Notes under the pieces: generated by a model | Told to the model about the DNA's origin: nothing | What the model saw: the letters and a program-made list of their open reading frames with translations, nothing else | Database searches by the model: none | Shown: positions 1 through 16,377 of the stretch, in pieces | How the letters are laid out: every line of letters starts with the position of its first letter | How positions within the stretch are numbered: the first letter of the stretch is position 1 | Virus record (IMG/VR): IMGVR_UViG_2711768101_000011 | DNA from: a virus | Lineage: Duplodnaviria; Heunggongvirae; Uroviricota; Caudoviricetes | Reading direction: 5' to 3' (one strand) | DNA length: 16,377 nucleotides | Position numbers and translations under genes: made by a program

Positions 1-155
1 TGATGAACAAAAAACAATCAGAATCGACACCATGAAAATAAAATCACTGTAATATCAATCAATTACAGTAGTGGTGATGACGAATAAAATTTCAAAAACT
101 AGCCTTTTTCCGCGACGCTCCCGCCCCGTGGCAGGGGCCCCCACCGGGAGGACCC

Positions 156-178
156 GACAGCCTGACAGCCTGACAGCC
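156..178. repeat. Tandem octamer repeat (GACAGCCT, about 2.9 copies) next to a GC-rich stretch
   Basis: Seen directly: gacagcct gacagcct gacagcc at 156-178, preceded by GC-rich 105-155 with nested complementarity (CTCCCG ... CGGGAG). Confidence 0.5.
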
Positions 179-314
179 GTGATGAGCATCTGATACAGCG
201 CTTTACATAATGGCATAGGAATAATTCAGAAGGACATCACAGCATGCCCACACAAATTAGTGTGAGTGTCCTGTTTCTTCCTACGCACAGGACTGACGAG
301 CATGAGGGGAAAAT

Positions 315-482
315 ATGCGAACCATAAATGCCTCATCTTCAGCAATGCAACCGGCATCCGAACAGGACGATATTGTAAATTCACCTAATTACGAGGACAT
401 TGCAGTAGTTGAATTGCAGCTCTGTATTAGCCTGACAGTGACAGAATGCGATATTGACTCTGTCACAGGTGAAATAGTTTGA
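315..482 (+). CDS. Hypothetical small protein (55 aa), below the ORF-track cutoff
   Basis: ATG at 315 with GAGGGG Shine-Dalgarno about 5 nt upstream; hand translation runs open to TGA at 480-482; no family recognised. Confidence 0.2.
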   Translation: MRTINASSSAMQPASEQDDIVNSPNYEDIAVVELQLCISLTVTECDIDSVTGEIV

Positions 483-502
483 ATGATTAGCAGTTATGGT
501 GC

Positions 503-709
503 TCAGTCAACCACCAGGGAATAATCCTTCGAATTCTTATCGTGCTTCACCAACGCTGCCTCAATTGCCCTGAATGCTTCCAGAGACACCTGATGTTCTA
601 TACATGCAATTACAACATCCGGGTAACTCATAGAAATGGTGCTATTAAGCATATTTTTTACACGAATCAGATCCAACGAGAGTTCATCAGCAGATTGTTC
701 TTTATTCAT
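503..709 (-). CDS. Hypothetical small phage protein (68 aa)
   Basis: ORF-track ORF; ATG at 709 preceded by GGAGCG Shine-Dalgarno-like motif at suitable spacing; no family recognised. Confidence 0.35.
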
Positions 710-1009
710 TTTGTCGCTCCATGCGTTTGCTCGTCATCTAGCGGTTAAAATATTACTTCAAATCTTACTGCATAAAAGAGGAAAAGTATGAAAGTTTGAG
801 TACATCGACCTTACATACATCTGTCGGTTGCATATCCCTCCTGGATGCCAGCAAGGCTCAATTTTGTTACGCAATCAACACTATTCATTAAAAACAGGCT
901 TAATATTTGACATAAATCATCAACAAAACACAAAGAGGTCAGACCAGATTGAAACAATAAACACGATAATGCTAACTACGCGCCATCGTATCACATGGAA
1001 GGTTTACCA

Positions 1010-1420
1010 ATGGCTCAGGCTGCCATTTTTAAAGAAATATTCGATCAAGTGCGTAAAGATTTAAACTGTGAATTATTTTATTCTGAGCTAAAACGTCACA
1101 ATGTCTCACTTTATATTTACTATTTAGCCACAGATAATATTCACATTGTGTTAGAAAACGACAACATAGTGTTAGTAAAAGGACTCAAAAAGGTTGTAAA
1201 TGTTAAATTCTCCAGAAACAAACATCTTATAGAGACCTCCTATAATAAGTTGAAATCAAAAGAAATCACATTTCAACAATACAGGGAAAATCTTGCTAAA
1301 GCAGGAGTTTTCCGATGGGTTACAAATATCCAGGAACACCAAAGATATTACTATGCCTTTGATAACTCATTACTATTTACTGAAAGCATCCAGAAAACTA
1401 CACAGATCTTACCACGCTAA
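1010..1420 (+). CDS. ydfO: YdfO-like prophage protein (DUF1398 family)
   Basis: Translation from [19 protein letters not shown]... matches my recollection of Qin YdfO / DLP12 YbcV; start moved to the internal Met of the 995-1420 ORF. Confidence 0.7.
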
Positions 1421-1428
1421 ACCATAAC

Positions 1429-1457
1429 GTCCGGCTTCTCTCACTCCTGAGCCGGAC
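1429..1457 (+). terminator. Stem-loop downstream of ydfO-like gene, possible terminator
   Basis: 8-bp inverted repeat GTCCGGCT ... AGCCGGAC with about a 13-nt loop, 9 nt after the stop; weak U tract. Confidence 0.3.
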
Positions 1458-1571
1458 TGCATTGGTTTAACAAAAACCATCAACAATTGTGATTTAGATA
1501 TTCGGAACCATTCAAATATAACAAAACCCCGTAAAAACGAGGTTTATGGATAAATTTTATTATTGAATACA

Positions 1572-1745
1572 TCAGATTAAATTAATCTTGACATCATAGC
1601 TTTCAAGACCCGTCATTTTTTCCCGTGCGGTAAACTGAATACTGGTAACTTCTTTCCCGGTCTTTTTCTTAAGTTCAATAATTTTTTTTGTTATATATTC
1701 AGAAATATCTGCTTCTGCTTTTGTTTTTAAGTTTTCAATATTCAT
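1572..1745 (-). CDS. gnsB: GnsA/GnsB-family small protein (57 aa)
   Basis: Hand translation of minus strand: MNIENLKTKAEADISEYITKKIIELKKKTGKEVTSIQFTAREKMTGLESYDVKINLI, closely resembling GnsB as I remember it; AAAGAGGAA Shine-Dalgarno upstream; missed by ORF track because under 60 aa. Confidence 0.6.
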   Translation of the reverse strand: MNIENLKTKAEADISEYITKKIIELKKKTGKEVTSIQFTAREKMTGLESYDVKINLI

Positions 1746-1916
1746 CATTTCCTCTTTTAGTCTGTTATGACTTTCCAGTTACACAGTAAGTCGATTATAT
1801 GGTGCAAACGTGTAAAAGATAAGATGAAACATCGCAATAATCAACATACGATAGTCTAAATTTTACACAAACAGACAAAGAGAATTTTCCTGAATTATCA
1901 ATACAATAGCATCAAA

Positions 1917-2147
1917 TCAACTCAAGAGCCTTATTGCTGCTTCCAGAATTTCTTCTGAAGTAACATGTCGATCCGCGGCTACATAAATGACTTTATGATC
2001 TCCGGTCAGAGATGGAAACCCTGCGGCCATTACAGTAAGGTGTGTTTTTTCGCCATTTGGATATTCACGCATGATGGTGTTAACTCCAGTCATCGCTGGC
2101 ACTACCACTGCTGGTTCAGAGTTAAAAAAAACTATGATTTTTTTCAT
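1917..2147 (-). CDS. Small prophage protein, YnfN-like by position
   Basis: ORF-track ORF trimmed to internal Met (MKKIIVFFNSEPAVVV...); sits between gnsB-like and cspI-like genes as ynfN does in Qin; start uncertain (a 51-aa version beginning MREYPNG at 2072 is possible). Confidence 0.4.
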   Translation of the reverse strand: MKKIIVFFNSEPAVVVPAMTGVNTIMREYPNGEKTHLTVMAAGFPSLTGDHKVIYVAADRHVTSEEILEAAIRLLS

Positions 2148-2190
2148 GATGTTACCGTAGTATGTGAGTATCCATCGAATAGATACCAAG

Positions 2191-2215
2191 CAAAAAAGCT
2201 CCCGAAGGAGCCTTC
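2191..2215. terminator. Rho-independent terminator hairpin, apparently bidirectional
   Basis: GCTCC-CGAA-GGAGC stem-loop flanked by an A run on one side and a T-rich stretch on the other, so a U tract follows it on either strand. Confidence 0.5.
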
Positions 2216-2418
2216 ATTTTCACTTTTTTAAATCCAACGACAGACGGCTGGCATTTAAGTATTGTGAAATATTATCAAATGTAATCATCATTGATTTACA
2301 AAAGATACATTTTGCCCCGAAAGGATTCATGTCAGAAACATCAAAAGATGATGTTCTATACTGGGAACCATGACAACACGGGCATCTAAAGTGAATATGG
2401 TTTGTAATATTGTCTACC

Positions 2419-2631
2419 TCAAAGCGCCACTACATGAACAGCGGCAGGACCTTTAGGTCCGTTCTCAATACCAAATTCAACTTCCTGATTCTCAGTTAAT
2501 GTTTTGAAATCGTTGCTCTGAATTGCTGAGAAATGGACAAACACATCTTTGCTGCCATCTTTCGGCGTGATGAAACCAAAACCTTTTTCAGGGTTAAACC
2601 ATTTCACTAAACCAGTCATTTTGTTAGACAT
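2419..2631 (-). CDS. cspI: CspA-family cold shock protein (70 aa)
   Basis: [38 protein letters not shown]... carries RNP1/RNP2-type cold-shock domain motifs; AAGG Shine-Dalgarno; long AT-rich leader typical of csp genes; cspI versus cspB assignment is from context. Confidence 0.85.
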
Positions 2632-2992
2632 AATTATTACCTTTTGAAGAAATTAGCCCTTGGGCAGAATGGTCCGAAAAAAATATCAGAGAGAAAAACC
2701 AACAAGGAAATCTCAAGAGGTACAAATAATAAAATTATAACAATGACTGCTTCAGATAAATTTGTAACAAACCAGAACACCATTAACGCATGATTAACCA
2801 CCCATAGCAAGGATTACTTTTGTAAAGAAAAACACAGCAATGAAAGAATAGCTTTATTTATTAATAAAACGTGTCATTCTGATTAAGACCTTTTATCTTA
2901 CCCTTAAGATTTCAGGAATTTTGGCTCATGGAAGAGTCCTTTTTATTTAAATTTTACATTCCGCGATGTAAATGTTCCGATTTAATATTACC

Positions 2993-4016
<1,024 letters not shown>

Positions 4017-4020
<4 letters not shown>

Positions 4021-4328
4021 ATATATTTATGATGAGGACGCTCGTGCTTATTGGCTGGATTTTCAATCTTAAAGGAGTACTGATGCTGCAGATAAGACTC
4101 AACTTTTTCTGACAATTTTTCTCCTACTTCCAGGAAGACTTGCCGGACGCTCCTTCTGGCTGCTGCCTCATAAAACTCCAGCGCAGCTCCTTCAACACGG
4201 TCCATGGCGACATCCAGGCCAAAAATTTCACCGTCAAAGCGTTCTTTGTCCTGTAAGGCTACAGTTACTGTAACTTTATTCTCAAAATTACGGACTCCTT
4301 TCACAACCAGTTCATAGTCTTGAGTCAT
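4017..4328 (-). CDS. DUF1327-like prophage protein (YdfR-like)
   Basis: Translation MTQDYELVVKGVRNFENKVTVTVALQDKERFDGEIFGLDV...; sits between holin and lysozyme as ydfR does in Qin; start set to internal Met. Confidence 0.55.
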
Positions 4329-4332
4329 TGGA

Positions 4333-4548
4333 TTACTCTCTTCTCGCAACCTTACGCCTGTCTTCTTTAATCTTGAAATAAAGGTTTGTCAGATACGTCA
4401 GCATGCCAAATACCAGACTACCCAATACACCTATTGCCGCCCACTGTGAGGGCGTGACTTTATCGAGCAACTGTAAAAACCAGTAGCCAGCACTGCCTGC
4501 AGAGGTGCTGTAGGCGATGCCCGTTGTTAACTTATCCATGGATTTCAT
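4333..4548 (-). CDS. Class II holin (EssD/EssQ-like, 71 aa)
   Basis: [71 protein letters not shown]: two hydrophobic segments and charged C-terminus; GGAGGTG Shine-Dalgarno before the internal ATG of the ORF-track ORF. Confidence 0.8.
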
Positions 4549-4639
4549 AGCCTCACCTCCGCAGATAACGGATGGTGTACACGGTTTGGTTCGAAGAAGG
4601 AAAGAAGTTACATTAGCGTAAGGCCCGAACATCTATTCA

Positions 4640-4670
4640 AAAAGAAAAACGCCAGCAATTATTCTGGCGT
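4640..4670 (-). terminator. Rho-independent terminator downstream of the AraC-family gene
   Basis: On the minus strand, CGCCAG-AATAATTG-CTGGCG hairpin followed by TTTTTCTTTTT, about 70 nt after the stop at 4739. Confidence 0.5.
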
Positions 4671-4738
4671 AGCTAAAAATATCGTATAATCTTACACTTC
4701 AAAAAATAACTTTATAAAATGCCATCACATCATATCTT

Positions 4739-5154
4739 CTAAGAAAATCTTGATAAATATTGGTGCGGAGGCACACCAAAATATCCTCTAAAAACACTTA
4801 CAAAATATGATGCATTGTCATACCCGCATATTCCCGCCACCTTTCCGACAGTATGGTTACTGTAGATCAATAATCTTTGCGCCATCATCATTCGTTCTTC
4901 AAGAATTAATTTACTAAACGATATTCCTTCGTCTTTTAATTTTCTTTTTAACAAACTCTCGCTCATATATAATCTTGAAGATATATCACAAAGTCTCCAT
5001 GACGCTGAGATATCCGAGTGAATAATAGCCTTAACTTTACAACCTAAGCTATTAAGACTTCCGAACAAAAAACTTTGCACTATTTTCTCTGAAGATAAGA
5101 CAGCAAGACATGCAAGTGATATTTGATTTCTAACTACATCCACGGTTTTGCTAT
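4739..5154 (-). pseudogene. AraC-family regulator (AppY/EnvY-like), C-terminal fragment separated from its N-terminus by the IS5 insertion
   Basis: Host-derived part of ORF 4739-5320 carries the AraC-type HTH region (...GICGYDNASYFVSVFRGYFGVPPHQY); the first 55 codons of that ORF are IS sequence. Confidence 0.7.
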
Positions 5155-6350
<1,196 letters not shown>

Positions 6351-6652
6351 CTATCACAATTCAAGCATGCAACCAAGTTCTTTAACAATGAAAAATCTTC
6401 ACATTCTACTATCAAGTATGACGGATAAAACCTTCTTACAGAAAAAGGTGAGAGTGTGTAGTTTTTAAAGAAATCATTAACTGTTTTCTCCTCAACATCT
6501 ACGATCATTAGATGATCTGTATTTGACGAAAAAAGATCTTTTAAATTGTATTCAATGAGGACATCATTTCCTTTTTTAAACAAAATATCTTCTTTACCAA
6601 TTCGGACACCAAACGAGTTCAACACCAAAATGATAGAACATATGTATGGCAT
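6351..6652 (-). pseudogene. AraC-family regulator (AppY/EnvY-like), N-terminal fragment
   Basis: MPYICSIILVLNSFGVRIGKEDILFKKG... resembles the AppY N-terminus; joining this fragment to 4739-5154 after removing the IS and one CTAT copy restores one continuous frame of about 240 aa (frame arithmetic done by hand). Confidence 0.65.
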
Positions 6653-7058
6653 ATTATCCACCTGATATCATTGGGGTTACACCAGGTAAGTATAGGTGGA
6701 AAATCAATATTCGCCAGTTCAACAATAAGGAAAATCTCATTGCATCACAACTATAAAACCATGTGTTTAACTCACAAAAAACAAATCATTAAACTAATCT
6801 GTTATATTATAATAGCTGCGTGCAATAATAATATTATATGCTCTTAATATTCACTTGAAATATCTTCATATAAAAACAGATTGAATAAAATCTTTTGGGG
6901 CTGGTATGTTTACCAACATTAAATTGCATCTCAATGTTTTCTTTAGCGTGAACAGGATTTTTATACAAACTGACACTATGGGCATCATAGCGTAGTTTTT
7001 ACGATTGTAAATATCCTGCATACAGGAACTCATCACTTTCAGATGATATCGCATACAG

Positions 7059-8018
7059 TTAATTCACCATCAGTCTTAGAGCCAGTTCTTCCGGATAGGG
7101 ATCGAAGTAATTCTGTGTAAGCAAGTAATCATTAGGATACTCACCCAGATAATGCTTCAGCAGAGTCAACGGCGCAAGAAGAGGCAATGTGCCAAAGCGA
7201 TAGTTAAGTATAACCTCGCTCAACTCTTTACGCTGGCGTGTACTTAAGTAATTACTAAAATACCCCTGTATATGCATCAGCACATTCGTGTGATTTTTAC
7301 GTGATGCTGGTTTTCTGAGAATCGCCATCAGATTATCACGATACACCTCAAAGTATGATTCAAGGTCCGCCCACTCGTGTATTGCAGCCACAAATGGTCC
7401 CATATCTTTATAGCCTGCCTGGCTATGCGCCAACAACTGAAGCTTATAACGACTATGAAAAGCTAATAACTCTCTTCTTGATAATTTCTCCTTGTAAAGA
7501 TGATTGAGCTCATGCAAAGCAAAAACTCTTTCAATAAAATTCTCACGAAGCACTGGATCATGTAATCGCCCATCCTCTTCAACCGGTAGCCAGGAAAACT
7601 TTTCCATCAAAGTGCTCGTAAATAGTCCCACCCCATCTTTACGACCTCGATTACCATTTTCATCATAGACACGCACGCGCTCCATGCCACAGCTGGGAGA
7701 TTTAGCACAAACCACAAACCCCGATACATCCTTTAATTTGTCCATATAAGAACGACTAAACTCTGTCATTCTCTCTGTCACATCCTCATTCTGGTCGTGG
7801 CTGAAACACATCCGTATATTTCCTTGCTTCGAGCGCACAAGTCGTAGAGCAGGACGCGGAACTGGCAGCCCTATAGCCATTTCCGGACATACTGGTCTGA
7901 ATGTTACCCATTCCACTAATTTGTCCATTAAAAAGTCATCTCTTTTGTGACCACCATCAAAACGAACAGCAGAACCGCCCAAACAACCGCTGATCCCAAT
8001 CACAGGTTTTTTTATCAT
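7059..8018 (-). CDS. DUF523-DUF1722 fusion protein (TudS / YbgA-like putative Fe-S thiouracil desulfidase family)
   Basis: 319 aa; N-terminal Cys-containing motifs (GISGCLGG, RPVCPE, KSPSCG) consistent with DUF523; C-terminal half YbgA/DUF1722-like; strong AAGGGGGAGGAA Shine-Dalgarno before the ATG. Confidence 0.7.
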   Translation of the reverse strand: MIKKPVIGISGCLGGSAVRFDGGHKRDDFLMDKLVEWVTFRPVCPEMAIGLPVPRPALRLVRSKQGNIRMCFSHDQNEDVTERMTEFSRSYMDKLKDVSGFVVCAKSPSCGMERVRVYDENGNRGRKDGVGLFTSTLMEKFSWLPVEEDGRLHDPVLRENFIERVFALHELNHLYKEKLSRRELLAFHSRYKLQLLAHSQAGYKDMGPFVAAIHEWADLESYFEVYRDNLMAILRKPASRKNHTNVLMHIQGYFSNYLSTRQRKELSEVILNYRFGTLPLLAPLTLLKHYLGEYPNDYLLTQNYFDPYPEELALRLMVN

Positions 8019-8210
8019 TTCCTCCCCCTTGACTAATTCATTAACACATAAACTTTGTAGTGCACTGACTAAATTGCCTTTCTGGCTTCATCACTGACAA
8101 TTTTTCTGTTATTGACTATTCCTAATATAGTAGGAAAGTTCTTTAAGTGATCGGTCGTACTCATCTATCTTTCATACTTACTCTCAACTATCAAAAGTAC
8201 AGGATTTATT

Positions 8211-8735
8211 ATGAAGTTATGGCCTGTGTTGACTGGCATTGCACTCTCTTTCACTCTTATAGCATGTAAGGCCCCGACACCACCTAAAGGTGTGCAGCCG
8301 ATTACAAATTTTGACGCCAACCGCTACCTCGGAAAATGGTATGAAATAGCTCGCCTCGAGAACTGGTTCGAACGTGGTCTGGAACAGGTCAGCGCTACTT
8401 ATGAAAAACGGAACGACGGAGGGATTCGCGTACTTAACCGTGGATACGATCCAACGAAAAACAAATGGAGCGAGAGCGAAGGTAAAGCATACTTTACTGG
8501 AGATACTAAAACTGCAGCGTTGAAAGTTTCGTTTTTTGGCCCCTTCTATGGTGGCTATAATGTAATCAAGCTGGATGATGAGTATAAGTATGCTCTTGTC
8601 AGTGGTCCGAACAGAGAATACCTATGGATTCTGGCAAGGACCCAAACTATTCCAGATAATGTAAAAGCAGACTATGTGCGTACCGCTCAAAAGTTGGGAT
8701 TCAATGTCAATGAACTATTATGGGTTAAACAATAA
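8211..8735 (+). CDS. blc: Outer-membrane lipocalin, Blc homologue
   Basis: Lipoprotein signal peptide with lipobox LIAC; lipocalin motifs (NFDANRYLGKWYEIARLENWFERG, KVSFFGPFYGGYNVIKLD) closely match Blc but are clearly diverged from the chromosomal copy as I remember it. Confidence 0.8.
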   Translation: MKLWPVLTGIALSFTLIACKAPTPPKGVQPITNFDANRYLGKWYEIARLENWFERGLEQVSATYEKRNDGGIRVLNRGYDPTKNKWSESEGKAYFTGDTKTAALKVSFFGPFYGGYNVIKLDDEYKYALVSGPNREYLWILARTQTIPDNVKADYVRTAQKLGFNVNELLWVKQ

Positions 8736-8763
8736 AATCCCCACCCGAAATGATACTTATTAG

Positions 8764-8790
8764 AAAAAAACCAGCCTTTGGGGAGGCTGG
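8764..8790 (-). terminator. tR'-like rho-independent terminator downstream of Q (also at the 3' end of blc on the other strand)
   Basis: CCAGCCT-loop-AGGCTGG hairpin; on the minus strand it is followed by TTTTTTT. Confidence 0.55.
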
Positions 8791-8794
8791 CTAA

Positions 8795-8890
8795 ATCAGG
8801 AAACAAGCTGTTATATGATAATAACTACGTTGCGATTCCAACATTTAAAATGTTAGACTAATGAAAATCAGACAGCAACTTTTCCTTTAA
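8795..8890 (-). promoter_or_regulatory. Probable late promoter (PR'-like) and qut region between Q and the terminator
   Basis: Inferred from lambdoid architecture (Q gene, short leader, terminator); only weak sigma70-like hexamers seen (e.g. TTGCTG-17-TAACAT); exact promoter not resolved. Confidence 0.3.
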
Positions 8891-9268
8891 TTATTTCGAA
8901 CAATCAGCATCCATCTCCAATCGGAGATCCAACACCATCAGCATGCCCTCCACTACGCCCTCAGCTTTCTGGAGCATCCTGCCAACCCAACAATCAGATC
9001 GCCCATGCTTACGTGCAAGCGCCATAAAAGTCATGCCGCCGACATAATAGTCCACCAATAAATCATGTAAATCGCTGTTGTTTTTTTTCAGGCGAGCCAT
9101 ACATTCACAAATGATCATCGCGTCATCGTCACAGCATTGCGGACGAGATCTTACTTTTGAAGGAATTAATCCCTTAAAACCGGCGGCAATGGACGACCAG
9201 GTCACATCTTCATGATTATTAGCCGCCCATGCCCCCCAACGCTCAAGAACCATCTGAATATCACGCAT
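8891..9268 (-). CDS. Antitermination protein Q (QuuD / phage 82-21 type)
   Basis: [34 protein letters not shown]...[33 protein letters not shown] matches QuuD closely from memory; GGAG Shine-Dalgarno before ATG at 9268; the ORF-track start at 9283 is a TTG. Confidence 0.8.
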
Positions 9269-9285
9269 CAACTTACTCCACAAAA

Positions 9286-10335
9286 TTAGGCCAGCACACC
9301 AATTGCCAGCGCGCGATCGATAAATCGAAAAATCAGCTCCAGTTGGGAGCCATACTTCTCTTCAAATGCCACGGTATCCGTATGCAACTCGTCGTGATGC
9401 TTTCTGCACAAAGGCAACACAAAGAGATCATGTGCTTTGGTTCCCATTCCGCCCTGCCCGTGACCAATCAGATGATGCGGATCGTCGGCTGGCATACCGC
9501 AGCAAGCACACGGCTGTGTCTTAACCCAGCGTGTGTATTTCTCCTTAACCCAACGGTGACGTTTAGGCAGCTTCATGAAAGATTCCGGAGACTCTGGATC
9601 AACGGTGATGCTTACCACCGTCTTTTCCTGTGATGGGTTTTGTTGCTGGTGGGCGTGAGGCAACGGTGCAAGATTTTTTGTGCGCTGTTTCAATATGCTG
9701 GTGGCGGTCTGCTCTCCCGGTACGATGTCGCTTTCGCGGTACACCGCGCAGTTTTTTTCCGCTGGTAATCCCAGCGAGCGACGTAATACCGCTTCCGGTA
9801 GCGCGTCCGCCACCTGATTGCGGACCGCCCACCAGGATAATTCAGCCAGAGATAATTCACGCTCCTGCGTACCGCTTATTGCGTGACCGATGACGTCAAT
9901 CATCCATGCTGACAGGTTTTGATGAGCAAGTTGCTCGAGTGATTCGGATGTCTGGTCACGCAGCTGGTTGTCGCAGTGCCAGCACAACACCATTGCGCCG
10001 GTACCATAACGGTGAATAACGGTTTCGCTGTGATGATAATCGCCGTGTGGCCACTGGCAGGATTTAATATGGCGCAACAGCCAGTCAGACAATGCACCAG
10101 CACCACCAGCAGCACGAATTACCCGTGCGTTACTGAAAAACGGCAGCAATGTTTTGTCTTCCACCAGCGGCTGGCGAACGGCAGGAACGACCCCGGACGG
10201 CAGATTACGCATGCTTTTCGGTTCCGGCTCCACCAGTACCCGGGTATTGTGGAATACCGGCATGGATTCACGGCCCGGCTTAACGACCACCAGCCCGAGT
10301 TCCGGTACCAGAACAGGTCGAAGTAATATCCGCAC
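9286..10335 (-). CDS. ydfU: YdfU-like prophage protein (DUF968, HNH-like C-terminus)
   Basis: 349 aa; C-terminal [21 protein letters not shown]...[10 protein letters not shown] motif; GTG start with GGAGG Shine-Dalgarno; resembles Qin YdfU. Confidence 0.8.
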
Positions 10336-10336
10336 G

Positions 10337-10615
10337 TTACCTCCAGATGCGTTGCTGGAATGTACGGGACGGACGCGGTGGGCGTTCGGAGTAAGGCAAT
10401 CTGACTGAGATTATCAAGTGACGGTAGTCGAGACTAAGAGCTTTCTTAACCTCGTATCCGCGCCTGCGGTAACACTGAATTATCCATTCAGCCTGCTCTT
10501 CAGTGCATGGAGGGTGCTGGAACCATTCAGACTTGAATGCGTGAGAATACCGCTCGTGCGTGCAGGCAAGAACGGGCGAATTATCAGAATTGTAATATTT
10601 TACGTTGCGTGCCAT
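10337..10615 (-). CDS. Hypothetical Cys/His-containing phage protein (92 aa)
   Basis: ATG with GGAG Shine-Dalgarno; stop TAA one nt before the ydfU GTG start (tight coupling); no family recognised. Confidence 0.45.
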   Translation of the reverse strand: MARNVKYYNSDNSPVLACTHERYSHAFKSEWFQHPPCTEEQAEWIIQCYRRRGYEVKKALSLDYRHLIISVRLPYSERPPRPSRTFQQRIWR

Positions 10616-10681
10616 CGGTTTTCTCCGGTGGCACGGTGTTACTCAGCGGGAGTTCAGCCCCGCGCAAGATTGTAGATGAGT

Positions 10682-10933
10682 TTATTCTTCTGCAAAAGCT
10701 GAAAAGCCTGCTTTTATTCCGATCTCTTTCAGTGCCTGTAATGAAGTGACAAACTCACCTTCGCGCAAGATAAATCCGTCTGTCACTCGACCATCCACAA
10801 AATTAATTAACGCAGCCCCATTCTTTCGCAAACACATAATGCGGTAATGACTAACAAGATTTCCATTTTCAACGCACACAGCATAGAGGCCATCTTCACA
10901 AAAAATTTTACGCAGTTCTTCGATGTTCATCAT
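10682..10933 (-). CDS. rem: Rem-like small prophage protein (83 aa)
   Basis: Length and position (between hok and ydfU) match Qin rem; GGAAGGA Shine-Dalgarno; sequence identity to rem is from imperfect memory. Confidence 0.5.
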   Translation of the reverse strand: MMNIEELRKIFCEDGLYAVCVENGNLVSHYRIMCLRKNGAALINFVDGRVTDGFILREGEFVTSLQALKEIGIKAGFSAFAEE

Positions 10934-11048
10934 CAGAATCCTTCCGGATAATTAGCTCTCCCCTTTAAGGGACCATCCCTCTTATCCCTGCGCGCTACTT
11001 AAGTATTTTTGATTCTATTCCGGCACCGTCCAGAACTTCAAACGCGTT

Positions 11049-11080
11049 GAAAATAAAAACAAAAACCCGCCGAAGCGGGT
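11049..11080 (-). terminator. Rho-independent terminator at the 3' end of the hok transcript
   Basis: On the minus strand, ACCCGC-TTCG-GCGGGT hairpin followed by TTTTTGTTTTTATTTT, about 70 nt after the hok stop. Confidence 0.55.
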
Positions 11081-11149
11081 TAAGTGCGAGTGCGTTGAGG
11101 ATGCTTGCCACATCAGAGGTGGCGAGGGATTTCTCCCTCGCCGGGTCTC

Positions 11150-11305
11150 TTACTCCTCAGGTTCGTAAGCTGTGAAGACAGCGACCTCCGTCTGGTCGGT
11201 TCGGATTCGTACCTCGCAGAGGTCTTTCCTCGTTACCAGTGCCGTCACTATGACGGTTAAACAGATGACGATCAGGGCGATTAACATCGCCTTTTGCTGC
11301 TTCAT
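11150..11305 (-). CDS. hokD: Hok-family type I toxin (HokD/RelF-like, 51 aa)
   Basis: MKQQKAMLIALIVICLTVIVTALVTRKDLCEVRIRTDQTEVAVFTAYEPEE; AAGGAG Shine-Dalgarno before the internal ATG; the ORF-track ORF extends in frame upstream to 11362. Confidence 0.8.
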   Translation of the reverse strand: MKQQKAMLIALIVICLTVIVTALVTRKDLCEVRIRTDQTEVAVFTAYEPEE

Positions 11306-11480
11306 AGCCTGCTTCTCCTTGCCTTTCGGCACGTAAGAGGCTAACCTACATGTGTCTAGCATGAAATTGGCCTCAGATTAATGTTAAGCGTCTTGCAGGA
11401 CGCGTAATGTTAACTGGGGCTTTTCTCTATCTGCCGTTGATGTTCATGCCCGAGGCAGATAGCCTCAAGCACCCGCAGCC
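11306..11480 (-). promoter_or_regulatory. hok mRNA leader region with structured elements (possible antisense/sok-equivalent region)
   Basis: Perfect 9-bp inverted repeat CTATCTGCC (11427-11435) / GGCAGATAG (11454-11462); hok loci are known to be controlled through leader structure and an antisense RNA; no sok promoter was positively identified. Confidence 0.3.
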
Positions 11481-11802
11481 ATTCTACTTAACTACCGTTA
11501 CCTCTCCAATATGAAATCAATCAGAAAGGTGATCCATAAGAACAATAACAAGACAATAAATTGCCATTACAGCCACAATAGCCAGCGTGCATTTGAGAAC
11601 CAGCACATAAATCTCCTGCTCTTGACGTATACAGGCACTGATAAATATGTGTCTTCGTGCTCGTTACTTCAATACGTAAGCGTCAGTTGCGCGTAATCAA
11701 ATCAGACAACCGACTTTAAACCAGGGACAAACAGCAGGTAAAATAATCAAACGTTATTTTAAGCCATATCATGGCTGCAAGATTTCCTCTAATTTCAACA
11801 AG

Positions 11803-11839
11803 ATGAGCAGGTCATTGCTTGCACTGATGACCTGCTCAT
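11803..11839. repeat. Perfect 13-bp inverted repeat (hairpin or protein-binding palindrome)
   Basis: ATGAGCAGGTCAT - 11 nt - ATGACCTGCTCAT, seen directly; about 80 nt downstream of the QueH-like gene stop. Confidence 0.6.
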
Positions 11840-11917
11840 TAATCATGATTATTTGAAAATTAAGGTAGGCGTACTATATATAGAAACACTGCTACGCTCC
11901 GTTGGCATAATATAAAA

Positions 11918-12601
11918 TCATTCCTGGCCTTCTTTACCGTAGTGGAGTTGACCAATTTTGATTAGAGGGCGTCCCTGAGATTTGCGGTGTAGATTGGTAT
12001 CGCGCAGTGAATACACGCAGCCACAATATTCCTGCTGATAGAATTGTTCGCGCTTGCTGATTTCAATCATGCGGGAAGAGCCGCCCTGCTTTCGCCAGTT
12101 ATAATCCCAGTACACCATGCCCGGATAATACGCGACGGCTCGCCGTCCACAGTCGTTAACCTGCTGCATATTTTTCCAGCGTGAAATGCCCAGTGAGCTA
12201 CTGATCACACTGAAACCATTTTCAGCGGCATACAGCGCAGTCCGCTCAAAACGCATGTCAAAACACATGGTACAACGGATCCCTCGTTCAGGCTCCCATT
12301 CCATTCCTTTGGCTCGCTCAAACCAGTTGTCTGTGTCGTAATCAGCATCAATAAATGGCACGCCGTGTTGTTTAGCAAAGCGAATATTCTCATCCTTACG
12401 AATTAAATACTCTTTCTGAGGATGAATGTTCGGGTTGTAGAAAAAGATGGTGTAGTCGATTCCCGAGGCCTGAAGCGCCTCCATCACTTCACCGGAACAT
12501 GGAGCACAGCAAGAGTGCAGTAATAGTTTTTTTGCCCCGTTTGGGAGCTCCAATTTGGGGCGTTTGAAATCAGCAACAGTCATAAATGTGTTTATGAGGT
12601 T
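11918..12601 (-). CDS. DUF208 / QueH-like Fe-S protein (epoxyqueuosine-reductase-like)
   Basis: [13 protein letters not shown] motif near the N-terminus plus CTMC and YCGC Cys motifs, consistent with the DUF208 (QueH) family as I remember it; start uncertain (12601 or 12580), no clear Shine-Dalgarno. Confidence 0.6.
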
Positions 12602-12636
12602 CATGAAAATAGCAAAAAGTGTAGCATCAGAACGGG

Positions 12637-12870
12637 CTATCGGAAACAGATGTCTAAATCTGGTAATGTCTGCTTTTGATGCAAAGCAGACAACCACGGC
12701 AGCGCACGAAAATCAGCGATAATGTCGGGATTAATAATCGGGTGACGTCCATCACATAGCGAATGTTCCTCTTTCCTGATATCGCTAAATATCGACCATT
12801 CGTCATTCTTATCGAACCAGAGCATGCGACTGCCACAGCACATGTCGAGAATGGTAGCCGATGTACTCAC
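12637..12870 (-). CDS. Hypothetical small Cys-rich protein (77 aa)
   Basis: GTG start overlapping the upstream stop (GTGA) with GGGAGG Shine-Dalgarno inside the upstream gene; motif [14 protein letters not shown] loosely resembles a SAM-binding motif I but the protein is too short for a methyltransferase. Confidence 0.4.
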
Positions 12871-13289
12871 AGCATCACCTCCCGATAATTCCCCTGATAA
12901 AACGTCAGAACACGCTGCATAACTTCGCTCTTCCGGCACTCGCGACAGATTATGTTTAGACGACTGTCGTAGCGACGTATTTCTCCATCAGGTAATGACC
13001 AGATAAGGTCCGGATCAACCACAGCAGGTTTCTTCACCTTTGCCCTCGAGAGTTTTTTGCGGGCGTTTTGCCAGTCCTTACGCGCCTGTTCAGACGGGAA
13101 TAACCCGTAGCCGGAGTTGTATACATCGCCACTGGCTACCAGCTCTCTGGCAAGAACGCTCATCAGATATCTAGTCGCACCTGTTTTAGCTTCCAGTTGC
13201 CGTAACGTCTCACGACCGCTCTGGCGCACGAGTTCCACCACTTGCCCTTTAATTTTTTCCCGCTCTTCTTGTGTAAAAACTTTTGCCAC
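12867..13289 (-). CDS. Hypothetical phage early protein (140 aa)
   Basis: GTG start with strong AAGGGGGAG Shine-Dalgarno; Lys/Arg-rich; no family recognised. Confidence 0.5.
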   Translation of the reverse strand: MAKVFTQEEREKIKGQVVELVRQSGRETLRQLEAKTGATRYLMSVLARELVASGDVYNSGYGLFPSEQARKDWQNARKKLSRAKVKKPAVVDPDLIWSLPDGEIRRYDSRLNIICRECRKSEVMQRVLTFYQGNYREVML

Positions 13290-13329
13290 AACTCCCCCTT
13301 AAAATTACCTCATGACCTGAAATCAACAC

Positions 13330-14295
13330 TTATCCTCTGAAACCAGGCGGAATTTCTGTATCCGGTTCAGAAATATGATTAACACAACGCTGTACAGGTG
13401 AACGTCCCAGGCGGATGACCAGTTCGTCCCATTTTTCGCGGAGCTTTGACGGGCTCATGATGTTTTTTACCCAGAATGGATCTCGCTGAACCCGACCAAA
13501 CATTTCGCAAATTTGTCTGTGGCTTCTGCCATCCAGCATCCGCATTGTGCGCACGTCATTGGCCCAGGCAGTCCAGTTAGGCTCTTTTGGTCGCATGATC
13601 TCGCCATCATCACTGGCTGCCTGTTCGTAGAGACCCACGATCCGCCCCCAGATCCACTGCGCACACGCCAAATCCTCCCTGCTACCCCACTGGCGTTTTT
13701 TCGCACTAAACACAACCGCGTCGGAGTTCCGGGTTAAAAAATCCTGTTCAGTCGTCTGCGGGTCCGGTTGCGAAGCTTCCGGACGAAAAGTGTTTTTATT
13801 CTCTGTAGTAATCTCTGTTGTATTCTCTGTAAGATCATCAGGCCATTTTGACCCGATGACATTGGATCGTTTTGAACCAATGGAGCGTTTCATTTTGACC
13901 TCTTCCATCGTGTCATTTTGACCTGATGGAGCGGCGCATTTTGAACCGATGGATTCGTTCAATTTGCCACCATCTAAAAGCTCGCTCCCATAGTTGATCG
14001 TGTAGAAATTGGTCATATCGCGCTTTGATTTATTGAGCTTTTCACAACGCAAAAGCCCCAGCGTTTTCAGACTTGCAAACGCGCGCTTTAACGTTGACTC
14101 TGACCAGAATGGGAACTGTTCCAGCCATTGTTCCGTTGTGTTATAAATCCAGCGAACACCATCACATTCCATACCGGAGTTGGTATCTCTCAACCAGTAG
14201 TGCAGTTGTTGCAAAACAATGGCTTCGTTTAAGCCGATTTTCATTGCCAGCTGCGTGTTTATAACCAGTGGGCGTTCAGCAAAAAGAAGACTCAT
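13330..14295 (-). CDS. Phage replication initiation protein (replisome organizer, O-like / YdaU-like) with internal origin iterons
   Basis: N-terminus MSLLFAERPLVINTQLAMKIGLNEAIVLQQLHYWL... is replisome-organiser-like; direct DNA repeats inside the gene correspond to SIGSK peptide repeats; start set to ATG at 14295. Confidence 0.65.
   Translation of the reverse strand: MSLLFAERPLVINTQLAMKIGLNEAIVLQQLHYWLRDTNSGMECDGVRWIYNTTEQWLEQFPFWSESTLKRAFASLKTLGLLRCEKLNKSKRDMTNFYTINYGSELLDGGKLNESIGSKCAAPSGQNDTMEEVKMKRSIGSKRSNVIGSKWPDDLTENTTEITTENKNTFRPEASQPDPQTTEQDFLTRNSDAVVFSAKKRQWGSREDLACAQWIWGRIVGLYEQAASDDGEIMRPKEPNWTAWANDVRTMRMLDGRSHRQICEMFGRVQRDPFWVKNIMSPSKLREKWDELVIRLGRSPVQRCVNHISEPDTEIPPGFRG
13798..13975. 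repeat. Putative origin of replication iterons inside the O-like gene
   Basis: Five to six CATTTTGACC-like repeats at about 23-bp spacing (13844, 13869, 13891, 13914, 13937, 13960), preceded by three copies of TCTCTGT at 11-12-bp spacing (about 13798-13830). Confidence 0.6.
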
Positions 14296-14797
14296 AATTC
14301 CATCCAGCTTTTTGTTGGTATTGCTGTCGATACGCAAGCTTGAAAGCAATTGCTTTTTCTATAAGTTCGTCAGTTTCACGATCTACAACGGCAGGATCTG
14401 CAAAAAGCAGTCCGGATTCCACCACATCGCCATATTCTTTATTTAACCCGGCGATCATGTACGTAATACTTTTTCCATCACTGATCTCACGATACAACCT
14501 GAAATCACTAATCCGGATAGCCTCCATAATTGCAGGCACTAGCGCTGTGAACTTTTCACGCTTATCCCTGGTGTCGATAGCCTTCCAGCGTTCGAATATC
14601 TTCACTCGATTAACGCTAAGCGCTCGCTGATCAACCGCGCCACCTTCATATGTGACACGCTGAACATCGATGTTCGGGCGCTCTTTCAAAGCCCAGAATG
14701 CTTCAGTGATTAATATCGTCGCCTGCTCCTGTGTCATTCCTGGTCGACATATCCAGGCATCCAGAGCCTCACGAGCCTGTTCAGGAGTGATTTTCAT
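14276..14797 (-). CDS. Hypothetical early protein (173 aa) in the cII/YdaT position
   Basis: ATG at 14797 lies 17 nt inside the 3' end of dicC; its stop lies 20 nt inside the start of the O-like gene; no confident family call. Confidence 0.45.
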   Translation of the reverse strand: MKITPEQAREALDAWICRPGMTQEQATILITEAFWALKERPNIDVQRVTYEGGAVDQRALSVNRVKIFERWKAIDTRDKREKFTALVPAIMEAIRISDFRLYREISDGKSITYMIAGLNKEYGDVVESGLLFADPAVVDRETDELIEKAIAFKLAYRQQYQQKAGWNYESSFC

Positions 14798-15008
14798 TGT
14801 TCAACCGCCCCGCCCGCTTCGTCTTACGATATTCGTCATAAACTTTGGGATCATACTGAAGCTCCCCGCCAGATGCCTCCTGTAGACGCATCGCGCGACC
14901 TTCAGGAACCAGTATCCCCCAAGCAGCAACACTTGCCAGTCTCACTCCTGCGGCATTGGCAAGCTTTGTTTTGCTGCCAAAAAAAGTAATTGCGTCAACT
15001 TTAAGCAT
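14781..15008 (-). CDS. dicC: Cro-like regulator DicC
   Basis: MLKVDAITFFGSKTKLANAAGVRLAS...EGRAMRLQEASGGELQYDPKVYDEYRKTKRAGRLNNENHS is near-identical to DicC over its C-terminal half from memory; GAGGGGG Shine-Dalgarno; divergent from dicA. Confidence 0.8.
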   Translation of the reverse strand: MLKVDAITFFGSKTKLANAAGVRLASVAAWGILVPEGRAMRLQEASGGELQYDPKVYDEYRKTKRAGRLNNENHS

Positions 15009-15020
15009 CAAAGCCCCCTC

Positions 15021-15040
15021 TTGTTAGACTTTTCTAACAT
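15021..15040. promoter_or_regulatory. Operator-like palindrome in the dicC-dicA intergenic region
   Basis: TGTTAGA-CTTT-TCTAACA perfect 7-bp inverted repeat between the divergent repressor and cro-like genes. Confidence 0.45.
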
Positions 15041-15088
15041 TATTGTGCGCGGGATACCTAAGTCAAGAAAAATTAGAATTACCTAACT

Positions 15089-15496
15089 ATGGATACAAGA
15101 ACCCTAGGCCAGCGAGTTCTGGCGCGACGAAAAGAATTACGCTTAACACAACGAGAAGCTGCGCGCCTCGCTGGAGTTGCTCACGTCACAATTTCACAAT
15201 GGGAAAGAGACGAAACCCAGCCAGTCGGAAAACGATTGTTTGCTTTAGCGGATGCTCTGAAGTGCTCACCTACATGGCTAATGTTTGGTGACGAAGACAA
15301 GGCACCAGTGCCTGCACAAGAACTTCATGTGGAAACAGAGCTAACTCCCAACCACAAAGAATTGATCGAATTATTCGATGCTCTTCCATCTTCCGAGCAG
15401 GAAGCCTTGCTGTCTGAAATGCGCGCAAGAGTAGAAAACTTCAACAAACTCTTCGAAGAAATGCTTAAAGCGCGTAAAAATAAATCAATAAAATAA
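15089..15496 (+). CDS. dicA: Prophage repressor DicA (XRE-family HTH)
   Basis: 135 aa; HTH region LTQREAARLAGVAHVTISQWE and C-terminal MRARVENFNKLFEEMLKARKN closely resemble DicA from memory. Confidence 0.85.
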   Translation: MDTRTLGQRVLARRKELRLTQREAARLAGVAHVTISQWERDETQPVGKRLFALADALKCSPTWLMFGDEDKAPVPAQELHVETELTPNHKELIELFDALPSSEQEALLSEMRARVENFNKLFEEMLKARKNKSIK

Positions 15497-15531
15497 CATT
15501 CTTTTCAAGTGATTAGTTGCGCCCACTCTTT

Positions 15532-15551
15532 TTGTTAGATCAATCTAACAA
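15532..15551. promoter_or_regulatory. Second operator-like palindrome downstream of dicA, upstream of the ydfA-like gene
   Basis: TTGTTAGA-TCAA-TCTAACAA perfect 8-bp inverted repeat, same half-site as at 15021-15040; a degenerate third copy TGTTAGG-TTAT-TCTAAAT at 15570-15587. Confidence 0.45.
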
Positions 15552-15664
15552 AAAACACTTGCCTCTCATGTTAGGTTATTCTAAATTACTTTCCATCAAG
15601 ACACCGCACGGTGTTCTCAGCAAACAGTTCCGCGACCCCGGCGTTAAGGGGAAATGAGGTCAGC

Positions 15665-15817
15665 ATGGATACTATCGATCTTGGCAACAGCGAATCTCTG
15701 GTATGTGGCGTGTTCCCCAACCAGGACGGTACGTTCACCGCGATGACATATACCAAAAGCAAAACGTTTAAAACCGAATCTGGCGCGCGTTGCTGGTTAG
15801 CCAGAAACACTGACTGA
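15665..15817 (+). CDS. ydfA: YdfA-like small protein (DUF1391, about 50 aa)
   Basis: MDTIDLGNSESLVCGVFPNQDGTFTAMTYTKSKTFKTESGARCWLARNTD; GAGG Shine-Dalgarno before the internal ATG of the ORF-track ORF. Confidence 0.6.
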   Translation: MDTIDLGNSESLVCGVFPNQDGTFTAMTYTKSKTFKTESGARCWLARNTD

Positions 15818-16194
15818 TGAGGCTGACGATGGAATTTAAAGATTTACCGTCTGATGTACAGAAAACAGCAGCTCATACATTGCATTCTGTGCTGCGAGAA
15901 ATCGGGAAAGATATTGCAAGCGAGCCAGCAAAAGATCTGGCCCGGAAAATCAAGACCGCTTTCGTTGAGCTTTATAATGTTGGCACTGACTCTGAAACTG
16001 TCGAGACCAAGACCGTAAGTTCACCAATATTCTCACTTGAGCCAGGCGTATTATCAGGTGAAATATGCACCGAGATTTCCAGCGAACTGCTTCCGGTAAT
16101 ACGAGAAGCAATTTGCCGTCGCGGTTTGGATGGAAGTTACGATCATGACGTCCTGCAAGTTCTCAGGACAATGGTGACTTCACTGGGGATTTGA
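15817..16194 (+). CDS. Hypothetical protein in the ydfB/ydfC position (125 aa)
   Basis: ATG overlaps the ydfA-like stop (TGATG); an alternative start at 15829 is possible; no family recognised. Confidence 0.4.
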   Translation: MRLTMEFKDLPSDVQKTAAHTLHSVLREIGKDIASEPAKDLARKIKTAFVELYNVGTDSETVETKTVSSPIFSLEPGVLSGEICTEISSELLPVIREAICRRGLDGSYDHDVLQVLRTMVTSLGI

Positions 16195-16377
16195 TCCCTG
16201 CGTCCTCTAACCTTTTGATATAGCGGTCCTCCAAGAAGCGGTAAATTTTGTCGAAATCATCTTTCCCCTCTGGTTTATTCAGAGGATTACAGGACCCGTA
16301 AGTAGCGGCATACATTTCAACCGTTTTATCAAAAATATAAGAGACAAATTCTTCTTTATGGATTTGCCCCTATATTT
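16162..16377 (-). CDS. Partial ORF running off the right edge of the window (C-terminal 71 codons)
   Basis: Hand translation of the minus strand is open from the window edge to TGA at 16162-16164 (...DDFDKIYRFLEDRYIKRLEDAGIKSPVKSPLS); overlaps the 3' end of the plus-strand ORF, so one of the two may be spurious. Confidence 0.25.

Follow-up and report, generated by a model that had tools for sequence, protein, structure and literature searches.

The question raised by this locus is why a lambdoid prophage should carry, between its late-gene antiterminator Q and its lysis genes, genes that are not of phage type, and what these genes could do for the phage or for its host. The window (the whole stretch of 16,377 nucleotides that was analysed) represents a Qin-like lambdoid prophage and has a 100% identical match in E. 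coli YJ6. In the same genome the cassette is located at 2.52 Mb within a complete prophage that has integrase and tail genes at its bounds and contains other insertions (IS2 and IS100) elsewhere. The same prophage also carries the gene of the epoxyqueuosine reductase QueH. On the minus strand Q is followed by a terminator and, beyond a lipocalin gene that is read from the other strand, by rudS. After an AT-rich spacer come a Psr/YdeO-like AraC regulator with a terminator behind it and then the genes for holin, lysozyme and spanin (Table 1). A sequence-only reading of this DNA had proposed a cargo island between Q and the lysis genes, and all the features it described were found at or near the positions it had given.

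Table 1. Features of the region between Q and the lysis genes, with positions in the window.
Feature	Position	Strand	Evidence
Late-gene antiterminator Q, Q21 type	8891-9268	-	Pfam PF06530 Phage_antitermQ 8e-51; PGAP 'antiterminator Q family protein'
Q-blc spacer, presumed site of late promoter PR'	8800-8890	-	candidate promoter-like sites
Intrinsic terminator 3' of Q, tR'-like	8762-8792 (hairpin 8792-8769)	-	9-bp stem, 5 G-C pairs, then TTTTTTT
Blc-type lipocalin 'Blc2' (predicted outer-membrane localisation)	8211-8735	+	Lipocalin_2 PF08212 7.5e-43
Divergent blc-rudS intergenic region, presumed own promoters	8019-8210		192 bp, GC 0.34
rudS, tRNA 4-thiouridine desulfidase (TudS/DUF523 + DUF1722), predicted activity	7059-8018	-	Pfam 5.8e-40 and 9.4e-40
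AT-rich non-coding spacer upstream of regulator	6653-7058	-	GC 0.315; two conserved promoter-like sites
5' fragment of Psr/YdeO-like AraC regulator (pseudogene)	6351-6652	-	PGAP 'AraC family... missing C-terminus'
IS5 (ISKpn26-like) insertion	5155-6350	-	transposase 5302-6282; DDE_Tnp_1 7.9e-36
3' regulator fragment with AraC HTH	4739-5150	-	HTH_18 2e-16
Intrinsic terminator between cargo and lysis genes	4649-4670	-	7-bp stem, 5 G-C pairs, then TTTTCTTTTT
Class II holin (essQ-like), first gene of lysis cassette	4333-4548	-	Phage_holin_2_1 8.9e-34; PGAP essQ

The sole relative of Q with a solved structure is the Q21 protein (6P18, E 5e-9), and Q is 81% identical to the Q encoded upstream of psrA in the Sakai prophage Sp4. 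The late promoter PR' may be represented by one of two candidates: TTGCTG-17-TAACAT (8878-8850), recognised by eye, and TGGAGA-18-AATAAT (8919-8890), which was returned by a consensus scan and overlaps the end of Q. The spacer between Q and blc is kept in both aligned cassette-bearing sister phages but not 3' of the Sakai Sp4 Q. The terminator expected 3' of Q was present as a hairpin with a T-run, and it is identical in Lambda_2E9 and IdasGreatGrand. A match to a betaproteobacterial toxic sRNA in Rfam (8762-8805) was rejected, because its 28.6 bits fell short of the gathering score of 50 and it corresponded to the terminator hairpin only. The second terminator is positioned 3' of the AraC gene, just before the holin gene. 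The cargo has the characteristics of a moron, i.e., extra genes between conserved phage genes, missing from related phages and deviant in GC content (0.31-0.44 vs 0.47-0.54 in the flanking Q and ydfU).

The Fe-S protein is, judging from its sequence, RudS, a desulfidase of tRNA 4-thiouridine (s4U). This identification relies on its 92% identity (293/319) to RudS_vir (H3V29_gp66 of Escherichia phage 1H12), on the fusion of DUF523 and DUF1722 and on the catalytic residues. The polypeptide of 319 aa contains an N-terminal 2-thiour_desulf domain covering the full profile (PF04463, residues 7-149, 5.8e-40) and a C-terminal DUF1722 domain (PF08349, residues 192-309, 9.4e-40), so the DUF523-DUF1722 assignment made earlier held far beyond chance in the profile search. 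Cys12, Cys44 and Cys110 occupy the positions given for the [4Fe-4S] ligands of RudS_vir, and C-P-E46 and S-P-S-C110-G align with C43-P-E45 and S-P-S-C104-G of TudS (6Z92), both the catalytic Glu and the catalytic Ser being present. The strong Shine-Dalgarno sequence ascribed to the gene, GGGGGAGG, is found immediately 5' of the ATG. Thus, the previous description of the protein as TudS/YbgA-like was right as to the fused Fe-S domains, but the label 'thiouracil-desulfidase-like' is superseded by RudS. We also rejected the protein as a YbgA equivalog (NF007549), given its score of 189.1 bits (cut-off 237), its additional TudS domain and its prophage location. In the RudS family the TudS-type [4Fe-4S] domain strips sulfur from tRNA s4U, whereas DUF1722 is needed for tRNA binding (Jamontas 2024, PMC11417400). 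Overexpression of RudS_vir in E. coli decreased tRNA s4U, whereas stand-alone YbgA and TudS had no effect; RudS_vir was assayed by overexpression only and had the lowest tRNA activity per protein level (PMC11417400).

The lipocalin is a Blc paralogue according to its sequence and a predicted outer-membrane lipoprotein. It passes the NCBIfam Blc subfamily model NF007786 (312.6 bits, cut-off 267) and matches solved Blc structures at 1e-65. The signal read in the translation, MKLWPVLTGIALSFTLIAC19-K20, includes the lipobox LIAC19 and Lys at +2; under the Lol sorting rule a non-Asp residue at this position leads to outer-membrane targeting. The diverged lipocalin with a lipoprotein signal on the opposite strand, as described earlier, was confirmed as a second blc copy in this genome, sharing 59% identity with the Blc of the host and oriented antisense to the late transcript. 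It was not accepted as an orthologue of the chromosomal E. coli blc of the ampC-blc-sugE neighbourhood, because of this low identity and the presence of the true blc elsewhere in the genome. A literature search linking lipocalins to light-induced regulons yielded nothing usable.

The AraC gene can be placed by its sequence in the Psr/PatE/YdeO group of prophage regulators, but in this copy it is a pseudogene because it is split by IS5. Of the earlier description, the terminator of its own stood; the interruption of the gene had been left out. The 5' fragment runs on into IS5 and reaches a stop after 109 aa. The element has the ends GGAAGGTGCGAA.../...TTCGCACCTTCC, and comparison with the uninterrupted strain OW1E2 revealed a 4-bp target duplication, CTAT (5151-5154 and 6351-6354). 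When the two fragments were joined, a clean 237-aa ORF was obtained that is identical to the intact allele at 234 of the 238 positions aligned (237 residues and the stop). Over 160 aa the intact regulator shares 47% identity with PsrA, and its best full-length model is YdeO (residues 1-231 on model positions 1-229 of 253), although its score of 111 bits is below the YdeO cut-off of 348 bits and permits a family-level assignment only. PsrA/PsrB, PatE and YdeO are small AraC-type regulators, the first three of them prophage-borne, that activate the gadE/hdeA acid-resistance genes in EHEC; gadE/hdeA activation together with LEE repression has been established for PsrA/PsrB and PatE only (PMC10877973). 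A relationship of Salmonella ORF242 to the AraC gene was discarded, since ORF242 is described in the literature as a MerR-family regulator.

An AT-rich region of about 400 bp upstream of the regulator had been pointed out before, and it was indeed observed. Two promoter-like sites in it are conserved: TTTACA-16-TATGAT (7011-6984) is invariant among the diverged phage copies, and TGGCGA-16-TATACT (6716-6689) is kept even in phages that carry only the psr-type gene. A 62-aa ORF in this spacer (6866-7054) was rejected due to frame-breaking indels in sister phages. A hairpin (CCACCU/AGGUGG) considered to occlude the ribosome-binding site of the regulator was also rejected: folding gave it z-scores no stronger than -0.8 to -1.4, its upstream arm is not kept in the homologues with 60% and 50% identity, and the conserved block is better explained by the TATACT -10 element. 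A psr-type gene is situated between Q and the lysis genes in the window, in Sakai Sp4 (psrA) and in L157 and L158, and the 60% and 50% homologues are unaccompanied in this slot, between the holin gene and Q genes of other families.

Taken together, we consider it probable that this Qin-like lambdoid prophage carries, in its late-regulatory region, a moron cassette of composite make-up, with the identities of its genes, its capture and its roles both in the lysogen and after induction being parts of one explanation. In the lysogen the two terminators would confine transcription, and therefore the cargo could be expressed from its own, presumed promoters without turning on lysis. RudS would then supply E. 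coli with an s4U 'eraser' that the DUF1722-only YbgA cannot provide, so that tRNA s4U8 should fall and the near-UV growth delay should shorten. Points that weigh against this account are the failure of the consensus scan to find a strong promoter between blc and rudS, the divergence of that spacer from its chromosomal counterparts, the low tRNA activity of overexpressed RudS_vir and the loss of the regulator in this copy. After induction, Q-modified polymerase is expected to pass both terminators and to transcribe rudS and the regulator in the sense direction and the lipocalin gene in antisense.

An alternative to which we give some, albeit limited, credence is that RudS acts chiefly in the lytic cycle. 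Late transcription from PR', once Q is made, would lead to stripping of s4U8 or to remodelling of the tRNA pool for the phage, and as near-UV often accompanies prophage-inducing UV, tRNA without s4U8 would not be crosslinked and late protein synthesis would not stall. rudS lies in the sense orientation directly behind Q and the Q terminator, and there is no other strong terminator in between; this is consistent with such a role, as is the fact that Q, cargo and holin travel as one block. The spacer between blc and rudS is strongly conserved between phage copies, and a promoter consensus scan revealed in it no site with at least 9 of the 12 consensus positions, i.e., no convincing promoter of the cargo's own. 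In addition, the UVA growth delay was shortened by RudS overexpression, the enzyme used being P. putida RudS_KT (PMC11417400). However, the strong terminator in front of the holin gene fits best with Q-independent transcription that needs a stop, and the cassette has been retained in the defective prophages of BL21 and some other strains. Chromosomal homologues are also host stress genes under MerR-type control, which again argues against a chiefly lytic function.

We regard it as quite unlikely that the enzyme acts on free thiolated bases or nucleotides in the manner of TudS, i.e., in the salvage or detoxification of 4-thiouracil or 4-thio-UMP, as was assumed in the sequence-only reading. The N-terminal domain is indeed a genuine TudS fold in which every catalytic residue is present, and RudS_vir had the shortest lag on 4-thiouracil among the RudS variants assayed (PMC11417400). 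Nevertheless, no RudS supported growth as TudS did and none did so on 2-thiouracil, whereas every RudS variant assayed lowered tRNA s4U, which stand-alone TudS does not (PMC11417400). The requirement of DUF1722 for tRNA binding points in the same direction. The protein was likewise rejected as a stand-alone TudS, a single-domain protein of about 150-166 aa that restores growth of a uracil auxotroph on thiouracils, as it is a fusion of 319 aa.

The cassette is real but largely ordinary, being widespread and already annotated cargo, and its earlier designation as unusual cannot be maintained. Of 5426 complete E. coli genomes, 1153 (about 21%) had the blc-rudS pair, and 848 E. coli genomes had at least 80% of the block from Q to the regulator. 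Moreover, the cassette occurs in 12 deposited E. coli phage records, including isolated lambdoid phages, and in many IMG/VR contigs, and each cargo gene has a full-length PHROG family of its own. It is also very unlikely that the cargo genes are neutral hitch-hikers or decaying remnants kept only by linkage to Q and the lysis genes. The repeated hits by insertion sequences could suggest decay: besides IS5 here, IS3 is inserted in rudS of BL21, and in other strains IS3, IS1 or IS2 lie within or beside the cassette, some of them in the holin gene. Yet IS5 at this regulator site is rare (11 genomes), and Q, blc, rudS, psr and holin were all present as full-length ORFs in 70 of the 80 IMG/VR loci and are also full-length in viable isolated phages. 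The dN/dS values ranged from 0.10 to 0.22 over lineages with dS of 0.18-0.59, with 0.10 for the lipocalin, 0.14 for rudS and 0.22 for the regulator in comparison with the Lambda_2E9 lineage. As judged from these sequence comparisons, the cassette is conserved and under purifying selection.

The possibility that the prophage boundary was misjudged and that this is the ordinary chromosomal blc/ybgA locus can practically be dismissed: the ordinary blc (next to ampC, 4.43 Mb) and ybgA (169 aa, DUF1722 only, next to phrB, 3.44 Mb) lie far from the cassette in its complete prophage, and the identities to the chromosomal proteins are just 59% (Blc) and 49% (YbgA). Thus, neither an ordinary chromosomal locus nor a failed DUF523-DUF1722 profile call was encountered.

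Enterobacter, Leclercia and some Citrobacter have blc and rudS on the chromosome as a conserved divergent pair, and for this reason we suggest on the basis of synteny that the phage probably took the pair as a single unit from an enterobacterial chromosome. The site of insertion would have lain between the Q terminator and a resident Psr-type moron. A divergent lipocalin gene was found upstream of rudS in 41 of 62 chromosomal loci of other Enterobacterales, and these rudS-linked lipocalins are mostly 76-80% (down to 68%) identical to the phage copy vs 64-69% to K-12 Blc. In C. sedlakii blc and rudS are directly adjacent, with a spacer of 187 bp compared with 192 bp in the window; however, the window spacer could not be aligned with those of C. 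sedlakii and Citrobacter JGM124, and no shared regulatory element was found among them. Extant chromosomal relatives were none closer than about 76-80% identity, and the phage genes have a GC content of 43-44%. Photolyase linkage as in K-12 ybgA-phr was ruled out, since a Phr homologue was within 4 kb of rudS in none of the 62 chromosomal loci. That the two genes stay paired across Enterobacteriaceae may mean that a membrane lipocalin and tRNA de-thiolation are functionally connected.

Reviews, like the founding paper (PMC11417400), regard E. coli as lacking RudS; phage context and prevalence in E. coli were outside the analysis of that paper. The supposed absence is valid for K-12, and for BL21 only through the IS3 truncation of its copy. 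Because the YbgA of E. coli contains DUF1722 only, about a fifth of the strains are RudS-positive through this prophage. With prophage rudS in about 21% of genomes, strains may differ in tRNA s4U, in their near-UV growth delay and in the ppGpp signalling downstream of it, and prophage rudS would be a cause of strain variation that is not usually considered. A further idea, which we find doubtful, is that the cassette is a phage-delivered tRNA-modification editor, with RudS and QueH altering host tRNA to the advantage of the phage. Erasure of s4U8, which is photosensitive, at the onset of late-operon expression could allow sunlight-induced prophages to still translate their late genes, or a tRNA-based stress or defence response of the host could be blunted. 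If this were true, a prophage would set about one fifth of E. coli strains apart from K-12 in the near-UV or stringent response.

Among known systems, RudS_vir of 1H12 is the same in length (319 aa), in the TudS-DUF1722 architecture and in Cys12, Cys44 and Cys110, and 1H12 rudS is likewise flanked by Q and a lipocalin on one side and, on the other, by the gene of a 243-aa HTH protein that precedes the holin. The two enzymes differ by 26 substitutions, and the phage backbones differ as well (ydfU/DUF968 upstream of Q here vs rusA-ylcG in 1H12). E. coli YbgA (b0707) shares DUF1722 and is 49% identical over RudS residues 164-315, but it has 169 aa, lacks the TudS domain and adjoins phr. E. coli Blc (b4149) has the same fold family, lipoprotein signal and length, whereas the window lipocalin is an extra copy that the genome has in addition to it, without ampC linkage, and groups with the rudS-linked lipocalins of other enterobacteria.

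The chromosomal RudS proteins (Salmonella ORF319/STM1389 in SPI-2; Enterobacter, Citrobacter and Leclercia) are alike in length and domains and are 66-76% identical. Their genes are usually accompanied by a MerR/MlrA-like regulator, as reported for Salmonella and E. cloacae (PMC11417400); in Enterobacter a transthyretin-like gene is found there too. Both are missing from the phage cassette, where a Psr-like AraC gene takes their place. The cassette is also lower in GC content (0.43), and its intergenic region is unrelated. The Psr/PatE/YdeO proteins resemble the window regulator in their size of about 237 aa, C-terminal AraC HTH and AT-richness, and PsrA of Sakai Sp4 also in its slot and the upstream Q; however, the window regulator is orthologous to no named member and is disrupted by IS5.

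The same slot contains a CAAX protease in Sakai Sp4 and the regulator alone in L157 and L158. In the Qin prophage of K-12 the Q-to-S slot contains cspB/cspF, and elsewhere the corresponding cargo is stx in Stx phages and nmpC in DLP12. The likeness to these lambdoid prophages lies in the order of Q, PR', tR', cargo and lysis genes, and with this order the cargo would be read through on induction. They differ in what is carried, a toxin, a porin or a cold-shock protein there and a tRNA-editing enzyme, a lipocalin and a regulator here, and unlike in the other prophages one of the cargo genes is antisense to the late transcript.

Over the 4.7 kb tested (4600-9300), the window was 100% identical to chromosomal DNA of E. 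coli YJ6, where the matching stretch sits within a Qin-like lambdoid prophage adjoining rspB. The genes run in the order integrase, immunity, replication, Q, lysis, head and tail, with the phage genes on the minus strand of the window, and the composition profile revealed a GC trough of 0.30-0.45 over 6500-9000. All the features that the sequence-only reading had listed for a cargo island between Q and the lysis genes were recovered by profile searches, translation and a hairpin scan, including the lipoprotein signal of a lipocalin encoded opposite to Q. The Q protein is of the Q21 type (sole PDB relative Q21, 6P18). The lipocalin passed the NCBI Blc subfamily cut-off (312.6 bits against 267) and its matches to solved structures of Blc reached about 1e-65. 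In lipoproteins the residue at +2 after the lipidated Cys governs outer-membrane sorting (the Lol rule), and the Lys found here predicts that the lipocalin is sorted to the outer membrane. The sok RNA and the cspA-type leader also seen in the window are features expected in Qin-like prophages.

Features of the cargo island and of the surrounding prophage
Feature	Position	Strand	Remarks
Q	8891-9268	-	PF06530, 8e-51
Terminator-like hairpin after Q	8792-8769	-	9-bp stem + T-run
Lipocalin gene	8211-8735	+	Lipocalin_2 7.5e-43; lipobox LIAC19
Lipocalin-rudS spacer	between the 8211-8735 gene and the 7059-8018 ORF		192 bp
rudS, 319-aa ORF	7059-8018	-	DUF523/2-thiouracil-desulfurase 5.8e-40 + DUF1722 9.4e-40, both full-length
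AT-rich spacer, rudS to AraC-type gene			406 bp; 31.5% GC
Promoter-like site, distal	7011-6984	-	TTTACA-16-TATGAT
Promoter-like site, second	6716-6689	-	TGGCGA-16-TATACT
IS5/ISKpn26 copy	5155-6350		4-bp duplication CTAT on each flank
Second strong hairpin + T-run, 3' of AraC-type gene	4670-4649	-
Class II holin	4333-4548	-	after the 4670-4649 hairpin; lysozyme + spanin genes next
queH	11918-12583	-	PF02677 4e-65; non-B12 epoxyqueuosine reductase
Methyltransferase remnant	about 12685-12870		beside queH
sok antisense RNA	11300-11474	-	hokD/sok toxin-antitoxin pair; Rfam 114 bits
cspA-type thermoregulator leader	2392-2776	-	upstream of cspI; Rfam 114 bits

The 319-aa ORF, directly preceded by GGGGGAGG, had been described as TudS/YbgA-like. 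The DUF523 and DUF1722 domains of that call held in the profile search, but a fusion of the two defines RudS, a tRNA 4-thiouridine (s4U) desulfidase (Jamontas et al. 2024, PMC11417400). The viral member tested in that work, RudS_vir, is gp66 of Escherichia phage 1H12 (319 aa); it shares 293 of 319 residues (92%) with the window protein, and the gene order around it is the same. Cluster cysteines 12, 44 and 110 and the CPE and SPSCG motifs agree with RudS_vir and with the TudS crystal structure 6Z92. The identification of the Fe-S protein as RudS is thus well supported.

The AraC regulator and its downstream terminator are likewise present; what the sequence-only reading omitted is that an IS5/ISKpn26 copy, oriented as the late operon, splits the gene, which as found encodes a 109-aa product without the DNA-binding domain. 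Excision of IS5 in silico gave a clean 237-aa ORF, identical at 234 of 238 aligned positions (237 aa + stop) to the intact allele of strain OW1E2. The insertion looks recent, since the remainder of the gene is undamaged, and it is common to only 11 complete E. coli genomes. The intact regulator (237-243 aa) has YdeO as its best full-length NCBIfam model, with a score well below the equivalog cut-off, and shares 47% identity with O157 Sakai PsrA over 160 aa. The psrA gene (ECs_1087) occupies the corresponding Q-to-lysis interval of prophage Sp4, behind a Q 81% identical to that of the window. By homology, and at the family level only, the regulator belongs with PsrA/PsrB, PatE and YdeO. Of these AraC-like proteins, PsrA/PsrB and PatE are encoded by prophages; they activate gadE/hdeA and repress type III secretion indirectly (PMC10877973).

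In the lysogen a PR' promoter, which would lie in the 8800-8890 spacer, would yield a short, terminated RNA. This spacer is conserved in two aligned cassette-bearing sister phages and differs downstream of the Sp4 Q. Once Q was made, polymerase would ignore both terminators, and the read-through would be sense for rudS and the regulator, antisense for the lipocalin gene, and would then continue into the lysis genes. The cargo is probably also transcribed independently of Q in lysogens, because a terminator just before the holin makes most sense in that case. The two promoter-like sites upstream of the regulator are invariant whereas their flanks diverge, 54 bp of the surrounding AT-rich spacer having been gained or lost. 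The distal site begins only 48 nt past the rudS stop codon, with a predicted leader of about 325 nt. The promoter consensus scan revealed no convincing promoter for rudS or blc, and it is plausible, though less likely than not, that RudS is purely a late-gene function.

Overexpression of every RudS tested, RudS_vir included, lowered tRNA s4U 4.7- to 26-fold, whereas neither stand-alone TudS nor the YbgA of E. coli had this effect (PMC11417400). From its tested 92% orthologue, the window RudS would be expected to desulfurate s4U. Lower tRNA s4U8 and a shorter near-UV growth delay are likely, by analogy with the P. putida enzyme RudS_KT, whose overexpression shortened that delay (PMC11417400). 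Relative to its protein level, RudS_vir had rather low activity on tRNA, and on 4-thiouracil it showed the shortest lag of the RudS variants (PMC11417400); nevertheless, a TudS-like role on free thiobases is disfavoured by the published assays and seems improbable, less likely than a purely late-gene RudS. The same prophage encodes QueH, giving two Fe-S enzymes acting on tRNA modification, and the host carries chromosomal queG as well. Close copies of QueH (at least 99%) are encoded by 72 E. coli genomes and more distant ones (90-95%) by about 1200, O157:H7 included; that of phage HannyBb shows 99.5% aa identity.

The cargo had been considered unusual, which proved incorrect. The blc-rudS segment was matched in 1153 of 5426 complete E. 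coli genomes (in 1043 over at least 80% of its length), and the IS-free Q-to-regulator block was at least 80% covered in 848. The cassette was also found in 12 database records of E. coli phages, among them IdasGreatGrand and the Lambda_2E9/1H12 group (Jouyvirus), and all five genes (Q, lipocalin, RudS, regulator, holin) were found at 70 of 80 IMG/VR loci. A separate full-length PHROG family, labelled 'unknown function', exists for each of the cargo proteins. The dN/dS values against the Lambda_2E9 lineage (lipocalin 0.10, RudS 0.14, regulator 0.22; dS 0.18-0.59) indicate that the cargo genes are maintained by selection; these values and the retention of the cassette in viable phages contradict neutral hitch-hiking. 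In E. coli BL21-AI (L152, NZ_CP047231.1 1559800-1561196) rudS is cut by IS3 after 49 codons, and in the B-strain lineage Q is unchanged and the lipocalin identical, so that the BL21-type expression host of the RudS assays is a natural rudS knockout retaining the phage lipocalin. Two short contigs binned into a 'Candidatus Nanosynbacter' (Saccharibacteria) MAG (L060 and L065, JARKOR01) carry this cassette of E. coli phages, with proteins 85-98% identical, almost certainly through binning contamination.

A misjudged prophage boundary enclosing the ordinary chromosomal blc/ybgA locus is refuted, since in the same genome blc adjoins ampC (~1.9 Mb away; its product 59% identical to the prophage lipocalin) and the 169-aa ybgA adjoins phrB (~0.9 Mb away), YbgA being 49% identical to the C-terminal half of the Fe-S protein and devoid of any DUF523 domain. 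Closer relatives emerged from a scan of species-representative genomes, which yielded 62 rudS loci, with 66-76% identity, on chromosomes of Citrobacter, Enterobacter, Leclercia, Kluyvera, Klebsiella, Pectobacterium and others; no candidate donor among the representative genomes exceeded about 80% identity. At 41 of the 62 a lipocalin gene lies divergently upstream, its product sharing 68-80% identity (mostly 76-80%) with the phage lipocalin and only 64-69% with K-12 Blc. In C. sedlakii and in Citrobacter sp. JGM124 no other gene stands between the two; the spacer of C. sedlakii measures 187 bp, that of the window 192 bp. Enterobacter and Leclercia have two intervening genes, one for an MlrA-like MerR regulator and one of the transthyretin/HIUase family, both oriented as rudS, in what looks like a conserved four-gene stress locus, as in Enterobacter hormaechei (L019, 2660-3898) and, similarly, at about 35 other loci. 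MerR-type control is described for Salmonella ORF319 and E. cloacae rudS (PMC11417400). We infer that the divergent pair was taken up by the phage as one unit and the MerR regulator lost. Phage blc and rudS have 43-44% GC, and the phage and chromosomal blc-rudS intergenic regions can no longer be aligned.

The regulator has a separate history. Homologues (60% and 50% identity) lie between Q and holin at two loci (L157 3001-3735; L158 3001-3735), where neither lipocalin nor RudS occurs in that interval and Q belongs to other families (PF03589, lambda-type, and PF06323); Psr-like regulators are thus recurrent tenants of this slot across Q types. In Sp4 the position after Q holds a CAAX protease. 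Together these arrangements argue for a composite island, made up of a Psr-type moron and of the blc-rudS pair, which entered between the Q terminator and the moron.

All three cargo genes are of known kinds, an orthologue of one (92% identity) has been tested by experiment, and annotated genomes already on deposit contain the cassette. Three points, useful if incremental, are apparently unremarked in searchable papers: the lipocalin-RudS pair is a conserved enterobacterial unit, the BL21 rudS copy is cut short by IS3, and about one E. coli genome in five is RudS-positive via this prophage, contrary to the literature, in which E. coli is stated to be without RudS (Jamontas et al. 2024, PMC11417400, among others).

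Follow-up and report, generated by a model that had tools for sequence, protein, structure and literature searches.

RudS proteins, in which a TudS (DUF523) domain is fused to DUF1722, are tRNA 4-thiouridine (s4U) desulfidases (Jamontas et al., NAR 2024; PMC11417400). Experiments show that they take sulfur off s4U in intact tRNA and do not act in salvage of free thiouracil: all RudS fusions tested lowered tRNA s4U, among them RudS_vir of Escherichia phage 1H12 (H3V29_gp66) when overexpressed in E. coli, whereas stand-alone TudS was without effect, and complementation of a uracil auxotroph on thiouracil by RudS proteins was poor (PMC11417400). RudS_vir showed the lowest activity per amount of protein among the RudS proteins and the shortest lag on free 4-thiouracil (PMC11417400). 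This combination makes the substrate preference of RudS_vir less certain and weighs against the explanation favored below. The QueH (DUF208) family was reportedly defined by Zallot et al. in 2017, and the sole QueH substrate known to us is epoxyqueuosine (oQ) in tRNA. E. coli makes both oQ and queuosine (Q). Its own enzyme, QueG, is unrelated to QueH in sequence and needs B12, but conversion of oQ34 to Q34 in tRNA is a reaction common to both (PMC5372724).

Prophage context

The stretch of DNA analyzed here (the window, 16,377 nucleotides from IMG/VR record IMGVR_UViG_2711768101_000011) belongs to a lambdoid prophage that occupies the Qin site of E. coli and was 100% identical to DNA of E. coli YJ6. 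RefSeq annotation of the identical DNA places cI/cro, O-like, Q and holin-lysozyme-Rz genes around rudS and queH, and terminase, portal, capsid, tail and integrase genes in the flanks. A first-pass annotation had described the two as accessory genes that a single prophage carries in separate modules, and this was borne out, with 3.9 kb between them (Table 1).

Table 1. Features of the rudS-queH region, in window positions
Feature	Position	Strand	Basis or remarks
AraC-family regulator of the rudS cassette, IS5-split	4739..6652	-	RefSeq pseudogene and IS annotation; Pfam HTH_18/HTH_AraC
Halves of the AraC-family regulator	4739-5149 and 6353-6652	-	RefSeq annotation
IS5-family transposase	5302-6282	.	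RefSeq annotation
rudS, predicted [4Fe-4S] tRNA 4-thiouridine desulfidase	7059..8018	-	TudS(DUF523)-DUF1722 fusion, 319 aa
Divergent rudS/blc intergenic region, 192 bp	8019..8210	.	Read from sequence
blc-like outer-membrane lipocalin lipoprotein, rudS partner in the Q-S cassette	8211..8735	+	Pfam Lipocalin_2, E = 7.5 × 10−43
tR'-like intrinsic terminator, ~100 nt downstream of Q	8769..8792	-	9-bp GC-rich stem, then U7 run
pR'-like late promoter candidate, overlapping the Q stop codon	8890..8919	-	Consensus match at 9/12 positions
Q antiterminator	8891..9268	-	Pfam Phage_antitermQ, E = 8 × 10−51; annotation
Terminator-like 13-bp hairpin directly past the queH stop, weak U tail	11800..11840	-	Folding
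queH, predicted cobalamin-independent epoxyqueuosine reductase	11918..12583	-	Pfam PF02677; 221 aa
Truncated DNA methyltransferase pseudogene directly upstream of queH	12685..12870	-	RefSeq: "methyltransferase, incomplete, missing C-terminus"
DUF977/Ren-like gene, constant upstream neighbor of queH	12867..13289	-	Pfam DUF977; phrog_142 "Ren-like"

The gene rudS sits between Q and the holin gene together with blc, whose product matched the NCBIfam Blc model above its cut-off (312.6 bits). The order Q-blc-rudS-regulator-holin is identical in the lambda-like phage 1H12; in contrast, the window represents an integrated, IS-rich prophage with a different nin region, and its AraC-family regulator, unbroken in REL606 and phage 1H12, is broken by IS5. 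A strong Shine-Dalgarno sequence (GGGGGAGG) precedes the rudS ATG, and a scan of the divergent intergenic region for the sigma-70 consensus gave no match. The tR'-like element folded with a dG of −14.9 kcal/mol (z = −3.4), and the pR'-like element is placed as in lambdoid late operons, by analogy with which it is a candidate late promoter. Given the position of rudS in the Q-to-holin slot with blc and an AraC-type regulator, transcription with the late operon would be expected once Q reads through tR'; the late transcript released by Q would cross blc in antisense orientation before reaching rudS and, beyond it, the lysis genes. IS5, IS2 and IS100 insertions are annotated in the prophage: the IS5 element separates rudS from the lysis genes, and the early region contains additional IS elements. 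Such a prophage could be defective, and its late operon may never be transcribed.

RudS

The rudS product matched PF04463 (2-thiouracil desulfurase/DUF523; E = 5.8 × 10−40, residues 7 to 149) and, in its C-terminal half, PF08349 (DUF1722; E = 9.4 × 10−40, residues 192 to 309), each over the full Pfam profile. It was 91.8% identical to RudS_vir, with which it shares its length and two-domain architecture. The cluster cysteines Cys12 (GISGC), Cys44 (VCPE) and Cys110 (SPSCG) were all kept, at the positions they have in RudS_vir and RudS_ST, and Glu46, Arg55, Ser107 and Ser109 stood at offsets from the cysteines matching those of E51, R60, S111 and S113 in RudS_KT (cysteine positions were checked against Table 1 and catalytic residues against Table 2 of PMC11417400). 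The 26 substitutions relative to RudS_vir left every one of these positions unchanged, and activity of the window allele is predicted on this basis. Proteins of the same length encoded on the chromosomes of Citrobacter, Klebsiella, Enterobacter, Serratia and Salmonella were 70 to 76% identical to it.

By domain architecture and residues, the window protein is a RudS, a predicted member of the tRNA s4U8 desulfidase family. The first-pass annotation had called it a thiouracil-desulfurating protein of the DUF523/TudS type; the family stood, whereas the assigned role gave way to that of a RudS fusion. A stand-alone TudS (a single DUF523 domain of ~150 aa that takes free thiouracil or 4-thio-UMP as substrate) was rejected because the protein has 319 aa and a fused DUF1722. 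The catalytic fold, the three-Cys [4Fe-4S] site and the CPE and SPSC motifs do align with stand-alone TudS (PDB 6z92), but the similarity is weak (E = 8 × 10−4), TudS has no DUF1722, and the two kinds of protein act differently in vivo, no drop in tRNA s4U being seen with TudS (PMC11417400); we therefore did not file the protein as TudS proper.

QueH

The match of the queH product to PF02677 was nearly complete (E = 4.3 × 10−65; 219.5 bits against a cut-off of 23.5; profile positions 1 to 174 of 175), and the protein aligned end to end with the solved QueH of T. maritima (7lc5; E = 1 × 10−21). Its motifs CCAPC (Cys25, Cys26 and Cys29), CxxC (Cys104 and Cys107) and CGC (Cys187 and Cys189) align with those of the T. 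maritima, Staphylococcus and Listeria proteins, so that the CCxP, CxxC and CxC metal-binding motifs are shared with T. maritima QueH; the seventh ligand position, however, is Cys29 here (the common CCAPC form) and Asp13 in T. maritima. CCAPC was found in 120 of 120 close QueH homologues as well as in the Staphylococcus and Listeria proteins. Which of these residues binds which metal we take to be as in the structure paper. The protein was 80 to 87% identical to chromosomal QueH of Erwinia, Providencia, Proteus and Photorhabdus, and the range for chromosomal QueH overall was 80 to 92%, with nonphage contexts in Scandinavium and Enterobacter. We infer from its identity to housekeeping QueH of Enterobacterales that window QueH would reduce oQ to Q without cobalamin. 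The DUF523 and DUF208 assignments of the first-pass annotation thus both passed profile HMM tests, and its description of the two families as Cys-ligated [4Fe-4S] enzymes acting on modified bases of tRNA also held, with Cys motifs present in both proteins.

The gene itself had been placed correctly, but its right end at 12601 fell close to an upstream ATG (12604), and the start was moved to the ATG at 12583 on the strength of PGAP and the 221-aa length of homologues. The longest ORF, from a GTG at 12697, was rejected as queH because it extends into the methyltransferase pseudogene. The hairpin past the stop had a dG of −22 kcal/mol (z = −4.8), and none of 200 shuffles folded as well. Unlike housekeeping QueH genes, window queH occupies a phage nin region, where it follows the Ren-like gene, and its host already possesses QueG. 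The Ren-like gene also adjoins queH in O157:H7 prophages, ST131 prophages and E. albertii. Phage HannyBb has the same arrangement of methyltransferase remnant and queH, and the pseudogene was probably left behind when queH entered this nin region. In contrast to prophage-borne queH (18% of genomes), queG is core, being found in 5,426 of 5,426 complete E. coli genomes, so that queH would supply a second, B12-independent enzyme.

Distribution and selection

Among the 5,426 E. coli genomes, 1,136 carried rudS and 995 carried queH. With 1,995 genomes holding either gene, both were present in 136, against 208 expected (odds ratio = 0.54, P = 1 × 10−10, with genomes treated as independent and phylogeny ignored). 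The two genes lay within 6.3 kb in one prophage in 32 genomes, where the per-prophage baseline for co-occurrence is a rough estimate; ~14 of the 32 had both genes intact. The Q-ydfU backbone without queH was found in ~120 genomes. In IMG/VR, the other gene was present in 1 of 34 queH loci and 2 of 58 rudS loci (~3%), and none of 50,697 deposited phage records contained both. The pairing had been read earlier as meaningful, and these counts contradict that reading; a functionally linked two-gene phage system was rejected because co-occurrence did not exceed chance. rudS and queH are independent cargo, rarely found together, and not a functional pair, and their co-presence here is a product of mosaic recombination. 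The suggestion that the phage adjusts host tRNA modification remains plausible for each gene alone and fails as a deduction from co-presence.

Each gene is under purifying selection (dN/dS = 0.14 for rudS against the 1H12 allele and 0.06 for queH, with a dS between alleles of ~0.27 to 0.29). All full-length IMG/VR copies were intact (79/79 for rudS and 80/80 for queH, 159/159 in total), and each gene keeps a fixed position across diverse prophages. Plaque-forming or viable carriers are phage 1H12 and the Lambda_ev series for rudS and HannyBb for queH. Disruption of rudS by IS3 in the E. coli B lineage and truncation of queH in ~9 of the 5,426 genomes indicate that neither gene is indispensable.

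Proposed roles and alternative explanations

In our judgment rudS and queH are probably two independent morons of a lambdoid E. coli prophage, both encoding tRNA-modification enzymes, brought together by modular recombination and not by selection for the pair. Each would have been captured from chromosomal genes of other Enterobacterales, and each would add a tRNA-modification activity that is absent from the E. coli core genome or present there only in B12-dependent form. In RudS, the three cysteines would hold a [4Fe-4S] cluster whose free iron would bind s4U8 of folded tRNA through its sulfur atom. Arg55, Ser107 and Ser109 would orient Glu46, which would activate water for conversion of s4U to U, and DUF1722 would grip the anticodon arm. 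Lower s4U8 would likely mean less UVA crosslinking of tRNA and less arrest of growth and translation. QueH, presumably with a [4Fe-4S]-plus-Fe center, would make Q34 from oQ34 in the tRNAs for Asp, Asn, His and Tyr with no need for cobalamin and could back up the universal, B12-dependent QueG in a host unable to make B12. We know of no established phenotypic difference between oQ-tRNA and Q-tRNA; any benefit of queH is therefore conjecture.

It is highly improbable that rudS and queH jointly retune host tRNA, e.g., tRNA-Tyr, in favor of phage translation, even though both enzymes act on tRNA, both genes are intact in the window, and tRNA-Tyr has s4U8/9 and Q34. Abundance of tRNA-Tyr(GUA) did fall about 2-fold on RudS overexpression, and the published model puts DUF1722 at the anticodon region, the site of Q (PMC11417400). 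The distribution data nevertheless argue strongly against joint action (negative association across genomes, few one-prophage pairs, ~3% co-occurrence in IMG/VR, no isolated phage with both genes and ~120 genomes with a matching backbone but no queH), and the genes belong to separate transcription units, early (nin) for queH and late (Q-S) for rudS. We also regard as very unlikely a role outside tRNA, either in the salvage of nucleobases or nucleotides or in modification of phage DNA, with RudS recycling thiouracil or 4-thio-UMP freed by tRNA degradation and QueH serving a 7-deazaguanine DNA-modification route. Stand-alone TudS desulfurates both compounds (PMC10611767), and phage use of 7-deazaguanine pathways for DNA modification is known (PMC6884629); the short lag of RudS_vir on 4-thiouracil fits as well. 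Against this stand the drop in tRNA s4U with every tested RudS fusion and with no stand-alone TudS, the retention of a complete DUF1722 tRNA-binding domain under purifying selection, and the annotation of the 46-kb prophage, in which DpdA/TGT, QueA and preQ0-synthesis genes are absent. Phage QueH is moreover nearly identical to housekeeping QueH, for which oQ in tRNA is the only substrate we know of.

The two genes might instead be functionally silent, carried along by a decaying prophage and affecting neither host nor phage. The IS insertions, the IS3-split and truncated copies elsewhere and a consensus scan that gave no clear sigma-70 promoter upstream of either rudS or queH are consistent with this, but the low dN/dS values, the uniformly intact IMG/VR copies, the viable phage carriers and the fixed positions make silent cargo unlikely.

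Implications and annotation

The result is ordinary apart from two corrections: the statement that E. coli lacks RudS is false for 21% of genomes (1,136/5,426), and prophage queH has, to our knowledge, gone undiscussed. A broader claim, that the E. coli tRNA epitranscriptome varies among strains because of their prophages, with a joint effect on induction in lysogens carrying both genes, is rather doubtful. If it were true, about one strain in five would acquire a tRNA s4U8 “eraser,” against the textbook “none in E. coli,” and about one-fifth would gain B12-independent completion of queuosine. Prophage induction is often UV triggered, and in two-gene lysogens it would then bring s4U removal and full Q modification together, so that phage late genes would go on being translated during UVA or stringent stress and when B12 is scarce.

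In the identical DNA of E. coli YJ6, RefSeq labels the queH product “epoxyqueuosine reductase QueH” and the rudS product “YbgA family protein.” The C-terminal half of window RudS does match the NCBIfam model of E. coli YbgA, a stand-alone DUF1722 protein (b0707), at an E value of 4.7 × 10−56 and below the cut-off of the model; YbgA, however, lacks a desulfidase domain and leaves s4U unaffected (PMC11417400). The RefSeq name conceals the catalytic half of the window protein.

Identity of the two enzymes

The 319-aa rudS product matches, over the full profiles, both PF04463 (2-thiouracil desulfurase/DUF523; E = 5.8e-40) and PF08349 (DUF1722; E = 9.4e-40). The first-pass annotation had called it a DUF523-type protein, which the PF04463 match bears out, and had filed it under the free-base desulfurase TudS; the DUF523 domain is indeed present, but its fusion to DUF1722 places the protein with RudS instead. 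DUF523-DUF1722 fusions have been characterized under the name RudS (Jamontas et al., NAR 2024, PMC11417400). In E. coli, overexpression of any of the six members assayed, RudS_vir of Escherichia phage 1H12 included, reduced tRNA 4-thiouridine (s4U) 4.7- to 26-fold, and RudS complementation of a uracil auxotroph on thiouracil was poor or absent (PMC11417400). The window protein and RudS_vir share 91.8% identity (26 of 319 residues differ), and all functional sites are unchanged. Its cluster ligands Cys12, Cys44 and Cys110 occupy the positions listed for RudS_vir and Salmonella RudS_ST, and Glu46, Arg55, Ser107 and Ser109 match the mutationally essential E51, R60, S111 and S113 of RudS_KT (PMC11417400). 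Phage 1H12 also shares the cassette itself, with Q followed by blc (on the opposite strand), rudS, regulator and holin. Fusion architecture, identity to RudS_vir, shared ligand and catalytic residues and the common cassette thus identify the protein as RudS, a predicted “eraser” of tRNA s4U8, and not a free-base TudS. Its closest non-phage relatives are 319-aa chromosomal proteins of Citrobacter, Klebsiella, Enterobacter, Serratia, Pectobacterium and Salmonella (70-76% identity). In a 403-aa E. coli protein (P0122), found on a single contig, 92% of this RudS is linked to a GGDEF domain (PF00990); the protein may be a genuine fusion or a chimera created by gene calling or assembly.

The DUF208/QueH call for the second enzyme was likewise correct, the ORF matching PF02677 (E = 4.3e-65) and aligning with the crystallized T. 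maritima QueH over 175 residues (E = 1e-21). Its start is likely the ATG at 12583, since homologue length and the PGAP call agree on 221 aa. The protein carries the QueH motifs CCAPC (positions 25, 26 and 29), CxxC (104 and 107) and CGC (187 and 189), whose cysteines are, by alignment, the putative metal ligands. At the first motif T. maritima QueH has CCAPD; 120 of 120 close homologues share the CCAPC of the window protein, as do the Staphylococcus and Listeria proteins. The NCBIfam equivalog models gave no QueH match, and RudS scored 189 against the YbgA model (cut-off 237); as neither protein reached an NCBIfam equivalog cut-off, naming relies on Pfam, PDB and homologue identity.

The window QueH is 80-87% identical to annotated QueH proteins of Erwinia, Gibbsiella, Providencia, Proteus, Photorhabdus, Sodalis and others, and queH copies in Scandinavium and Enterobacter (88-92% identity) lie among ordinary chromosomal genes (SDR, LysR regulators, EAL protein). 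This closeness to housekeeping QueH, with relatives in plain chromosomal surroundings, makes the prophage gene look like a housekeeping-type enzyme taken up by a phage. Among 80 species-level queH loci searched with phage markers from the window, only one had a prophage context (E. albertii), and a Pfam scan of two further loci found ordinary chromosomal neighbours, so that queH in prophages seems mostly restricted to Escherichia. The cobalamin-dependent queG is present in all 5,426 complete E. coli genomes. Frey and colleagues reportedly described, in 1988, a build-up of epoxyqueuosine (oQ) in E. coli without cobalamin; a prophage queH would free the final step of queuosine (Q) synthesis from the need for B12.

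Prophage anatomy and expression context

The chromosome of E. coli YJ6 contains the window at 100% identity, within a lambdoid prophage integrated beside rspB/ynfA (the Qin site). Outside the window, one flank contains integrase, exonuclease and dicB; the opposite flank contains the terminase, portal, capsid and tail genes. Read along the minus strand, the genes are cro, a ydaT-like gene, an O-like gene, DUF977 (Ren-like), a truncated methyltransferase pseudogene, queH, hokD/sok, rem, a 92-aa ORF, ydfU (DUF968) and the Q antiterminator, followed by blc (plus strand), rudS, an IS5-split AraC-family regulator, holin, ydfR, lysozyme and Rz. The regulator is unbroken in REL606 and phage 1H12. The blc lipocalin gene and rudS always form a divergent pair in the phage cassette, and the YdfU homologue of phage HannyBb is annotated as an HNH endonuclease.

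Features of the window discussed in the text
Feature	Coordinates	Strand	Remarks
cspA thermoregulator upstream of cspI	2392-2776		Rfam match; standard Qin-type prophage feature
AraC-family regulator, Q-S cassette (between Q and holin)	4739-6652		Split by IS5/ISKpn26 element; C-terminus GadX/YdeO/HilD-like
rudS	7059-8018	-	DUF523-DUF1722 fusion
blc, Blc-type outer-membrane lipocalin	8211-8735	+	Above NCBIfam Blc cut-off
Terminator stem downstream of Q	8792-8769		U7 tail; dG -14.9 kcal/mol
ydfU (DUF968)	9286-10335		Weak C-terminal HNHc_6 nuclease match (E = 3e-5), under cut-off
sok antitoxin RNA, hokD locus	11300-11474		Rfam match; standard Qin-type prophage feature
Perfect 13-bp hairpin	11800-11840		Immediately after queH stop; dG -22 kcal/mol, z -4.8; weak U tail
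queH	11918-12583	-	Epoxyqueuosine reductase
DNA methyltransferase pseudogene	12685-12870		3'-truncated; directly upstream of queH

A promoter-like site overlaps the stop codon of Q and is followed, ∼100 nt on, by a strong terminator, a pair that would correspond to the usual pR'/tR' layout. Polymerase modified by Q would then cross blc in antisense and continue through rudS into the lysis genes. The rudS start is preceded by a strong Shine-Dalgarno sequence, and a promoter scan found no promoter of its own; since Q read-through from such a layout would reach it, rudS is most likely a late gene. queH is probably transcribed early, as part of the nin transcript. About 35 nt upstream of its start is a weak candidate for an extended -10 element, read by eye (TGcTACACT), and the hairpin after its stop codon may act in termination or in RNA stability; together these putative elements would give queH a moron-like layout.

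Phage HannyBb has the same arrangement of truncated methyltransferase and queH, whereas in other prophages queH directly follows the DUF977 gene. The truncated gene looks like a trace left behind when recombination brought queH into this nin region. A second queH allele (90-95% nucleotide identity) accounts for the majority of copies (736 genomes) and occurs in other prophages, including those of O157:H7 and ST131, where queH directly follows DUF977 and the Q-S regions are different. In the ST131 prophage (locus L251; 3974-4226, 8990-9655) this commonest allele occurs with a Q-S region holding tRNA-Arg and tRNA-Ile genes, and in the O157:H7 prophage (L250; 6795-9655) it adjoins an NgoMIV-type restriction-modification pair.

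Distribution and significance of the pairing

Co-occurrence was assessed with a synthetic query joining rudS and queH by 10 kb of random filler, which replaced the native 5.6-kb region because the latter was confounded by shared Q, ydfU and hok sequences. Among 5,426 complete E. coli genomes, rudS was found in 1,136 (21%; at least 80% of the gene in 1,064) and queH in 995 (18%), always with queG. The synthetic query matched 1,995 genomes carrying either or both, and both genes are therefore present in 136, against 208 expected (odds ratio 0.54, Fisher P = 1e-10, genomes treated as independent). The two lay in one place (within ∼6.3 kb, one strand) in only 32 genomes, a count for which the per-prophage baseline is approximate. 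In ∼9 of these 32, queH is truncated and abuts ydfU, and in the E. coli B lineage rudS is split by IS3; rudS and queH are both intact in roughly 14 genomes. The native query found the identical Q-ydfU-rudS backbone without queH in ∼120 genomes. The 5'-truncated queH (∼146 codons) is carried by a form of this prophage that recurs (L099, 7168-7605; L110, 3058-3495; matches H244-H252) and points to a deletion that took out hokD, rem and the start of queH. In IMG/VR, 34 queH loci extend 7 kb or more downstream, and 1 of them carries rudS; of 58 rudS loci that extend 7 kb or more upstream, 2 carry queH. Across 50,697 deposited phage records, rudS was present in 12 E. coli phages, queH in one (HannyBb), and no record held both.

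The first-pass annotation had suggested, from the presence of both genes, that the phage may adjust host tRNA modification or nucleobase salvage. The enzyme identities and the tRNA targets stand, but not the significance attached to the pairing: with no sign of enrichment in these counts, the pairing is coincidental, and a functional partnership is unsupported by the distribution. A role in defence was also considered, but none of rudS, queH, blc, ydfU and the 92-aa ORF matched a PADLOC model. As to a link with phage tRNA genes, the window has none, although one ST131 queH prophage does. A 7-deazaguanine pathway for phage DNA is likewise discounted, the prophage being without DpdA/TGT or preQ0 genes.

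Both rudS and queH are maintained. Between alleles, queH has dN 0.016 and dS 0.27 (ratio 0.06), and rudS compared with that of 1H12 has dN 0.041 and dS 0.29 (ratio 0.14). IMG/VR copies are intact for queH in 80 of 80 cases and for full-length rudS in 79 of 79, and each gene is carried by isolated viable phages (e.g., rudS by 1H12, queH by HannyBb). E. coli B REL606 harbours the same prophage (L168, 1606000-1628000; 8656-10876, 14377-15042) with an IS3-split rudS and an intact queH of the same protein accession as in the window, and in the BL21-derived B95.deltaA rudS is reduced to a 147-nt fragment (H74). With an IS5 element inside the regulator between rudS and holin, and with IS2 and IS100 in the early-left region, induction of the YJ6 prophage itself may be impaired.

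RudS, including a phage copy, has been published, and the QueH family is well defined. The literature, including PMC11417400 and a 2026 review, holds that E. coli lacks RudS, which is untrue for 21% of complete genomes; this frequency appears to be new relative to the literature searched, as does queH as a common lambdoid-prophage gene, present beside queG in 18%. Literature searches for phage or prophage QueH returned nothing relevant, only author-name artefacts and general pathway descriptions. Because prophages bring a mostly intact rudS to so many genomes, strain differences in s4U levels and UVA growth delay may trace to prophages. Strains with queH, including the E. coli B lineage (REL606), may hold Q in B12-free media where K-12 holds oQ, and comparing queH-positive strains with K-12 would offer a simple natural experiment on whether oQ and Q are functionally different. 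The value of these results is modest, lying in strain-variable tRNA modification and annotation fixes and not in a new system. PHROGs files both phage families (phrog_3275 and phrog_3217) under “unknown function” and RefSeq labels RudS “YbgA family”, a misnomer; both families can now be annotated.

What the first reader, a model, noticed from the sequence alone, without database searches (positions are those of the whole stretch)
8764..8890. Q antiterminator followed by a short leader and a tR'-like terminator that abuts a convergent gene
The arrangement of Q, a roughly 100-nt leader and a strong hairpin plus U7 matches the lambda PR'/6S RNA/tR' module, so late transcription here probably depends on Q-modified polymerase. 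The same hairpin sits 30 nt past the blc stop on the other strand, so one structure may end both convergent transcripts. The promoter hexamers are weak and I could not place PR' precisely.
Basis: partly seen in the sequence, partly recalled or inferred. Interest (0 to 1): 0.35.

Follow-up and report, generated by a model that had tools for sequence, protein, structure and literature searches.

The report
Orphan tR'-type terminator after Q
The hairpin after the prophage's Q gene is a real one-way transcription terminator related to the late terminator of Shiga-toxin phages, but the late promoter that this Q protein family uses lies about 1.9 kb further on, so this is an ordinary operon-end terminator rather than the late-gene switch.

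Summary
The sequence features are real. A 125-aa Q gene (8891-9268, minus strand, Pfam PF06530) is followed by 98 nt, then a GC-rich hairpin (8792-8771) and seven T's (8770-8764). The convergent lipocalin gene stops 35 nt away.

The hairpin is homologous to the mapped tR' terminator of 933W/Sp5 Shiga-toxin phages. The reading as a PR'/6S/tR' module does not hold:
- This Q belongs to the Q933/QuuD group, whose late promoter has a conserved signature: the palindrome TTTACR-NN-YGTAAA over the -35, a TAnnnT -10, and an AGTG start.
- That signature is absent from 8764-8890.
- It is present, in register, at 7011-6977, after the lipocalin and ybgA-like genes. K-12 DLP12 has the same layout: quuD, nmpC, promoter, essD.
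- None of 88 window-type hairpins in viral contigs has the palindrome upstream. The 933W type has it 263 nt upstream in 43 of 58.

The plus strand has no U-tract, so the hairpin is not a shared terminator for the lipocalin gene.

Most likely the hairpin is an orphaned tR'-type terminator that ends transcription leaving Q. A short StxS-like RNA from a weak local promoter is not excluded. The feature is ordinary and of low interest.

The parts
8891..9268 (-). Q antiterminator gene, 125 aa, of the Q933/QuuD group within Pfam PF06530. The putative recognition helix reads [10 protein letters not shown]; relatives have CSDG(H/Y)IGK(K/R)L.
8793..8890 (-). 98-nt spacer between the Q stop codon and the terminator. 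It lacks the promoter/QBE signature of the Q933 family. It holds two weak sigma-70 candidates. P-a is TGGAGA-18-AATAAT (8919-8890, start near 8883). P-b is TTGCTG-17-TAACAT (8878-8850, start near 8843).
   Evidence: P-a, 9 of 12. P-b was read from the sequence (7 of 12, below the tool's threshold). (no palindrome). (both candidates kept in ev087 and IdasGreatGrand; ev087 has TGnGATAAT at P-a).
8793..8845 (-). Segment homologous to the body of the StxS small RNA and the tR'-proximal leader of Sp5/933W. The rpoS-pairing seed is not conserved (GCAACGUAG versus GUAACGAAG).
   Evidence: local alignment score 43, reached by 0 of 1000 shuffles. (duplex with the rpoS site: -8.1 kcal/mol for the window RNA, -23.8 for StxS).
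8771..8792 (-). Stem-loop of terminator T1: AGCCAGCCU-CCCCAA-AGGCUGG.
   Evidence: The stem is invariant in 36 haplotypes.
8764..8770 (-). U7 tract of T1, on the minus strand only.
   Evidence: tail score -5.67. T-run length varies from 6 to 9 among relatives.
8211..8735 (+). Convergent lipocalin (Blc-like) gene, an accessory 'moron' gene. Its stop codon is 35 nt from the T1 stem. There is no U-tract after the hairpin on this strand.
7059..8018 (-). YbgA-like gene (2-thiouracil desulfurase domain plus DUF1722). It is the second accessory gene between Q and the late promoter.
6977..7011 (-). Probable true late promoter/qut, called PR'B here. It comprises the palindrome TTTACAATCGTAAA (7011-6998, overlapping the -35 TTTACA), a 16-nt spacer, the -10 TATGAT (6989-6984), and a predicted start at A6977 (AGTG).
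   Evidence: 1-mismatch match. (10 of 12, best site in the scanned region). (shares all 16 invariant columns with 13 family promoters). (invariant island in ev087 and IdasGreatGrand amid diverged flanks)..
6957..6971 (-). Conserved CAGTTTGTAWAAAAA at about +6 to +21 of PR'B. It contains -10-like hexamers (TATAAA, AAAAAT) and is a candidate sigma-dependent pause element. This is inference only.
   Evidence: conserved in all three lineages. Sequence.
6783..6821 (-). Second copy of a 39-nt segment also found at 8830-8793 (about 82% identical). It is followed by GTTTTTTG with no hairpin. It is absent in ev087.
   Evidence: (reached by 0 of 1000 shuffles).
4634..4670 (-). Terminator T2 (ACGCCAGAATAATTGCTGGCGT followed by TTTTCTTTTT), just upstream of the holin gene. 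It is the first predicted intrinsic terminator between PR'B and the holin gene in the IS-free relative ev087 (in the window itself the IS5 insertion adds other terminator-like hits between PR'B and T2), so it is the likely functional tR'.
   Evidence: same site in ev087; tail score -5.29.
4333..4548 (-). Holin gene (P21-type S), the first lysis gene of the late operon.

Best explanation
The hairpin plus U7 at 8792-8764 is a one-directional Rho-independent terminator on the Q strand. By descent it is a tR'-type terminator with part of its leader, the same mosaic unit that forms StxS/tR' in 933W-type phages. In this prophage lineage it has no late promoter in front of it.

It most likely ends transcription that leaves the Q gene: the early rightward operon, plus any weak local initiation. 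This would keep unmodified polymerase from running antisense through the convergent lipocalin gene and on into the late region.

The Q-dependent switch lies elsewhere. Q, made from the early transcript, would act in trans at the family-type promoter PR'B (7011-6977), which sits after the lipocalin and ybgA-like genes. Q-modified polymerase would then read through the AraC-family gene and terminator T2 (4670-4634) into the holin, lysozyme and Rz genes.

Shown by sequence analysis: the terminator anatomy and its strand asymmetry, the homology to Sp5 tR', the absence of the family promoter signature here and its presence at 7011-6977.

Inferred: that the palindrome is the Q-binding element, that PR'B is active and Q-responsive, and that T1 stops early transcripts in vivo.
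For: 1. Terminator quality and asymmetry.
- 9-pair stem, -14.9 kcal/mol, U7, tail score -5.67 on the minus strand against -2.04 on the plus strand.
- The stem is invariant in 36 haplotypes.

2. Homology to a mapped tR'.
- Local alignment to the Sp5 StxS/tR' region scores 43, reached by 0 of 1000 dinucleotide shuffles.
- The Sp5 tR' 3' end and the PR' start site were mapped by Term-seq and dRNA-seq, 258 nt apart (PMC7547250).

3. Family promoter signature.
- The Q is about 80% identical to Q933.
- 21 loci carry an exact TTTACG-NN-CGTAAA.
- The alignment of 16 promoters has invariant TTTAC, CGTAAAA and TA...T columns.
- Working back 258 nt from the tR' U-tract places the Sp5 start site 7-8 nt after the TAnnnT hexamer.

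4. Location of the signature in the window.
- With up to 2 mismatches the only promoter-like match is 7011-6998.
- That site is TTTACA-16-TATGAT, 10 of 12, the best in its scanned region.
- It is an invariant island in two diverged phages.

5. Precedent.
- K-12 DLP12 has quuD, then convergent nmpC::IS5, then the same promoter module 200 nt before essD.
- The phages ev243 and PhiR49_1 have the same layout.
- QuuD is reported to control the DLP12 lysis cassette (Rueggeberg 2013, as cited in PMC7918800).

6. Census of viral contigs.
- 0 of 88 window-type hairpins have the palindrome within 600 nt upstream.
- 43 of 58 933W-type hairpins have it 263 nt upstream.

7. The leader/terminator unit is also found behind lambda-type and other Q/PR' types, so it moves independently of Q.

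8. The same Q, T1, blc, ybgA, PR'B, AraC, T2, holin order occurs in 12 deposited phage genomes. One of them, IdasGreatGrand, was isolated on E. coli, so the layout is compatible with a viable phage.
Against: - No transcript data exist for this locus. Neither the activity of PR'B nor termination at T1 has been measured.
- The assignment of the palindrome as the Q-binding element rests on conservation and position only. No QBE has been defined biochemically for the Q933/QuuD group in the papers I could read.
- This Q differs from its relatives at about five positions of the putative recognition helix. It could therefore recognise something other than the canonical palindrome.
- Two weak promoter candidates upstream of T1 are conserved in all three lineages. 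-10-like hexamers (TATTAT, TATCAT, TATAAC) lie between them and the hairpin.
- If the early operon is N-antiterminated, T1 would not stop it.
Confidence: 0.6

Rival explanations
1. A late promoter PR' with its Q-loading site lies in 8795-8890. It constitutively makes a roughly 80-120-nt RNA ended at the hairpin (the tR'). Q-modified polymerase reads through the hairpin to express the late genes.
For: - The position directly after Q matches lambda, 21, 82 and 933W.
- The terminator is homologous to a real tR'.
- Weak promoter candidates P-a and P-b are conserved.
- -10-like hexamers downstream of P-b could serve as a pause element.
- The Q recognition helix is unusual, so its binding site could also be unusual.
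- The leader/terminator unit follows several different PR' types elsewhere.
Against: - The signature shared by every other promoter of this Q family is absent here and present at 7011-6977 in the same window.
- The stretch holding the candidate promoters (8890-8837) is the most variable of the Q-to-hairpin segments compared: 18.5 variable sites per 100 nt, against 10.3 in the Q coding sequence.
- The only palindrome in the interval (8854-8840) is broken in ev087.
- The -10-like hexamers lie at about +21 to +34. From my own knowledge of these phages, that is beyond the +1 to +15 range of the known Q-loading pause elements.
- The next gene is convergent.
- A second, family-typical promoter would be redundant.
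Confidence: 0.1
2. The interval is a stand-alone small-RNA gene derived from StxS. A weak local sigma-70 promoter (P-b near 8843, or P-a near 8883) makes a roughly 80-120-nt RNA with a U-rich stretch, the T1 hairpin and a U7 tail. It would act in trans through Hfq on targets other than rpoS. This is compatible with T1 also ending the Q operon.
For: - The segment is homologous to the body and terminator of StxS, a proven Hfq-dependent sRNA (PMC7547250).
- Sy et al. report a primary start-site call at the 5' end of short StxS, which aligns with the window's P-b start.
- The RNA folds better than shuffles, z = -3.9.
- It has a U-rich segment before the hairpin and a long U tail.
- The region is present in 1115 of 5426 complete E. 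coli genomes, including BL21(DE3).
Against: - The promoter candidates are weak, and the count of promoter-like sites is not above shuffles.
- The StxS seed for rpoS is lost: -8.1 kcal/mol, no better than shuffles.
- The pre-hairpin body is no more conserved than the neighbouring coding sequence: 13.6 against 10.3 variable sites per 100 nt.
- There is no Rfam family match and no ncRNA annotation in RefSeq.
- Sy et al. attribute short StxS to RNase E processing rather than to its own promoter.
Confidence: 0.2
3. The hairpin is a bidirectional terminator that also ends the convergent lipocalin transcript.
For: - The stem folds about as well on the plus strand: -12.2 to -12.6 kcal/mol for the stem-loop alone, against -11.3 on the minus strand, and -14.3 against -14.9 kcal/mol for the longer segments.
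- It lies 35 nt past the blc stop codon.
- No other plus-strand terminator is predicted in 8000-9400.
Against: - The plus-strand tail is CTAAATCAGG, with 2 T's in the first 8 nt.
- Its tail score is -2.04, equal to the window median.
- The terminator scan reports the site on the minus strand only.
- From my own knowledge, described bidirectional terminators have an A-tract and a U-tract flanking the stem. Here only one side is U-rich.
Confidence: 0.1

Closest known systems
PR'-StxS-tR' region of Stx phages Sp5/933W (Sy et al. 2020, PMC7547250)
   Same: - Same Q family, about 80% identity over residues 1-120.
- The terminator hairpin GCCAGCCUCCCC...GGCUGG plus U-run, and about 50-85 nt before it, are homologous.
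- Same orientation relative to Q.
   Different: - In Sp5 the terminator lies 258 nt downstream of a mapped PR' that overlaps the end of Q. In the window no such promoter precedes it.
- The proximal leader, including the first terminator-like hairpin, is missing.
- The rpoS seed is not conserved.
- The next gene is a convergent lipocalin rather than tRNAs and stx.
E. coli K-12 DLP12: quuD, nmpC, late promoter, essD-rrrD-rzpD
   Same: - Q of the same group, 86% identical.
- Q is cut short right after ...LEMD.
- A convergent accessory gene lies between Q and the family-type promoter, and that promoter sits just before the lysis genes.
- QuuD is reported to control the lysis cassette (cited in PMC7918800).
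   Different: - In DLP12 the gap after Q has no tR'-like hairpin on the Q strand. Its clearest terminator faces the porin gene.
- The DLP12 promoter is followed within about 50 nt by its own terminator. The window's PR'B has none until T2, and an AraC-family gene lies in between.
Phage lambda PR'/6S RNA/tR'
   Same: General logic only: a Q gene, an intrinsic terminator downstream on the same strand, and late lysis genes further on.
   Different: - Lambda Q belongs to a different protein family.
- From my own knowledge, lambda has its QBE between -35 and -10, an AACGAT pause element at +1 to +6, and a 194-nt transcript.
- None of these elements is found in 8764-8890.
Phage 21 Q and its QBE (PDB 6P18/6JNX; Shi et al. 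2019, PMC6606751)
   Same: Same Pfam family (PF06530). The alignable N-terminal part and the first HTH helix match at E=5e-9.
   Different: - Identity is only about a third, over 83 residues.
- Q21 is 162 aa with a long loop before the recognition helix.
- Its QBE is a direct repeat of TGAGCA between -35 and -10. I saw no TGAGCA repeat when reading 8764-8890; I ran no pattern search for it.
- The Q933 group instead has an inverted repeat overlapping the -35.

Membership tests
Lambdoid late-promoter module (PR'-qut-tR') | A constitutive sigma-70 promoter directly downstream of Q | tested here: inconclusive
   Only weak candidates exist: TGGAGA-18-AATAAT (9 of 12) and TTGCTG-17-TAACAT (7 of 12, by eye). 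The region has 5 promoter-like sites against a shuffle mean of 3.6. There are no transcript data.
Lambdoid late-promoter module (PR'-qut-tR') | A Q-binding element cognate to the resident Q, within or next to the promoter | tested here: not met
   The element conserved in the Q933/QuuD group is TTTACR-NN-YGTAAA, overlapping the -35. It has no match with up to 2 mismatches in 8764-8890 and matches at 7011-6998. That this palindrome is the QBE is an inference from conservation.
Lambdoid late-promoter module (PR'-qut-tR') | A -10-like sigma-dependent pause element in the initially transcribed region | tested here: inconclusive
   -10-like hexamers TATTAT, TATCAT and TATAAC lie at 8823-8810, about +21 to +34 from the P-b start. 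From my own knowledge this is further downstream than in lambda, 21 or 82. Pausing cannot be tested in silico.
Lambdoid late-promoter module (PR'-qut-tR') | An intrinsic terminator downstream on the same strand | tested here: met
Lambdoid late-promoter module (PR'-qut-tR') | Q-dependent read-through into late genes | not testable with these tools
   This needs in vitro transcription with and without Q, or reporter fusions.
StxS/tR' unit of 933W-type phages | Sequence homology of the terminator hairpin and the preceding leader | tested here: met
   Local alignment score 43, reached by 0 of 1000 shuffles. The hairpin core GCCAGCCTCCCC...GGCTGG is shared.
StxS/tR' unit of 933W-type phages | Lies about 258 nt downstream of the PR' start site | tested here: not met
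   0 of 88 window-type hairpins have the palindrome within 600 nt upstream. 43 of 58 933W-type hairpins have it at 263 nt.
StxS/tR' unit of 933W-type phages | A seed that pairs with the activating site of the rpoS leader | tested here: not met
   StxS: -23.8 kcal/mol, matched by 2 of 500 shuffles. Window RNA: -8.1 kcal/mol, matched by 406 of 500 shuffles.
StxS/tR' unit of 933W-type phages | Hfq binding and RNase E processing | not testable with these tools
   Needs CLIP or a Northern blot.
Bidirectional intrinsic terminator | A U-rich tract after the stem on both strands | tested here: not met
   Minus-strand tail TTTTTTTC scores -5.67. Plus-strand tail CTAAATCA scores -2.04, equal to the window median.
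Q933/QuuD-type antiterminator (Pfam PF06530) | Full-length match to the family profile and close identity to characterised members | tested here: met
   PF06530 at E=6.9e-51, residues 1-118 of 118. 79-86% identity to Q933 and QuuD. Distant match to Q21 structures.

The most novel reading that the evidence does not exclude
The roughly 80-120 nt before and including the hairpin may be a free-standing small RNA derived from StxS. It would have lost its PR' precursor and its rpoS seed, be transcribed in lysogens from its own weak promoter, and regulate different host or prophage targets. One candidate target is the convergent lipocalin mRNA 3' end, to which it is fully complementary. It would be present in about one fifth of complete E. 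coli genomes, including BL21(DE3).
Probability: 0.2. Interest if true: 0.45.

Novelty: new member of a known kind. Interest (0 to 1): 0.2.

Why it matters
The result mainly corrects an annotation.
- In Q933/QuuD-type prophages the late promoter cannot be assumed to sit right after Q. Accessory genes can be inserted between Q and its promoter.
- A tR'-like hairpin next to Q can be a leftover piece of a mosaic unit.
- The family signature TTTACR-NN-YGTAAA / TAnnnT / AGTG gives a simple way to place the late promoter in such prophages.
- Placing that promoter matters for predicting which accessory genes are Q-controlled. Here the lipocalin and ybgA-like genes lie outside the late transcription unit, and the AraC-family gene lies inside it.

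Nothing here challenges the known mechanism of Q antitermination.

Tried and rejected
- Rfam, at gathering and E-value thresholds. Nothing was found in 8700-8960 beyond generic sub-threshold terminator-like hits. Rfam has no StxS family, as the Sp5 control also showed.
- The palindrome AACATTT-T-AAATGTT (8854-8840) as a possible Q-binding site. Rejected because it is broken in ev087 (AATGTTTCAAATGTT).
- Conservation of the rpoS seed. Rejected. A first attempt with the whole rpoS leader gave non-local duplexes and was uninformative.
- Search for the shared motif TATTATNATATAACAGNTT in viral contigs. It returned only the two copies in this phage lineage plus chance AT-rich matches.
- Distant blastn of the interval against phage genomes. 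It found only the 12 phages with this same Q variant and no intermediate forms.
- A 17-codon ORF at 8844-8791. It has no Shine-Dalgarno sequence and carries non-synonymous changes in ev087, so I do not take it as coding.
- The Rueggeberg 2013/2015 papers on the DLP12 Q and promoter, and Plunkett 1999 on 933W, are not held in the library. The DLP12 comparison therefore rests on sequence and on secondary citation.
- I did not predict the Q structure. The recognition-helix assignment rests on the Q21 alignment and on the HTH description in PMC6606751.

Full report
**Context**

The window is a Qin-like lambdoid prophage of E. coli. It is 100% identical to strain YJ6 over the queried 1.4-kb stretch (8000-9400), and most genes are on the minus strand.

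Read along the minus strand, the local order is:
- ydfU (DUF968);
- Q (8891-9268);
- the interval in question;
- a convergent lipocalin gene (8211-8735, plus strand);
- a ybgA-like gene (7059-8018);
- an AraC-family gene interrupted by an IS5-family element;
- the holin, lysozyme and Rz genes.

The same Q-to-holin order, without the IS, occurs in 12 deposited phage genomes. Examples are Lambda_ev087 and IdasGreatGrand; the latter was isolated on E. coli. The interval itself is present at 90% identity or more in 1115 of 5426 complete E. coli genomes, including BL21(DE3).

**Check of the observation**

- The Q protein is 125 aa and matches Pfam PF06530 over its full length (E=6.9e-51).
- 98 nt separate its stop codon from a hairpin that the terminator scan reports on the minus strand only (8792-8769, 9 pairs, 6-nt loop). 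Seven T's follow.
- The fold is -14.9 kcal/mol, z = -3.4.
- A TransTermHP-style tail score is -5.67, beyond the 1st percentile of all window positions.
- The lipocalin stop codon is 35 nt from the stem.
- Among 36 distinct haplotypes the stem never varies. Only one loop position and the length of the T-run vary.

**What Q family this is, and what its late promoter looks like**

The Q is only distantly related to the structurally solved Q21 (E=5e-9 over 83 residues). It is 79-86% identical over residues 1-120 to the Q of 933W/Sp5-type Stx phages and to QuuD of K-12 DLP12.

I extracted the sequence downstream of Q in 23 genome loci. Relatives in several genera of Enterobacterales (Escherichia, Shigella, Trabulsiella, Citrobacter, Pantoea, Providencia, Xenorhabdus) share one module:
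- a perfect palindrome TTTACG-(TA/AT)-CGTAAA;
- 16 nt after the TTTACG, a TAnnnT hexamer;
- then ...AGTG..., a small hairpin and a terminator.

An alignment of 16 such promoters has invariant TTTAC, CGTAAAA and TA...T columns.

In Sakai Sp5 the palindrome overlaps the end of Q. Sy et al. mapped the PR' start and the tR' 3' end 258 nt apart (PMC7547250). Counting 258 nt back from the U-tract of the predicted tR' places the start on the A/G of AGTGG, which is 7-8 nt after the TATCAT hexamer. This step assumes a coordinate offset between genome versions. On that basis the module is the experimentally supported late promoter of this Q family.

The palindrome overlaps the -35. Its second half lies in the spacer, where a plain promoter needs no conservation. 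That is why I take it to be the Q-binding element. This is an inference, not a measurement.

**Where that promoter is in the window**

The signature is absent from 8764-8890. With up to two mismatches, the only promoter-like match in the window is TTTACAATCGTAAA at 7011-6998 on the minus strand. It lies just after the ybgA-like gene.

Evidence that this site, PR'B, is the family promoter:
- It reads TTTACA-16-TATGAT, which is 10 of 12 and the best sigma-70 site in its scanned region.
- It aligns in register with all 16 invariant columns of the family promoters.
- It is an invariant island in ev087 and IdasGreatGrand, although the flanks have diverged strongly.

The first predicted terminator downstream in the intact phages is T2 (window 4670-4634), directly before the holin gene.

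The same split arrangement exists in the reference K-12 genome. There quuD is followed by the convergent nmpC::IS5, and the canonical promoter module lies 2.9 kb further on, 200 nt before essD. The phages ev243 and PhiR49_1 have the same arrangement. QuuD is reported to control the DLP12 lysis cassette (Rueggeberg 2013, cited in PMC7918800).

In both lineages similarity to the other Q genes stops right after the codons for ...LEMD. This fits insertion of accessory genes between Q and its promoter.

**What the hairpin interval is**

Its distal part (about 8845-8764) is homologous to the StxS/tR' end of the Sp5 late leader. The local alignment scores 43 and no shuffle in 1000 reaches that.

A census of this hairpin type in viral contigs separates two classes:
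- The 933W type has the palindrome 263 nt upstream in 43 of 58 cases.
- The window type has it within 600 nt in 0 of 88 cases.

The remaining 933W-type cases sit behind other Q/PR' types, including a lambda-type promoter with the AACGAT pause element. The leader-plus-terminator is therefore a mosaic unit that recombines independently of Q. Here it has ended up without a family-type promoter in front of it.

A 39-nt piece of it (8830-8793) is repeated at 6821-6783, downstream of PR'B. That copy has no hairpin and is dispensable in ev087.

**Is there any promoter in the interval?**

Two weak candidates are conserved in the three lineages:
- P-a is TGGAGA-18-AATAAT (8919-8890). In ev087 it carries an extended -10, TGnGATAAT.
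- P-b is TTGCTG-17-TAACAT (8878-8850), or TAATGT in ev087.

P-b aligns with the position where Sy et al. saw a start-site call at the 5' end of short StxS. They attributed that RNA to RNase E processing.

Points against a strong or constrained promoter:
- The stretch 8890-8837 is the most variable of the Q-to-hairpin segments compared.
- The only palindrome there is not conserved.
- The RNA that would result has lost the rpoS seed.

A small StxS-like RNA is therefore possible but unsupported.

**Is the hairpin shared with the lipocalin gene?**

The stem folds about as well on both strands: -14.9 kcal/mol on the minus strand and -14.3 on the plus strand. On the plus strand, however, it is followed by CTAAATCAGG. 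The tail score there is -2.04, the window median, and the scan does not call a plus-strand terminator. By sequence it is a one-way terminator. The lipocalin transcript has no predicted intrinsic terminator and may run antisense into Q.

**Conclusion**

The most likely function of the hairpin is to end transcription that leaves Q and to insulate the convergent lipocalin gene. The Q-dependent late promoter lies at 7011-6977, with T2 as its terminator. I give this reading 0.6. The alternatives are:
- a stand-alone StxS-like RNA gene, 0.2 (this could coexist with the main reading);
- a bidirectional terminator, 0.1.

All of this is ordinary lambdoid mosaicism with a precedent in K-12.

Noticed in passing
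window 6977-7011 (minus strand), and 4634-4670: The probable true late promoter (TTTACAATCGTAAA palindrome, -10 TATGAT) has no terminator within the usual ~50 nt. The first predicted one (T2) is just before the holin gene. In intact relatives a 243-aa AraC-family gene lies between them, so a regulator may be transcribed from the late promoter in lysogens.
   Followed up: partly
window 8972-9001 (Q residues 90-99): The putative HTH recognition helix reads [10 protein letters not shown] (RSDCWIGRML in ev087). All relatives with the canonical palindrome have CSDG(H/Y)IGK(K/R)L. This lineage's palindrome also has one changed half-site (TTTACA instead of TTTACG). This may be a co-change of Q specificity and binding site.
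   Followed up: partly
window 8793-8830 and 6783-6821 (minus strand): A 39-nt direct repeat, about 82% identical and containing ATATAACAG, flanks the block of terminator, lipocalin, ybgA and late promoter. The downstream copy is followed by a T-run with no hairpin. A related ATATAACAG segment follows quuD in K-12 DLP12. It may be a recombination joint of the mosaic.
   Followed up: partly
L105:870-896 (Sp5) and L229:4254-4286 (K-12 DLP12): Most family promoters examined carry a strong terminator-like hairpin with a U-run at about +25 to +60. Sp5 has one too, yet there the mapped tR' is a second terminator at +258. How transcripts pass the first hairpin is not explained in the text I read.
   Followed up: no
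window 4739-6661: An IS5-family element (ISKpn26-like transposase, 5302-6282) splits the AraC-family gene. This adds about 1.2 kb between the late promoter and the lysis genes in this prophage.
   Followed up: partly
window 7059-8735: There is a divergent pair of accessory genes between Q and the late promoter. One is a lipocalin (Blc-like). The other is a YbgA-like protein with a 2-thiouracil desulfurase domain plus DUF1722.
   Followed up: no
window 11300-11474 and 2392-2776 (minus strand): Rfam matches above the gathering score: sok antitoxin RNA next to hokD, and the cspA-type thermoregulator leader upstream of cspI.
   Followed up: no
window 9290-9352 (minus strand): Two weak terminator-like hairpins lie at the end of ydfU, just upstream of the Q start codon. 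They may be early-operon terminators that limit Q expression.
   Followed up: no
L056 (IMG/VR contig 2541047874_000003): One relative has a foreign insertion after the position equivalent to 8836, separating Q from the terminator. I took it to be an IS-family element from the first residues of its reading frame, without a database check.
   Followed up: no

Follow-up and report, generated by a model that had tools for sequence, protein, structure and literature searches.

The hok/sok locus (parB) of plasmid R1 is plasmid-borne and has proven post-segregational killing activity. A lock between the tac and fbi elements of its mRNA has been described. In the open form tac is paired with the ucb box, and the mok Shine-Dalgarno box GAGG, which was defined by mutation, is released (PMC9841398). 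Mutations in the last hairpin destabilise the truncated hok mRNA of R1 (PMC9841398). The Stx2 phage Sp5/VT2-Sakai/933W carries hokW-sokW (mokW): HokW is toxic, sokW counteracts it, and the locus aids Sp5 lysis of cells after mitomycin C (PMC8621323). E. coli K-12 contains hokC (gef)/mokC/sokC, with IS186 immediately downstream, and the Qin prophage gene hokD (relF). The latter is co-transcribed with relB and relE, located directly upstream (the relBEF arrangement), and integration of relBE is reported to have truncated the ancestral hokD ORF from about 70 codons to 51 (PMC6379469).

We analysed a hok locus in a window of 16,377 nucleotides (IMG/VR record IMGVR_UViG_2711768101_000011; the window is the whole stretch of DNA, and all positions refer to it). 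Positions 11049-11510 very probably hold a type I hok/sok/mok cassette that is self-contained and of the hokD/hokW subtype, with a proposed mechanism similar to that of R1 and Sp5. It lies in a defective lambdoid E. coli prophage of the Qin type, with the replication genes on one side and the antiterminator gene Q on the other. Such a cassette is already known: it is a textbook type I toxin-antitoxin, close to the characterised hokW-sokW and present in most E. coli genomes. The window thus holds an ordinary complete hok/sok copy, and its discovery value is small.

The locus is about 93% identical over 416 nt to hokW/mokW/sokW of VT2-Sakai (Sp5), belongs to the same subtype, and all features map collinearly. 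The two cassettes differ at the C-terminus of the toxin (TAYEPEE in the window, VDYESEK in HokW; the window protein also has G37D) and at three bases of the Sok 5' tail (GUCUAGCAUG... in the window, GUUCAGCAUG... in sokW). The genome positions are also different: the window cassette is found between replication genes and Q, whereas the Sp5 cassette is near the tail-fibre end. The host prophage, in contrast to the hokW-sokW phage, is defective. The same cassette, with 98.7% identity, is present in the complete phage genome record HannyBb.

The leaders of R1 and the window align end to end and share tac, the 5' metastable hairpin, the ucb/anti-Shine-Dalgarno box, the mok Shine-Dalgarno box, mok, sok, the 3' hairpin and fbi, and the helices covary across the family. 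The R1 and window Hok proteins are 41% identical. Mok of the R1 type (two copies in our collection, L080 and L082) is in the +1 frame, whereas the window mok is in frame with hok, and the window copy is prophage-borne. HokC of K-12 is 80% identical to the window protein and also has an in-frame mok (MLNTCR... against MLDTCR... in the window). Its antisense sokC is annotated at the equivalent place, but it is shorter, 59 nt, and lacks the hairpin insertion of the window. Mok, sok, tac/fbi and the fold-back elements are all present in the window, and none of them is disrupted.

Elements of the cassette

The following features were assigned.

11150-11305 (-): hok toxin ORF, 51 aa, HokD allele with G37D (Pfam PF01848, 76.6 bits)
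11164-11167 (-): UACG TadA editing motif at Tyr47; candidate edited A at 11166, Tyr to Cys
11315-11320 (-): hok Shine-Dalgarno box AAGGAG, read from the sequence, 9 nt upstream of the ATG; kept in K-12
11150-11362 (-): mok frame, 70 codons, in frame with hok (N-terminally extended Hok), from the ORF list; collinear with the annotated mokW and mokC
11371-11374 (-): mok Shine-Dalgarno box GAGG, read from the sequence, 8 nt upstream of the mok AUG
11354-11424 (+): predicted sok antisense antitoxin RNA, 71 nt, transferred by alignment from the sokW misc_RNA of AP000422
11319-11347 (+): candidate sok promoter, -35 box TTGCCT (11319-11324), 17-nt spacer, -10 box TAACCT (11342-11347); same sequence as the hokW-sokW promoter
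11481-11508 (-): putative hok promoter, -35 box TGGAGA (11503-11508), 16-nt spacer, -10 box TAGAAT (11481-11486), from a consensus scan
11054-11474 (-): predicted full-length hok mRNA, about 420 nt; 5' end deduced, 3' end at the terminator
11463-11474 (-): tac, 5'-terminal GGGUGCUUGAGG, pairing with fbi in the minimum-energy fold; element names follow PMC9841398
11427-11462 (-): inner helix of the tac stem-loop, a hairpin whose 9-bp stem CUAUCUGCC/GGCAGAUAG is perfect, from the sequence and the inverted-repeat list
11416-11421 (-): ucb/anti-Shine-Dalgarno box AGCCCC, predicted to sequester the mok Shine-Dalgarno box in the closed form; pairs with the GAGG region in the fold
11121-11142 (-): 3' UTR stem-loop, perfect 9-bp stem (11121-11129/11134-11142), expected protective 3' end of the processed mRNA
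11088-11100 (-): fbi CCUCAACGCACUC, directly before the terminator, with complementarity to the 5' end; assigned from tac pairing in the fold
11054-11081 (-): intrinsic terminator, 7-bp stem (11064-11081) and U-tract

The original prediction, made from the sequence of the locus, was of an intact, not decayed, hok gene with a complete 51-aa ORF, a good Shine-Dalgarno box, a structured leader containing a perfect 9-bp inverted repeat, and a clean terminator at 11049-11080. All these claims hold at the sequence level. The arms of the repeat are CTATCTGCC (11427-11435) and GGCAGATAG (11454-11462), the terminator, a stem followed by a T-run, agrees within a base or two, and every element that can be checked in the sequence is intact. 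The antisense sok-like partner, which the original prediction reported as unidentified, has been located: positions 11354-11424 (+) are a candidate sok gene, which overlaps the site where mok translation starts and is preceded by a promoter of its own.

The Hok ORF is the C-terminal portion of the 70-aa ORF 11150-11362 and covers the full Pfam HOK_GEF profile (E = 1.1e-21, bit score cut-off 22). It differs from HokD of K-12 and REL606 by a single residue, G37D. Position 37 is occupied by Gly in 40 of 50 distinct family proteins, and Asp, Thr, Asn, Ser, Ala and Met are also found there. PMC9841398 does not state in its main text whether changes at the R1 counterpart of G37 cause loss of function. 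Since the exact 51-aa sequence occurs on 843 contigs, under the name HokD, the G37D allele is a common natural variant. The Tyr47 codon is within TACG in 71 of the 71 family loci examined, and TadA editing at the equivalent site has been reported for hokC, hokD and hokE of K-12 (PMC5630033). The window protein may be toxic by analogy with hokW-sokW (PMC8621323) and with K-12 HokD, whose ORF served as the toxic control in a preprint where 42 of 45 assayed Hok homologues were toxic.

The mok Shine-Dalgarno box matches that of R1 in both motif and spacing class. The exact 70-aa mok-hok sequence is found on 196 contigs. Among 68 related leaders, 40 have mok in frame with hok, and 21 have it in the +1 frame that R1 uses. 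The remaining leaders comprise four with a 19-codon upstream ORF ending before hok, two without a start codon, and one with a short ORF. As the mok frame is not fixed, this suggests that it is translation through the region, rather than the Mok protein itself, that matters.

The Rfam sok model (RF01794) matches positions 11300-11474 over its full length with 114.3 bits (gathering score 59, E = 7.7e-26), and thus the features of the locus are not a chance pattern. This match is in the hok-sense orientation and reaches up to the hok start codon; hence it marks the regulatory leader of the locus and not the strand of the antitoxin. The sok candidate itself has a predicted fold of -28.7 kcal/mol (z = -5.1): a long hairpin, preceded by 15 unpaired nucleotides at the 5' end and followed by CUUUU. 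The 5' tail is complementary to the mok start codon region, and the hairpin is 16 nt longer than in the Rfam consensus. The northern probe used for sokW, YO-592, maps to positions 11354-11383. The sok promoter is too weak to be detected by the consensus promoter scan, and it was assigned from the hokW-sokW mutagenesis primers: the -10 box of sokW was defined by "pro-less" mutations (primers YO-421/422; Takada et al., PMC8621323). In RefSeq, only the hokD CDS is annotated here, with no feature over the leader containing sok and the mok start, so that, judging by the annotation, the toxin seems to be orphaned.

The hok promoter-like site predicts a transcription start about 7 nt downstream, near 11474, the position at which the Rfam model starts. 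The -10 box TAGAAT is invariant in four relatives. For most relatives, homology sets in after the -35 box and before the -10 box (11486-11510 (-)), and the -35 region differs from copy to copy, being supplied by the flank.

The 419-nt RNA from 11474 to 11056 has a predicted fold of -167.5 kcal/mol (z = -6.6; none of 100 shuffled sequences was as good), in which the 5' end is paired to the 3' end. The tac/fbi duplex has -18.5 kcal/mol, compared to -21.5 kcal/mol in close relatives. Two bases in the fbi region of the window are not seen in these relatives, and the lock is weaker by about 3 kcal/mol because position 11089 forms a G·U pair instead of G-C. When the 3' end is removed, the 5' end becomes free and forms a hairpin with nucleotides 19-29 (11446-11456), the metastable hairpin in R1 terms, and the unpaired probability of the mok AUG region goes up. 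The ucb box, assigned by homology with R1 (PMC9841398), is nearly invariant among the 68 leaders. However, the fold of lowest predicted energy does not pair tac with ucb: when this pairing is imposed, the penalty is +13.8 kcal/mol for the full-length RNA and +7.6 kcal/mol for the truncated one, and the model prefers the 5' hairpin. The open-form step is thus suggested by homology and the literature, not by folding.

Relatives vary in the 3' UTR stem but retain the pairing, one position being A-U, G·U or G-C, and by analogy with R1 this hairpin would protect the 3' end of the processed, active mRNA. The Rfam scan of the neighbourhood, 10900-12000, produced other RNA families only as sub-threshold matches. 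Those to snoRNA, SRP and rsmX look like chance. A match to isrK, a Salmonella prophage sRNA family, covers the hok 3' UTR, hairpin and terminator included (11060-11141 (-)); it scores 25 bits (E = 0.004), the gathering score being 50, and probably reflects merely a shared two-hairpin shape.

Prophage context and conservation of the leader

Over 10900-11950, E. coli YJ6 and ETEC6 are 100% identical to the window. The gene order in YJ6 (PGAP annotation) is cro/dicC-like, ydaT-like, O-like, DUF977, methyltransferase remnant, QueH, hokD, rem, hypothetical, ydfU, Q. The whole set is on the hok strand; behind it come the lysis and csp genes of a Qin-type prophage. The record has no annotation for sok or mok. 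Between the lysis genes and Q, an IS5-like ISKpn26 transposase gene (5302-6282 (-)) is flanked by partial HTH and AraC-type genes; given the transposase and the partial (pseudogene) genes, the prophage is defective. The early region, beside the methyltransferase remnant, contains the gene of epoxyqueuosine reductase QueH (11918-12697 (-), PF02677, E = 4e-65), an unusual passenger for a lambdoid nin-type region. An Rfam match to the cspA thermoregulator (114 bits, 2392-2776 (-)) is the leader of the prophage cold-shock gene cspI.

A strongly hydrophobic 29-aa ORF, MLVLKCTLAIVAVMAIYCLVIVLMDHLSD, lies between QueH and the hok promoter (11517-11606 (-)), with AGGAG 6 nt before its GTG start. It has no match among Pfam and NCBIfam families and no similarity to YnfS of K-12, which has the same length. 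Only six contigs carry the exact sequence, for which an annotation in E. coli B once read "membrane protein". In the RefSeq numbering of both YJ6 and REL606, one locus tag is missing between hokD and QueH.

When one genome per species was scanned, 79 hok loci were obtained, 73 of them with the full leader and ORF, in Escherichia, Kluyvera, Photorhabdus, Citrobacter, Pantoea, Sodalis, Enterobacter, Klebsiella, Buttiauxella and others. Six near-identical E. coli or plasmid-type loci on short contigs (L008, L026, L037, L080, L081, L082) are filed under Veillonella, Acinetobacter, Xanthomonas, Ferruginibacter, Streptomyces and Oscillibacter, and are most likely assembly contamination. Decayed copies also occur: in E. 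coli ECMA0423 (L011:533-856) the 5' end is mutated to GACTGCATGTGG and the 5'-3' duplex has just -13.4 kcal/mol, and in Shigella flexneri (L063:553-853) the hokC-type ORF is frameshifted.

The 5' ends of the leaders and their 3' partners change together: GGGUGC/GCACCC, GGGCGC/GCGCCC, GGGUGCCUGAGG/CUCAGGCGCCC, and a further pair in Sodalis. For 12 distinct 5' ends, the mean duplex energy is -21.7 kcal/mol with their own 3' UTR and -18.5 kcal/mol with non-cognate ones (permutation p = 5e-5). Statistics of the leader helices were collected from an alignment of 68 distinct leaders, with slid partners as controls. Overall, 82-96% of positions in the helices are paired, with compensatory changes, compared to 30-50% in the slid controls. 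In the 9-bp inner helix, pairing reaches 95.9% (slid controls, 32-42%) and four of the nine pairs have changed on both sides; the 5' hairpin is 92.3% paired, with five pairs showing compensatory change; and the stem formed by the Shine-Dalgarno and anti-Shine-Dalgarno boxes, which in the antisense RNA is the Sok hairpin, is 82-87% paired, again with changes on both sides. These patterns are in agreement with the published picture of the hok mRNA, and by sequence comparison the window copy has every element in register.

The relBE-less arrangement and K-12 hokD

The hokD gene of K-12 MG1655 resides in the same prophage context (ydfU, rem, hokD), and its ORF, Shine-Dalgarno box, 3' UTR, fbi and terminator are about 98% identical to those of the window. 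The near-identity extends from the terminator through the ORF and the Shine-Dalgarno box and breaks 15 nt upstream of the ATG; homology detected by blastn ends at position 11319, the first base of the -35 box of sok. Beyond the breakpoint, K-12 has relE and relB, which replace everything upstream of position -15, and K-12 Hok has G37. Given this break with relBE in place, K-12 has lost the leader, that is, the hok promoter, tac, ucb, the mok start and sok, and, as homology ends at 11319, the sok promoter as well.

The original prediction also stated that no relBE genes are found beside hok. A tblastn search with RelB, RelE, YdfV and FlxA of K-12 against all six frames of the whole window yielded only noise (E at least 5 for RelB and RelE), ruling out a relBE pair in a misread frame, and the largest minus-strand ORF between hok and QueH (11918 onward) encodes 31 aa. 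Hence the K-12 arrangement of relB and relE directly upstream of hokD is absent from the window. The absence of relBE thus stands, but it is not an oddity. The leader (11306-11510, at least 80% coverage) is present in 4279 of 5426 complete E. coli genomes (about 79%), the median copy number being two and the maximum nine, whereas the relE-hokD junction of K-12 is found in 1165 of them (21%). The lack of relBE is thus the usual state and not an anomaly. The relBE-less arrangement is both common and ancestral, the K-12 relBE-hokD locus being derived. K-12, the usual reference, holds the rearranged form and can mislead comparisons.

The cassette was also observed in Stx phages, P1-like phage-plasmids and other plasmids. 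On the other hand, the 407 bp upstream of it are complete in just 68 of the 5426 E. coli genomes. As the flank is rare and homology with relatives starts inside the hok promoter, the cassette behaves as a small mobile "moron" of about 450 bp.

Proposed mechanism and alternative explanations

By analogy with R1 and Sp5, the cassette would operate as follows. The weak promoter would produce a stable hok mRNA of about 420 nt, in which tac is locked to fbi and ucb covers the mok ribosome-binding site, so that the full-length RNA would be neither translated nor bound by Sok. The 5' hairpin would keep this closed state while transcription proceeds. Slow trimming of the 3' end to the hairpin at 11121-11142 would remove fbi, the 5' end would refold, and the mok start region would open. 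While the locus is kept, the unstable 71-nt Sok RNA would pair with the mok start and block translation of mok and hence of hok, the duplex being marked for RNase III. If the supply of Sok ends, mok and hok would be translated, and the 51-aa Hok protein would depolarise the inner membrane; TadA editing of Tyr47 to Cys may raise its toxicity. The candidate roles of the locus could be prophage retention, aid to lysis upon induction (shown for hokW-sokW) or exclusion of phages. The IS elements in the host prophage may make a role at induction moot.

An intact sequence may still belong to a physiologically silent locus, transcribed and repressed, but never providing enough active toxin, be it due to G37D, the need for Tyr47 editing, or residence in a cryptic prophage without a trigger. 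We consider this possible, though unlikely. Such silence would be in line with the lack of post-segregational killing or rifampicin activation by chromosomal hokA, hokB and hokC, as quoted in the preprint, and with the note that hokA, hokC, hokD and hokE had been described as inactive in K-12 (PMC5630033); moreover, the substitution G37D affects a mostly-Gly position, and the prophage harbours the ISKpn26 transposase gene and partial genes. However, the regulatory elements are all conserved and free of lesions, the cassette is nearly identical to those of the complete phage record and of the functional hokW-sokW, and the D37 allele, given its occurrence on 843 contigs, is not a private lesion. 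The toxicity of most assayed Hok homologues, with the K-12 HokD control among them, also argues for an active protein. A decaying remnant that merely looks intact is very improbable. Decayed copies do exist elsewhere, as exemplified by L011, with its mutated 5' end and weak fbi duplex, and by the frameshifted L063, but these lesions are absent from the window copy, whose ORF, mok start, both -10 boxes, tac, ucb, fbi and both hairpins match those of functional relatives.

It is scarcely conceivable that hok is controlled as in K-12, in third place in an operon of the relBE type, or by a different protein antitoxin nearby. The K-12 precedent of co-transcribed relB-relE-hokD is the sole argument for this, whereas neither relB nor relE is encoded in any frame of the window, the hok strand between hok and QueH has no ORF longer than 31 aa, and the complete sok/mok leader is present instead. 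Thus a self-contained type I cassette remains the preferred explanation.

A doubtful extension of this explanation is that the cassette is wired into prophage induction by its location. It lies within the early operon from cro to Q, in the same direction, and the sok promoter is convergent. Read-through from the early operon after derepression might then silence sok by transcriptional interference, or produce 5'-extended hok transcripts escaping the lock, or both. In Sp5, the cassette occupies a different place in the genome. If true, wiring of this kind would explain the so far unexplained RecA-dependent loss of sokW RNA in hokW-sokW, and the variable -35 region of hok would tune each copy to its host phage. 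The ancestral cassette and the truncated K-12 hokD form a natural pair, useful for studying how the insertion of relBE rewired the control of hokD.

What the first reader, a model, noticed from the sequence alone, without database searches (positions are those of the whole stretch)
11803..11839. Perfect 13-bp inverted repeat in the non-coding gap between the QueH-like gene and hok
ATGAGCAGGTCAT-N11-ATGACCTGCTCAT is a perfect palindrome in an otherwise ORF-free 550-bp stretch, with a smaller GCCAT-ATC-ATGGC palindrome nearby at 11763-11775. It has no convincing U tract on either strand, so it may be a protein-binding site or an RNA processing or stability element rather than a simple terminator. 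It could mark a module boundary.
Basis: seen in the sequence. Interest (0 to 1): 0.35.

Follow-up and report, generated by a model that had tools for sequence, protein, structure and literature searches.

The report
Stem-loop downstream of prophage queH gene
The perfect 13-bp inverted repeat is real, but it is an ordinary stem-loop in a dispensable, near-neutrally evolving spacer just after a prophage-borne queH gene, most likely a weak terminator or RNA-end-protecting hairpin and not a new kind of element.

Summary
The repeat ATGAGCAGGTCAT-N11-ATGACCTGCTCAT is at 11803-11839 as described. It is the longest close perfect inverted repeat in the window and is rare by chance (2 of 300 simulated windows).

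The window is a Qin-like lambdoid prophage, as in E. coli B REL606, with its early genes on the minus strand. The repeat lies 78 nt downstream of the queH stop codon. It sits about 130 nt upstream of the predicted promoter of a conserved 29-codon membrane ORF, which in turn directly precedes the hokD/sok locus.

Three results argue against a special role:
- The roughly 230-bp block that holds the repeat occurs in only 116 of the 995 E. coli genomes carrying this queH. Most relatives have a 372-bp deletion that removes it.
- Only two lineages of the block exist. They differ by 22%, about the same as queH third-codon positions.
- In the second lineage the repeat is reduced to an 8-10-bp stem.

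No U tract, dispersed copies, Rfam family or operator similarity was found.

Best reading: an RNA hairpin in the queH 3' flank, acting as a leaky terminator or a 3'-end barrier. Main rival: a functionless quasi-palindrome. Interest is low.

The parts
11803..11815 (.). Left arm of the perfect inverted repeat (ATGAGCAGGTCAT)
   Evidence: Invariant between the two lineages.
11816..11826 (.). 11-nt spacer, the loop of the hairpin
   Evidence: 3 of 11 positions differ in lineage B.
11827..11839 (.). Right arm (ATGACCTGCTCAT); it reads GTGACCTGCCTAT in lineage B
   Evidence: Three substitutions, at 11827, 11836 and 11837, leave an 8-10-bp stem.
11786..11865 (.). Possible extended imperfect stem around the repeat: 11786-11798 pairs with 11853-11865 (77% complementary)
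   Evidence: I5. Consensus folds show one compensatory change, T-A to G-C, at 11788/11863. This rests on two lineages only and is weak.
11840..11851 (.). Perfect 12-bp palindrome TAATCATGATTA abutting the right arm; broken in lineage B (TAGTCATGATGA)
   Evidence: Read; variant sequence.
11763..11775 (-). Small hairpin GCCAU-GAU-AUGGC. All three lineage-B substitutions keep pairing on the minus-strand RNA: C-G to U-A, plus a U.G pair.
11680..11911 (.). The 'IR block': non-coding spacer found only downstream of queH in 116 E. coli genomes and phage HannyBb, in two lineages that are 78% identical
11540..11911 (.). 372-bp segment missing from the common short form of the locus. The junction shows T(T/C)TTAT microhomology.
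11918..12583 (-). queH (epoxyqueuosine reductase, Pfam PF02677), the gene upstream of the hairpin on the coding strand
   Evidence: E = 2.7e-65. RefSeq annotation.
11517..11606 (-). Conserved 29-codon hydrophobic ORF (MLVLKCTLAIVAVMAIYCLVIVLMDHLSD) with a GTG start and an AGGAG Shine-Dalgarno sequence at 11613-11617
11644..11672 (-). Predicted promoter of the small ORF: TTGAAG (11672 to 11667), 17-nt spacer, CATATT (11649 to 11644). It is kept in 4 of 5 variants even though their spacers have diverged.
   Evidence: Read from the alignment and the sequence. This is an inference.
11300..11474 (-). hok mRNA leader / sok antisense region
   Evidence: Rfam RF01794, 114.3 bits. A hok promoter-like site lies at 11508 to 11481.
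11150..11362 (-). mok/hokD coding region. A canonical terminator follows at 11081 to 11064.

Best explanation
The repeat forms an RNA stem-loop in the 3' untranslated flank of the prophage queH gene, on the minus strand, which is the coding strand of the early-right operon. Without a U tract it is at best a weak, leaky terminator. Its more likely effect is as a stable 3' hairpin that halts 3'-to-5' exonucleases. It would then define or protect the 3' end of queH transcripts and partly insulate the small membrane ORF, hokD and the Q antiterminator gene downstream. Antiterminated polymerases would read through it during lytic growth. What is shown: the position, the stability, the absence of a U tract and the dispensability. 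What is inferred: the strand on which it acts and the effect on RNA.
For: - The hairpin lies 78 nt after the queH stop codon and about 130 nt before the next predicted promoter, in non-coding sequence.
- It is very stable, at -21.5 to -23.4 kcal/mol with z-scores of -3.6 to -4.7, and a perfect repeat this long is rare by chance (2 of 300 simulations).
- A stable 8-10-bp core (GCAGGTCA/TGACCTGC) persists at the same position in the lineage that is 22% diverged.
- The neighbouring small hairpin at 11763-11775 keeps all its pairs on the minus-strand RNA through three substitutions, one of them compensatory.
- The consensus fold of the block has more compensatory pairs than column-shuffled alignments: 6 against 2.6, p about 0.02-0.03.
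- The 25-codon ORF that overlaps the repeat is not conserved as a protein, so the element is non-coding (read).
- It is not a dispersed repeat and does not resemble the prophage operators.
Against: - There is no U tract on either strand, and lineage B loses three more bases of the weak U-rich tail.
- The arms are not significantly better conserved than the rest of the block: 23/26 against 189/246, Fisher p = 0.22.
- The block as a whole diverges as fast as queH third-codon positions: 22% against 19%.
- About 88% of E. coli genomes with this queH lack the block entirely, so any function is dispensable.
- The three substitutions in lineage B are slightly more compatible with a plus-strand RNA (two G.U pairs) than a minus-strand one (one G.U pair).
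- No transcript data were available.
Confidence: 0.45

Rival explanations
1. The repeat is a functionless quasi-palindrome. Its perfect 13-bp state in this lineage arose by mutation, for example a single template-switch ('quasi-palindrome correction') event that copied one arm from the other. It persists because the lineage is young and the spacer is neutral.
For: - All three differences between the lineages lie in one arm, as a single templated event would produce.
- The block evolves at the synonymous-like rate of queH.
- Conservation of the arms does not differ from the background (p = 0.22).
- The block is absent from most queH prophages.
- Only two lineages exist in every collection searched.
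- Quasi-palindrome correction in E. coli is established knowledge, recalled from memory and not tested here.
Against: - A stable core stem is retained in both lineages at the same place.
- There are small hints of compensatory change in the flanking helices.
- Its position directly after a gene and before a promoter is where functional hairpins usually sit.
Confidence: 0.3
2. The hairpin acts on the plus strand, as the terminator or stabilising stem of an RNA antisense to the early-right operon.
For: - The plus-strand hairpin is longer and more stable: 15 bp including two G.U pairs, -23.4 kcal/mol.
- Two of the three lineage-B substitutions are G.U-compatible on the plus strand.
- The consensus-fold z-score is stronger on the plus strand: -3.4 against -2.3.
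Against: - No plus-strand promoter is conserved upstream. TTTAAA-18-TAAAAT at 11715-11744 is degraded in lineage B, and TTGACG at 11623 reads TGGACG in other variants.
- There is no U tract.
- The block has no complementarity to the small ORF or hok regions beyond what antisense overlap would give.
Confidence: 0.08
3. The repeat is a DNA binding site for a dimeric or tetrameric phage or host protein. Each arm is itself ATGA-N5-TCAT.
For: The symmetry is perfect. Each arm has internal ATGA/TCAT symmetry, and a further TCATGA palindrome follows at 11844-11849. A 12/13 match, or 15/17 with flanks, occurs at 5166-5178.
Against: - It is not in a promoter region.
- Both ATGA/TCAT motifs of the right arm are mutated in lineage B.
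- It is unrelated to the prophage operators.
- The second site is a lone half-site inside a coding region.
- The half-site centres are 24 bp apart, which is atypical for a single dimer.
Confidence: 0.07
4. The composite 80-nt dyad (outer stem 11786-11798/11853-11865 plus the inner repeat) is an RNase III-type processing or retroregulation site that uncouples queH mRNA from the toxin genes downstream.
For: - An outer imperfect stem with one compensatory pair encloses the repeat.
- The lack of a U tract fits a processing site better than a terminator.
- Lambda sib is a precedent in lambdoid phages (recalled from memory).
Against: - The two helices are separated by a 13 x 4-nt asymmetric loop, so they do not form a continuous duplex of about 20 bp (read).
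- The outer stem is AU-rich and partly lost in lineage B.
- The minimum-free-energy folds do not consistently choose it.
Confidence: 0.1

Closest known systems
Intercistronic or 3'-UTR stabiliser hairpins in E. coli operons (for example the malE-malF REP hairpin, and 3' ends trimmed back to a stem after Rho-dependent termination)
   Same: A stable stem-loop without a U tract, just downstream of a coding region, that would block 3' exonucleases.
   Different: It is not a member of the REP/BIME repeat family. It is single-copy and found only in this prophage spacer. No effect on RNA stability has been shown.
Terminators of the lambda nin region (tR2, tR3, tR4) between the replication genes and Q
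   Same: The same map position in a lambdoid early-right operon, between the replication-gene module and Q. It would be read through by antiterminated polymerase.
   Different: The U tract and short loop of an intrinsic terminator are missing. There is no sequence similarity. Most related prophages do without it.
Moron architecture in lambdoid phages (an accessory gene flanked by its own promoter and terminator)
   Same: queH is an accessory gene inserted in the nin-like region and is followed by a hairpin. The next unit, the small ORF plus hok/sok, has its own promoters and a canonical terminator.
   Different: The hairpin is not a canonical terminator. A promoter for queH is only weakly suggested.
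Quasi-palindrome (template-switch) mutation hotspots
   Same: An imperfect repeat in one lineage matches a perfect one in the other, with all the differences clustered in one arm.
   Different: The direction of change cannot be determined without an outgroup.

Membership tests
Rho-independent (intrinsic) terminator | G+C-rich stem of about 5-14 bp directly downstream of a transcription unit | tested here: met
   13-bp stem with 6 G-C pairs, 78 nt after the queH stop codon.
Rho-independent (intrinsic) terminator | Short loop of about 3-8 nt | tested here: not met
   The spacer is 11 nt, or 9 nt after the G.U extension on the plus strand.
Rho-independent (intrinsic) terminator | U tract immediately 3' of the stem | tested here: not met
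   The tails are CUUGUUGA (minus) and UAAUCAUG (plus). The scan finds no site here, while hok has a canonical one at 11081 to 11064.
Rho-independent (intrinsic) terminator | Transcript 3' ends map at the tail | not testable with these tools
   No Term-seq or RNA-seq data were available.
REP/BIME or MITE-like dispersed palindromic repeats | Many copies dispersed in intergenic regions of the host genome | tested here: not met
   A 286-nt query containing the repeat hits only 118 places in 116 of 5426 E. coli genomes, all of them the same locus. There is none in plasmids. Metagenome matches to the 18-mer outside this locus share no flanking similarity.
hok/sok type I toxin-antitoxin locus (Rfam RF01794) | The element lies within the conserved hok mRNA or sok RNA | tested here: not met
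   The Rfam match spans 11300-11474, and the repeat is 330 nt upstream of it. Most hok loci that carry the small ORF lack the IR block.
Any described RNA family (Rfam 15) | Covariance-model match at or near the gathering score | tested here: not met
   Only sub-threshold chance hits to eukaryotic snoRNA and miRNA models, E of 0.29 or higher.
Phage repressor/Cro operator | Sequence related to the immunity-region operators, and a position in a promoter | tested here: not met
   The operators are of the GTTAGA-N4-TCTAAC type. No promoter is adjacent to the repeat.
RNase III processing site | About 20 bp or more of near-continuous double-stranded RNA | tested here: inconclusive
   The inner stem is 13-15 bp and the outer imperfect stem 9-12 bp, but they are separated by an asymmetric internal loop.
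Protein-coding small ORF (25 codons, 11846 to 11769 on the minus strand) | Purifying selection at the protein level | tested here: not met
   Between the lineages there are about 8 non-synonymous changes, 1 synonymous change and a premature stop, and no Shine-Dalgarno sequence (read).

The most novel reading that the evidence does not exclude
The roughly 230-bp queH-proximal block (11680-11911), with the 13-bp hairpin at its core, is a structured cis-regulatory RNA. It would be a processing or retroregulation element that sets the ratio of queH message to read-through into the downstream membrane-peptide and hok toxin genes. The two lineages would preserve its helices by compensatory change.
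Probability: 0.1. Interest if true: 0.4.

Novelty: new member of a known kind. Interest (0 to 1): 0.12.

Why it matters
It matters little as it stands. If the hairpin does define queH transcript ends, it is one more example of how accessory genes are insulated inside lambdoid prophages so that read-through does not reach toxin genes and the Q antiterminator. The more useful by-products are the map of this mosaic region and a widespread small membrane ORF next to hokD that current RefSeq annotation leaves out.

Tried and rejected
- Canonical terminator: rejected, because there is no U tract and the loop is long.
- Rfam families: only noise.
- Dispersed repeat or mobile element: rejected. The repeat is single-locus. 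The flanking TTAT microhomology marks a deletion, not an insertion, because the small ORF that spans the junction is intact in thousands of genomes.
- Origin with chromosomal queH: rejected. No similar downstream sequence or hairpin was found in 80 loci from other species.
- More divergent homologues for a covariation test: none found. Viral contigs, metagenomes, phages, plasmids and a covariance model over 51 loci were all searched.
- Long-range pairing of 11741-11749 with 11846-11854, seen in the plus-strand fold: rejected, with four mismatches in lineage B.
- Fur-box resemblance of TAATCATGATTA: weak and not conserved.
- Trans-antisense pairing with the small ORF or hok: none found.
- Literature searches for the peptide, for queH in prophages and for hokD small proteins: nothing relevant.

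Full report
**Observation.** The sequence at 11803-11839 is ATGAGCAGGTCAT, then TGCTTGCACTG, then ATGACCTGCTCAT. This is a perfect 13-bp inverted repeat with an 11-nt spacer. The smaller GCCAT-ATC-ATGGC palindrome is at 11763-11775. The repeat is the longest perfect close inverted repeat in the window. In 300 first-order Markov simulations of the window, only 2 produced a perfect repeat of 13 bp or more with a 3-20-nt loop. As RNA the isolated hairpin folds at -21.5 kcal/mol on the minus strand. On the plus strand it folds at -23.4 kcal/mol, where two G.U pairs extend the stem to 15 bp. Neither strand has a U tract after the stem, and the terminator scan reports nothing here. The same scan finds the canonical hok terminator at 11081 to 11064.

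**Context.**
- The window matches a Qin-like lambdoid prophage of E. coli B REL606 and relatives, and phage HannyBb.
- The early-right operon is on the minus strand. Its order is cro, a YdaT/cII-like gene, an O-like gene, DUF977, a methyltransferase fragment, queH (11918-12583; Pfam QueH, E = 2.7e-65), the gap, mok/hokD (11150-11362), rem, DUF968 and the Q antiterminator.
- The gap is not empty. Rfam places the hok leader/sok region at 11300-11474.
- A 29-codon hydrophobic ORF lies at 11517-11606 on the minus strand, with a GTG start and an AGGAG Shine-Dalgarno sequence. It keeps its length and frame across six variants, with synonymous or conservative changes only.
- The segment carrying this ORF (11500 to about 11678) is present in 2640 of 5426 complete E. 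coli genomes. In every locus examined with an intact downstream flank it sits just upstream of hokD, and RefSeq does not annotate it. Older GenBank records for REL606 and BL21 call it a conserved hypothetical or membrane protein.
- A minus-strand promoter-like pair is kept in 4 of 5 variants even though their spacers have diverged: TTGAAG (11672 to 11667), a 17-nt spacer, and CATATT (11649 to 11644) (my inference).
- On the coding strand the repeat therefore lies 78 nt after the queH stop codon and about 130 nt before the next predicted promoter.

**Distribution.**
- The non-coding block that holds the repeat (about 11680-11911) occurs in 116 of 5426 E. coli genomes and in one phage record. 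This queH occurs in 995 genomes.
- In 67 of 80 viral contigs with the closest queH genes, and in E. albertii, queH is joined directly to window position 11539. Positions 11540-11911 are missing, and the junction shows T(T/C)TTAT microhomology.
- The small ORF that spans that junction is intact in thousands of genomes, so the short form is a deletion.
- The deletion removes the repeat, the small-ORF promoter and most of the small ORF. Whatever the hairpin does is therefore dispensable.
- The mosaic junctions lie at about 11911/11912, about 11677, 11539/11540 and about 11513. The repeat is inside a variable spacer, not at a boundary.

**Comparative test.**
- Only two lineages of the block were found in E. 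coli genomes, phage records, viral contigs and metagenomes, and plasmid records held no copy at all.
- A covariance model built from the two lineages found nothing else in 51 loci.
- Lineage B (41 genomes) is 78% identical over the block.
- The queH genes of the two lineages differ at 19% of third-codon positions. The block therefore evolves at roughly the neutral rate.
- In lineage B the left arm is unchanged and the right arm reads GTGACCTGCCTAT. This leaves an 8-10-bp stem of -15 to -18 kcal/mol.
- Arm conservation (23/26) is not significantly above the rest of the block (189/246; Fisher p = 0.22).
- Two of the three substitutions are G.U-compatible on the plus strand and one on the minus strand, which is not informative.
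- There are weak hints of structure. The small hairpin at 11763-11775 keeps all five pairs on the minus-strand RNA through three substitutions, including a C-G to U-A change. An outer imperfect stem (11786-11798 with 11853-11865) has one T-A to G-C change. The two-lineage consensus fold has 6 compensatory pairs against 2.6 in column-shuffled controls, p about 0.02-0.03.
- With two lineages and a prediction that rewards covariation, this is suggestive only.

**Exclusions.**
- It is not a canonical intrinsic terminator.
- It is not a dispersed REP- or MITE-like repeat.
- It matches no Rfam family.
- It is unrelated to the prophage operators, which are of the GTTAGA-N4-TCTAAC type.
- It did not arrive with queH from a chromosomal source.
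- The 25-codon ORF that overlaps it is not conserved as a protein.
- The block has no complementarity to the small ORF or hok regions.
- A 12/13 match to one arm at 5166-5178 is a lone half-site inside a coding region.

**Interpretation.**
- The best-supported reading (confidence about 0.45) is an RNA stem-loop in the queH 3' flank on the coding strand. It would be at most a leaky terminator. More likely it is a barrier to 3' exonucleases that defines or protects queH transcript ends and partly insulates the small ORF, hokD and Q.
- The main rival (about 0.3) is a functionless quasi-palindrome. All three inter-lineage differences lie in one arm. That is what a single template-switch correction would produce, and the block otherwise looks neutral.
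- Minor rivals are a plus-strand antisense RNA hairpin, a protein-binding site, and an RNase III-type composite site.
- The comparison with lambda nin-region terminators, stabiliser hairpins, moron architecture and quasi-palindrome mutation rests on established knowledge recalled from memory, not on tests here.

**Verdict.** The feature is real and statistically unusual. It is an ordinary, dispensable stem-loop in a mosaic prophage spacer: a new, uncharacterised member of a known kind. Interest is low (0.12).

Noticed in passing
window 11517-11606 (minus strand); promoter-like 11644-11672: A 29-codon hydrophobic ORF (MLVLKCTLAIVAVMAIYCLVIVLMDHLSD) sits immediately upstream of the hokD promoter. 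It keeps its length and frame across variants. Its segment is in 2640 of 5426 E. coli genomes but is unannotated in RefSeq; older GenBank records call it a membrane or hypothetical protein. Its stop codon is only 43 nt from the hok mRNA 5' end, so its transcript must run into the hok locus. It could be a small membrane protein or a type I toxin-like peptide; no function is known.
   Followed up: partly
window 11540-11911: Most queH-carrying prophages (67 of 80 viral contigs, and E. albertii) have a 372-bp deletion between short T(T/C)TTAT repeats. It fuses the queH stop region to the last six codons of the small ORF and removes that ORF's promoter and N-terminus.
   Followed up: yes
window 11918-12583 (minus strand): The prophage queH is 75-96% identical in protein to chromosomal QueH across many Proteobacteria. 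It is present in 995 of 5426 E. coli genomes, a species recalled (not tested here) to use QueG rather than QueH. It is therefore a widespread accessory gene in the nin-like region. The mechanical ORF extends to a GTG at 12697 (259 aa), but the annotated start is the ATG at 12583.
   Followed up: partly
window 2392-2776 (minus strand): Rfam cspA thermoregulator match (RF01766, 114 bits). This indicates a prophage-borne cold-shock gene 5' UTR, of the cspI/ydfK type.
   Followed up: no
window 5166-5178 (plus strand): ATAAGCAGGTCAT matches the left arm at 12 of 13 positions, or 15 of 17 with flanks, inside a coding region. About 0.02 such matches are expected by my own estimate. It is not palindromic there and is probably chance.
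   Followed up: partly
window 15529-15554 and 15022-15040: A perfect 12-bp inverted repeat TTTTTGTTAGAT/ATCTAACAAAAA shares the GTTAGA/TCTAAC motif with the dyad between the cro-like and repressor genes. These are probably two operator sites of the immunity region.
   Followed up: no
window 11840-11851: A perfect 12-bp palindrome TAATCATGATTA directly abuts the right arm of the repeat. It resembles a Fur box only weakly and is broken in the divergent lineage.
   Followed up: partly
L003/L004 (E. coli 746 and 13TMH22), locus positions about 2830-2870: In lineage B the small ORF is followed by a convergent DUF1971 gene with a T8-tailed terminator instead of hok. The small ORF is therefore not strictly tied to hok.
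   Followed up: no

Follow-up and report, generated by a model that had tools for sequence, protein, structure and literature searches.

A lambdoid prophage of Escherichia coli carries a genuine and intact gene for the epoxyqueuosine reductase QueH, and this queH behaves as a moron-like, self-contained cassette. Its function is most likely the B12-independent reduction of epoxyqueuosine (oQ) to queuosine (Q) in host tRNA. On balance, we consider it probable that queH was captured as a moron-like cassette that encodes a functional B12-independent oQ-to-Q enzyme for host tRNA and that it is probably expressed in the lysogen. The original prediction had set this gene at the end of a coupled three-gene operon; that part did not survive, as the middle open reading frame (ORF) is truncated and its GTGA coupling is inherited from an older pair of DUF977 and methyltransferase genes. 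The reading of the three ORFs as a functional module is largely refuted.

The window (the whole stretch of 16,377 nucleotides that we analyzed, IMG/VR virus record IMGVR_UViG_2711768101_000011) represents a Qin-like lambdoid prophage of the E. coli B/C/Crooks type. Positions 10230-16358 are 99.7% identical to E. coli REL606 (NC_012967.1, at ~1.62 Mb), and positions 11700-13400 recur at 100% identity in strains YJ6 and ETEC6. The minus strand carries all genes of the finding. As predicted, three co-oriented ORFs (ORF1 to ORF3 in the order of transcription) occupy 11918-13289 on this strand, between an O-like replication gene and hok/sok (Table 1); the full transcription order is cro-like, YdaT/cII-like, O-like, ORF1, ORF2, ORF3, hok/sok, rem, DUF968, and the Q antiterminator. 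An Rfam scan of the window at gathering thresholds returned only sok and a cspA thermoregulator.

Table 1. Features of the queH region in window coordinates
Feature	Position	Strand	Basis or remark
Hok	11150-11305
sok	11300-11474		Rfam
AT-rich spacer, 372 bp, GC 0.39	11540-11911	.	between queH and hok/sok; blastn junctions
13-bp perfect hairpin	11803-11839	-	~80 nt after queH stop; inverted repeat; RNA fold -23.9 kcal/mol, z -3.3
queH (ORF3), epoxyqueuosine reductase QueH, 221 aa	11918-12583	-	PF02677, PDB 7lc5, RefSeq WP_021568046.1
Predicted extended -10 element, TGcTACACT	12618-12626	-	cross-context conservation; 43 nt before queH ATG
Apparent 77-aa ORF2	12637-12870	-	remnant plus read-through into the queH cassette
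10-bp perfect hairpin, upstream cassette edge	12667-12692	-	inverted repeat; RNA fold -20.1 kcal/mol, z -2.0
5' remnant (55 codons) of a phage DNA methyltransferase gene	12704-12870	-	PhiR42_1 homology, PHROG, PADLOC, RefSeq
DUF977/Ren-like protein (ORF1), 140 aa, GTG start	12867-13289	-	PF06163, phrog_142, RefSeq WP_001151183.1
O-like replication initiator gene	13330-14349	-	upstream of ORF1

The assignment of ORF3 to the QueH family was borne out by the profile search: its product scores 220 bits against PF02677 (cut-off 23.5) over profile positions 1-174 of 175, and Thermotoga maritima QueH (PDB 7lc5, 7lc7, and 9deu), an enzyme known from both structure and biochemistry, matches residues 20-196 with an E value of 7.9e-22. 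The predicted CCAPC, RCxxC, and CGC (YCGCV) motifs are present and align with those of the Staphylococcus aureus, Listeria, and T. maritima enzymes; we take their cysteines to be ligands of the Fe-S cluster and the adjacent metal site, as in the 7LC5 structure. The predicted length of about 227 aa did not stand. Translation most likely begins at ATG 12583 (221 aa, as in RefSeq) rather than at ATG 12604 (228 aa), because cross-species homology at both the protein (tblastn) and nucleotide (blastn) level starts at 12583, and because some alleles have an in-frame stop or lack an ATG upstream. None of the three ORFs matches an NCBIfam HMM at E <= 0.01; RefSeq nonetheless names ORF3 QueH, a name that must stem from some rule other than an NCBIfam HMM. 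The chromosomal QueH proteins of 79 other species are 75-92% identical in amino acid sequence to the prophage protein, which implies the same substrate.

ORF2, which had been taken for a 77-aa Cys-rich protein, is instead a methyltransferase stub of 55 codons followed by read-through. The profiles phrog_11564 and phrog_954, both phage DNA methyltransferases, match residues 3-61 only, and PADLOC, which assigns the stub to MTase_II/orphan MTase, places its MTase_II match at residues 6-60. Phage PhiR42_1 (L003, 4811-5167) has an intact 118-aa methyltransferase after DUF977 with an identical 4-nt overlap, and its nucleotide homology to the window stops at 12704, after 55 codons; the last 22 codons of ORF2 read through into unrelated sequence, and RefSeq labels the ORF a pseudogene "missing C-terminus." The "MCCGS" cysteines that gave the impression of a Cys-rich protein are part of the SAM-binding motif region and form no metal site. 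The GTGA at 12867-12870, in which the ORF2 start overlaps the DUF977 stop, is real, as noted originally; it goes back to an ancestral pair of DUF977 and methyltransferase genes that persists intact in PhiR42_1. Insertion of queH would have destroyed a DNA methyltransferase gene in this lineage.

The start of ORF1 was predicted correctly: GTG 13289 is preceded by AAGGGGGAG, the Shine-Dalgarno sequence, and RefSeq uses an identical start at the 99.7%-identical REL606 locus. The search and structure check proposed for this 140-aa protein succeeded at the level of family, with 101.6 bits against PF06163 (DUF977) and 159 bits against phrog_142 ("Ren-like exclusion protein"), and gave little at the level of structure. 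A single-sequence AF2 model is confident only for residues 1-80, an N-terminal winged-helix-like fold, and Foldseek with this model gave weak matches to winged-helix regulators (E ~0.01, TM ~0.35) that are too weak for assigning function; a PDB sequence search with the DUF977 protein found nothing significant. Like lambda Ren and the DUF977 proteins LygF and YdaW, ORF1 directly follows the replication genes (ren follows P in lambda). It shares with Ren the PHROG label and the C-terminal CRECRxSxxMxRVL motif, in which 10 of 20 residues are identical (E 6e-6), whereas Ren has only 96 aa and the pairwise similarity is limited to these ~20 residues. Of the 5,426 complete E. coli genomes, 4,051 (~75%) have DUF977, most of them without queH; ORF1 is therefore an ordinary lambdoid gene that normally closes the replication module and has no particular tie to queH.

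These assignments bear directly on the proposal that the three ORFs form a functional module, for defense, anti-restriction, or 7-deazaguanine DNA bases. In its favor are the shared orientation and the GTGA overlap, the PHROG label of DUF977 as an exclusion protein, and the use of Q-pathway enzymes for DNA modification in other phages (PMC6884629). Against it, the second member is a truncated pseudogene, and the trio is not conserved as a linked unit, since the co-occurrence survey found the methyltransferase stub with its two neighbors in only 13 of the best 80 of 188 viral contigs and in 71 of the 5,426 genomes. Among the three ORFs, the PADLOC defense models matched the methyltransferase stub only, with no match for ORF1 or QueH. 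Neither the gene annotation of the REL606 prophage (99.7% identical) nor the ORFs of the window include DpdA/TGT or preQ0-synthesis genes (QueC, QueD, and QueE among them). We know of no oQ-type base in DNA, which also counts against a role in DNA modification. QueA, QueG, and QueH, moreover, lie outside the phage DNA-modification sets described by Hutinet et al. (PMC6884629). Together with the occurrence of QueH away from DUF977 described below, these results leave the module proposal with very little credibility.

The distribution of queH is broad and patchy. It occurs in 1,047 of 5,426 complete E. coli genomes (984 near full length), about a fifth, a count that, like the other E. coli genome counts given here, is inflated by oversampled clones such as ST131 and laboratory B derivatives. 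Records of the window type, at >=99% identity, number 72, and a further class at 90-95% nucleotide identity comprises 884 records, ST131 and O157:H7 among them. The gene is contiguous with DUF977 in 958 genomes, and the same pair is found in 72 of the best 80 of 188 IMG/VR viral relatives, in which the replication modules differ, hok usually lies downstream, and the DUF977 alleles beside queH are 58-100% identical. The window-type region also occurs, at 99.5% identity, in HannyBb, an isolated phage in which queH is labeled "hypothetical protein." Outside E. coli and E. albertii, QueH is present in 79 species with no DUF977 nearby, for example between yciI and tonB in Serratia proteamaculans and near icd and rluE in Enterobacter. 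It also occurs among IS elements on plasmids of Klebsiella, Enterobacter, and Salmonella; on the Klebsiella plasmids it stands without DUF977, and in one that was inspected queH adjoins a TonB fragment. The adjacency of DUF977 and queH is therefore positional, reflecting a preferred slot and recombination arms and no functional partnership. A functional DUF977-QueH link is ruled out by the occurrence of QueH elsewhere without DUF977 and by the many DUF977 genes without queH. In PhiR42_1 and BL21(DE3), the slot next to DUF977 is without queH.

Comparison of these contexts by blastn defines the boundaries of the cassette. The only segment always common to the compared contexts is ~11912-12631, and nucleotide homology to the 79 other species is confined to 11914-12585, i.e., to the edges of the coding sequence. 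The left junctions differ between prophage types (~12699, ~12650, and ~12631) and are independent; at each of those compared, the extended -10 element TGCTACACT is kept 43 nt before the ATG. This element lies at -43/-44 in all E. coli prophage contexts examined and in one Klebsiella plasmid, and it is found as well in the chromosomes of Scandinavium, Kluyvera, Enterobacter, and Symbiopectobacterium, where the rest of the intergenic DNA is unalignable. We infer from this conservation that queH travels with its own predicted promoter, which has a weak -35 and is followed by no canonical Shine-Dalgarno sequence. A consensus promoter and terminator scan gave no more matches than in shuffled sequence and none at queH; it missed the extended -10 because the -35 is weak.

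Two perfect hairpins flank the gene, and neither qualifies as a canonical intrinsic terminator. The upstream hairpin (12667-12692) is kept in most aligned E. coli prophage variants (the window, -194, and related types) and is absent from L023/L031/L034 and L006 (-586-type, Rac-type), in which the junction comes nearer to the promoter; it might serve as a terminator that insulates the cassette, or in regulation. The downstream hairpin (11803-11839) is terminator-like with a weak U tract, was not called by the consensus terminator scan, and is absent from the ST131-type context. Window-type and Rac-type contexts contain the 372-bp spacer in which it lies; the ST131/O157 type lacks this spacer, and there hok/sok sequence starts 6 nt after the queH stop. 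A search with Rfam for a B12 or preQ1 riboswitch or any other RNA near queH (E <= 5) found nothing credible within 11300-13000.

To ask of such a cassette whether it is more than a passenger is to weigh selection against redundancy. REL606 carries an intact queG besides queH, in keeping with the original remark that the prophage-borne gene sits in the ren/nin slot of a host lineage that already has QueG. The gene could accordingly be a near-neutral hitchhiker, redundant with QueG and kept between the recombining DUF977 and hok/sok modules, and several observations agree with such a history. BL21(DE3), which we had considered as a carrier, was ruled out by a 1,361-bp deletion (window 11632-12992) that took queH, the methyltransferase stub, and the 3' end of DUF977; because this strain lost queH without obvious harm, the gene is dispensable in the laboratory. 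In addition, IS1 breaks the matched region in some strains, and plasmid-borne QueH pseudogenes occur. Selection, on the other hand, is strong: in pairwise comparisons of prophage, plasmid, and chromosomal alleles, dN/dS lies at 0.015-0.08, and dS between diverged prophage alleles within E. coli reaches 0.27; these dN/dS values indicate that the QueH enzyme is being maintained. In the sampled genomes, annotation treats the full-length copies as intact, and the promoter element has been kept across at least three independent left junctions. Neutral hitchhiking is, on this evidence, an improbable account of queH.

QueH is a cobalamin-independent alternative to QueG for the conversion of epoxyqueuosine to queuosine at tRNA position 34 (PMC6461909, PMC9508795). 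QueG is cobalamin dependent, and a cobamide-dependent conversion of oQ to Q in E. coli was described by Frey et al. (1988), as that work is cited in PMC5175355 and PMC4646009. The sequence of events that we favor, maintenance of a functional enzyme on a captured cassette, would begin with the capture of queH from an Enterobacterales chromosome and its insertion into lambdoid prophages, directly behind their Ren-like/DUF977 gene. In the lysogen, queH would probably be transcribed from its own extended -10 promoter, and on induction, read-through of the early-right operon would add to this transcription. With the host supplying all earlier steps of the queuosine pathway, the Fe-S epoxyqueuosine reductase would need no cobalamin to turn oQ34 into Q34 in the host's tRNA-Asp, -Asn, -His, and -Tyr. 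E. coli performs no de novo B12 synthesis, yet its QueG depends on a corrinoid; with QueH, the completion of queuosine would therefore become independent of external B12. The analysis establishes that QueH is genuine and intact, where the cassette ends, how it is distributed, that it is under purifying selection, and that it coexists with queG; we infer enzymatic activity in E. coli, use of the promoter, and a benefit of B12 independence. A more specific proposal, which we advance only tentatively, is that queH is a lysogenic-conversion gene that uncouples the final queuosine step from corrinoid supply, so that lysogens would keep Q when B12 is scarce.

Alternatively, queH might act mainly in the lytic cycle, as an early-right operon gene that raises Q so that the NAU/NAC codons of the phage late genes are decoded efficiently. 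Its position agrees with such a role, as it is co-oriented within the early-right operon and upstream of the Q antiterminator. In Shewanella, phage infection shifts oQ to Q via induced host queG (2026 preprint, 10.64898/2026.03.05.709803); this regulation makes a role in phage-host interaction plausible and has no direct bearing on the queH described here. The private -10 element, however, moves with queH and is also found on plasmids and chromosomes that lack a phage operon, and many carriers are defective prophages, yet their queH is under strong purifying selection. In addition, tRNA is turned over slowly compared with the length of a lambdoid lytic cycle. We therefore regard a chiefly lytic function as unlikely.

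The expectation that this locus would prove undescribed was half right. RefSeq names QueH in ~1,000 genomes, so the gene is already annotated in bacteria, whereas phage resources call it unknown or hypothetical (in PHROGs, the product is phrog_3217, "unknown function"), and its presence in phages is largely unremarked. Hutinet et al. (2019) found no QueA, QueG, or QueH homologs in the viruses that they analyzed (PMC6884629), and in the literature searched we found no description of prophage-borne QueH or of tRNA-modification enzymes as moron cargo. The locus adds a prophage-borne member to an established enzyme family, and its cassette, too, is of an established type, QueH enzymes and morons both being well known; the three genes form no real operon.

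Queuosine influences how fast and how accurately mRNA is translated, and oQ reduction belongs to the reactions of E. coli that depend on B12. A mobile route around this dependence in ~18% of sequenced E. coli would make Q status under corrinoid limitation strain dependent, which matters for work on tRNA modification and for comparisons between strains: the carriers include pandemic ST131, O157:H7, and REL606, the ancestor of the LTEE, and K-12 and BL21(DE3) are without queH, REL606 and BL21(DE3) forming a natural queH+/queH- pair. That phage annotations and PHROGs list QueH as unknown offers a cheap annotation fix. Should queH indeed serve lysogenic conversion, lysogens such as ST131, O157:H7, and E. 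coli B/C would hold Q rather than oQ under gut B12 competition, and NAU/NAC decoding, stress tolerance, biofilm formation, and phage susceptibility could change; queH would then stand as the first auxiliary gene of a phage that is devoted to a tRNA-specific step of the queuosine pathway.

The prophage gene can be compared with four known systems. Like lambdoid morons and lysogenic-conversion cassettes such as hok/sok, queH varies in its presence at a fixed slot flanked by conserved modules and has its own predicted promoter, flanking hairpins, and cargo unrelated to phage growth; it differs in that this cargo is a tRNA-modification enzyme. With T. maritima QueH (PDB 7LC5/7LC7) it has in common the full-length Pfam match and the Cys motifs, except that the T. 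maritima enzyme has Asp13 (CCAPD) where the prophage protein, like those of S. aureus and Listeria, has Cys (CCAPC). Strong purifying selection is shared with the chromosomal QueH of Serratia and Enterobacter, and unlike known QueH examples the gene is borne by lambdoid prophages, as well as by one isolated phage, and its host is already QueG+. E. coli QueG, present with queH in REL606, is expected to catalyze the same reaction, oQ34 to Q34 in tRNA, but the two enzymes are unrelated in fold and cofactor and only QueG needs B12 (PMC5175355, PMC6461909). Finally, the phage 7-deazaguanine DNA-modification systems (DpdA with FolE/QueD/QueE/QueC) also draw on the queuosine pathway; they modify phage DNA and do so without QueA, QueG, or QueH (PMC6884629), whereas the prophage queH locus contains only the tRNA-specific last step and no DpdA.

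Comparison of BL21(DE3) (NC_012971.2) with the window reveals a 1,361-bp deletion (locus L175, at about position 1550) that corresponds to window 11632-12992. BL21(DE3) thereby lacks queH and the methyltransferase stub, and its DUF977 gene is cut short at the 3' end, whereas REL606 has retained all three; the two therefore constitute a natural queH+/queH- pair of B strains. Both B strains have also lost the segment at window 9840-10229, in which the DUF968/HNH-like gene encodes its N-terminal part. This segment is kept here, and in both strains the gene is annotated as a truncated pseudogene.

Relative to REL606, the window carries a 1,196-bp insertion (5155-6350) within an AraC-family regulator gene, with flanks that overlap by 4 bp. 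We take this insertion to be a probable IS5, judging by its size, the 4-bp target duplication and the sequence of its ORF. In REL606 the regulator is uninterrupted, and it is the TudS-YbgA gene, intact in the window, that is split there by an IS3. This gene, downstream of the Q antiterminator, fuses a TudS-type 2-thiouracil desulfurase domain to DUF1722/YbgA and is matched end to end by phrog_3275 (unknown function); after queH, it is the prophage's second accessory gene of the Fe-S, nucleobase-related kind. Between it and the Q antiterminator, on the strand opposite to theirs, lies a lipocalin gene, which is further moron-like cargo. The cspA-type thermoregulator and sok, the RNA elements listed in the table, are normal for Qin-type prophages.

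Additional features of the window
Feature	Position	Strand	Evidence or size
cspA-type thermoregulator 5' UTR, over cspI-like gene	2392-2776	-	Rfam
Transposase-like ORF in the 1,196-bp insertion	5302-6282	-	326 aa
TudS-YbgA fusion gene, intact	7059-8018	-	PF04463 (TudS domain); 319 aa
Blc-type outer-membrane lipocalin gene	8211-8735	+	NCBIfam PRK10477, 313 bits
DUF968/HNH-like gene	9286-10335		349 aa
sok antisense RNA, over hok leader	11300-11474	-	Rfam

The phrog_3217 profile starts at residue 41 of the 228-aa QueH reading at window 11918-12604 (Met34 of the 221-aa protein), C-terminal of the CCAPC motif. Because the profile begins past this motif, phage gene calls for the family seem often to begin too late, which may explain why phrog_3217 has stayed of "unknown function."

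In a prophage of E. coli O157:H7 Z570 (locus L005, 3812-5822), an NgoMIV-family type II restriction endonuclease and a cytosine methyltransferase lie downstream of queH, where they take the place of hok/sok; the slot downstream of queH therefore exchanges defence or addiction cargo. Other queH loci bear on the source of the mobile gene. On the Klebsiella plasmid pHNGS471-3 (L007, 3601-5614), queH adjoins a TonB-family fragment, and on the Serratia proteamaculans chromosome (L119, 4523-6637) the gene order is yciI, queH, tonB; together, these neighbors hint that mobile queH copies derive from a chromosomal locus of the yciI-queH-tonB kind.

Follow-up and report, generated by a model that had tools for sequence, protein, structure and literature searches.

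A putative lambda-style origin inside the initiator gene of a Qin-type prophage, and a DnaT-like tail on the initiator

The replication module and its initiator

The window, by which we mean the whole stretch of 16,377 nucleotides analysed here, is a Qin-type (DicA/DicC) lambdoid prophage of E. coli. As in lambda, the replication genes follow a cro and a cII-like gene in a rightward operon (Table 1). The start of the initiator gene overlaps the YdaT-family/cII-like gene by 20 nt, so the two are probably part of one rightward operon. RefSeq gives the initiator gene the same boundaries in identical DNA and names its product 'hypothetical protein'. No Pfam family matched the protein at E<=0.01, and it was identified instead through PHROGs (PHROG 391, 'replication initiation O-like', E 1.4e-91), tblastn and a search of PDB sequences. 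There is strong support for an initiator composed of an N-terminal winged helix, a predicted disordered linker (AF2 pLDDT 24-28 over residues 109-175) and a lambda-O-type C-terminal domain. The initial annotation had described the gene as O-like, and this applies to the C-terminal domain, which is homologous to that of lambda O (residues 170-294, 36% identity, tblastn E 2e-16), and not to the N-terminal domain, which is unlike that of lambda: tblastn similarity to lambda begins at residue 170, and the N-terminal homology of lambda O (Pfam Phage_rep_O) was absent from the protein. The fold closest to the N-domain is that of a plasmid replication initiator (4pta), at 12% sequence identity. The initiator nevertheless differs from the staphylococcal RepA_N-type proteins (pSK41/pTZ2162 RepA, PDB 4PTA): it has no Pfam RepA_N match, and RepA has another C-terminal domain and other host-factor contacts and belongs to a Gram-positive plasmid, not a lambdoid phage.

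Table 1. Features of the replication module and its surroundings (positions in the window)
Feature	Position	Strand	Basis or remark
DUF977 gene, 140 aa, next downstream of initiator	12867..13289	-	Pfam DUF977, E 4.7e-29; lambda ren position
Replication initiator gene, 321 aa	13330..14295	-	stop codon 13330-13332; ORF list
DnaT-like C-terminal tail VQRCVNHISEPDTEIPPGFRG, residues 301-321; proposed DnaB-DnaC docking motif	13333..13395	-	
Helical C-terminal domain, residues 180-297, homologous to lambda O C-terminal domain	13405..13758	-	tblastn; AF2 block pLDDT 60-84
Conserved small palindrome GTCCGGAAGCTTCGCAACCGGAC, just past AT-rich segment	13762..13784	-	
AT-rich segment, candidate DNA-unwinding element (DUE)	13785..13835	-	3 x 12-bp ACAGAGAATACA repeats at 13797-13832
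Iteron array, six copies, 23/24-bp spacing	13836..13974	-	repeat finders
Five strong iteron cores GGTCAAAATG (coding strand)	13844-13853, 13868-13877, 13891-13900, 13914-13923, 13937-13946		
N-terminal winged-helix domain, residues 9-108, presumed iteron-binding domain	13972..14271	-	
YdaT-family / cII-like gene, directly upstream of initiator	14276..14797	-	Pfam YdaT_toxin; PHROG 163 'CII-like transcriptional activator'
DicC/Cro-like regulator, first gene of rightward operon crossing origin	14781..15011	-	Pfam P22_Cro; RefSeq annotation
DicA-like repressor, divergently transcribed	15089..15496	+	Pfam HTH_3; annotation

The identification of this segment as the replication module of a Qin/mEp460-type lambdoid phage, with an oriλ-like build, is likewise strongly supported. 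Of 5426 complete E. coli genomes, 522 (about a tenth) contain at least 80% of the 3-kb module, and the complete phage genome HannyBb (45 kb) carries the loader-less module at 98% DNA identity, with an initiator that is 99.4% identical. It is also present in PhiR42_1 and in mEp460_ev081, where the gene order is the same as in the window. Its occurrence in phage genomes is the sole indirect support that the segment could replicate autonomously when supplied with the initiator. The prophage copy in the window is otherwise decayed, with IS insertions and truncated genes, and for this reason its own origin may never fire.

An origin within the initiator gene

An origin inside the initiator gene is classical lambda biology, and this layout in a Qin-type prophage is ordinary; the explanation for an absent loader is less so. 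The five to six repeats at about 23-bp spacing and the three TCTCTGT repeats reported in the initial annotation were both recovered in place by repeat finders, the latter as three 12-bp units. On the plus strand the iteron copies start at 13836, 13860, 13883, 13906, 13929 and 13952 (spacing 24, 23, 23, 23 and 23), and the sixth copy (13952-13974) is degenerate. With at most one mismatch allowed, CATTTTGAMC matches five times within 120 bp, while dinucleotide-preserving shuffling of the window, repeated 300 times, gave clusters of at most 3 and usually of 1. The clustering and regular spacing of the iterons are significant and far above chance; the window-wide count alone (8 versus 3.7 expected) is not. 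As the genes lie on the minus strand, the order in the direction of transcription is iterons, 12-mers and then the palindrome. The AT-rich segment is 70.6% A+T and includes the 40-bp windows with the lowest duplex stability in the gene. No DnaA box (<=1 mismatch) and no IHF consensus were found in 13700-14050, which has only three GATC sites.

The repeats are also visible in the encoded peptide (SIGSK, SIGSK, VIGSK and TENTTEITTENK), and they could be repeats of the protein (SIGSK, TENTTE), or chance, and not a cis-acting origin. We find this hardly credible. A period of 23 bp is not divisible by 3, and one and the same DNA core yields GSK, GQN and VKM in its three reading frames. The cores sit in codon phases 1, 0, 2, 1 and 1, thus in all three, and the array encodes residues ~108-153 of the disordered linker between the winged helix and the C-terminal domain, from which it follows that selection acts on the DNA. 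The clustering, moreover, exceeded that in all 300 shuffles, and although the repeat region is predicted to encode disorder, its DNA is conserved more strongly than that of any other part of the gene. Among four homologs (69-75% amino acid identity; E. coli and Citrobacter by cluster labels), invariant DNA columns amount to 55% gene-wide versus 67-87% over gene nt 271-540, and their share peaks (87%) at the last iteron and the 12-mers, so the origin stretch is the best-conserved DNA of the initiator gene at this divergence. The 12-bp array lies at an identical gene position in all three homologs. When homologous initiator genes were checked, the iterons were found to be conserved in L006, L007 and L009, with the 23-bp array recovered in L007 and L009. 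A further homolog, L003, has a different N-domain and, at the same place, different iterons. Natural in-frame deletions of 93 nt lie exactly between iterons 2 and 6.

A lambda-style origin embedded in the initiator gene, as originally suggested, is therefore well supported: DNA that is conserved in diverged homologs encodes a predicted disordered linker and lies next to the least stable duplex. The likeness to lambda extends to the placing of the origin between the segments for the DNA-binding and C-terminal domains and to its polarity, with iterons first and the AT-rich unwinding element after them in the direction of transcription. The lambda origin has four O sites and a DUE of roughly 40 bp (PMC12661323), whereas the window has six iterons at 23-bp spacing and of different sequence. 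Rac differs in that TRF detected no comparable iteron array in ydaU. We propose that the N-domain binds the iterons and that the resulting nucleoprotein complex would melt the AT-rich block.

The absent helicase loader and the DUF977 gene

The initial annotation had noted that the next gene encodes only 140 amino acids with no visible ATPase motifs, and that no helicase-loader gene follows. Both observations hold. The protein has no Walker A motif and no loader-like fold match, its only Pfam match is DUF977 (HMM search), and in relatives its gene sits downstream of genuine loaders: in L006 the loader is lambda P, in L033 it is encoded by a DnaC-like gene. Lambda P itself is not known to have ATPase motifs and is not an ATPase, and missing motifs would for this reason not exclude a loader of the lambda P type. 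The DUF977 protein might then be a new, non-ATPase loader that replaces P or DnaC, and among 177 loci surveyed there are indeed 69 in which its gene is the first to follow that of the initiator. This is highly improbable and was rejected, because DUF977 accompanies the genuine loaders of L006 and L033, at the ren position, and the AF2 model of the protein, a winged helix, matches only generic folds of that class. Other loader-less initiators with the tail described below also precede unrelated genes, such as PerC-like genes and methyltransferases. The DUF977 protein is assigned to PHROG 142 ('Ren-like exclusion protein'); all proteins returned by the homolog search were at least 88% identical, so its alignment is shallow.

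No homolog of P, DnaC or YdaV was found in the window by tblastn, and a scan for Walker A motifs found nothing there either. Across the whole 45-kb genome of HannyBb the same tblastn searches and Walker A scan matched only the terminase, and no helicase, loader, primase or polymerase is annotated or detected there; mEp460_ev081 encodes no loader between the initiator and Q. Walker A proteins near some relatives (L060, 518 aa, a KAP NTPase; L023, 495 aa, no family) were set aside as accessory genes and not loaders. With the initiator and its origin as the phage's only replication gene, the module belongs to the 'initiator-solo' class of phage modules, which is reportedly a class in the 2006 classification of Weigel and Seitz. 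The window thus differs from lambda, in which P directly follows the initiator gene, and from Rac, which encodes its own DnaC paralog, YdaV. It resembles the Rac YdaU-YdaV (and YdaW) region in having DUF977/DUF1627-type winged-helix genes after the replication genes and a YdaS/YdaT-type regulatory region upstream.

The same N-domain and iterons occur in three arrangements. In form A, that of the window, an initiator ending in IPPGFRG is followed by DUF977; in form B (L033 and six other loci) an initiator with the same ending is followed by a DnaC-like gene, DUF1627 and DUF977; and in form C (L006) the initiator ends in ...GDWNSADGWEDVL and is followed by lambda P and DUF977. Form C rests on one contig, L006, as no further P-linked member with the window's N-domain was found among the 80 P loci listed; L003-type N-domains beside P are only 27-40% identical and do not offer a clean comparison. 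In form B (L033 and others), the DnaC-like gene lies 7 bp past the initiator stop codon, and one explanation for the window is that this gene was deleted, turning form B into form A and leaving a non-functional relic in which origin, initiator and tail persist by inertia. The IS insertions and truncated genes of this Qin-type prophage would fit such a history. We nevertheless consider it distinctly improbable. The loader-less module occurs in HannyBb, which has no loader anywhere, as well as in PhiR42_1 and mEp460_ev081; it is the commoner form in IMG/VR, and the frequency of the module in complete E. coli genomes also speaks against a relic. The origin (13730-13957) is identical in sequence in HannyBb, and the loader-less homologs L003, L007 and L009 have diverged tails that still end in IPxGFRG. 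The initial annotation had offered a non-functional replicon as one of two possibilities, and for the module this is unsupported, since it is found unaltered in the phage genomes HannyBb and mEp460_ev081. The evidence favours the other, dependence on host DnaC, because the tail is of the DnaT type and the loaders associated with it are exclusively of the DnaC type.

The C-terminal tail and the type of loader

The extreme C-terminus of the initiator, ...SEPDTEIPPGFRG, is the C-terminal tail of host DnaT, and the motif ends as ...RCVNHISEPDTEIPPGFRG immediately before the stop codon. The 21 C-terminal residues of E. coli DnaT (PDB sequences 2ru8, 6aep and 9zbt) match it, as do positions 160-179 of NCBIfam DnaT; 14 of the last 17 residues agree, and both proteins end in IPPGFRG-COOH. 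The initiator is not a full-length DnaT, a protein made up of an N-terminal domain, an acidic linker and a three-helix-bundle C-terminal domain, scoring 16.4 bits with NF002770 against a cut-off of 201 and matching over positions 160-179 only. A MAFFT alignment hinted that the C-terminal domains of the O type and of DnaT are deeply homologous, but this was rejected, as hhalign gave a probability of 0.1% once the tails were removed. Across four domain families the tail-trimmed values were <=0.5%, except for the DnaT C-terminal domain versus a 'DYPDVFE' domain (20.6%), with sensitivity limited by the shallow profiles. The tail is found on at least four C-terminal domains without mutual profile similarity. 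It is carried by DnaT (followed by dnaC), by Rac YdaU (followed by the DnaC-like YdaV) and by many phage initiators. YdaU ends in ...VNTVSLPDSAIPPGFRG, although it has a DUF1376 N-domain and a C-terminal domain without profile similarity to that of the window's initiator. Only 5 of 14 codons are shared with dnaT at identical tail residues, which argues for an old motif under selection; a recent transfer from dnaT was rejected on the same count.

We define the tail motif as RDxNxxSxPDxxIPxGFRG-COOH. Since the pattern scan demanded Asp at position -10, it misses tails such as ...YSQIPAGFRG. Each scan covers 80-120 loci, and the surveys, which are not phylogenetically independent, gave the following among the matches listed. 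The phage ORFs with the tail number 193: 94 lie beside a DnaC-like gene, 99 beside neither this nor P, and 0 beside P. Among initiators that precede P genes, 0 of 79 carry the tail, and the ending is NTDWIxGV instead, whereas ORFs upstream of DnaC-like genes carry it in 73 of 78 cases, in a set whose loaders are at least 94% identical to one loader. In species-representative genomes, 77 of 87 genuine tail ORFs, again among the matches listed, precede a DnaC-type gene. The 56 genuine tail ORFs with readable record titles are all from Enterobacterales, bar one MAG labelled only 'Proteobacteria'; non-enterobacterial matches in the genome scan proved to be out-of-frame chance matches. The YdaU_C-type domain occurs with either tail, and the type of tail then agrees with the type of loader. 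In these surveys IPxGFRG tails adjoin DnaC-type loaders or no loader and never lambda P. Part of this linkage could be hitch-hiking, given that 7 bp separate the loader gene from the DNA that encodes the tail.

The tail probably lets the phage use the host's helicase-loading machinery instead of a loader of its own. Unlike the origin, this mechanism is one that we infer. The DnaT-like tail would dock DnaB6-DnaC6, through DnaC or DnaB, so that the initiator brings host DnaB-DnaC directly to the melted origin and the helicase is delivered without a phage loader. The tail would be a portable short motif that takes the place of the NTDWIxGV-type end of P-paired initiators; compare the window's IPPGFRG with ...NTDWIYGVDL in P-linked O proteins. 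Taken together, the reading that we think likely, if by no means certain, is that of a lambda-style origin with an initiator that uses its DnaT-like tail to recruit host DnaB-DnaC. E. coli DnaT offers a parallel: it has the same type of C-terminal motif, its gene is directly followed by one of the DnaC type, an order found in the phage modules too, and it is thought to bring DnaB-DnaC to DNA. It differs in that only the tail matches and in that PriA/PriB direct DnaT to forks, with no targeting to an origin through iterons.

How DnaT or the preprimosome recruits DnaB-DnaC is stated to be still unknown (2024, PMC11087952; 2026, PMC13377028), and literature searches on the motif or on tested functions of the DnaT tail returned nothing relevant. 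Another possibility is that the origin is as described and the tail works with other partners, either through PriA, PriB or SSB, so that a primosome of the restart (phiX174) type is assembled where the origin has melted, or by binding and stabilizing the unwound single strand, with host DnaC needed only indirectly. DnaT works within a PriA/PriB/DnaT preprimosome, and its N-terminal domain, not its tail, has been proposed as the recruiter of DnaB/DnaC (PMC13377028). A direct DnaT-DnaC contact is not shown (PMC11087952), and the tail could act on DNA, as DnaT that lacks residues 154-179 binds ssDNA less tightly and less cooperatively (PMC4132743). We nonetheless regard this as unlikely, because PriA, SSB or ssDNA as partner should be equally useful to P-paired initiators, yet these lack the tail that most ORFs upstream of DnaC-like loaders carry. 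Phages with their own DnaC paralog still retain it.

Recruitment of DnaB-DnaC by the tail may have a wider counterpart, which we put forward tentatively and with rather less confidence: that the IPxGFRG tail is the element by which DnaT hands DnaB6-DnaC6 to DNA, and that lambdoid initiators copy it to capture the helicase bound to host or phage DnaC, much as NTDWIxGV ends couple O to P. If this is true, the coupling of initiator to loader in phages of enterobacteria would be determined by C-terminal peptides of ~20 residues that can be exchanged for one another, and phages without a loader, like that of the window, would be DnaT mimics. At hundreds of loci, in phages and bacteria, a 20-residue peptide in common with DnaT tracks loader type almost perfectly, a comparative pattern that points to one short, directly testable peptide. 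It also suggests an annotation rule, in which the last residues of an O-like protein predict the loader used and the plausibility of a loader-less module. There is precedent for the joining of O-type and DnaT-type parts in DopC/DopE of Cellvibrionales and Oceanospirillales, where an O-like protein was reported to carry a DnaT C-terminal motif (HHpred versus 2ru8; Brezellec et al. 2017, PMC5509034). DopC is unlike the window's initiator in its lambda-O-type HTH N-terminus, its lack of detectable iterons, its chromosomal location and its P-like partner.

The tail peptide in the window reads VNHISEPDTEIPPGFRG, and its counterpart in DnaT is residues 160-179. The mEp460 initiator is annotated as 'Primosomal protein I', a label that derives from the tail, since the full-length DnaT match fails.

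The origin within the initiator gene

The data support a lambda-style origin within the linker-coding part of its own initiator gene, in a module that has no phage helicase loader. Both repeat arrays described in the initial annotation were recovered at the same positions by repeat finding: the iterons, with the coding-strand core GGTCAAAATG, and the adjoining 12-mers, ACAGAGAATACA. Five matches to the iteron pattern fall within 120 bp, against a maximum of three and usually one in 300 dinucleotide-preserving shuffles. The 12-mers lie in a 51-bp block of 70.6% A+T, and it is here that 40-bp windows of the gene reach their lowest duplex stability. There are three GATC (Dam) sites in or beside the origin (13833, 13865 and 13996), one at the 12-mer/iteron junction and another within iteron 5, and a Dam-type methyltransferase is encoded just downstream in related phages.

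The window was compared at the DNA level with three loci that have the N-domain in common at a protein identity of only 69–75%: L006 (an uncharacterised Logan assembly), L007 (Citrobacter-type) and L009 (E. coli). Invariant columns made up 55% of the whole gene and 67–87% over gene nt 271–540, with the 87% maximum where the last iteron and the 12-mers lie. TRF detected the 12-bp array in all three loci, at one and the same gene position, and the 23-bp array in two of them, L007 and L009; this conservation of the repeats in homologous initiator genes is in keeping with the origin first proposed. The residues encoded by the array stretch (109–175) form a linker in the AlphaFold2 model (pLDDT 24–28) between the winged-helix domain (9–108) and a helical C-terminal domain (180–297). 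The 23-bp period is not divisible by three; the five cores stand in codon phases 1, 0, 2, 1 and 1 and are translated as GSK, GQN and VKM. L003, a CPS-53/YfdN-type relative with a different N-domain, has a different array of 15-bp units at the equivalent place. Conservation, the predicted disordered linker, the codon phases and the L003 array together point to repeats that act at the DNA level, as an origin, rather than as a protein repeat. GTCAAAA, the central part of the Qin-type core, is still present in the L003 iterons, perhaps by coincidence or as a shared half-site.

Natural 290-aa initiator variants (P0016–P0021) have an in-frame 93-nt (31-aa) deletion that runs exactly from iteron 2 to iteron 6, corresponding to ~13860–13952 of the window; it joins these two and leaves the array with two iterons. 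This looks like unequal recombination between iterons, and the 290-aa copies may be ori-defective with the protein intact. Small in-frame ori-minus deletions are found in lambda, and the natural deletion is similar.

Features of the window and of one relative
Feature	Position	Strand	Remark
DicA-like repressor	15089-15496	+	first in gene order
DicC/Cro-like	14781-15011	-	after DicA-like repressor
YdaT/cII-like	14276-14797	-	between DicC/Cro-like and initiator
Initiator	13330-14295	-	RefSeq product name 'hypothetical protein'
Iterons	13836-13974		five strong, one degenerate; spacing 24, 23, 23, 23, 23 bp
12-mers	13797-13832		three
Small palindrome	13762-13784		after 12-mer block
DUF977	12867-13289	-	next after initiator
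Truncated DNA methyltransferase	12685-12870	-	after DUF977; pseudogene
QueH	11918-12583	-	after methyltransferase; end of gene order
hokD/sok	11300-11474; ~11150-11305	-; -	type I toxin-antitoxin; sok RNA Rfam RF01794, 114 bits
Lipocalin	8211-8735	+	cargo
YbgA-family	7059-8018	-	cargo
IS5-like (ISKpn26) transposase	5302-6282	-	interrupts HTH/AraC-type prophage gene
cspA-type thermoregulator 5' UTR	2392-2776	-	5' of cspI; Rfam RF01766, 114 bits
L003 locus (CPS-53/YfdN-type relative)	3339-4280 (L003)		with iterons of 15-bp TCTGACCCGTCAAAA, 4.3 copies

Initiator homology and the absent loader

The initiator matched PHROG 391, 'replication initiation O-like', with an E value of 1.4e-91, and homology of its C-terminal domain to that of lambda O (residues 156–299; PMC12661323) is supported. 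The origin is ordinary lambda-type in design; the N-domain is unlike that of lambda O and is ~46% identical to the N-termini of Staphylococcus phage initiators.

The initial annotation had claimed that no loader gene follows the initiator, and profile search of the 140-aa product of the next gene bore this out: it is Pfam DUF977 (PHROG 'Ren-like exclusion protein'), and its model is a winged helix predicted with confidence, whose fold matches are all generic. DUF977 follows lambda-P in L006, and in L033 it comes after DUF1627 and a DnaC/IstB-like gene; this co-occurrence with genuine loaders rules it out as a loader and places it at the ren position. Neither tblastn with P, DnaC and YdaV as queries nor a Walker A scan revealed a loader in the window or in the complete 45-kb genome of HannyBb, a phage with 98% identical module DNA, a 99.4% identical initiator and an identical origin (13730–13957). 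Phage mEp460_ev081 has the same gene order, with no loader annotated as far as Q, and the PhiR42_1 initiator is 99.4% identical to that of the window. As these three phages carry a matching module or initiator, the loader-less module looks replication-competent at the family level.

A DnaT-like tail and its association with loader type

The final 21 residues of the initiator, VQRCVNHISEPDTEIPPGFRG, match the very end of E. coli DnaT; Rac YdaU has the same kind of ending, and homologs with otherwise diverged tails keep a terminal IP[PAE]GFRG. In HK140 and Stx phage ST2-8624, where O is partnered with P, the O protein terminates in ...NTDWIYGVDL. Three forms of the module share the N-domain and iterons of the window: O ending IPPGFRG and then DUF977, as in the window and most of its relatives; O ending IPPGFRG followed by DnaC-like, DUF1627 and DUF977 genes (seven IMG/VR loci), the DnaC-like gene starting 7 bp past the initiator stop codon; and, in L006, O ending ...GDWNSADGWEDVL with lambda-P and DUF977 after it. 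The tail was found on at least four C-terminal domains that share no profile similarity once it is trimmed; the YdaU_C-type domain can bear either tail, and the tail agrees with the loader type. Codon comparison shows the motif to be old and kept by selection. Three IMG/VR loci (L157, L177 and L189) encode ~270-aa phage proteins whose last ~100 residues are close to the host DnaT C-terminal domain and tail (...EPDSEIPPGFRG), the first ORF 3' not being DnaC-like; these proteins may be relevant to a possible derivation of the dnaT-dnaC operon from phages.

Scans of at least 80–120 loci each sampled related enterobacterial phages and counted kin separately, and the pattern scan demanded Asp at -10; among the matches listed, 193 phage ORFs (126 distinct proteins) had an IPxGFRG end, with a DnaC-like loader neighbour for 94, none for 99 and P for 0. 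The first ORF 3' was DnaC-like in 89 and DUF977 in 69 of the 177 loci listed, and P or DnaB in 0. The tail was present in 0/79 ORFs 5' of P genes among the loci listed, nearly all with NTDWIxGV-like ends, and in 73/78 ORFs 5' of DnaC-like genes among those listed, a narrow set in which identity to one loader is 94% or more. A caveat on this linkage is that the tail-coding DNA physically adjoins the loader gene. In species-representative genomes, 87 of the 120 pattern matches listed were genuine ORF ends, a DnaC-type gene being next in 77 of the 87 (mostly chromosomal dnaT-dnaC) and P in none; the titled tail ORFs (n=56 among the matches listed) were from Enterobacterales, except for one MAG labelled only 'Proteobacteria'. 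The P-paired initiators (L214–L293) have a C-terminal motif of their own, ...(L)DxxNTDWIxGV... or the variant ...WNSxxGWE(S/D)xL, possibly a P-docking counterpart of IPxGFRG.

We propose that the winged helix would bind the iterons, the 12-mer block would melt and, given the association of tail with loader type, the DnaT-type tail would dock host DnaB6-DnaC6. A putative DnaT-like docking peptide best explains the loader-less state, and both the observation in the initial annotation and its interpretation are upheld, possible dependence on host DnaC being the favoured of its two alternatives. Within the complex, the partner of the tail may be either DnaC or DnaB. In published work DnaT has not been shown to contact DnaC (PMC11087952), the DnaT N-domain has been favoured as recruiter (PMC13377028) and the DnaT tail adds to ssDNA binding (PMC4132743). 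One weak pointer to the partner is DnaC A84, which is altered in dnaC1331, a variant with a blocked PriA/PriB pathway (PMC11087952): A84 falls within the motif GQxxALSxA, and the G, Q, A, L, S and A of this motif are invariant in DnaC, YdaV and the L033 loader. The docking-peptide reading yields a testable hypothesis on DnaT itself.

Prophage context and occurrence

In a search with a 3-kb query, the Qin-type prophage in E. coli YJ6 and ETEC6 matched the window at 100% identity and the one in E. coli B REL606 at 99.9%. Of 5426 complete E. coli genomes, 522 contain at least 80% of the 3-kb segment for replication and immunity (12600–15600). The minus strand carries all replication genes. The window's prophage is decayed and defective. 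The start of its methyltransferase pseudogene overlaps the DUF977 stop by 4 nt, and in related phages the methyltransferase is intact, 3' of the same module. Cargo genes encode the epoxyqueuosine reductase QueH, a YbgA-family protein and a lipocalin; the QueH site holds other accessory genes in relatives, one of them encoding the KAP NTPase of L060. In YJ6, IS2 and IS100 lie just past the right end of the window.

What the first reader, a model, noticed from the sequence alone, without database searches (positions are those of the whole stretch)
14276..15011. Gene in the cII/YdaT position overlaps both dicC and the replication gene
The 173-aa ORF starts 17 nt inside the end of dicC and ends 20 nt inside the start of the O-like gene, so the early operon is tightly coupled. 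Its position after the cro-like gene corresponds to cII in lambda or YdaT in Rac, which is reported to be toxic when expressed, but the sequence resemblance to either is weak.
Basis: inference. Interest (0 to 1): 0.4.

Follow-up and report, generated by a model that had tools for sequence, protein, structure and literature searches.

The report
Intact YdaT (CII-analogue) gene of Qin-type prophage
The 173-codon gene between the cro-like dicC and the replication gene of this E. coli Qin-type prophage is a real, conserved gene of the known YdaT family of phage regulators that do the job of lambda CII; it is present and so annotated in about half of complete E. coli genomes, so it is ordinary.

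Summary
A 173-aa ORF (14276-14797, minus strand) overlaps the dicC-like cro gene by 17 nt and the O-like replication gene by 20 nt. RefSeq and phage records annotate the same coordinates.

The gene is under purifying selection (dN/dS about 0.1). It matches Pfam YdaT_toxin above its curated cut-off and PHROG 163 "CII-like transcriptional activator" at 9e-41. A profile of its family hits the solved YdaT structures 8bt1 and 3c4r at about 1e-27, and they are the top four fold matches of an AlphaFold model (pLDDT 86).

It is not a homologue of lambda CII, and nothing suggests a toxin-antitoxin toxin. K-12 ydfX is its truncated remnant, already called the Qin YdaT homologue in the literature.

Most likely mechanism: a YdaT-type tetrameric HTH regulator made from the PR-like operon. 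It would bind an inverted repeat across its own start codon and switch on a reverse promoter that feeds the dicA repressor.

A diverged "YdaT-box" (TTGAAC-aATGaa-AATCAC, 14787-14804) sits in the same register as the footprinted Rac box, inside the dicC overlap. The overlaps are specific to this lineage, not a family trait.

Modest new details are the variant box, an altered recognition helix and an extra C-terminal helix. Interest is low.

The parts
14276..14797 (-). ydaT-like gene, 173 aa (WP_000705360.1), the CII functional analogue of this Qin-type prophage
   Evidence: The ORF is. It matches Pfam PF06254 at 27.6 bits against a cut-off of 21 and PHROG 163 at 8.7e-41. The family profile hits 8bt1 and 3c4r, and these are the top fold matches. 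dN/dS is about 0.1. RefSeq names it 'toxin YdaT family protein'.
14781..15008 (-). dicC-like cro gene, 75 aa from the ATG at 15008 (a TTG at 15011 is the alternative start)
   Evidence: It matches NCBIfam DicC at 1.9e-49 over 1-75 of 75. Pfam P22_Cro covers residues 3-58, so the overlapped tail lies outside the folded domain.
14781..14797 (-). 17-nt overlap of the dicC 3' end with the ydaT 5' end
   Evidence: Seen. It is identical in all relatives from the E. coli group that were examined. Other YdaT loci have overlaps of 4, 7 or 20 nt, or none.
14787..14804 (-). Candidate YdaT-box, TTGAAC-aATGaa-AATCAC, straddling the ydaT start codon
   Evidence: It matches TTGATT-N6-AATCAA at 9 of 12 positions. 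It sits in the same register (-7 relative to the ATG) as the footprinted Rac box ATGATT-cATGaa-AATCAA (PMC11879457). Six other YdaT loci carry the box in that register at 10-11 of 12. Binding was not tested.
14276..14295 (-). 20-nt overlap of the ydaT 3' end with the start of the O-like gene
   Evidence: Seen. It encodes the YdaT tail, residues 166-173, which have pLDDT below 50 and vary among relatives. PPompW phages carry a different replication gene and overlap by 29 nt.
13330..14295 (-). O-like replication initiator gene, 321 aa, with internal iterons (13836-13967)
   Evidence: It matches PHROG 391 'replication initiation O-like' at 1.4e-91.
15089..15496 (+). dicA-type repressor gene, 135 aa, divergent from the operon and the expected target of YdaT-dependent establishment transcription
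   Evidence: It matches NCBIfam DicA at 2.7e-67 and Pfam HTH_3.
15039..15066 (-). PR-like sigma-70 promoter, TTGACT-16-AATAAT, driving dicC, ydaT and the O-like gene
   Evidence: It was the only promoter-like site in the scan of 13200-15600, matching 10 of 12 positions. It is a consensus match only.

Best explanation
This is the intact YdaT-family regulator of a Qin-type lambdoid prophage, the functional counterpart of lambda CII.

It is transcribed from the PR-like promoter as the second gene of the operon, after dicC and before the O-like replication gene. Its weak Shine-Dalgarno region and its start codon, which lies 14 nt before the dicC stop codon, suggest that its translation is coupled to that of dicC.

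The protein has an N-terminal POU-like helix-turn-helix domain with the family's invariant Arg-Trp in the recognition helix. C-terminal helices follow that would form the oligomer.

By analogy with the Rac and CP-933P proteins, it binds an inverted repeat across its own start codon (TTGAAC-N6-AATCAC, 14787-14804). From there it activates a weak reverse promoter inside or beside dicC. That transcript runs antisense through dicC into dicA, which favours establishment or maintenance of repression.

Shown here: the gene is real and conserved, it belongs to the family, it has the fold, it sits in the expected context, and a box-like sequence lies in the canonical register. Inferred only: DNA binding, the identity of the activated promoter, translational coupling, and any toxicity.
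For: Family membership:
- Pfam YdaT_toxin scores above its gathering cut-off.
- PHROG 163 'CII-like transcriptional activator' matches at 8.7e-41 over residues 1-155.
- The profile of 27 family members, with this protein as first row, hits 8bt1 at 2.6e-27 and 3c4r at 3.6e-26.

Fold:
- The AlphaFold model has pLDDT 86.3.
- Its four best PDB matches are all YdaT chains, at probability 1.00.
- The model has a long loop (residues 37-56) between the helices at 23-36 and 57-73, as described for YdaT (PMC9986795).

Conserved residues: N63, R70, L86 and P88 are invariant and W71 nearly so. R70-W71 correspond to Rac R57-W58 and CP-933P R60, which are needed for DNA binding (PMC11879457, PMC9986795).

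Context: the order of divergent repressor, cro/YdaS-like gene and YdaT is seen in all ten loci with enough flanking sequence.

Box: a YdaT-box at register -7 straddling the ATG is found in Rac and in six other divergent loci. The window has a 9 of 12 version in that register, and it is the best match within -200 to +150 of the start.

Selection: dN/dS is 0.08-0.12.

Function of relatives: YdaT activates a reverse promoter for the repressor gene in CP-933P (PMC8630535) and in Rac (PMC11879457).
Against: - The window's box is a poor palindrome, with only 3 of 6 positions symmetric.
- Window-wide, matches to the canonical box with up to 3 mismatches are not above chance: 23 found against 16.8 expected.
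- The right half of the box and its spacer encode the conserved Met-Lys-Ile, so part of the similarity could reflect protein homology alone.
- No sigma-70-like promoter was found on the plus strand inside dicC or ydaT, even with relaxed criteria. This is expected for an activator-dependent promoter, but it is not positive evidence.
- The predicted C-terminal region has two helices (111-130 and 135-163) where CP-933P YdaT has one long helix. A tetramer therefore cannot be assumed.
- Pairwise identity to the characterised proteins is low, 26-30% in the fold alignments.
Confidence: 0.75

Rival explanations
1. It is the toxin of a YdaS/YdaT-type toxin-antitoxin pair, as the Pfam and NCBI names say, with dicC as the antitoxin.
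For: The family is named 'YdaT_toxin' and 'toxin YdaT family protein'. Induced Rac YdaT causes filamentation and cell death (PMC5700377, PMC11879457).
Against: The model's only confident structural matches are the YdaT DNA-binding regulators. The gene lies in a complete lambdoid immunity and replication module, not a two-gene addiction cassette. The CP-933P homologue was not toxic, and its authors reject the toxin-antitoxin reading (PMC8630535). Rac toxicity is explained by misregulation of host genes such as rcsA (PMC11879457).
Confidence: 0.07
2. It is a YdaT-family DNA-binding protein whose main role here is to repress or autoregulate the dicC-ydaT-O operon. Sitting on its own start codon, it could block elongation or translation. 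It could also regulate host genes. It would not be a CII-like activator of repressor synthesis.
For: The box covers the ydaT ribosome-binding region and start codon. Rac YdaT also binds the PydaST promoter region and the host rcsA promoter (PMC11879457). The structural paper calls YdaT a repressor equivalent (PMC9986795). No reverse promoter could be recognised here.
Against: In both tested relatives, the measured effect of the box near the ydaT start was activation of a reverse promoter. Expression from the forward promoter was hardly changed (PMC11879457, PMC8630535).
Confidence: 0.15
3. It is a decaying, non-functional remnant in a cryptic prophage, as ydfX is in K-12.
For: The prophage in the window is damaged by IS elements and pseudogenes. 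Truncated copies are common: K-12 ydfX is 96 aa, a Shigella copy is 55 aa, and many fragments appear.
Against: The window copy is full length. It is identical to the copy in BL21, REL606 and other strains and 97-98% identical to copies in complete phage genome records. The frame is under purifying selection, with dN/dS about 0.1.
Confidence: 0.03

Closest known systems
YdaT of cryptic prophage CP-933P, E. coli O157:H7 (PDB 8bt1; close relative 3c4r)
   Same: Both belong to the same Pfam family and share the fold, a POU-like HTH domain with a long alpha2-alpha3 loop and the conserved Arg in the recognition helix. Both sit after the cro-like gene and before the replication genes. The expected role is the same: activating a PRE-like promoter for the repressor operon (PMC8630535).
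   Different: Identity is only about 28-30%. The window protein is 173 aa and is predicted to end in two helices rather than one 29-residue helix. Its recognition helix reads NRVKIFERW rather than RNTQKIFRW. The cognate site, if it is 14787-14804, has the half-site TGAAC on one side. The ydaS and ydaT genes of this type do not overlap in the CP-933P-like locus L024.
YdaT of the Rac prophage, E. coli K-12 (b1358)
   Same: It belongs to the same family (alignment). Its YdaT-box straddles the ydaT start codon in the same register, with the ATG at spacer positions 2-4 (PMC11879457). It lies in a divergent repressor, cro-like gene, ydaT, replication module.
   Different: BLAST finds only a 29-residue match. 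The Rac protein is 140 aa. The Rac genes are separated by 22 and 12 nt and do not overlap. Rac toxicity and host rcsA control are shown only for the Rac protein.
YdfX of the Qin prophage, E. coli K-12 (b1568)
   Same: It is 98% identical over residues 1-93 and has the same 17-nt overlap with dicC. The literature already calls it the Qin YdaT homologue (PMC11879457).
   Different: YdfX is a 96-aa truncation. It lacks the end of the DNA-binding domain and all the C-terminal helices, and the K-12 replication gene is deleted. The window carries the intact ancestral form.
Lambda CII (Pfam Phage_CII)
   Same: It occupies the same slot in the early-right operon and is a tetrameric HTH activator of the establishment promoter. 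Its binding site also lies at the cro/cII boundary.
   Different: No sequence-family match was found. Lambda CII recognises the direct repeat TTGC-N6-TTGC, and that repeat is absent at this junction. YdaT has a closed 222 tetramer suited to inverted repeats (PMC9986795).

Membership tests
YdaT family (Pfam PF06254, PHROG 163) | Profile match above the curated threshold | tested here: met
   PF06254 scores 27.6 bits against a gathering cut-off of 21, E 4.2e-6. PHROG 163 matches at E 8.7e-41 over residues 1-155.
YdaT family (Pfam PF06254, PHROG 163) | Homology to the experimentally characterised, solved YdaT proteins | tested here: met
   The family profile A4 hits 8bt1 at 2.6e-27 and 3c4r at 3.6e-26, and nothing else at E <= 1. 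The single sequence alone is marginal, at 0.046-0.066.
YdaT family (Pfam PF06254, PHROG 163) | N-terminal POU-like HTH domain with an unusually long alpha2-alpha3 loop | tested here: met
   In the AlphaFold model (pLDDT 86.3), helices at 23-36 and 57-73 are separated by a 20-residue loop. The top four Foldseek PDB hits are YdaT chains at probability 1.00, with TM up to 0.65. This rests on a prediction, not an experiment.
YdaT family (Pfam PF06254, PHROG 163) | Conserved Arg (with the adjacent Trp) in recognition helix alpha3 | tested here: met
   R70 is invariant and W71 is at least 90% conserved in alignments of 27 and 31 sequences that include Rac YdaT. These residues correspond to Rac R57/W58 and CP-933P R60 (PMC11879457, PMC9986795).
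YdaT family (Pfam PF06254, PHROG 163) | Long C-terminal helix forming an antiparallel four-helix bundle (tetramer) | tested here: inconclusive
   The model predicts two C-terminal helices (111-130 and 135-163) joined by a short turn. Only a monomer could be modelled, so the oligomeric state is unknown.
YdaT family (Pfam PF06254, PHROG 163) | Gene lies after a cro/YdaS-like gene, divergent from a repressor, upstream of replication genes | tested here: met
   The window and its identical records show this order, as do phages, seven diverse loci and Rac.
YdaT family (Pfam PF06254, PHROG 163) | Cognate inverted repeat TTGATT-N6-AATCAA at the ydaS/ydaT boundary | tested here: inconclusive
   TTGAAC-aATGaa-AATCAC at 14787-14804 matches 9 of 12 positions in the canonical register but is only 3 of 6 palindromic. 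Window-wide matches are at chance level. No second copy exists.
YdaT family (Pfam PF06254, PHROG 163) | Binds that DNA and activates a reverse promoter for the repressor gene | not testable with these tools
   This needs EMSA or footprinting and reporter assays. It is known only for CP-933P and Rac (PMC8630535, PMC9986795, PMC11879457).
Lambda CII family (Pfam Phage_CII) | Sequence-profile match to Phage_CII | tested here: not met
   The Pfam scan at E <= 1 returned only YdaT_toxin.
Lambda CII family (Pfam Phage_CII) | Direct-repeat TTGC-N6-TTGC site at the cro/cII junction | tested here: not met
   A scan for direct repeats of 5-6 nt at 4-7 nt spacing in 14600-15020 found only GAGCC, AGCCT and TCCTG pairs and no TTGC repeat.
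Type II toxin-antitoxin toxin | Toxin fold or enzymatic domain, in a self-contained two-gene addiction cassette | tested here: not met
   The only confident structural matches are the YdaT HTH regulators. The gene is part of a dicA / dicC-ydaT-O immunity and replication module. Growth inhibition itself was not testable.

The most novel reading that the evidence does not exclude
The Qin-type YdaT and its Citrobacter-type cousins may form a distinct specificity class within the family. They would have a changed recognition helix (NR[VI][KN]IF[EQ]RW instead of NxxQ[QN][IL]F(x)RW), a changed half-site (TGAAC instead of TGATT) and an added C-terminal helix that may alter the oligomer.

In this lineage the operator would be written into a segment that also encodes the DicC tail and the YdaT start. 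One 18-bp stretch would then carry three functions: two reading frames and a regulator site. The CII-analogue bound there could physically gate its own translation and the translation of the replication gene downstream.
Probability: 0.3. Interest if true: 0.35.

Novelty: already known. Interest (0 to 1): 0.15.

Why it matters
The finding has little importance by itself. It confirms that the gene after dicC in intact Qin-type prophages is the CII-analogue YdaT. These prophages include the ones in the laboratory B strains BL21(DE3) and REL606. It also confirms that K-12 ydfX is the broken remnant of this gene.

There are two practical points. First, the database name 'toxin' is misleading for this gene. 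Second, B-strain and many clinical E. coli carry an intact, uncharacterised YdaT paralogue next to an intact dicA/dicC switch. The Rac example shows such a protein could affect host genes if derepressed.

The diverged box and recognition helix give a simple natural pair for studying how YdaT operator specificity evolves.

Tried and rejected
1. The canonical CP-933P operator was searched across the whole window with up to 3 mismatches. It gave 23 hits against 16.8 expected, which is not significant as a window-wide signal. The hit at the ydaT start became meaningful only after the register comparison with other loci.

2. A second copy of the window's own box was sought, for example in the dicA-dicC intergenic region as in Rac. 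Only chance-level 3-mismatch hits appeared, and none lay in 15010-15090.

3. A degenerate family pattern, YTGAWY-N6-RWTCAR, gave zero matches because the window's right half ends in C.

4. A cluster of TGAACA hexamers was noted at -6, +14 and +131 from the ATG. The last lies within the palindrome GAACATCGATGTTC at 14662-14675. By my estimate, some hexamer would occur three times in such a stretch by chance about 15% of the time. Only the -6 copy is conserved in distant relatives. I kept this as an unexplained detail, not as evidence.

5. A sigma-70 promoter search on the plus strand of 14640-15090, for a PRE analogue, found nothing inside dicC or ydaT.

6. NCBIfam has no model that matches the protein.

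The narrower alignment gave 9 loci.

9. The idea that overlap with both neighbours is a family trait was rejected. Rac, L019, L020, L023 and L024 have no overlaps (L021 only abuts the next gene), and the others have different lengths.

Full report
**What is there**

The window is 100% identical over its whole length to a Qin-type lambdoid prophage in the chromosome of E. coli strain YJ6. The stretch 13300-15500 is also identical in BL21(DE3), REL606, E. coli C and other strains.

On the minus strand, the ORF listing and the sequence show three genes:
- a dicC-like gene at 14781-15008 (or 15011 if the upstream TTG is used);
- a 173-aa ORF at 14276-14797;
- an O-like gene whose ATG at 14295 follows GGATGGA.

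RefSeq and two phage records annotate the same boundaries.

The neighbours are identified securely:
- DicC: NCBIfam 1.9e-49, and Pfam P22_Cro over residues 3-58.
- DicA, divergent, at 15089-15496: NCBIfam 2.7e-67.
- An O-like initiator: PHROG 391 at 1.4e-91.

**Is it a real gene?**

Yes. Against five relatives with synonymous divergence of 0.11-0.50, dN/dS is 0.08-0.12. Full-length 173-aa relatives at 84-96% identity stand for protein clusters of more than a thousand member sequences each.

The gene is found in 2706 of 5426 complete E. coli genomes, with at least 80% coverage in 2119 of them. There it is annotated 'toxin YdaT family protein'.

**What is it?**

Several lines of evidence agree.
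- Pfam YdaT_toxin matches above its curated cut-off, 27.6 against 21 bits.
- PHROG 163 'CII-like transcriptional activator' matches at 8.7e-41 over residues 1-155.
- Pairwise similarity to characterised proteins is weak. It is 0.05-0.07 against PDB chains and a 29-residue match to Rac YdaT.
- A search of 1.8 billion cluster representatives found 80 relatives.
- A 27-sequence family profile hits only two PDB sequences, the CP-933P YdaT (8bt1, 2.6e-27) and its relative 3c4r (3.6e-26).
- An AlphaFold model built on that alignment has pLDDT 86.3. Its four best Foldseek matches in the PDB are all YdaT chains at probability 1.00, and the next hits have E above 1.
- The model shows the family's hallmark, a long loop (residues 37-56) between the two HTH helices. 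R70 is invariant across the family alignment and W71 is at least 90% conserved.
- These residues correspond to the Arg/Trp shown to be needed for DNA binding in Rac and proposed for CP-933P (PMC11879457, PMC9986795).

There is no match to lambda CII's Pfam family. No TTGC-N6-TTGC direct repeat is present at the junction.

**Context in relatives**

In every locus with enough flank, the order is divergent repressor, cro/YdaS-like gene, then YdaT.

The overlaps are not a family feature.
- The 17-nt overlap is identical in all relatives from the E. coli group.
- PPompW phages carry another replication gene and overlap it by 29 nt.
- Citrobacter-type cousins overlap the upstream gene by 4 or 7 nt and not the downstream one.
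- One metagenomic locus has overlaps of 20 and 14 nt.
- Rac and several others have none.

Both overlaps here fall in unstructured tails. The DicC residues concerned lie beyond the P22_Cro domain. The last eight YdaT residues have pLDDT below 50 and vary among relatives.

**How it most likely works**

Published work shows that CP-933P YdaT activates a promoter between ydaS and ydaT that feeds the repressor operon (PMC8630535). It binds TTGATT-N6-AATCAA as a tetramer (PMC9986795).

Rac YdaT binds ATGATT-cATGaa-AATCAA across its own start codon. From there it activates a reverse promoter in ydaS about 29-fold (PMC11879457).

I compared the sequence around the ydaT start in 13 loci. Rac and six other divergent loci carry the box at 10-11 of 12 in the same register: left half at -7 to -2, and the ATG at spacer positions 2-4.

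The window has TTGAAC-aATGaa-AATCAC (14787-14804) in that register. It matches 9 of 12 positions and is the best match within -200 to +150 of the start.

The variant left half, TGAAC, is shared with the Citrobacter and MAG cousins. It co-occurs with a changed recognition helix, NR[VI][KN]IF[EQ]RW rather than NxxQ[QN][IL]F(x)RW. This amounts to one evolutionary event and is only suggestive.

The box lies inside the dicC overlap. The same 18 bp therefore encodes DicC residues L-N-N-E-N-H, the ydaT start and M-K-I-T, and the putative operator.

The caveats are as follows.
- The box is a poor palindrome, 3 of 6.
- Its right half is confounded by the conserved Met-Lys-Ile coding.
- Window-wide matches are at chance level.
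- I could not recognise the reverse promoter.

Translational coupling to dicC is inferred from the overlap and from the G-rich but poor Shine-Dalgarno region.

**Toxicity**

Induced Rac YdaT causes filamentation and death (PMC5700377, PMC11879457). The CP-933P protein does not, and its authors reject a toxin-antitoxin role (PMC8630535). Nothing here allows a prediction for this paralogue.

**Novelty**

The family, its role, the box at the start codon and the statement that Qin's YdfX is a YdaT homologue are all published (PMC11879457).

K-12 ydfX is 98% identical to residues 1-93 of this protein and keeps the 17-nt overlap. The window therefore simply carries the intact form.

The details not described elsewhere are the second C-terminal helix (135-163), the variant box and the variant recognition helix. 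They are modest and untested.

**Verdict**

The choice between cII and YdaT resolves to YdaT. The gene is already known, and interest is low.

Noticed in passing
window 13797-13967 (inside the O-like gene): An iteron-like array lies within the replication gene: about six copies of a roughly 23-nt repeat (CATTTTGAMCnGATGG core) at 23-24 nt spacing, preceded by three 12-nt repeats (TATTCTCTGTAG). It looks like an origin embedded in the initiator gene, as in lambda O. The protein shows matching IGSK repeats.
   Followed up: partly
window 15051-15089: The only plus-strand sigma-70-like site near dicA is GGGATA-17-TAGAAT (15051-15079). Its -10 element ends 9 nt before the dicA ATG at 15089, so the dicA mRNA from it would have almost no leader. 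This resembles lambda cI from PRM and paaR2 of CP-933P (PMC8630535).
   Followed up: no
window 15023-15037 and 15073-15087: An imperfect inverted repeat, GTTAGACTTTTCTAA / TTAGAATTACCTAAC, flanks the divergent dicC and dicA promoters. These are probably the DicA/DicC operators.
   Followed up: no
L005 5347-5637 (E. coli K-12 MG1655 ydfX): K-12 ydfX (96 aa) is the N-terminal 93 residues of this gene at 98% identity, followed by a deletion that removed the rest of ydaT and the replication gene. The 17-nt overlap with dicC is retained.
   Followed up: yes
window 14661-14803: Three of the window's 13 TGAACA/TGTTCA hexamers fall within 143 bp at the 5' end of ydaT. One of them lies within the palindrome GAACATCGATGTTC at 14662-14675. 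The significance is doubtful, and it could be a secondary regulator site.
   Followed up: partly
window 11918-12583 and about 12685-12870: The prophage carries an epoxyqueuosine reductase QueH gene and a truncated methyltransferase gene between DUF977 and hokD, in place of the relBE genes of K-12 Qin (annotation of the identical record).
   Followed up: no
window about 4739-6652: An IS5-like ISKpn26 element is inserted into an AraC/HTH-type regulator gene and splits it into two pseudogene fragments (annotation of the identical record).
   Followed up: no
L015 3484-3552 (PPompW phages) compared with window 14276-14317: The mosaic junction between alternative replication modules lies inside the last 12 or so codons of ydaT. 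PPompW YdaT is 89% identical over residues 1-161. It then diverges completely and ends 10 residues later, overlapping its own replication gene by 29 nt.
   Followed up: partly

Follow-up and report, generated by a model that had tools for sequence, protein, structure and literature searches.

The inverted repeats on both sides of the dicA-type repressor gene very probably constitute the four operators of a Qin-type (DicA/DicC) lambdoid immunity switch, which share the consensus TTGTTAG-N6-CTAACAA and are arranged in two pairs. The window, meaning the whole stretch of 16,377 bp analysed here, is a Qin-like lambdoid prophage of E. coli and is 100% identical to DNA of E. coli strain YJ6. Its switch is a variant copy of the one already described in E. 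coli K-12, and the interpretation given here restates published K-12 knowledge; the dicC-dicA-dicBp immunity region of K-12 Qin was reportedly treated by Bejar et al. in 1988 (PMID 2836697). The prophage is more complete than K-12 Qin, retaining terminase, portal, lysis and Q functions as well as the leftward early operon (YdaT, DUF977, and a 339-aa ORF), and its rightward operon is interrupted by IS2 and IS100 before dicB, as judged from the annotation. Strain 104 (L002) is collinear with the window only in part. The relevant features are the following, with positions counted in the window.

10682 to 10933, minus strand: rem, presumed DicA antirepressor (96% identity to K-12 Rem; annotation).
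14276 to 14797, minus strand: YdaT-family (CII-like) gene of the leftward operon (Pfam YdaT_toxin).
14781 to 15008, minus strand: dicC-type Cro-like gene, first in the leftward operon (86% identity to K-12 DicC; Pfam P22_Cro).
15021 to 15040, no strand: O1, strong operator, counterpart of K-12 Oc (TTGTTAGACTTTTCTAACAT, perfect palindrome, 23.7 bits).
15039 to 15066, minus strand: predicted promoter of the leftward dicC operon, PR analogue (consensus scan, 10/12 matches).
15070 to 15089, no strand: O2, weak operator, likely counterpart of K-12 Oa (AAATTAGAATTACCTAACTA, 17.4 bits).
15074 to 15079, plus strand: putative dicA -10 hexamer TAGAAT, 9 nt before the ATG (read from the sequence).
15089 to 15496, plus strand: dicA-type repressor gene (135 aa, HTH_3; 57% identity to K-12 DicA over the full length).
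15532 to 15551 (extended palindrome 15529 to 15554), no strand: O3, strong operator (TTGTTAGATCAATCTAACAA, 23.9 bits).
15559 to 15587, plus strand: putative promoter of the rightward ydfA operon, dicBp or PL analogue (K-12 alignment).
15568 to 15587, no strand: O4, weaker operator (ATGTTAGGTTATTCTAAATT, 3 mismatches, 18.2 bits).
15665 to 15817, plus strand: ydfA-type gene (DUF1391), first in the rightward operon (Pfam DUF1391, E = 4e-27; annotation).

The gene identities proposed in the preliminary description (dicA, dicC, and a ydfA-like gene) are borne out by K-12 homology and Pfam. The DicA-type protein matches HTH_3 (E = 1.5e-14) and shows no Peptidase_S24 match. Its N-terminal 70 amino acids correspond to the P22 C2 DNA-binding domain in the PDB (1adr, 2r1j, 3jxb; E = 1e-18) and more distantly to 434 Cro (PDB; E = 3e-7), and a C-terminal block, LPxSEQ...EMRARVxNFNKLFEE, is conserved. 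Helix 3 is nearly identical between the alleles, reading AHVTISQWE here and SHVSVSQWE in K-12. The leftward operon continues with genes placed like lambdoid replication genes, a statement on their position and not on homology.

The perfect inverted repeats of TGTTAGA with 4-bp spacers that had been reported in the frames 15021-15040 and 15532-15551 are exact. Sequence reading and a pattern search recovered TGTTAGACTTTTCTAACA at 15022-15039 and TGTTAGATCAATCTAACA at 15533-15550 as perfect 7-N4-7 repeats, the second of which widens to a 12+12 palindrome (TTTTTGTTAGAT/ATCTAACAAAAA, 15529-15554). The pattern TGTTAGA-N4-TCTAACA, with its 14 specified bases, occurs twice in the 16,377 bp, where chance would give about 1.1e-4 occurrences, and the whole window contains only six perfect 7-N4-7 palindromes whatever their sequence. 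The degenerate third copy is real as well (TGTTAGGTTATTCTAAAT at 15569-15586, 3 mismatches); it is not significant when taken alone, about 1.0 matches with 3 mismatches being expected by chance in the whole window and an unrelated one lying at 1149, and it is the third-best weight-matrix match (18.2 bits) at a conserved position. When the window is scanned with a weight matrix derived exclusively from sites of other loci, exactly four sites stand out, O3 (23.9 bits), O1 (23.7), O4 (18.2), and O2 (17.4), compared to 8.9 bits for the best other match and 15.1 bits for the 95th percentile of shuffle maxima. The three sites listed earlier stand, but a fourth one, AAATTAGAATTACCTAACTA at 15070-15089, had been overlooked. 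The half-site TGTTAGA is real, but its position 7 varies between A and G, and the polymorphism data delimit the constrained part as TTGTTAG-N6-CTAACAA. Outside the four sites, the window yielded no further DicA sites, whether near rem, near Q, or elsewhere, all other weight-matrix scores being at most 8.9 bits, and neither the match at 1149 nor the half-sites at 2622 and 8851 exceed chance level. The same scan revealed no third operator above 8.9 bits in either cluster, be it lambda-like or equivalent to the middle site "Om" proposed in K-12, in which respect the window differs from K-12.

A comparison of 94 loci, of which 85 encode the recognition helix xHV[ST][IV]SQWE, nine encode other helices, and 70 carry the allele of the window, shows that the operator arms are under purifying selection and that the site sequence changes along with the recognition helix. 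Among the 70 loci with this allele, variable columns make up 5/55 in the arms (outermost bases only), 10/24 in the operator centres, and 66/150 in other intergenic DNA; the difference between arms and other intergenic DNA corresponds to a Fisher p = 1e-6, which overstates the evidence because related loci are not independent samples. The check for such sites in other dicA-carrying prophages, which had been suggested beforehand, found them in the same places in practically every intact homologue that has this recognition helix. The best motif match has 0-2 mismatches upstream in 84/85 of these loci and 0-3 mismatches downstream in 83/85, the exceptions being L007 and, for the downstream region, L011. 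In the nine loci with other helices, the best match has 3-7 mismatches, largely overlapping the coding-sequence control (4-7), and these loci contain palindromes of their own at the same four positions: ATTGAG-N4-CTCAAT goes with the helix SGSSISLWE and TAACT-N4-GTTAT with SSVSVFKWE. In L007 the outer operator bases deviate (CCCTTAGG) in spite of the same helix 3, and specificity is therefore not determined by helix 3 alone. It might be argued that A/T-rich intergenic DNA has produced the repeats by chance, since A/T-rich promoters are rich in short palindromes and the third copy with its 3 mismatches lies within the window-wide expectation. This has almost no probability in view of the two exact copies against some 1e-4 expected, the clear distance of all four sites from the weight-matrix background, and the conservation of position and arms across species together with the co-variation between classes; a chance origin was rejected as already refuted by copy statistics, weight-matrix separation, and conservation.

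The arms of O1 and O3 are identical to those of the published DicA operator of K-12, Oc (TTGTTAGTCATAACTAACAA), including the A of CTAAC. This base matters, as DicA binds Oc sequence-specifically in vivo and an A-to-C change in it (CTAAC to CTCAC) abolishes binding (Yun et al., 2012; PMC3441716). Both prophages share the gene order dicC, dicA, ydfA operon (Yun et al., 2012, PMC3441716; Ragunathan et al., 2023, PMC10448788) and the arms TTGTTAG...CTAACAA, and the four sites keep their positions relative to the dicC -10 hexamer, the dicA ATG, and the rightward -35 hexamer. The surrounding intergenic DNA has diverged and the operator centres differ, whereas the operator arms and the -35 hexamers form islands of identity at the same positions. 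Rem is 96% identical between the two prophages, yet the repressor is a different allele with 57% identity. The center-to-center distances, 49 bp between O1 and O2 and 36 bp between O3 and O4, are held within 1 bp in the homologues.

The predicted dicC promoter consists of the -35 hexamer TTGACT (15066-15061), a 16-nt spacer, and the -10 hexamer AATAAT (15044-15039), and AGTCAA, its -35 hexamer read on the other strand, is kept in K-12 and all homologous loci. O1 overlaps the last 2 bp of the -10 hexamer and the predicted dicC start site, which would lie near 15032 and thus inside the operator; its arms are invariant and its centre is variable in the 70 loci. O2 covers the putative dicA -10 hexamer, its last base being the A of the dicA ATG, and its positional counterpart in K-12, ATTTAGCATTAGCTAACT, likewise adjoins the ATG. 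It shows no variation in 18 unique upstream sequences and switches with the specificity class in other loci, but its conservation is over-determined because it holds a -10-like hexamer and adjoins the start codon. A -10-like hexamer (TAGAAT, TAAGAT, or TATATT) occurs at equal distance from the ATG in every specificity class. As TAGAAT lies only 9 nt before the ATG and no Shine-Dalgarno sequence precedes the latter, the sequence suggests that the dicA mRNA is leaderless or nearly so, with a predicted start at 15086-15089, as is the case for the mRNAs of lambda cI and paaR2; a leaderless repressor mRNA has a precedent (PMC8630535).

Downstream of dicA, the K-12 sites on either side of the -35 hexamer TTGACC have base-for-base counterparts in O3 and O4. 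O3 is located 7 bp upstream of the rightward -35 hexamer and aligns with K-12 ATGTTAGCTATAGCATACAA, while O4 covers the spacer and the -10 hexamer and aligns with K-12 ATGTTAGTCATGGCTAATCT. The distal dicBp site is degenerate in K-12, whereas O3 is a perfect, extended palindrome. The arms of O3 are invariant save for an indel at the outermost A (15550) and its centre is polymorphic; O4 is kept in 39 unique downstream sequences except for its outermost bases. O2 and O4 are 89% complementary, and O2 matches the reverse complement of O4 at 16/20 positions. The rightward promoter (-35 TTGCCT at 15559-15564, 17-nt spacer, -10 TAAATT at 15582-15587) aligns with K-12 TTGACC-17-TAATCT, and CTTGCC or CTTGAC is conserved across loci; transcription is predicted to start near 15594. 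It is regarded as putative because its 8/12 matches fall under the threshold of the consensus scan.

The palindrome at 15529-15554 could in principle work at the RNA level, as a hairpin causing termination or stabilisation of the dicA transcript, rather than as a protein site, since it forms an 11-bp stem of -10.2 kcal/mol (z = -6.2 versus shuffles), lies 33 nt past the dicA stop codon, and is found in a region where the terminator scan detected no other terminator between dicA and the next promoter. However, the stem is A/U-rich and followed by AAAAAACAC, a U-tract is missing on either strand, and the O3 hairpin itself was not called by the terminator scan. The K-12 counterpart ATGTTAGCTATAGCATACAA is a poor palindrome, and the hairpin is therefore not conserved in K-12. 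Moreover, within the allele the stem bases next to the loop vary irrespective of pairing and the outer arms do not change, as is typical of an operator bound by protein, and the same arms occur at O1, where a terminator is not needed. A function as RNA hairpin is thus highly improbable, and an intrinsic terminator at O3 was rejected on account of the missing U-tract, the absence of the hairpin in K-12, and a polymorphism like that of a protein site. RNAalifold gave weak support for the leader hairpin. An Rfam search yielded no match in 14900-16377, and elsewhere in the window only sok and the cspA thermoregulator.

Repression of dicC as well as of the rightward operon by DicA had been predicted in the preliminary description. 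This is supported by analogy, since it is experimental fact in K-12 (PMC3441716, PMC10448788): dicC went up about 700-fold when DicA fell to one tenth of its normal level (PMC3441716), and the dicBp promoter went up 22-fold in a dicA deletion and was derepressed 165-fold by Rem (PMC10448788). K-12 DicA also favours its own promoter in addition to repressing (PMC3441716). The strongest ChIP-seq peaks of K-12 DicC lie on either side of dicA and share the palindromic motif TT[ACT]G...C[GAT]AA (PMC11430063). For the window, DicA binding to Oc-type arms, DicA-dependent control of dicC and dicBp, occupancy of both flanks of dicA by DicC, and the function of Rem are carried over from the K-12 literature, where binding was shown for Oc. 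The DicA site at dicB is listed as low-evidence and with unknown location in the database used by Reg-Seq, so that even in K-12 the case for O3 and O4 is one of sequence logic; the Lally 2025 compendium contains no text on DicA. According to the literature, DicA does not contain an Ala-Gly cleavage bond.

The weak sites need separate consideration. In K-12, the in vivo assay gave no binding of DicA alone to the weak upstream sites Om and Oa, which was reported as data not shown (PMC3441716), and for this reason O2, and perhaps also O4, may not suffice as DicA sites by themselves; the weak sites may instead be preferred by DicC. It appears quite possible, if short of probable, that the sites, or at least O2 and O4, are mainly DicC targets or promoter elements and that DicA acts only via the two perfect sites. 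The K-12 DicC peaks and their motif would fit DicC targets, as would the resemblance of O2 and O4 to each other and the outer TTG as the chief point in which they depart from O1 and O3, while the -10-like TAGAAT within O2 and the overlap of O4 with the putative -10 TAAATT would fit promoter elements. A role as DicC targets, however, complements the operator assignment without excluding it. In lambda, every operator is common to CI and Cro, whose orders of preference are opposite. The sites of the O2 and O4 types also change together with the strong sites between specificity classes, as expected for true operators, and repression of K-12 dicBp by DicA requires a site at dicBp (PMC10448788).

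The likeness to the OR/OL logic of lambdoid immunity regions that had been proposed is supported, but each region contains two sites instead of lambda's three. Switches of the lambda/P22 type have three adjacent operators per cluster, about 23-24 bp apart from centre to centre, which allows pairwise cooperativity. As in lambda, one set of sites would be common to two repressors, divergent promoters are found at the right-hand cluster, a second cluster lies beyond the repressor gene, and the repressor shuts the lytic promoters and favours its own, as K-12 DicA does. However, the three operators per cluster, the S24 peptidase domain, and RecA cleavage of the lambda system are all missing here, and homology between the proteins is limited to the helix-turn-helix fold. 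Phage P22 immC has a C2 DNA-binding domain homologous to the N-terminal domain of DicA (about 45% identity by tblastn) and a Cro family, P22_Cro, to which the DicC protein of the window belongs. P22 operators span 18 bp in a 7-N4-7 layout whose centre is not contacted, and TGTTAGA-N4-TCTAACA has this same frame, although the half-site sequence differs. Further differences are that C2 has 216 aa and is RecA-cleavable, whereas DicA has 135 aa and another C-terminal domain, and that P22 has three adjacent sites, compared to two per region, 49 and 36 bp apart, in the window. The PaaR2/YdaS/YdaT system of CP-933P from E. coli O157:H7 (Jurenas et al., 2021; PMC8630535) shares a repressor gene at the cI/dicA position, Cro-like and YdaT (CII-like) genes divergent from it, and a repeat of one kind that recurs in the PR/PRM region and next to a PL-like promoter beyond the repressor operon; its repressor gene is leaderless, and the footprints of its two repressors overlap. 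In contrast, its repressor family and its repeat sequence GTTTAGTAA are unrelated to those found here, the palindromes are four and equally spaced, and the repressor operon contains a toxin-antitoxin pair.

In the proposed switch, a dimer of the DicA-type repressor would bind the four 20-bp sites via its P22-C2-like helix-turn-helix domain. On O1 it would cover the -10/+1 region of the dicC promoter and thereby keep the genes for the Cro-like protein, YdaT (CII-like), and the downstream genes off, leaving the overlapping weak and probably leaderless dicA promoter free or stimulated. Occupation of O2 over the dicA -10 hexamer and start, by excess DicA or more likely by DicC, would turn dicA off. 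O3 and O4 bracket the rightward -35 hexamer, with O4 also overlapping the -10 hexamer, and their occupation would exclude RNA polymerase. Binding of DicC to the same sites as DicA would result in a bistable switch of two repressors, and induction would proceed via the antirepressor Rem and not via RecA cleavage. O3 and O4 may serve a double duty, which is proposed because no intrinsic terminator lies between dicA and the rightward promoter 60-90 bp downstream: DicA bound there might be a roadblock to read-through from dicA into the toxic ydfA-dicB operon, and it might also contact O1/O2 at a distance of 511 bp, so that the repressor gene would sit within a small autoregulatory loop. We consider this rather unlikely. 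The O1-O3 distances across loci, determined by hand from offsets, are 511, 510, 518, 502, and 564 bp and are not in phase, and looping is therefore neither supported nor opposed by them. The two DicA alleles may also cross-repress co-resident Qin-like prophages. As an observation of its own, the alleles are only 57% identical, yet go with the same operator arms and the same Rem.

The finding of the palindromes is correct but ordinary, because the K-12 switch was already described, and the understanding of how such switches work is unchanged. Its main value lies in annotation, as four sites and three promoters can be placed to the base, while the RefSeq labels read "helix-turn-helix domain-containing protein" and "Cro/CI family transcriptional regulator" and leave the operators unmarked. 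The comparison of the 94 loci adds population-level evidence that the arms are constrained and the centres are not, and that the poorly documented operators at dicB-type promoters are conserved and co-vary with the recognition helix of the repressor.

The dicA-type gene of this prophage is flanked by four palindromic sites, designated O1 (15021-15040), O2 (15070-15089), O3 (15532-15551), and O4 (15568-15587). Direct reading and a pattern search identified TGTTAGACTTTTCTAACA at 15022-15039 and TGTTAGATCAATCTAACA at 15533-15550 as perfect 7-N4-7 inverted repeats with identical half-sites, which shows that the 20-bp frames of O1 and O3 in the preliminary description were exact; the O3 palindrome even lengthens to 12+12 at 15529-15554. 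The two exact matches in the window compare with about 1.1e-4 expected from base composition, and perfect 7-N4-7 palindromes, whatever their sequence, number only six in the entire 16.4 kb. The degenerate third copy proposed previously, TGTTAGGTTATTCTAAAT at 15569-15586, contains three mismatches and would by this measure alone be at chance level window-wide (about 1.0 expected, with an unrelated match at 1149), but it scores 18.2 bits with a weight matrix trained only on the sites of other loci. A repeat finder revealed a fourth site that had been overlooked, AAATTAGAATTACCTAACTA at 15070-15089, which is 89% complementary to the 15569-15586 site and ends with the A of the dicA ATG. The weight-matrix scores of O3, O1, O4, and O2 are 23.9, 23.7, 18.2, and 17.4 bits, respectively, compared to 8.9 for the next best window position and to the maxima of shuffled windows (median 9.8, 95th percentile 15.1).

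A comparison with the published DicA operators of K-12, as recommended in the preliminary description, shows that the arms of O1 and O3 are identical to those of Oc (Yun et al., PMC3441716). Both intergenic regions have diverged from K-12, and alignments show the operator arms and -35 hexamers as conserved islands at unchanged positions.

Operator sites of K-12 and the window
Site adjoining the dicC start: K-12 (Oc), TTGTTAGTCATAACTAACAA; window, TTGTTAGACTTTTCTAACAT
Site abutting the dicA ATG: K-12, ATTTAGCATTAGCTAACT; window, AATTAGAATTACCTAACT
Sites around the rightward -35: K-12, ATGTTAGCTATAGCATACAA / TTGACC / ATGTTAGTCATGGCTAATCT; window, TTGTTAGATCAATCTAACAA / TTGCCT / ATGTTAGGTTATTCTAAATT

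Binding of DicA to Oc has been demonstrated in vivo in K-12 and is lost when one A is replaced by C (CTAAC to CTCAC), while the K-12 operators Om and Oa are not bound by DicA alone (PMC3441716). Deletion of dicA raises dicBp, the counterpart of the rightward promoter, 22-fold, and Rem acts as antirepressor (PMC10448788). The Reg-Seq study, following its reference database, treats the DicA site at dicB as low-evidence and of unknown location. The strongest DicC ChIP-seq peaks in K-12 flank dicA on both sides, with a palindromic motif TT[ACT]G...C[GAT]AA (PMC11430063). The sites might also be read as operators of DicC instead of DicA, and a preference of DicC for the weak sites is indeed plausible because K-12 DicA does not bind Om or Oa alone; yet this is no true rival to DicA use, since operators common to both repressors are the rule in such switches. 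By analogy, these K-12 publications speak for the regulatory roles proposed for the window sites.

Loci encoding DicA relatives of 46-100% identity were assembled for comparison, 21 of them from one-genome-per-species contigs and the other 80 from viral contigs. The window's own allele is represented by 70 loci with 18 different sequences upstream and 39 downstream, in which substitutions are concentrated in the operator centres and in non-operator intergenic DNA. The centres found include ACTTTT, ATATTC, and ATTTTT for O1 and ATCAAT, ACCAAT, ACTAAT, and GTTGAT for O3. Of the 55 arm columns 5 vary, all of them at outermost bases, as do 10 of the 24 centre columns and 66 of the 150 in the remaining intergenic DNA (arms versus other DNA, Fisher's test p = 1e-6, only indicative because the loci are related). 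Fixed arms combined with variable centres show that the constrained unit is TTGTTAG-N6-CTAACAA. An interpretation of the O3 palindrome as an RNA hairpin or terminator is rejected, as the stem is A/U-rich (-10.2 kcal/mol) and lacks a U-tract, the hairpin is not kept in K-12, and the polymorphism follows the pattern of a protein site.

Among the 85 loci whose repressors share the recognition helix xHV[ST][IV]SQWE, the motif is present upstream with 0-2 mismatches in 84 and downstream with 0-3 mismatches in 83, the exceptions being L007 from Enterobacter hormaechei and, downstream only, L011. The best motif matches of the nine loci with other helices show 3-7 mismatches, mostly overlapping the coding-sequence control (4-7), and these loci carry different palindromes at the four unchanged positions.

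Site types associated with other recognition helices
ATTGAG-N4-CTCAAT: SGSSISLWE or SDSSISLWE
TTGTTGAG-type: SHATISLWE or SYASISLWE
TAACT-N4-GTTAT: SSVSVFKWE
CTTAAC-type: SHVTIFKWE

The weak site adjoining the ATG also varies by helix class, with the -10-like hexamer always kept. Rather than being absent from other dicA prophages, the sites belong to a conserved architecture whose sequence co-varies with the repressor, since palindromes recur at the same positions and differ by helix class. Chance as the origin of the palindromes is excluded, being contradicted by the match expectation, the weight-matrix separation, and these cross-locus motif counts.

Some loci deserve separate mention. L007 (2430-2500 and 2995-3050) has a recognition helix equal to that of the window (AHVTISQWE) and a P22-like helix 2 (QAALGKMV), but its operators, CCCTTAGG...CCTAAG and ACCTTAGG...TCTAAAT, retain the TTAG core and have lost the outer TG, so the outer bases must presumably be read by residues outside helix 3. 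In L014 and L017 (helix SSVSVFKWE), the dicA homologue is flanked up- and downstream by CTAAC-N4-GTTAG/T-type sites, which contain the window's pentamers, but in everted order and with closer spacing. Three metagenome-assembled contigs labelled Collinsella, Bacillota, and Veillonella (L008, L012, L013) carry E. coli Qin-type dicC-dicA-ydfA regions with near-identical ydfA leaders; the labels probably reflect binning contamination.

The window is identical to positions 2514806-2531182 (reverse strand) of E. coli strain YJ6 (NZ_AP023235.1) and is a Qin-like lambdoid prophage.

Genes on the two sides of the operators
Leftward of sites, 14781-15008: P22_Cro-family gene (DicC-type)
Leftward of sites: YdaT-family gene
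Leftward of sites: 339-aa ORF without Pfam match, in a position typical of lambdoid replication genes
Leftward of sites: DUF977 gene, in a position typical of lambdoid replication genes
Leftward of sites: hokD/sok, rem, Q, and lysis genes
Rightward, 15089-15496: 135-aa HTH_3 repressor gene (dicA-type)
Rightward: DUF1391 (ydfA-type) gene and 121-aa ORF
Rightward, beyond the 121-aa ORF: IS2 at 16370, then IS100, with dicB and ydfD only past both

Promoters predicted from the sequence
15066-15039, minus strand: leftward dicC promoter, TTGACT-16-AATAAT, 10/12 sigma-70 matches
15559-15564 and 15582-15587, plus strand: rightward promoter, TTGCCT, 17-nt spacer, TAAATT, aligning with K-12 TTGACC-17-TAATCT

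The start sites of all three promoters discussed here are predicted ones. The -10 of the dicC promoter reaches two bases into O1 and the putative start near 15032 lies within it, so that repressor bound to O1 would block RNA polymerase. The dicA gene lacks a Shine-Dalgarno sequence and has a TAGAAT hexamer 9 nt before the ATG, which implies a weak promoter and a probably leaderless or near-leaderless mRNA, as known for lambda cI and paaR2 (PMC8630535). Its putative start is about 55 bp from that of dicC, which makes the two promoters overlap. Relative to this putative dicA start, the centre of O1 falls near -57, and O2 spans both the start and the -10. Such a geometry would fit the K-12 situation, where DicA on Oc represses dicC and enables dicA transcription (PMC3441716), and would likewise fit a shut-off of dicA via O2, whether DicC or an excess of DicA is responsible. 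At the rightward promoter, 7 bp separate O3 from the -35, and O4 extends over the spacer and -10.

Downstream of the dicA stop codon, up to the rightward promoter (15497-15531), neither a terminator scan nor RNA folding revealed an intrinsic terminator. Possibilities for keeping dicA transcripts from the ydfA-dicB operon are a bound-repressor roadblock or Rho; repressor on O3/O4 might also halt read-through, or loop to O1/O2 511 bp away. The spacings between O1 and O3 at other loci share no helical phase. In the rightward operon, the 5' leader (15596-15660) is conserved far above the adjacent promoter; it carries CTCAG...GTTC[CT]G[CA] and, after that, a short hairpin. Its stem shows compensated changes among homologous loci (CCCC/GGGG in the window, CCCTG/CAGGG in L005, GCC/GGC in L007, GCCG/CGGC in L017, and CCCG/CGGG in L011), of which RNAalifold recovered only 3 pairs, 2 with double changes. 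The leader has no Rfam match and looks like a possible nutL/boxB-type or other antitermination element.

At and beyond the right edge of the window (16370-16377; L104, 22370-25550), IS2 followed by IS100 parts the ydfA-type gene and 121-aa ORF from dicB and ydfD, so that in YJ6 the rightward promoter controlled by the operators has probably lost its link to the cell-division inhibitor. Between hokD and the DUF977 gene, which lies downstream of the presumed replication module, a cargo slot carries an epoxyqueuosine reductase (QueH) gene (11918-12583, minus strand); the prophage of strain 104, which is similar in other respects, has in this slot (L002, 16630-17655) a gene for a RelA/SpoT-domain protein, possibly a toxic alarmone synthetase or defence gene. 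Gathering-level Rfam matches identify a sok antisense RNA (11300-11474, minus strand) adjoining hokD (11150-11305) and a cspA-type thermoregulator 5' UTR (2392-2776, minus strand) ahead of cspI. The AraC/HTH gene that separates a YbgA-family gene from the lysis genes is broken and contains ISKpn26 (IS5-like; 5302-6282, minus strand).

The encoded proteins are 57% (repressor), 86% (Cro-like protein), and 96% (Rem; gene at 10682-10933, minus strand) identical to DicA, DicC, and Rem of K-12, respectively, and a PDB comparison matches the first 70 residues of the repressor with the DNA-binding domain of P22 C2 (E = 1e-18). The strong conservation of Rem versus that of its presumed target repressor suggests that Rem may act on the conserved C-terminal part of DicA. 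As judged from the features accessible in the sequence, all of which agree, the locus is a Qin-type DicA/DicC immunity region. The previously drawn likeness to OR/OL holds for the lambda/P22-like logic, but not for the narrower class: lambda and P22 have three sites per cluster and an S24 cleavage domain in the repressor, whereas the window has two per cluster, spaced 49 and 36 bp, and no such domain. Another analogue that has been worked out is the PaaR2/YdaS/YdaT switch of CP-933P (PMC8630535). Operator repeats flanking dicA, the lambda-like logic, and TTGTTAG...CTAACAA arms have already been published for K-12 (Bejar 1988, as quoted in a later paper; Yun 2012, PMC3441716; 2024 DicC ChIP-seq preprint, PMC11430063). 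What is specific to the window is the allele, with its repressor of 57% identity, its perfect palindromes at O1 and O3, and its different operator centres.
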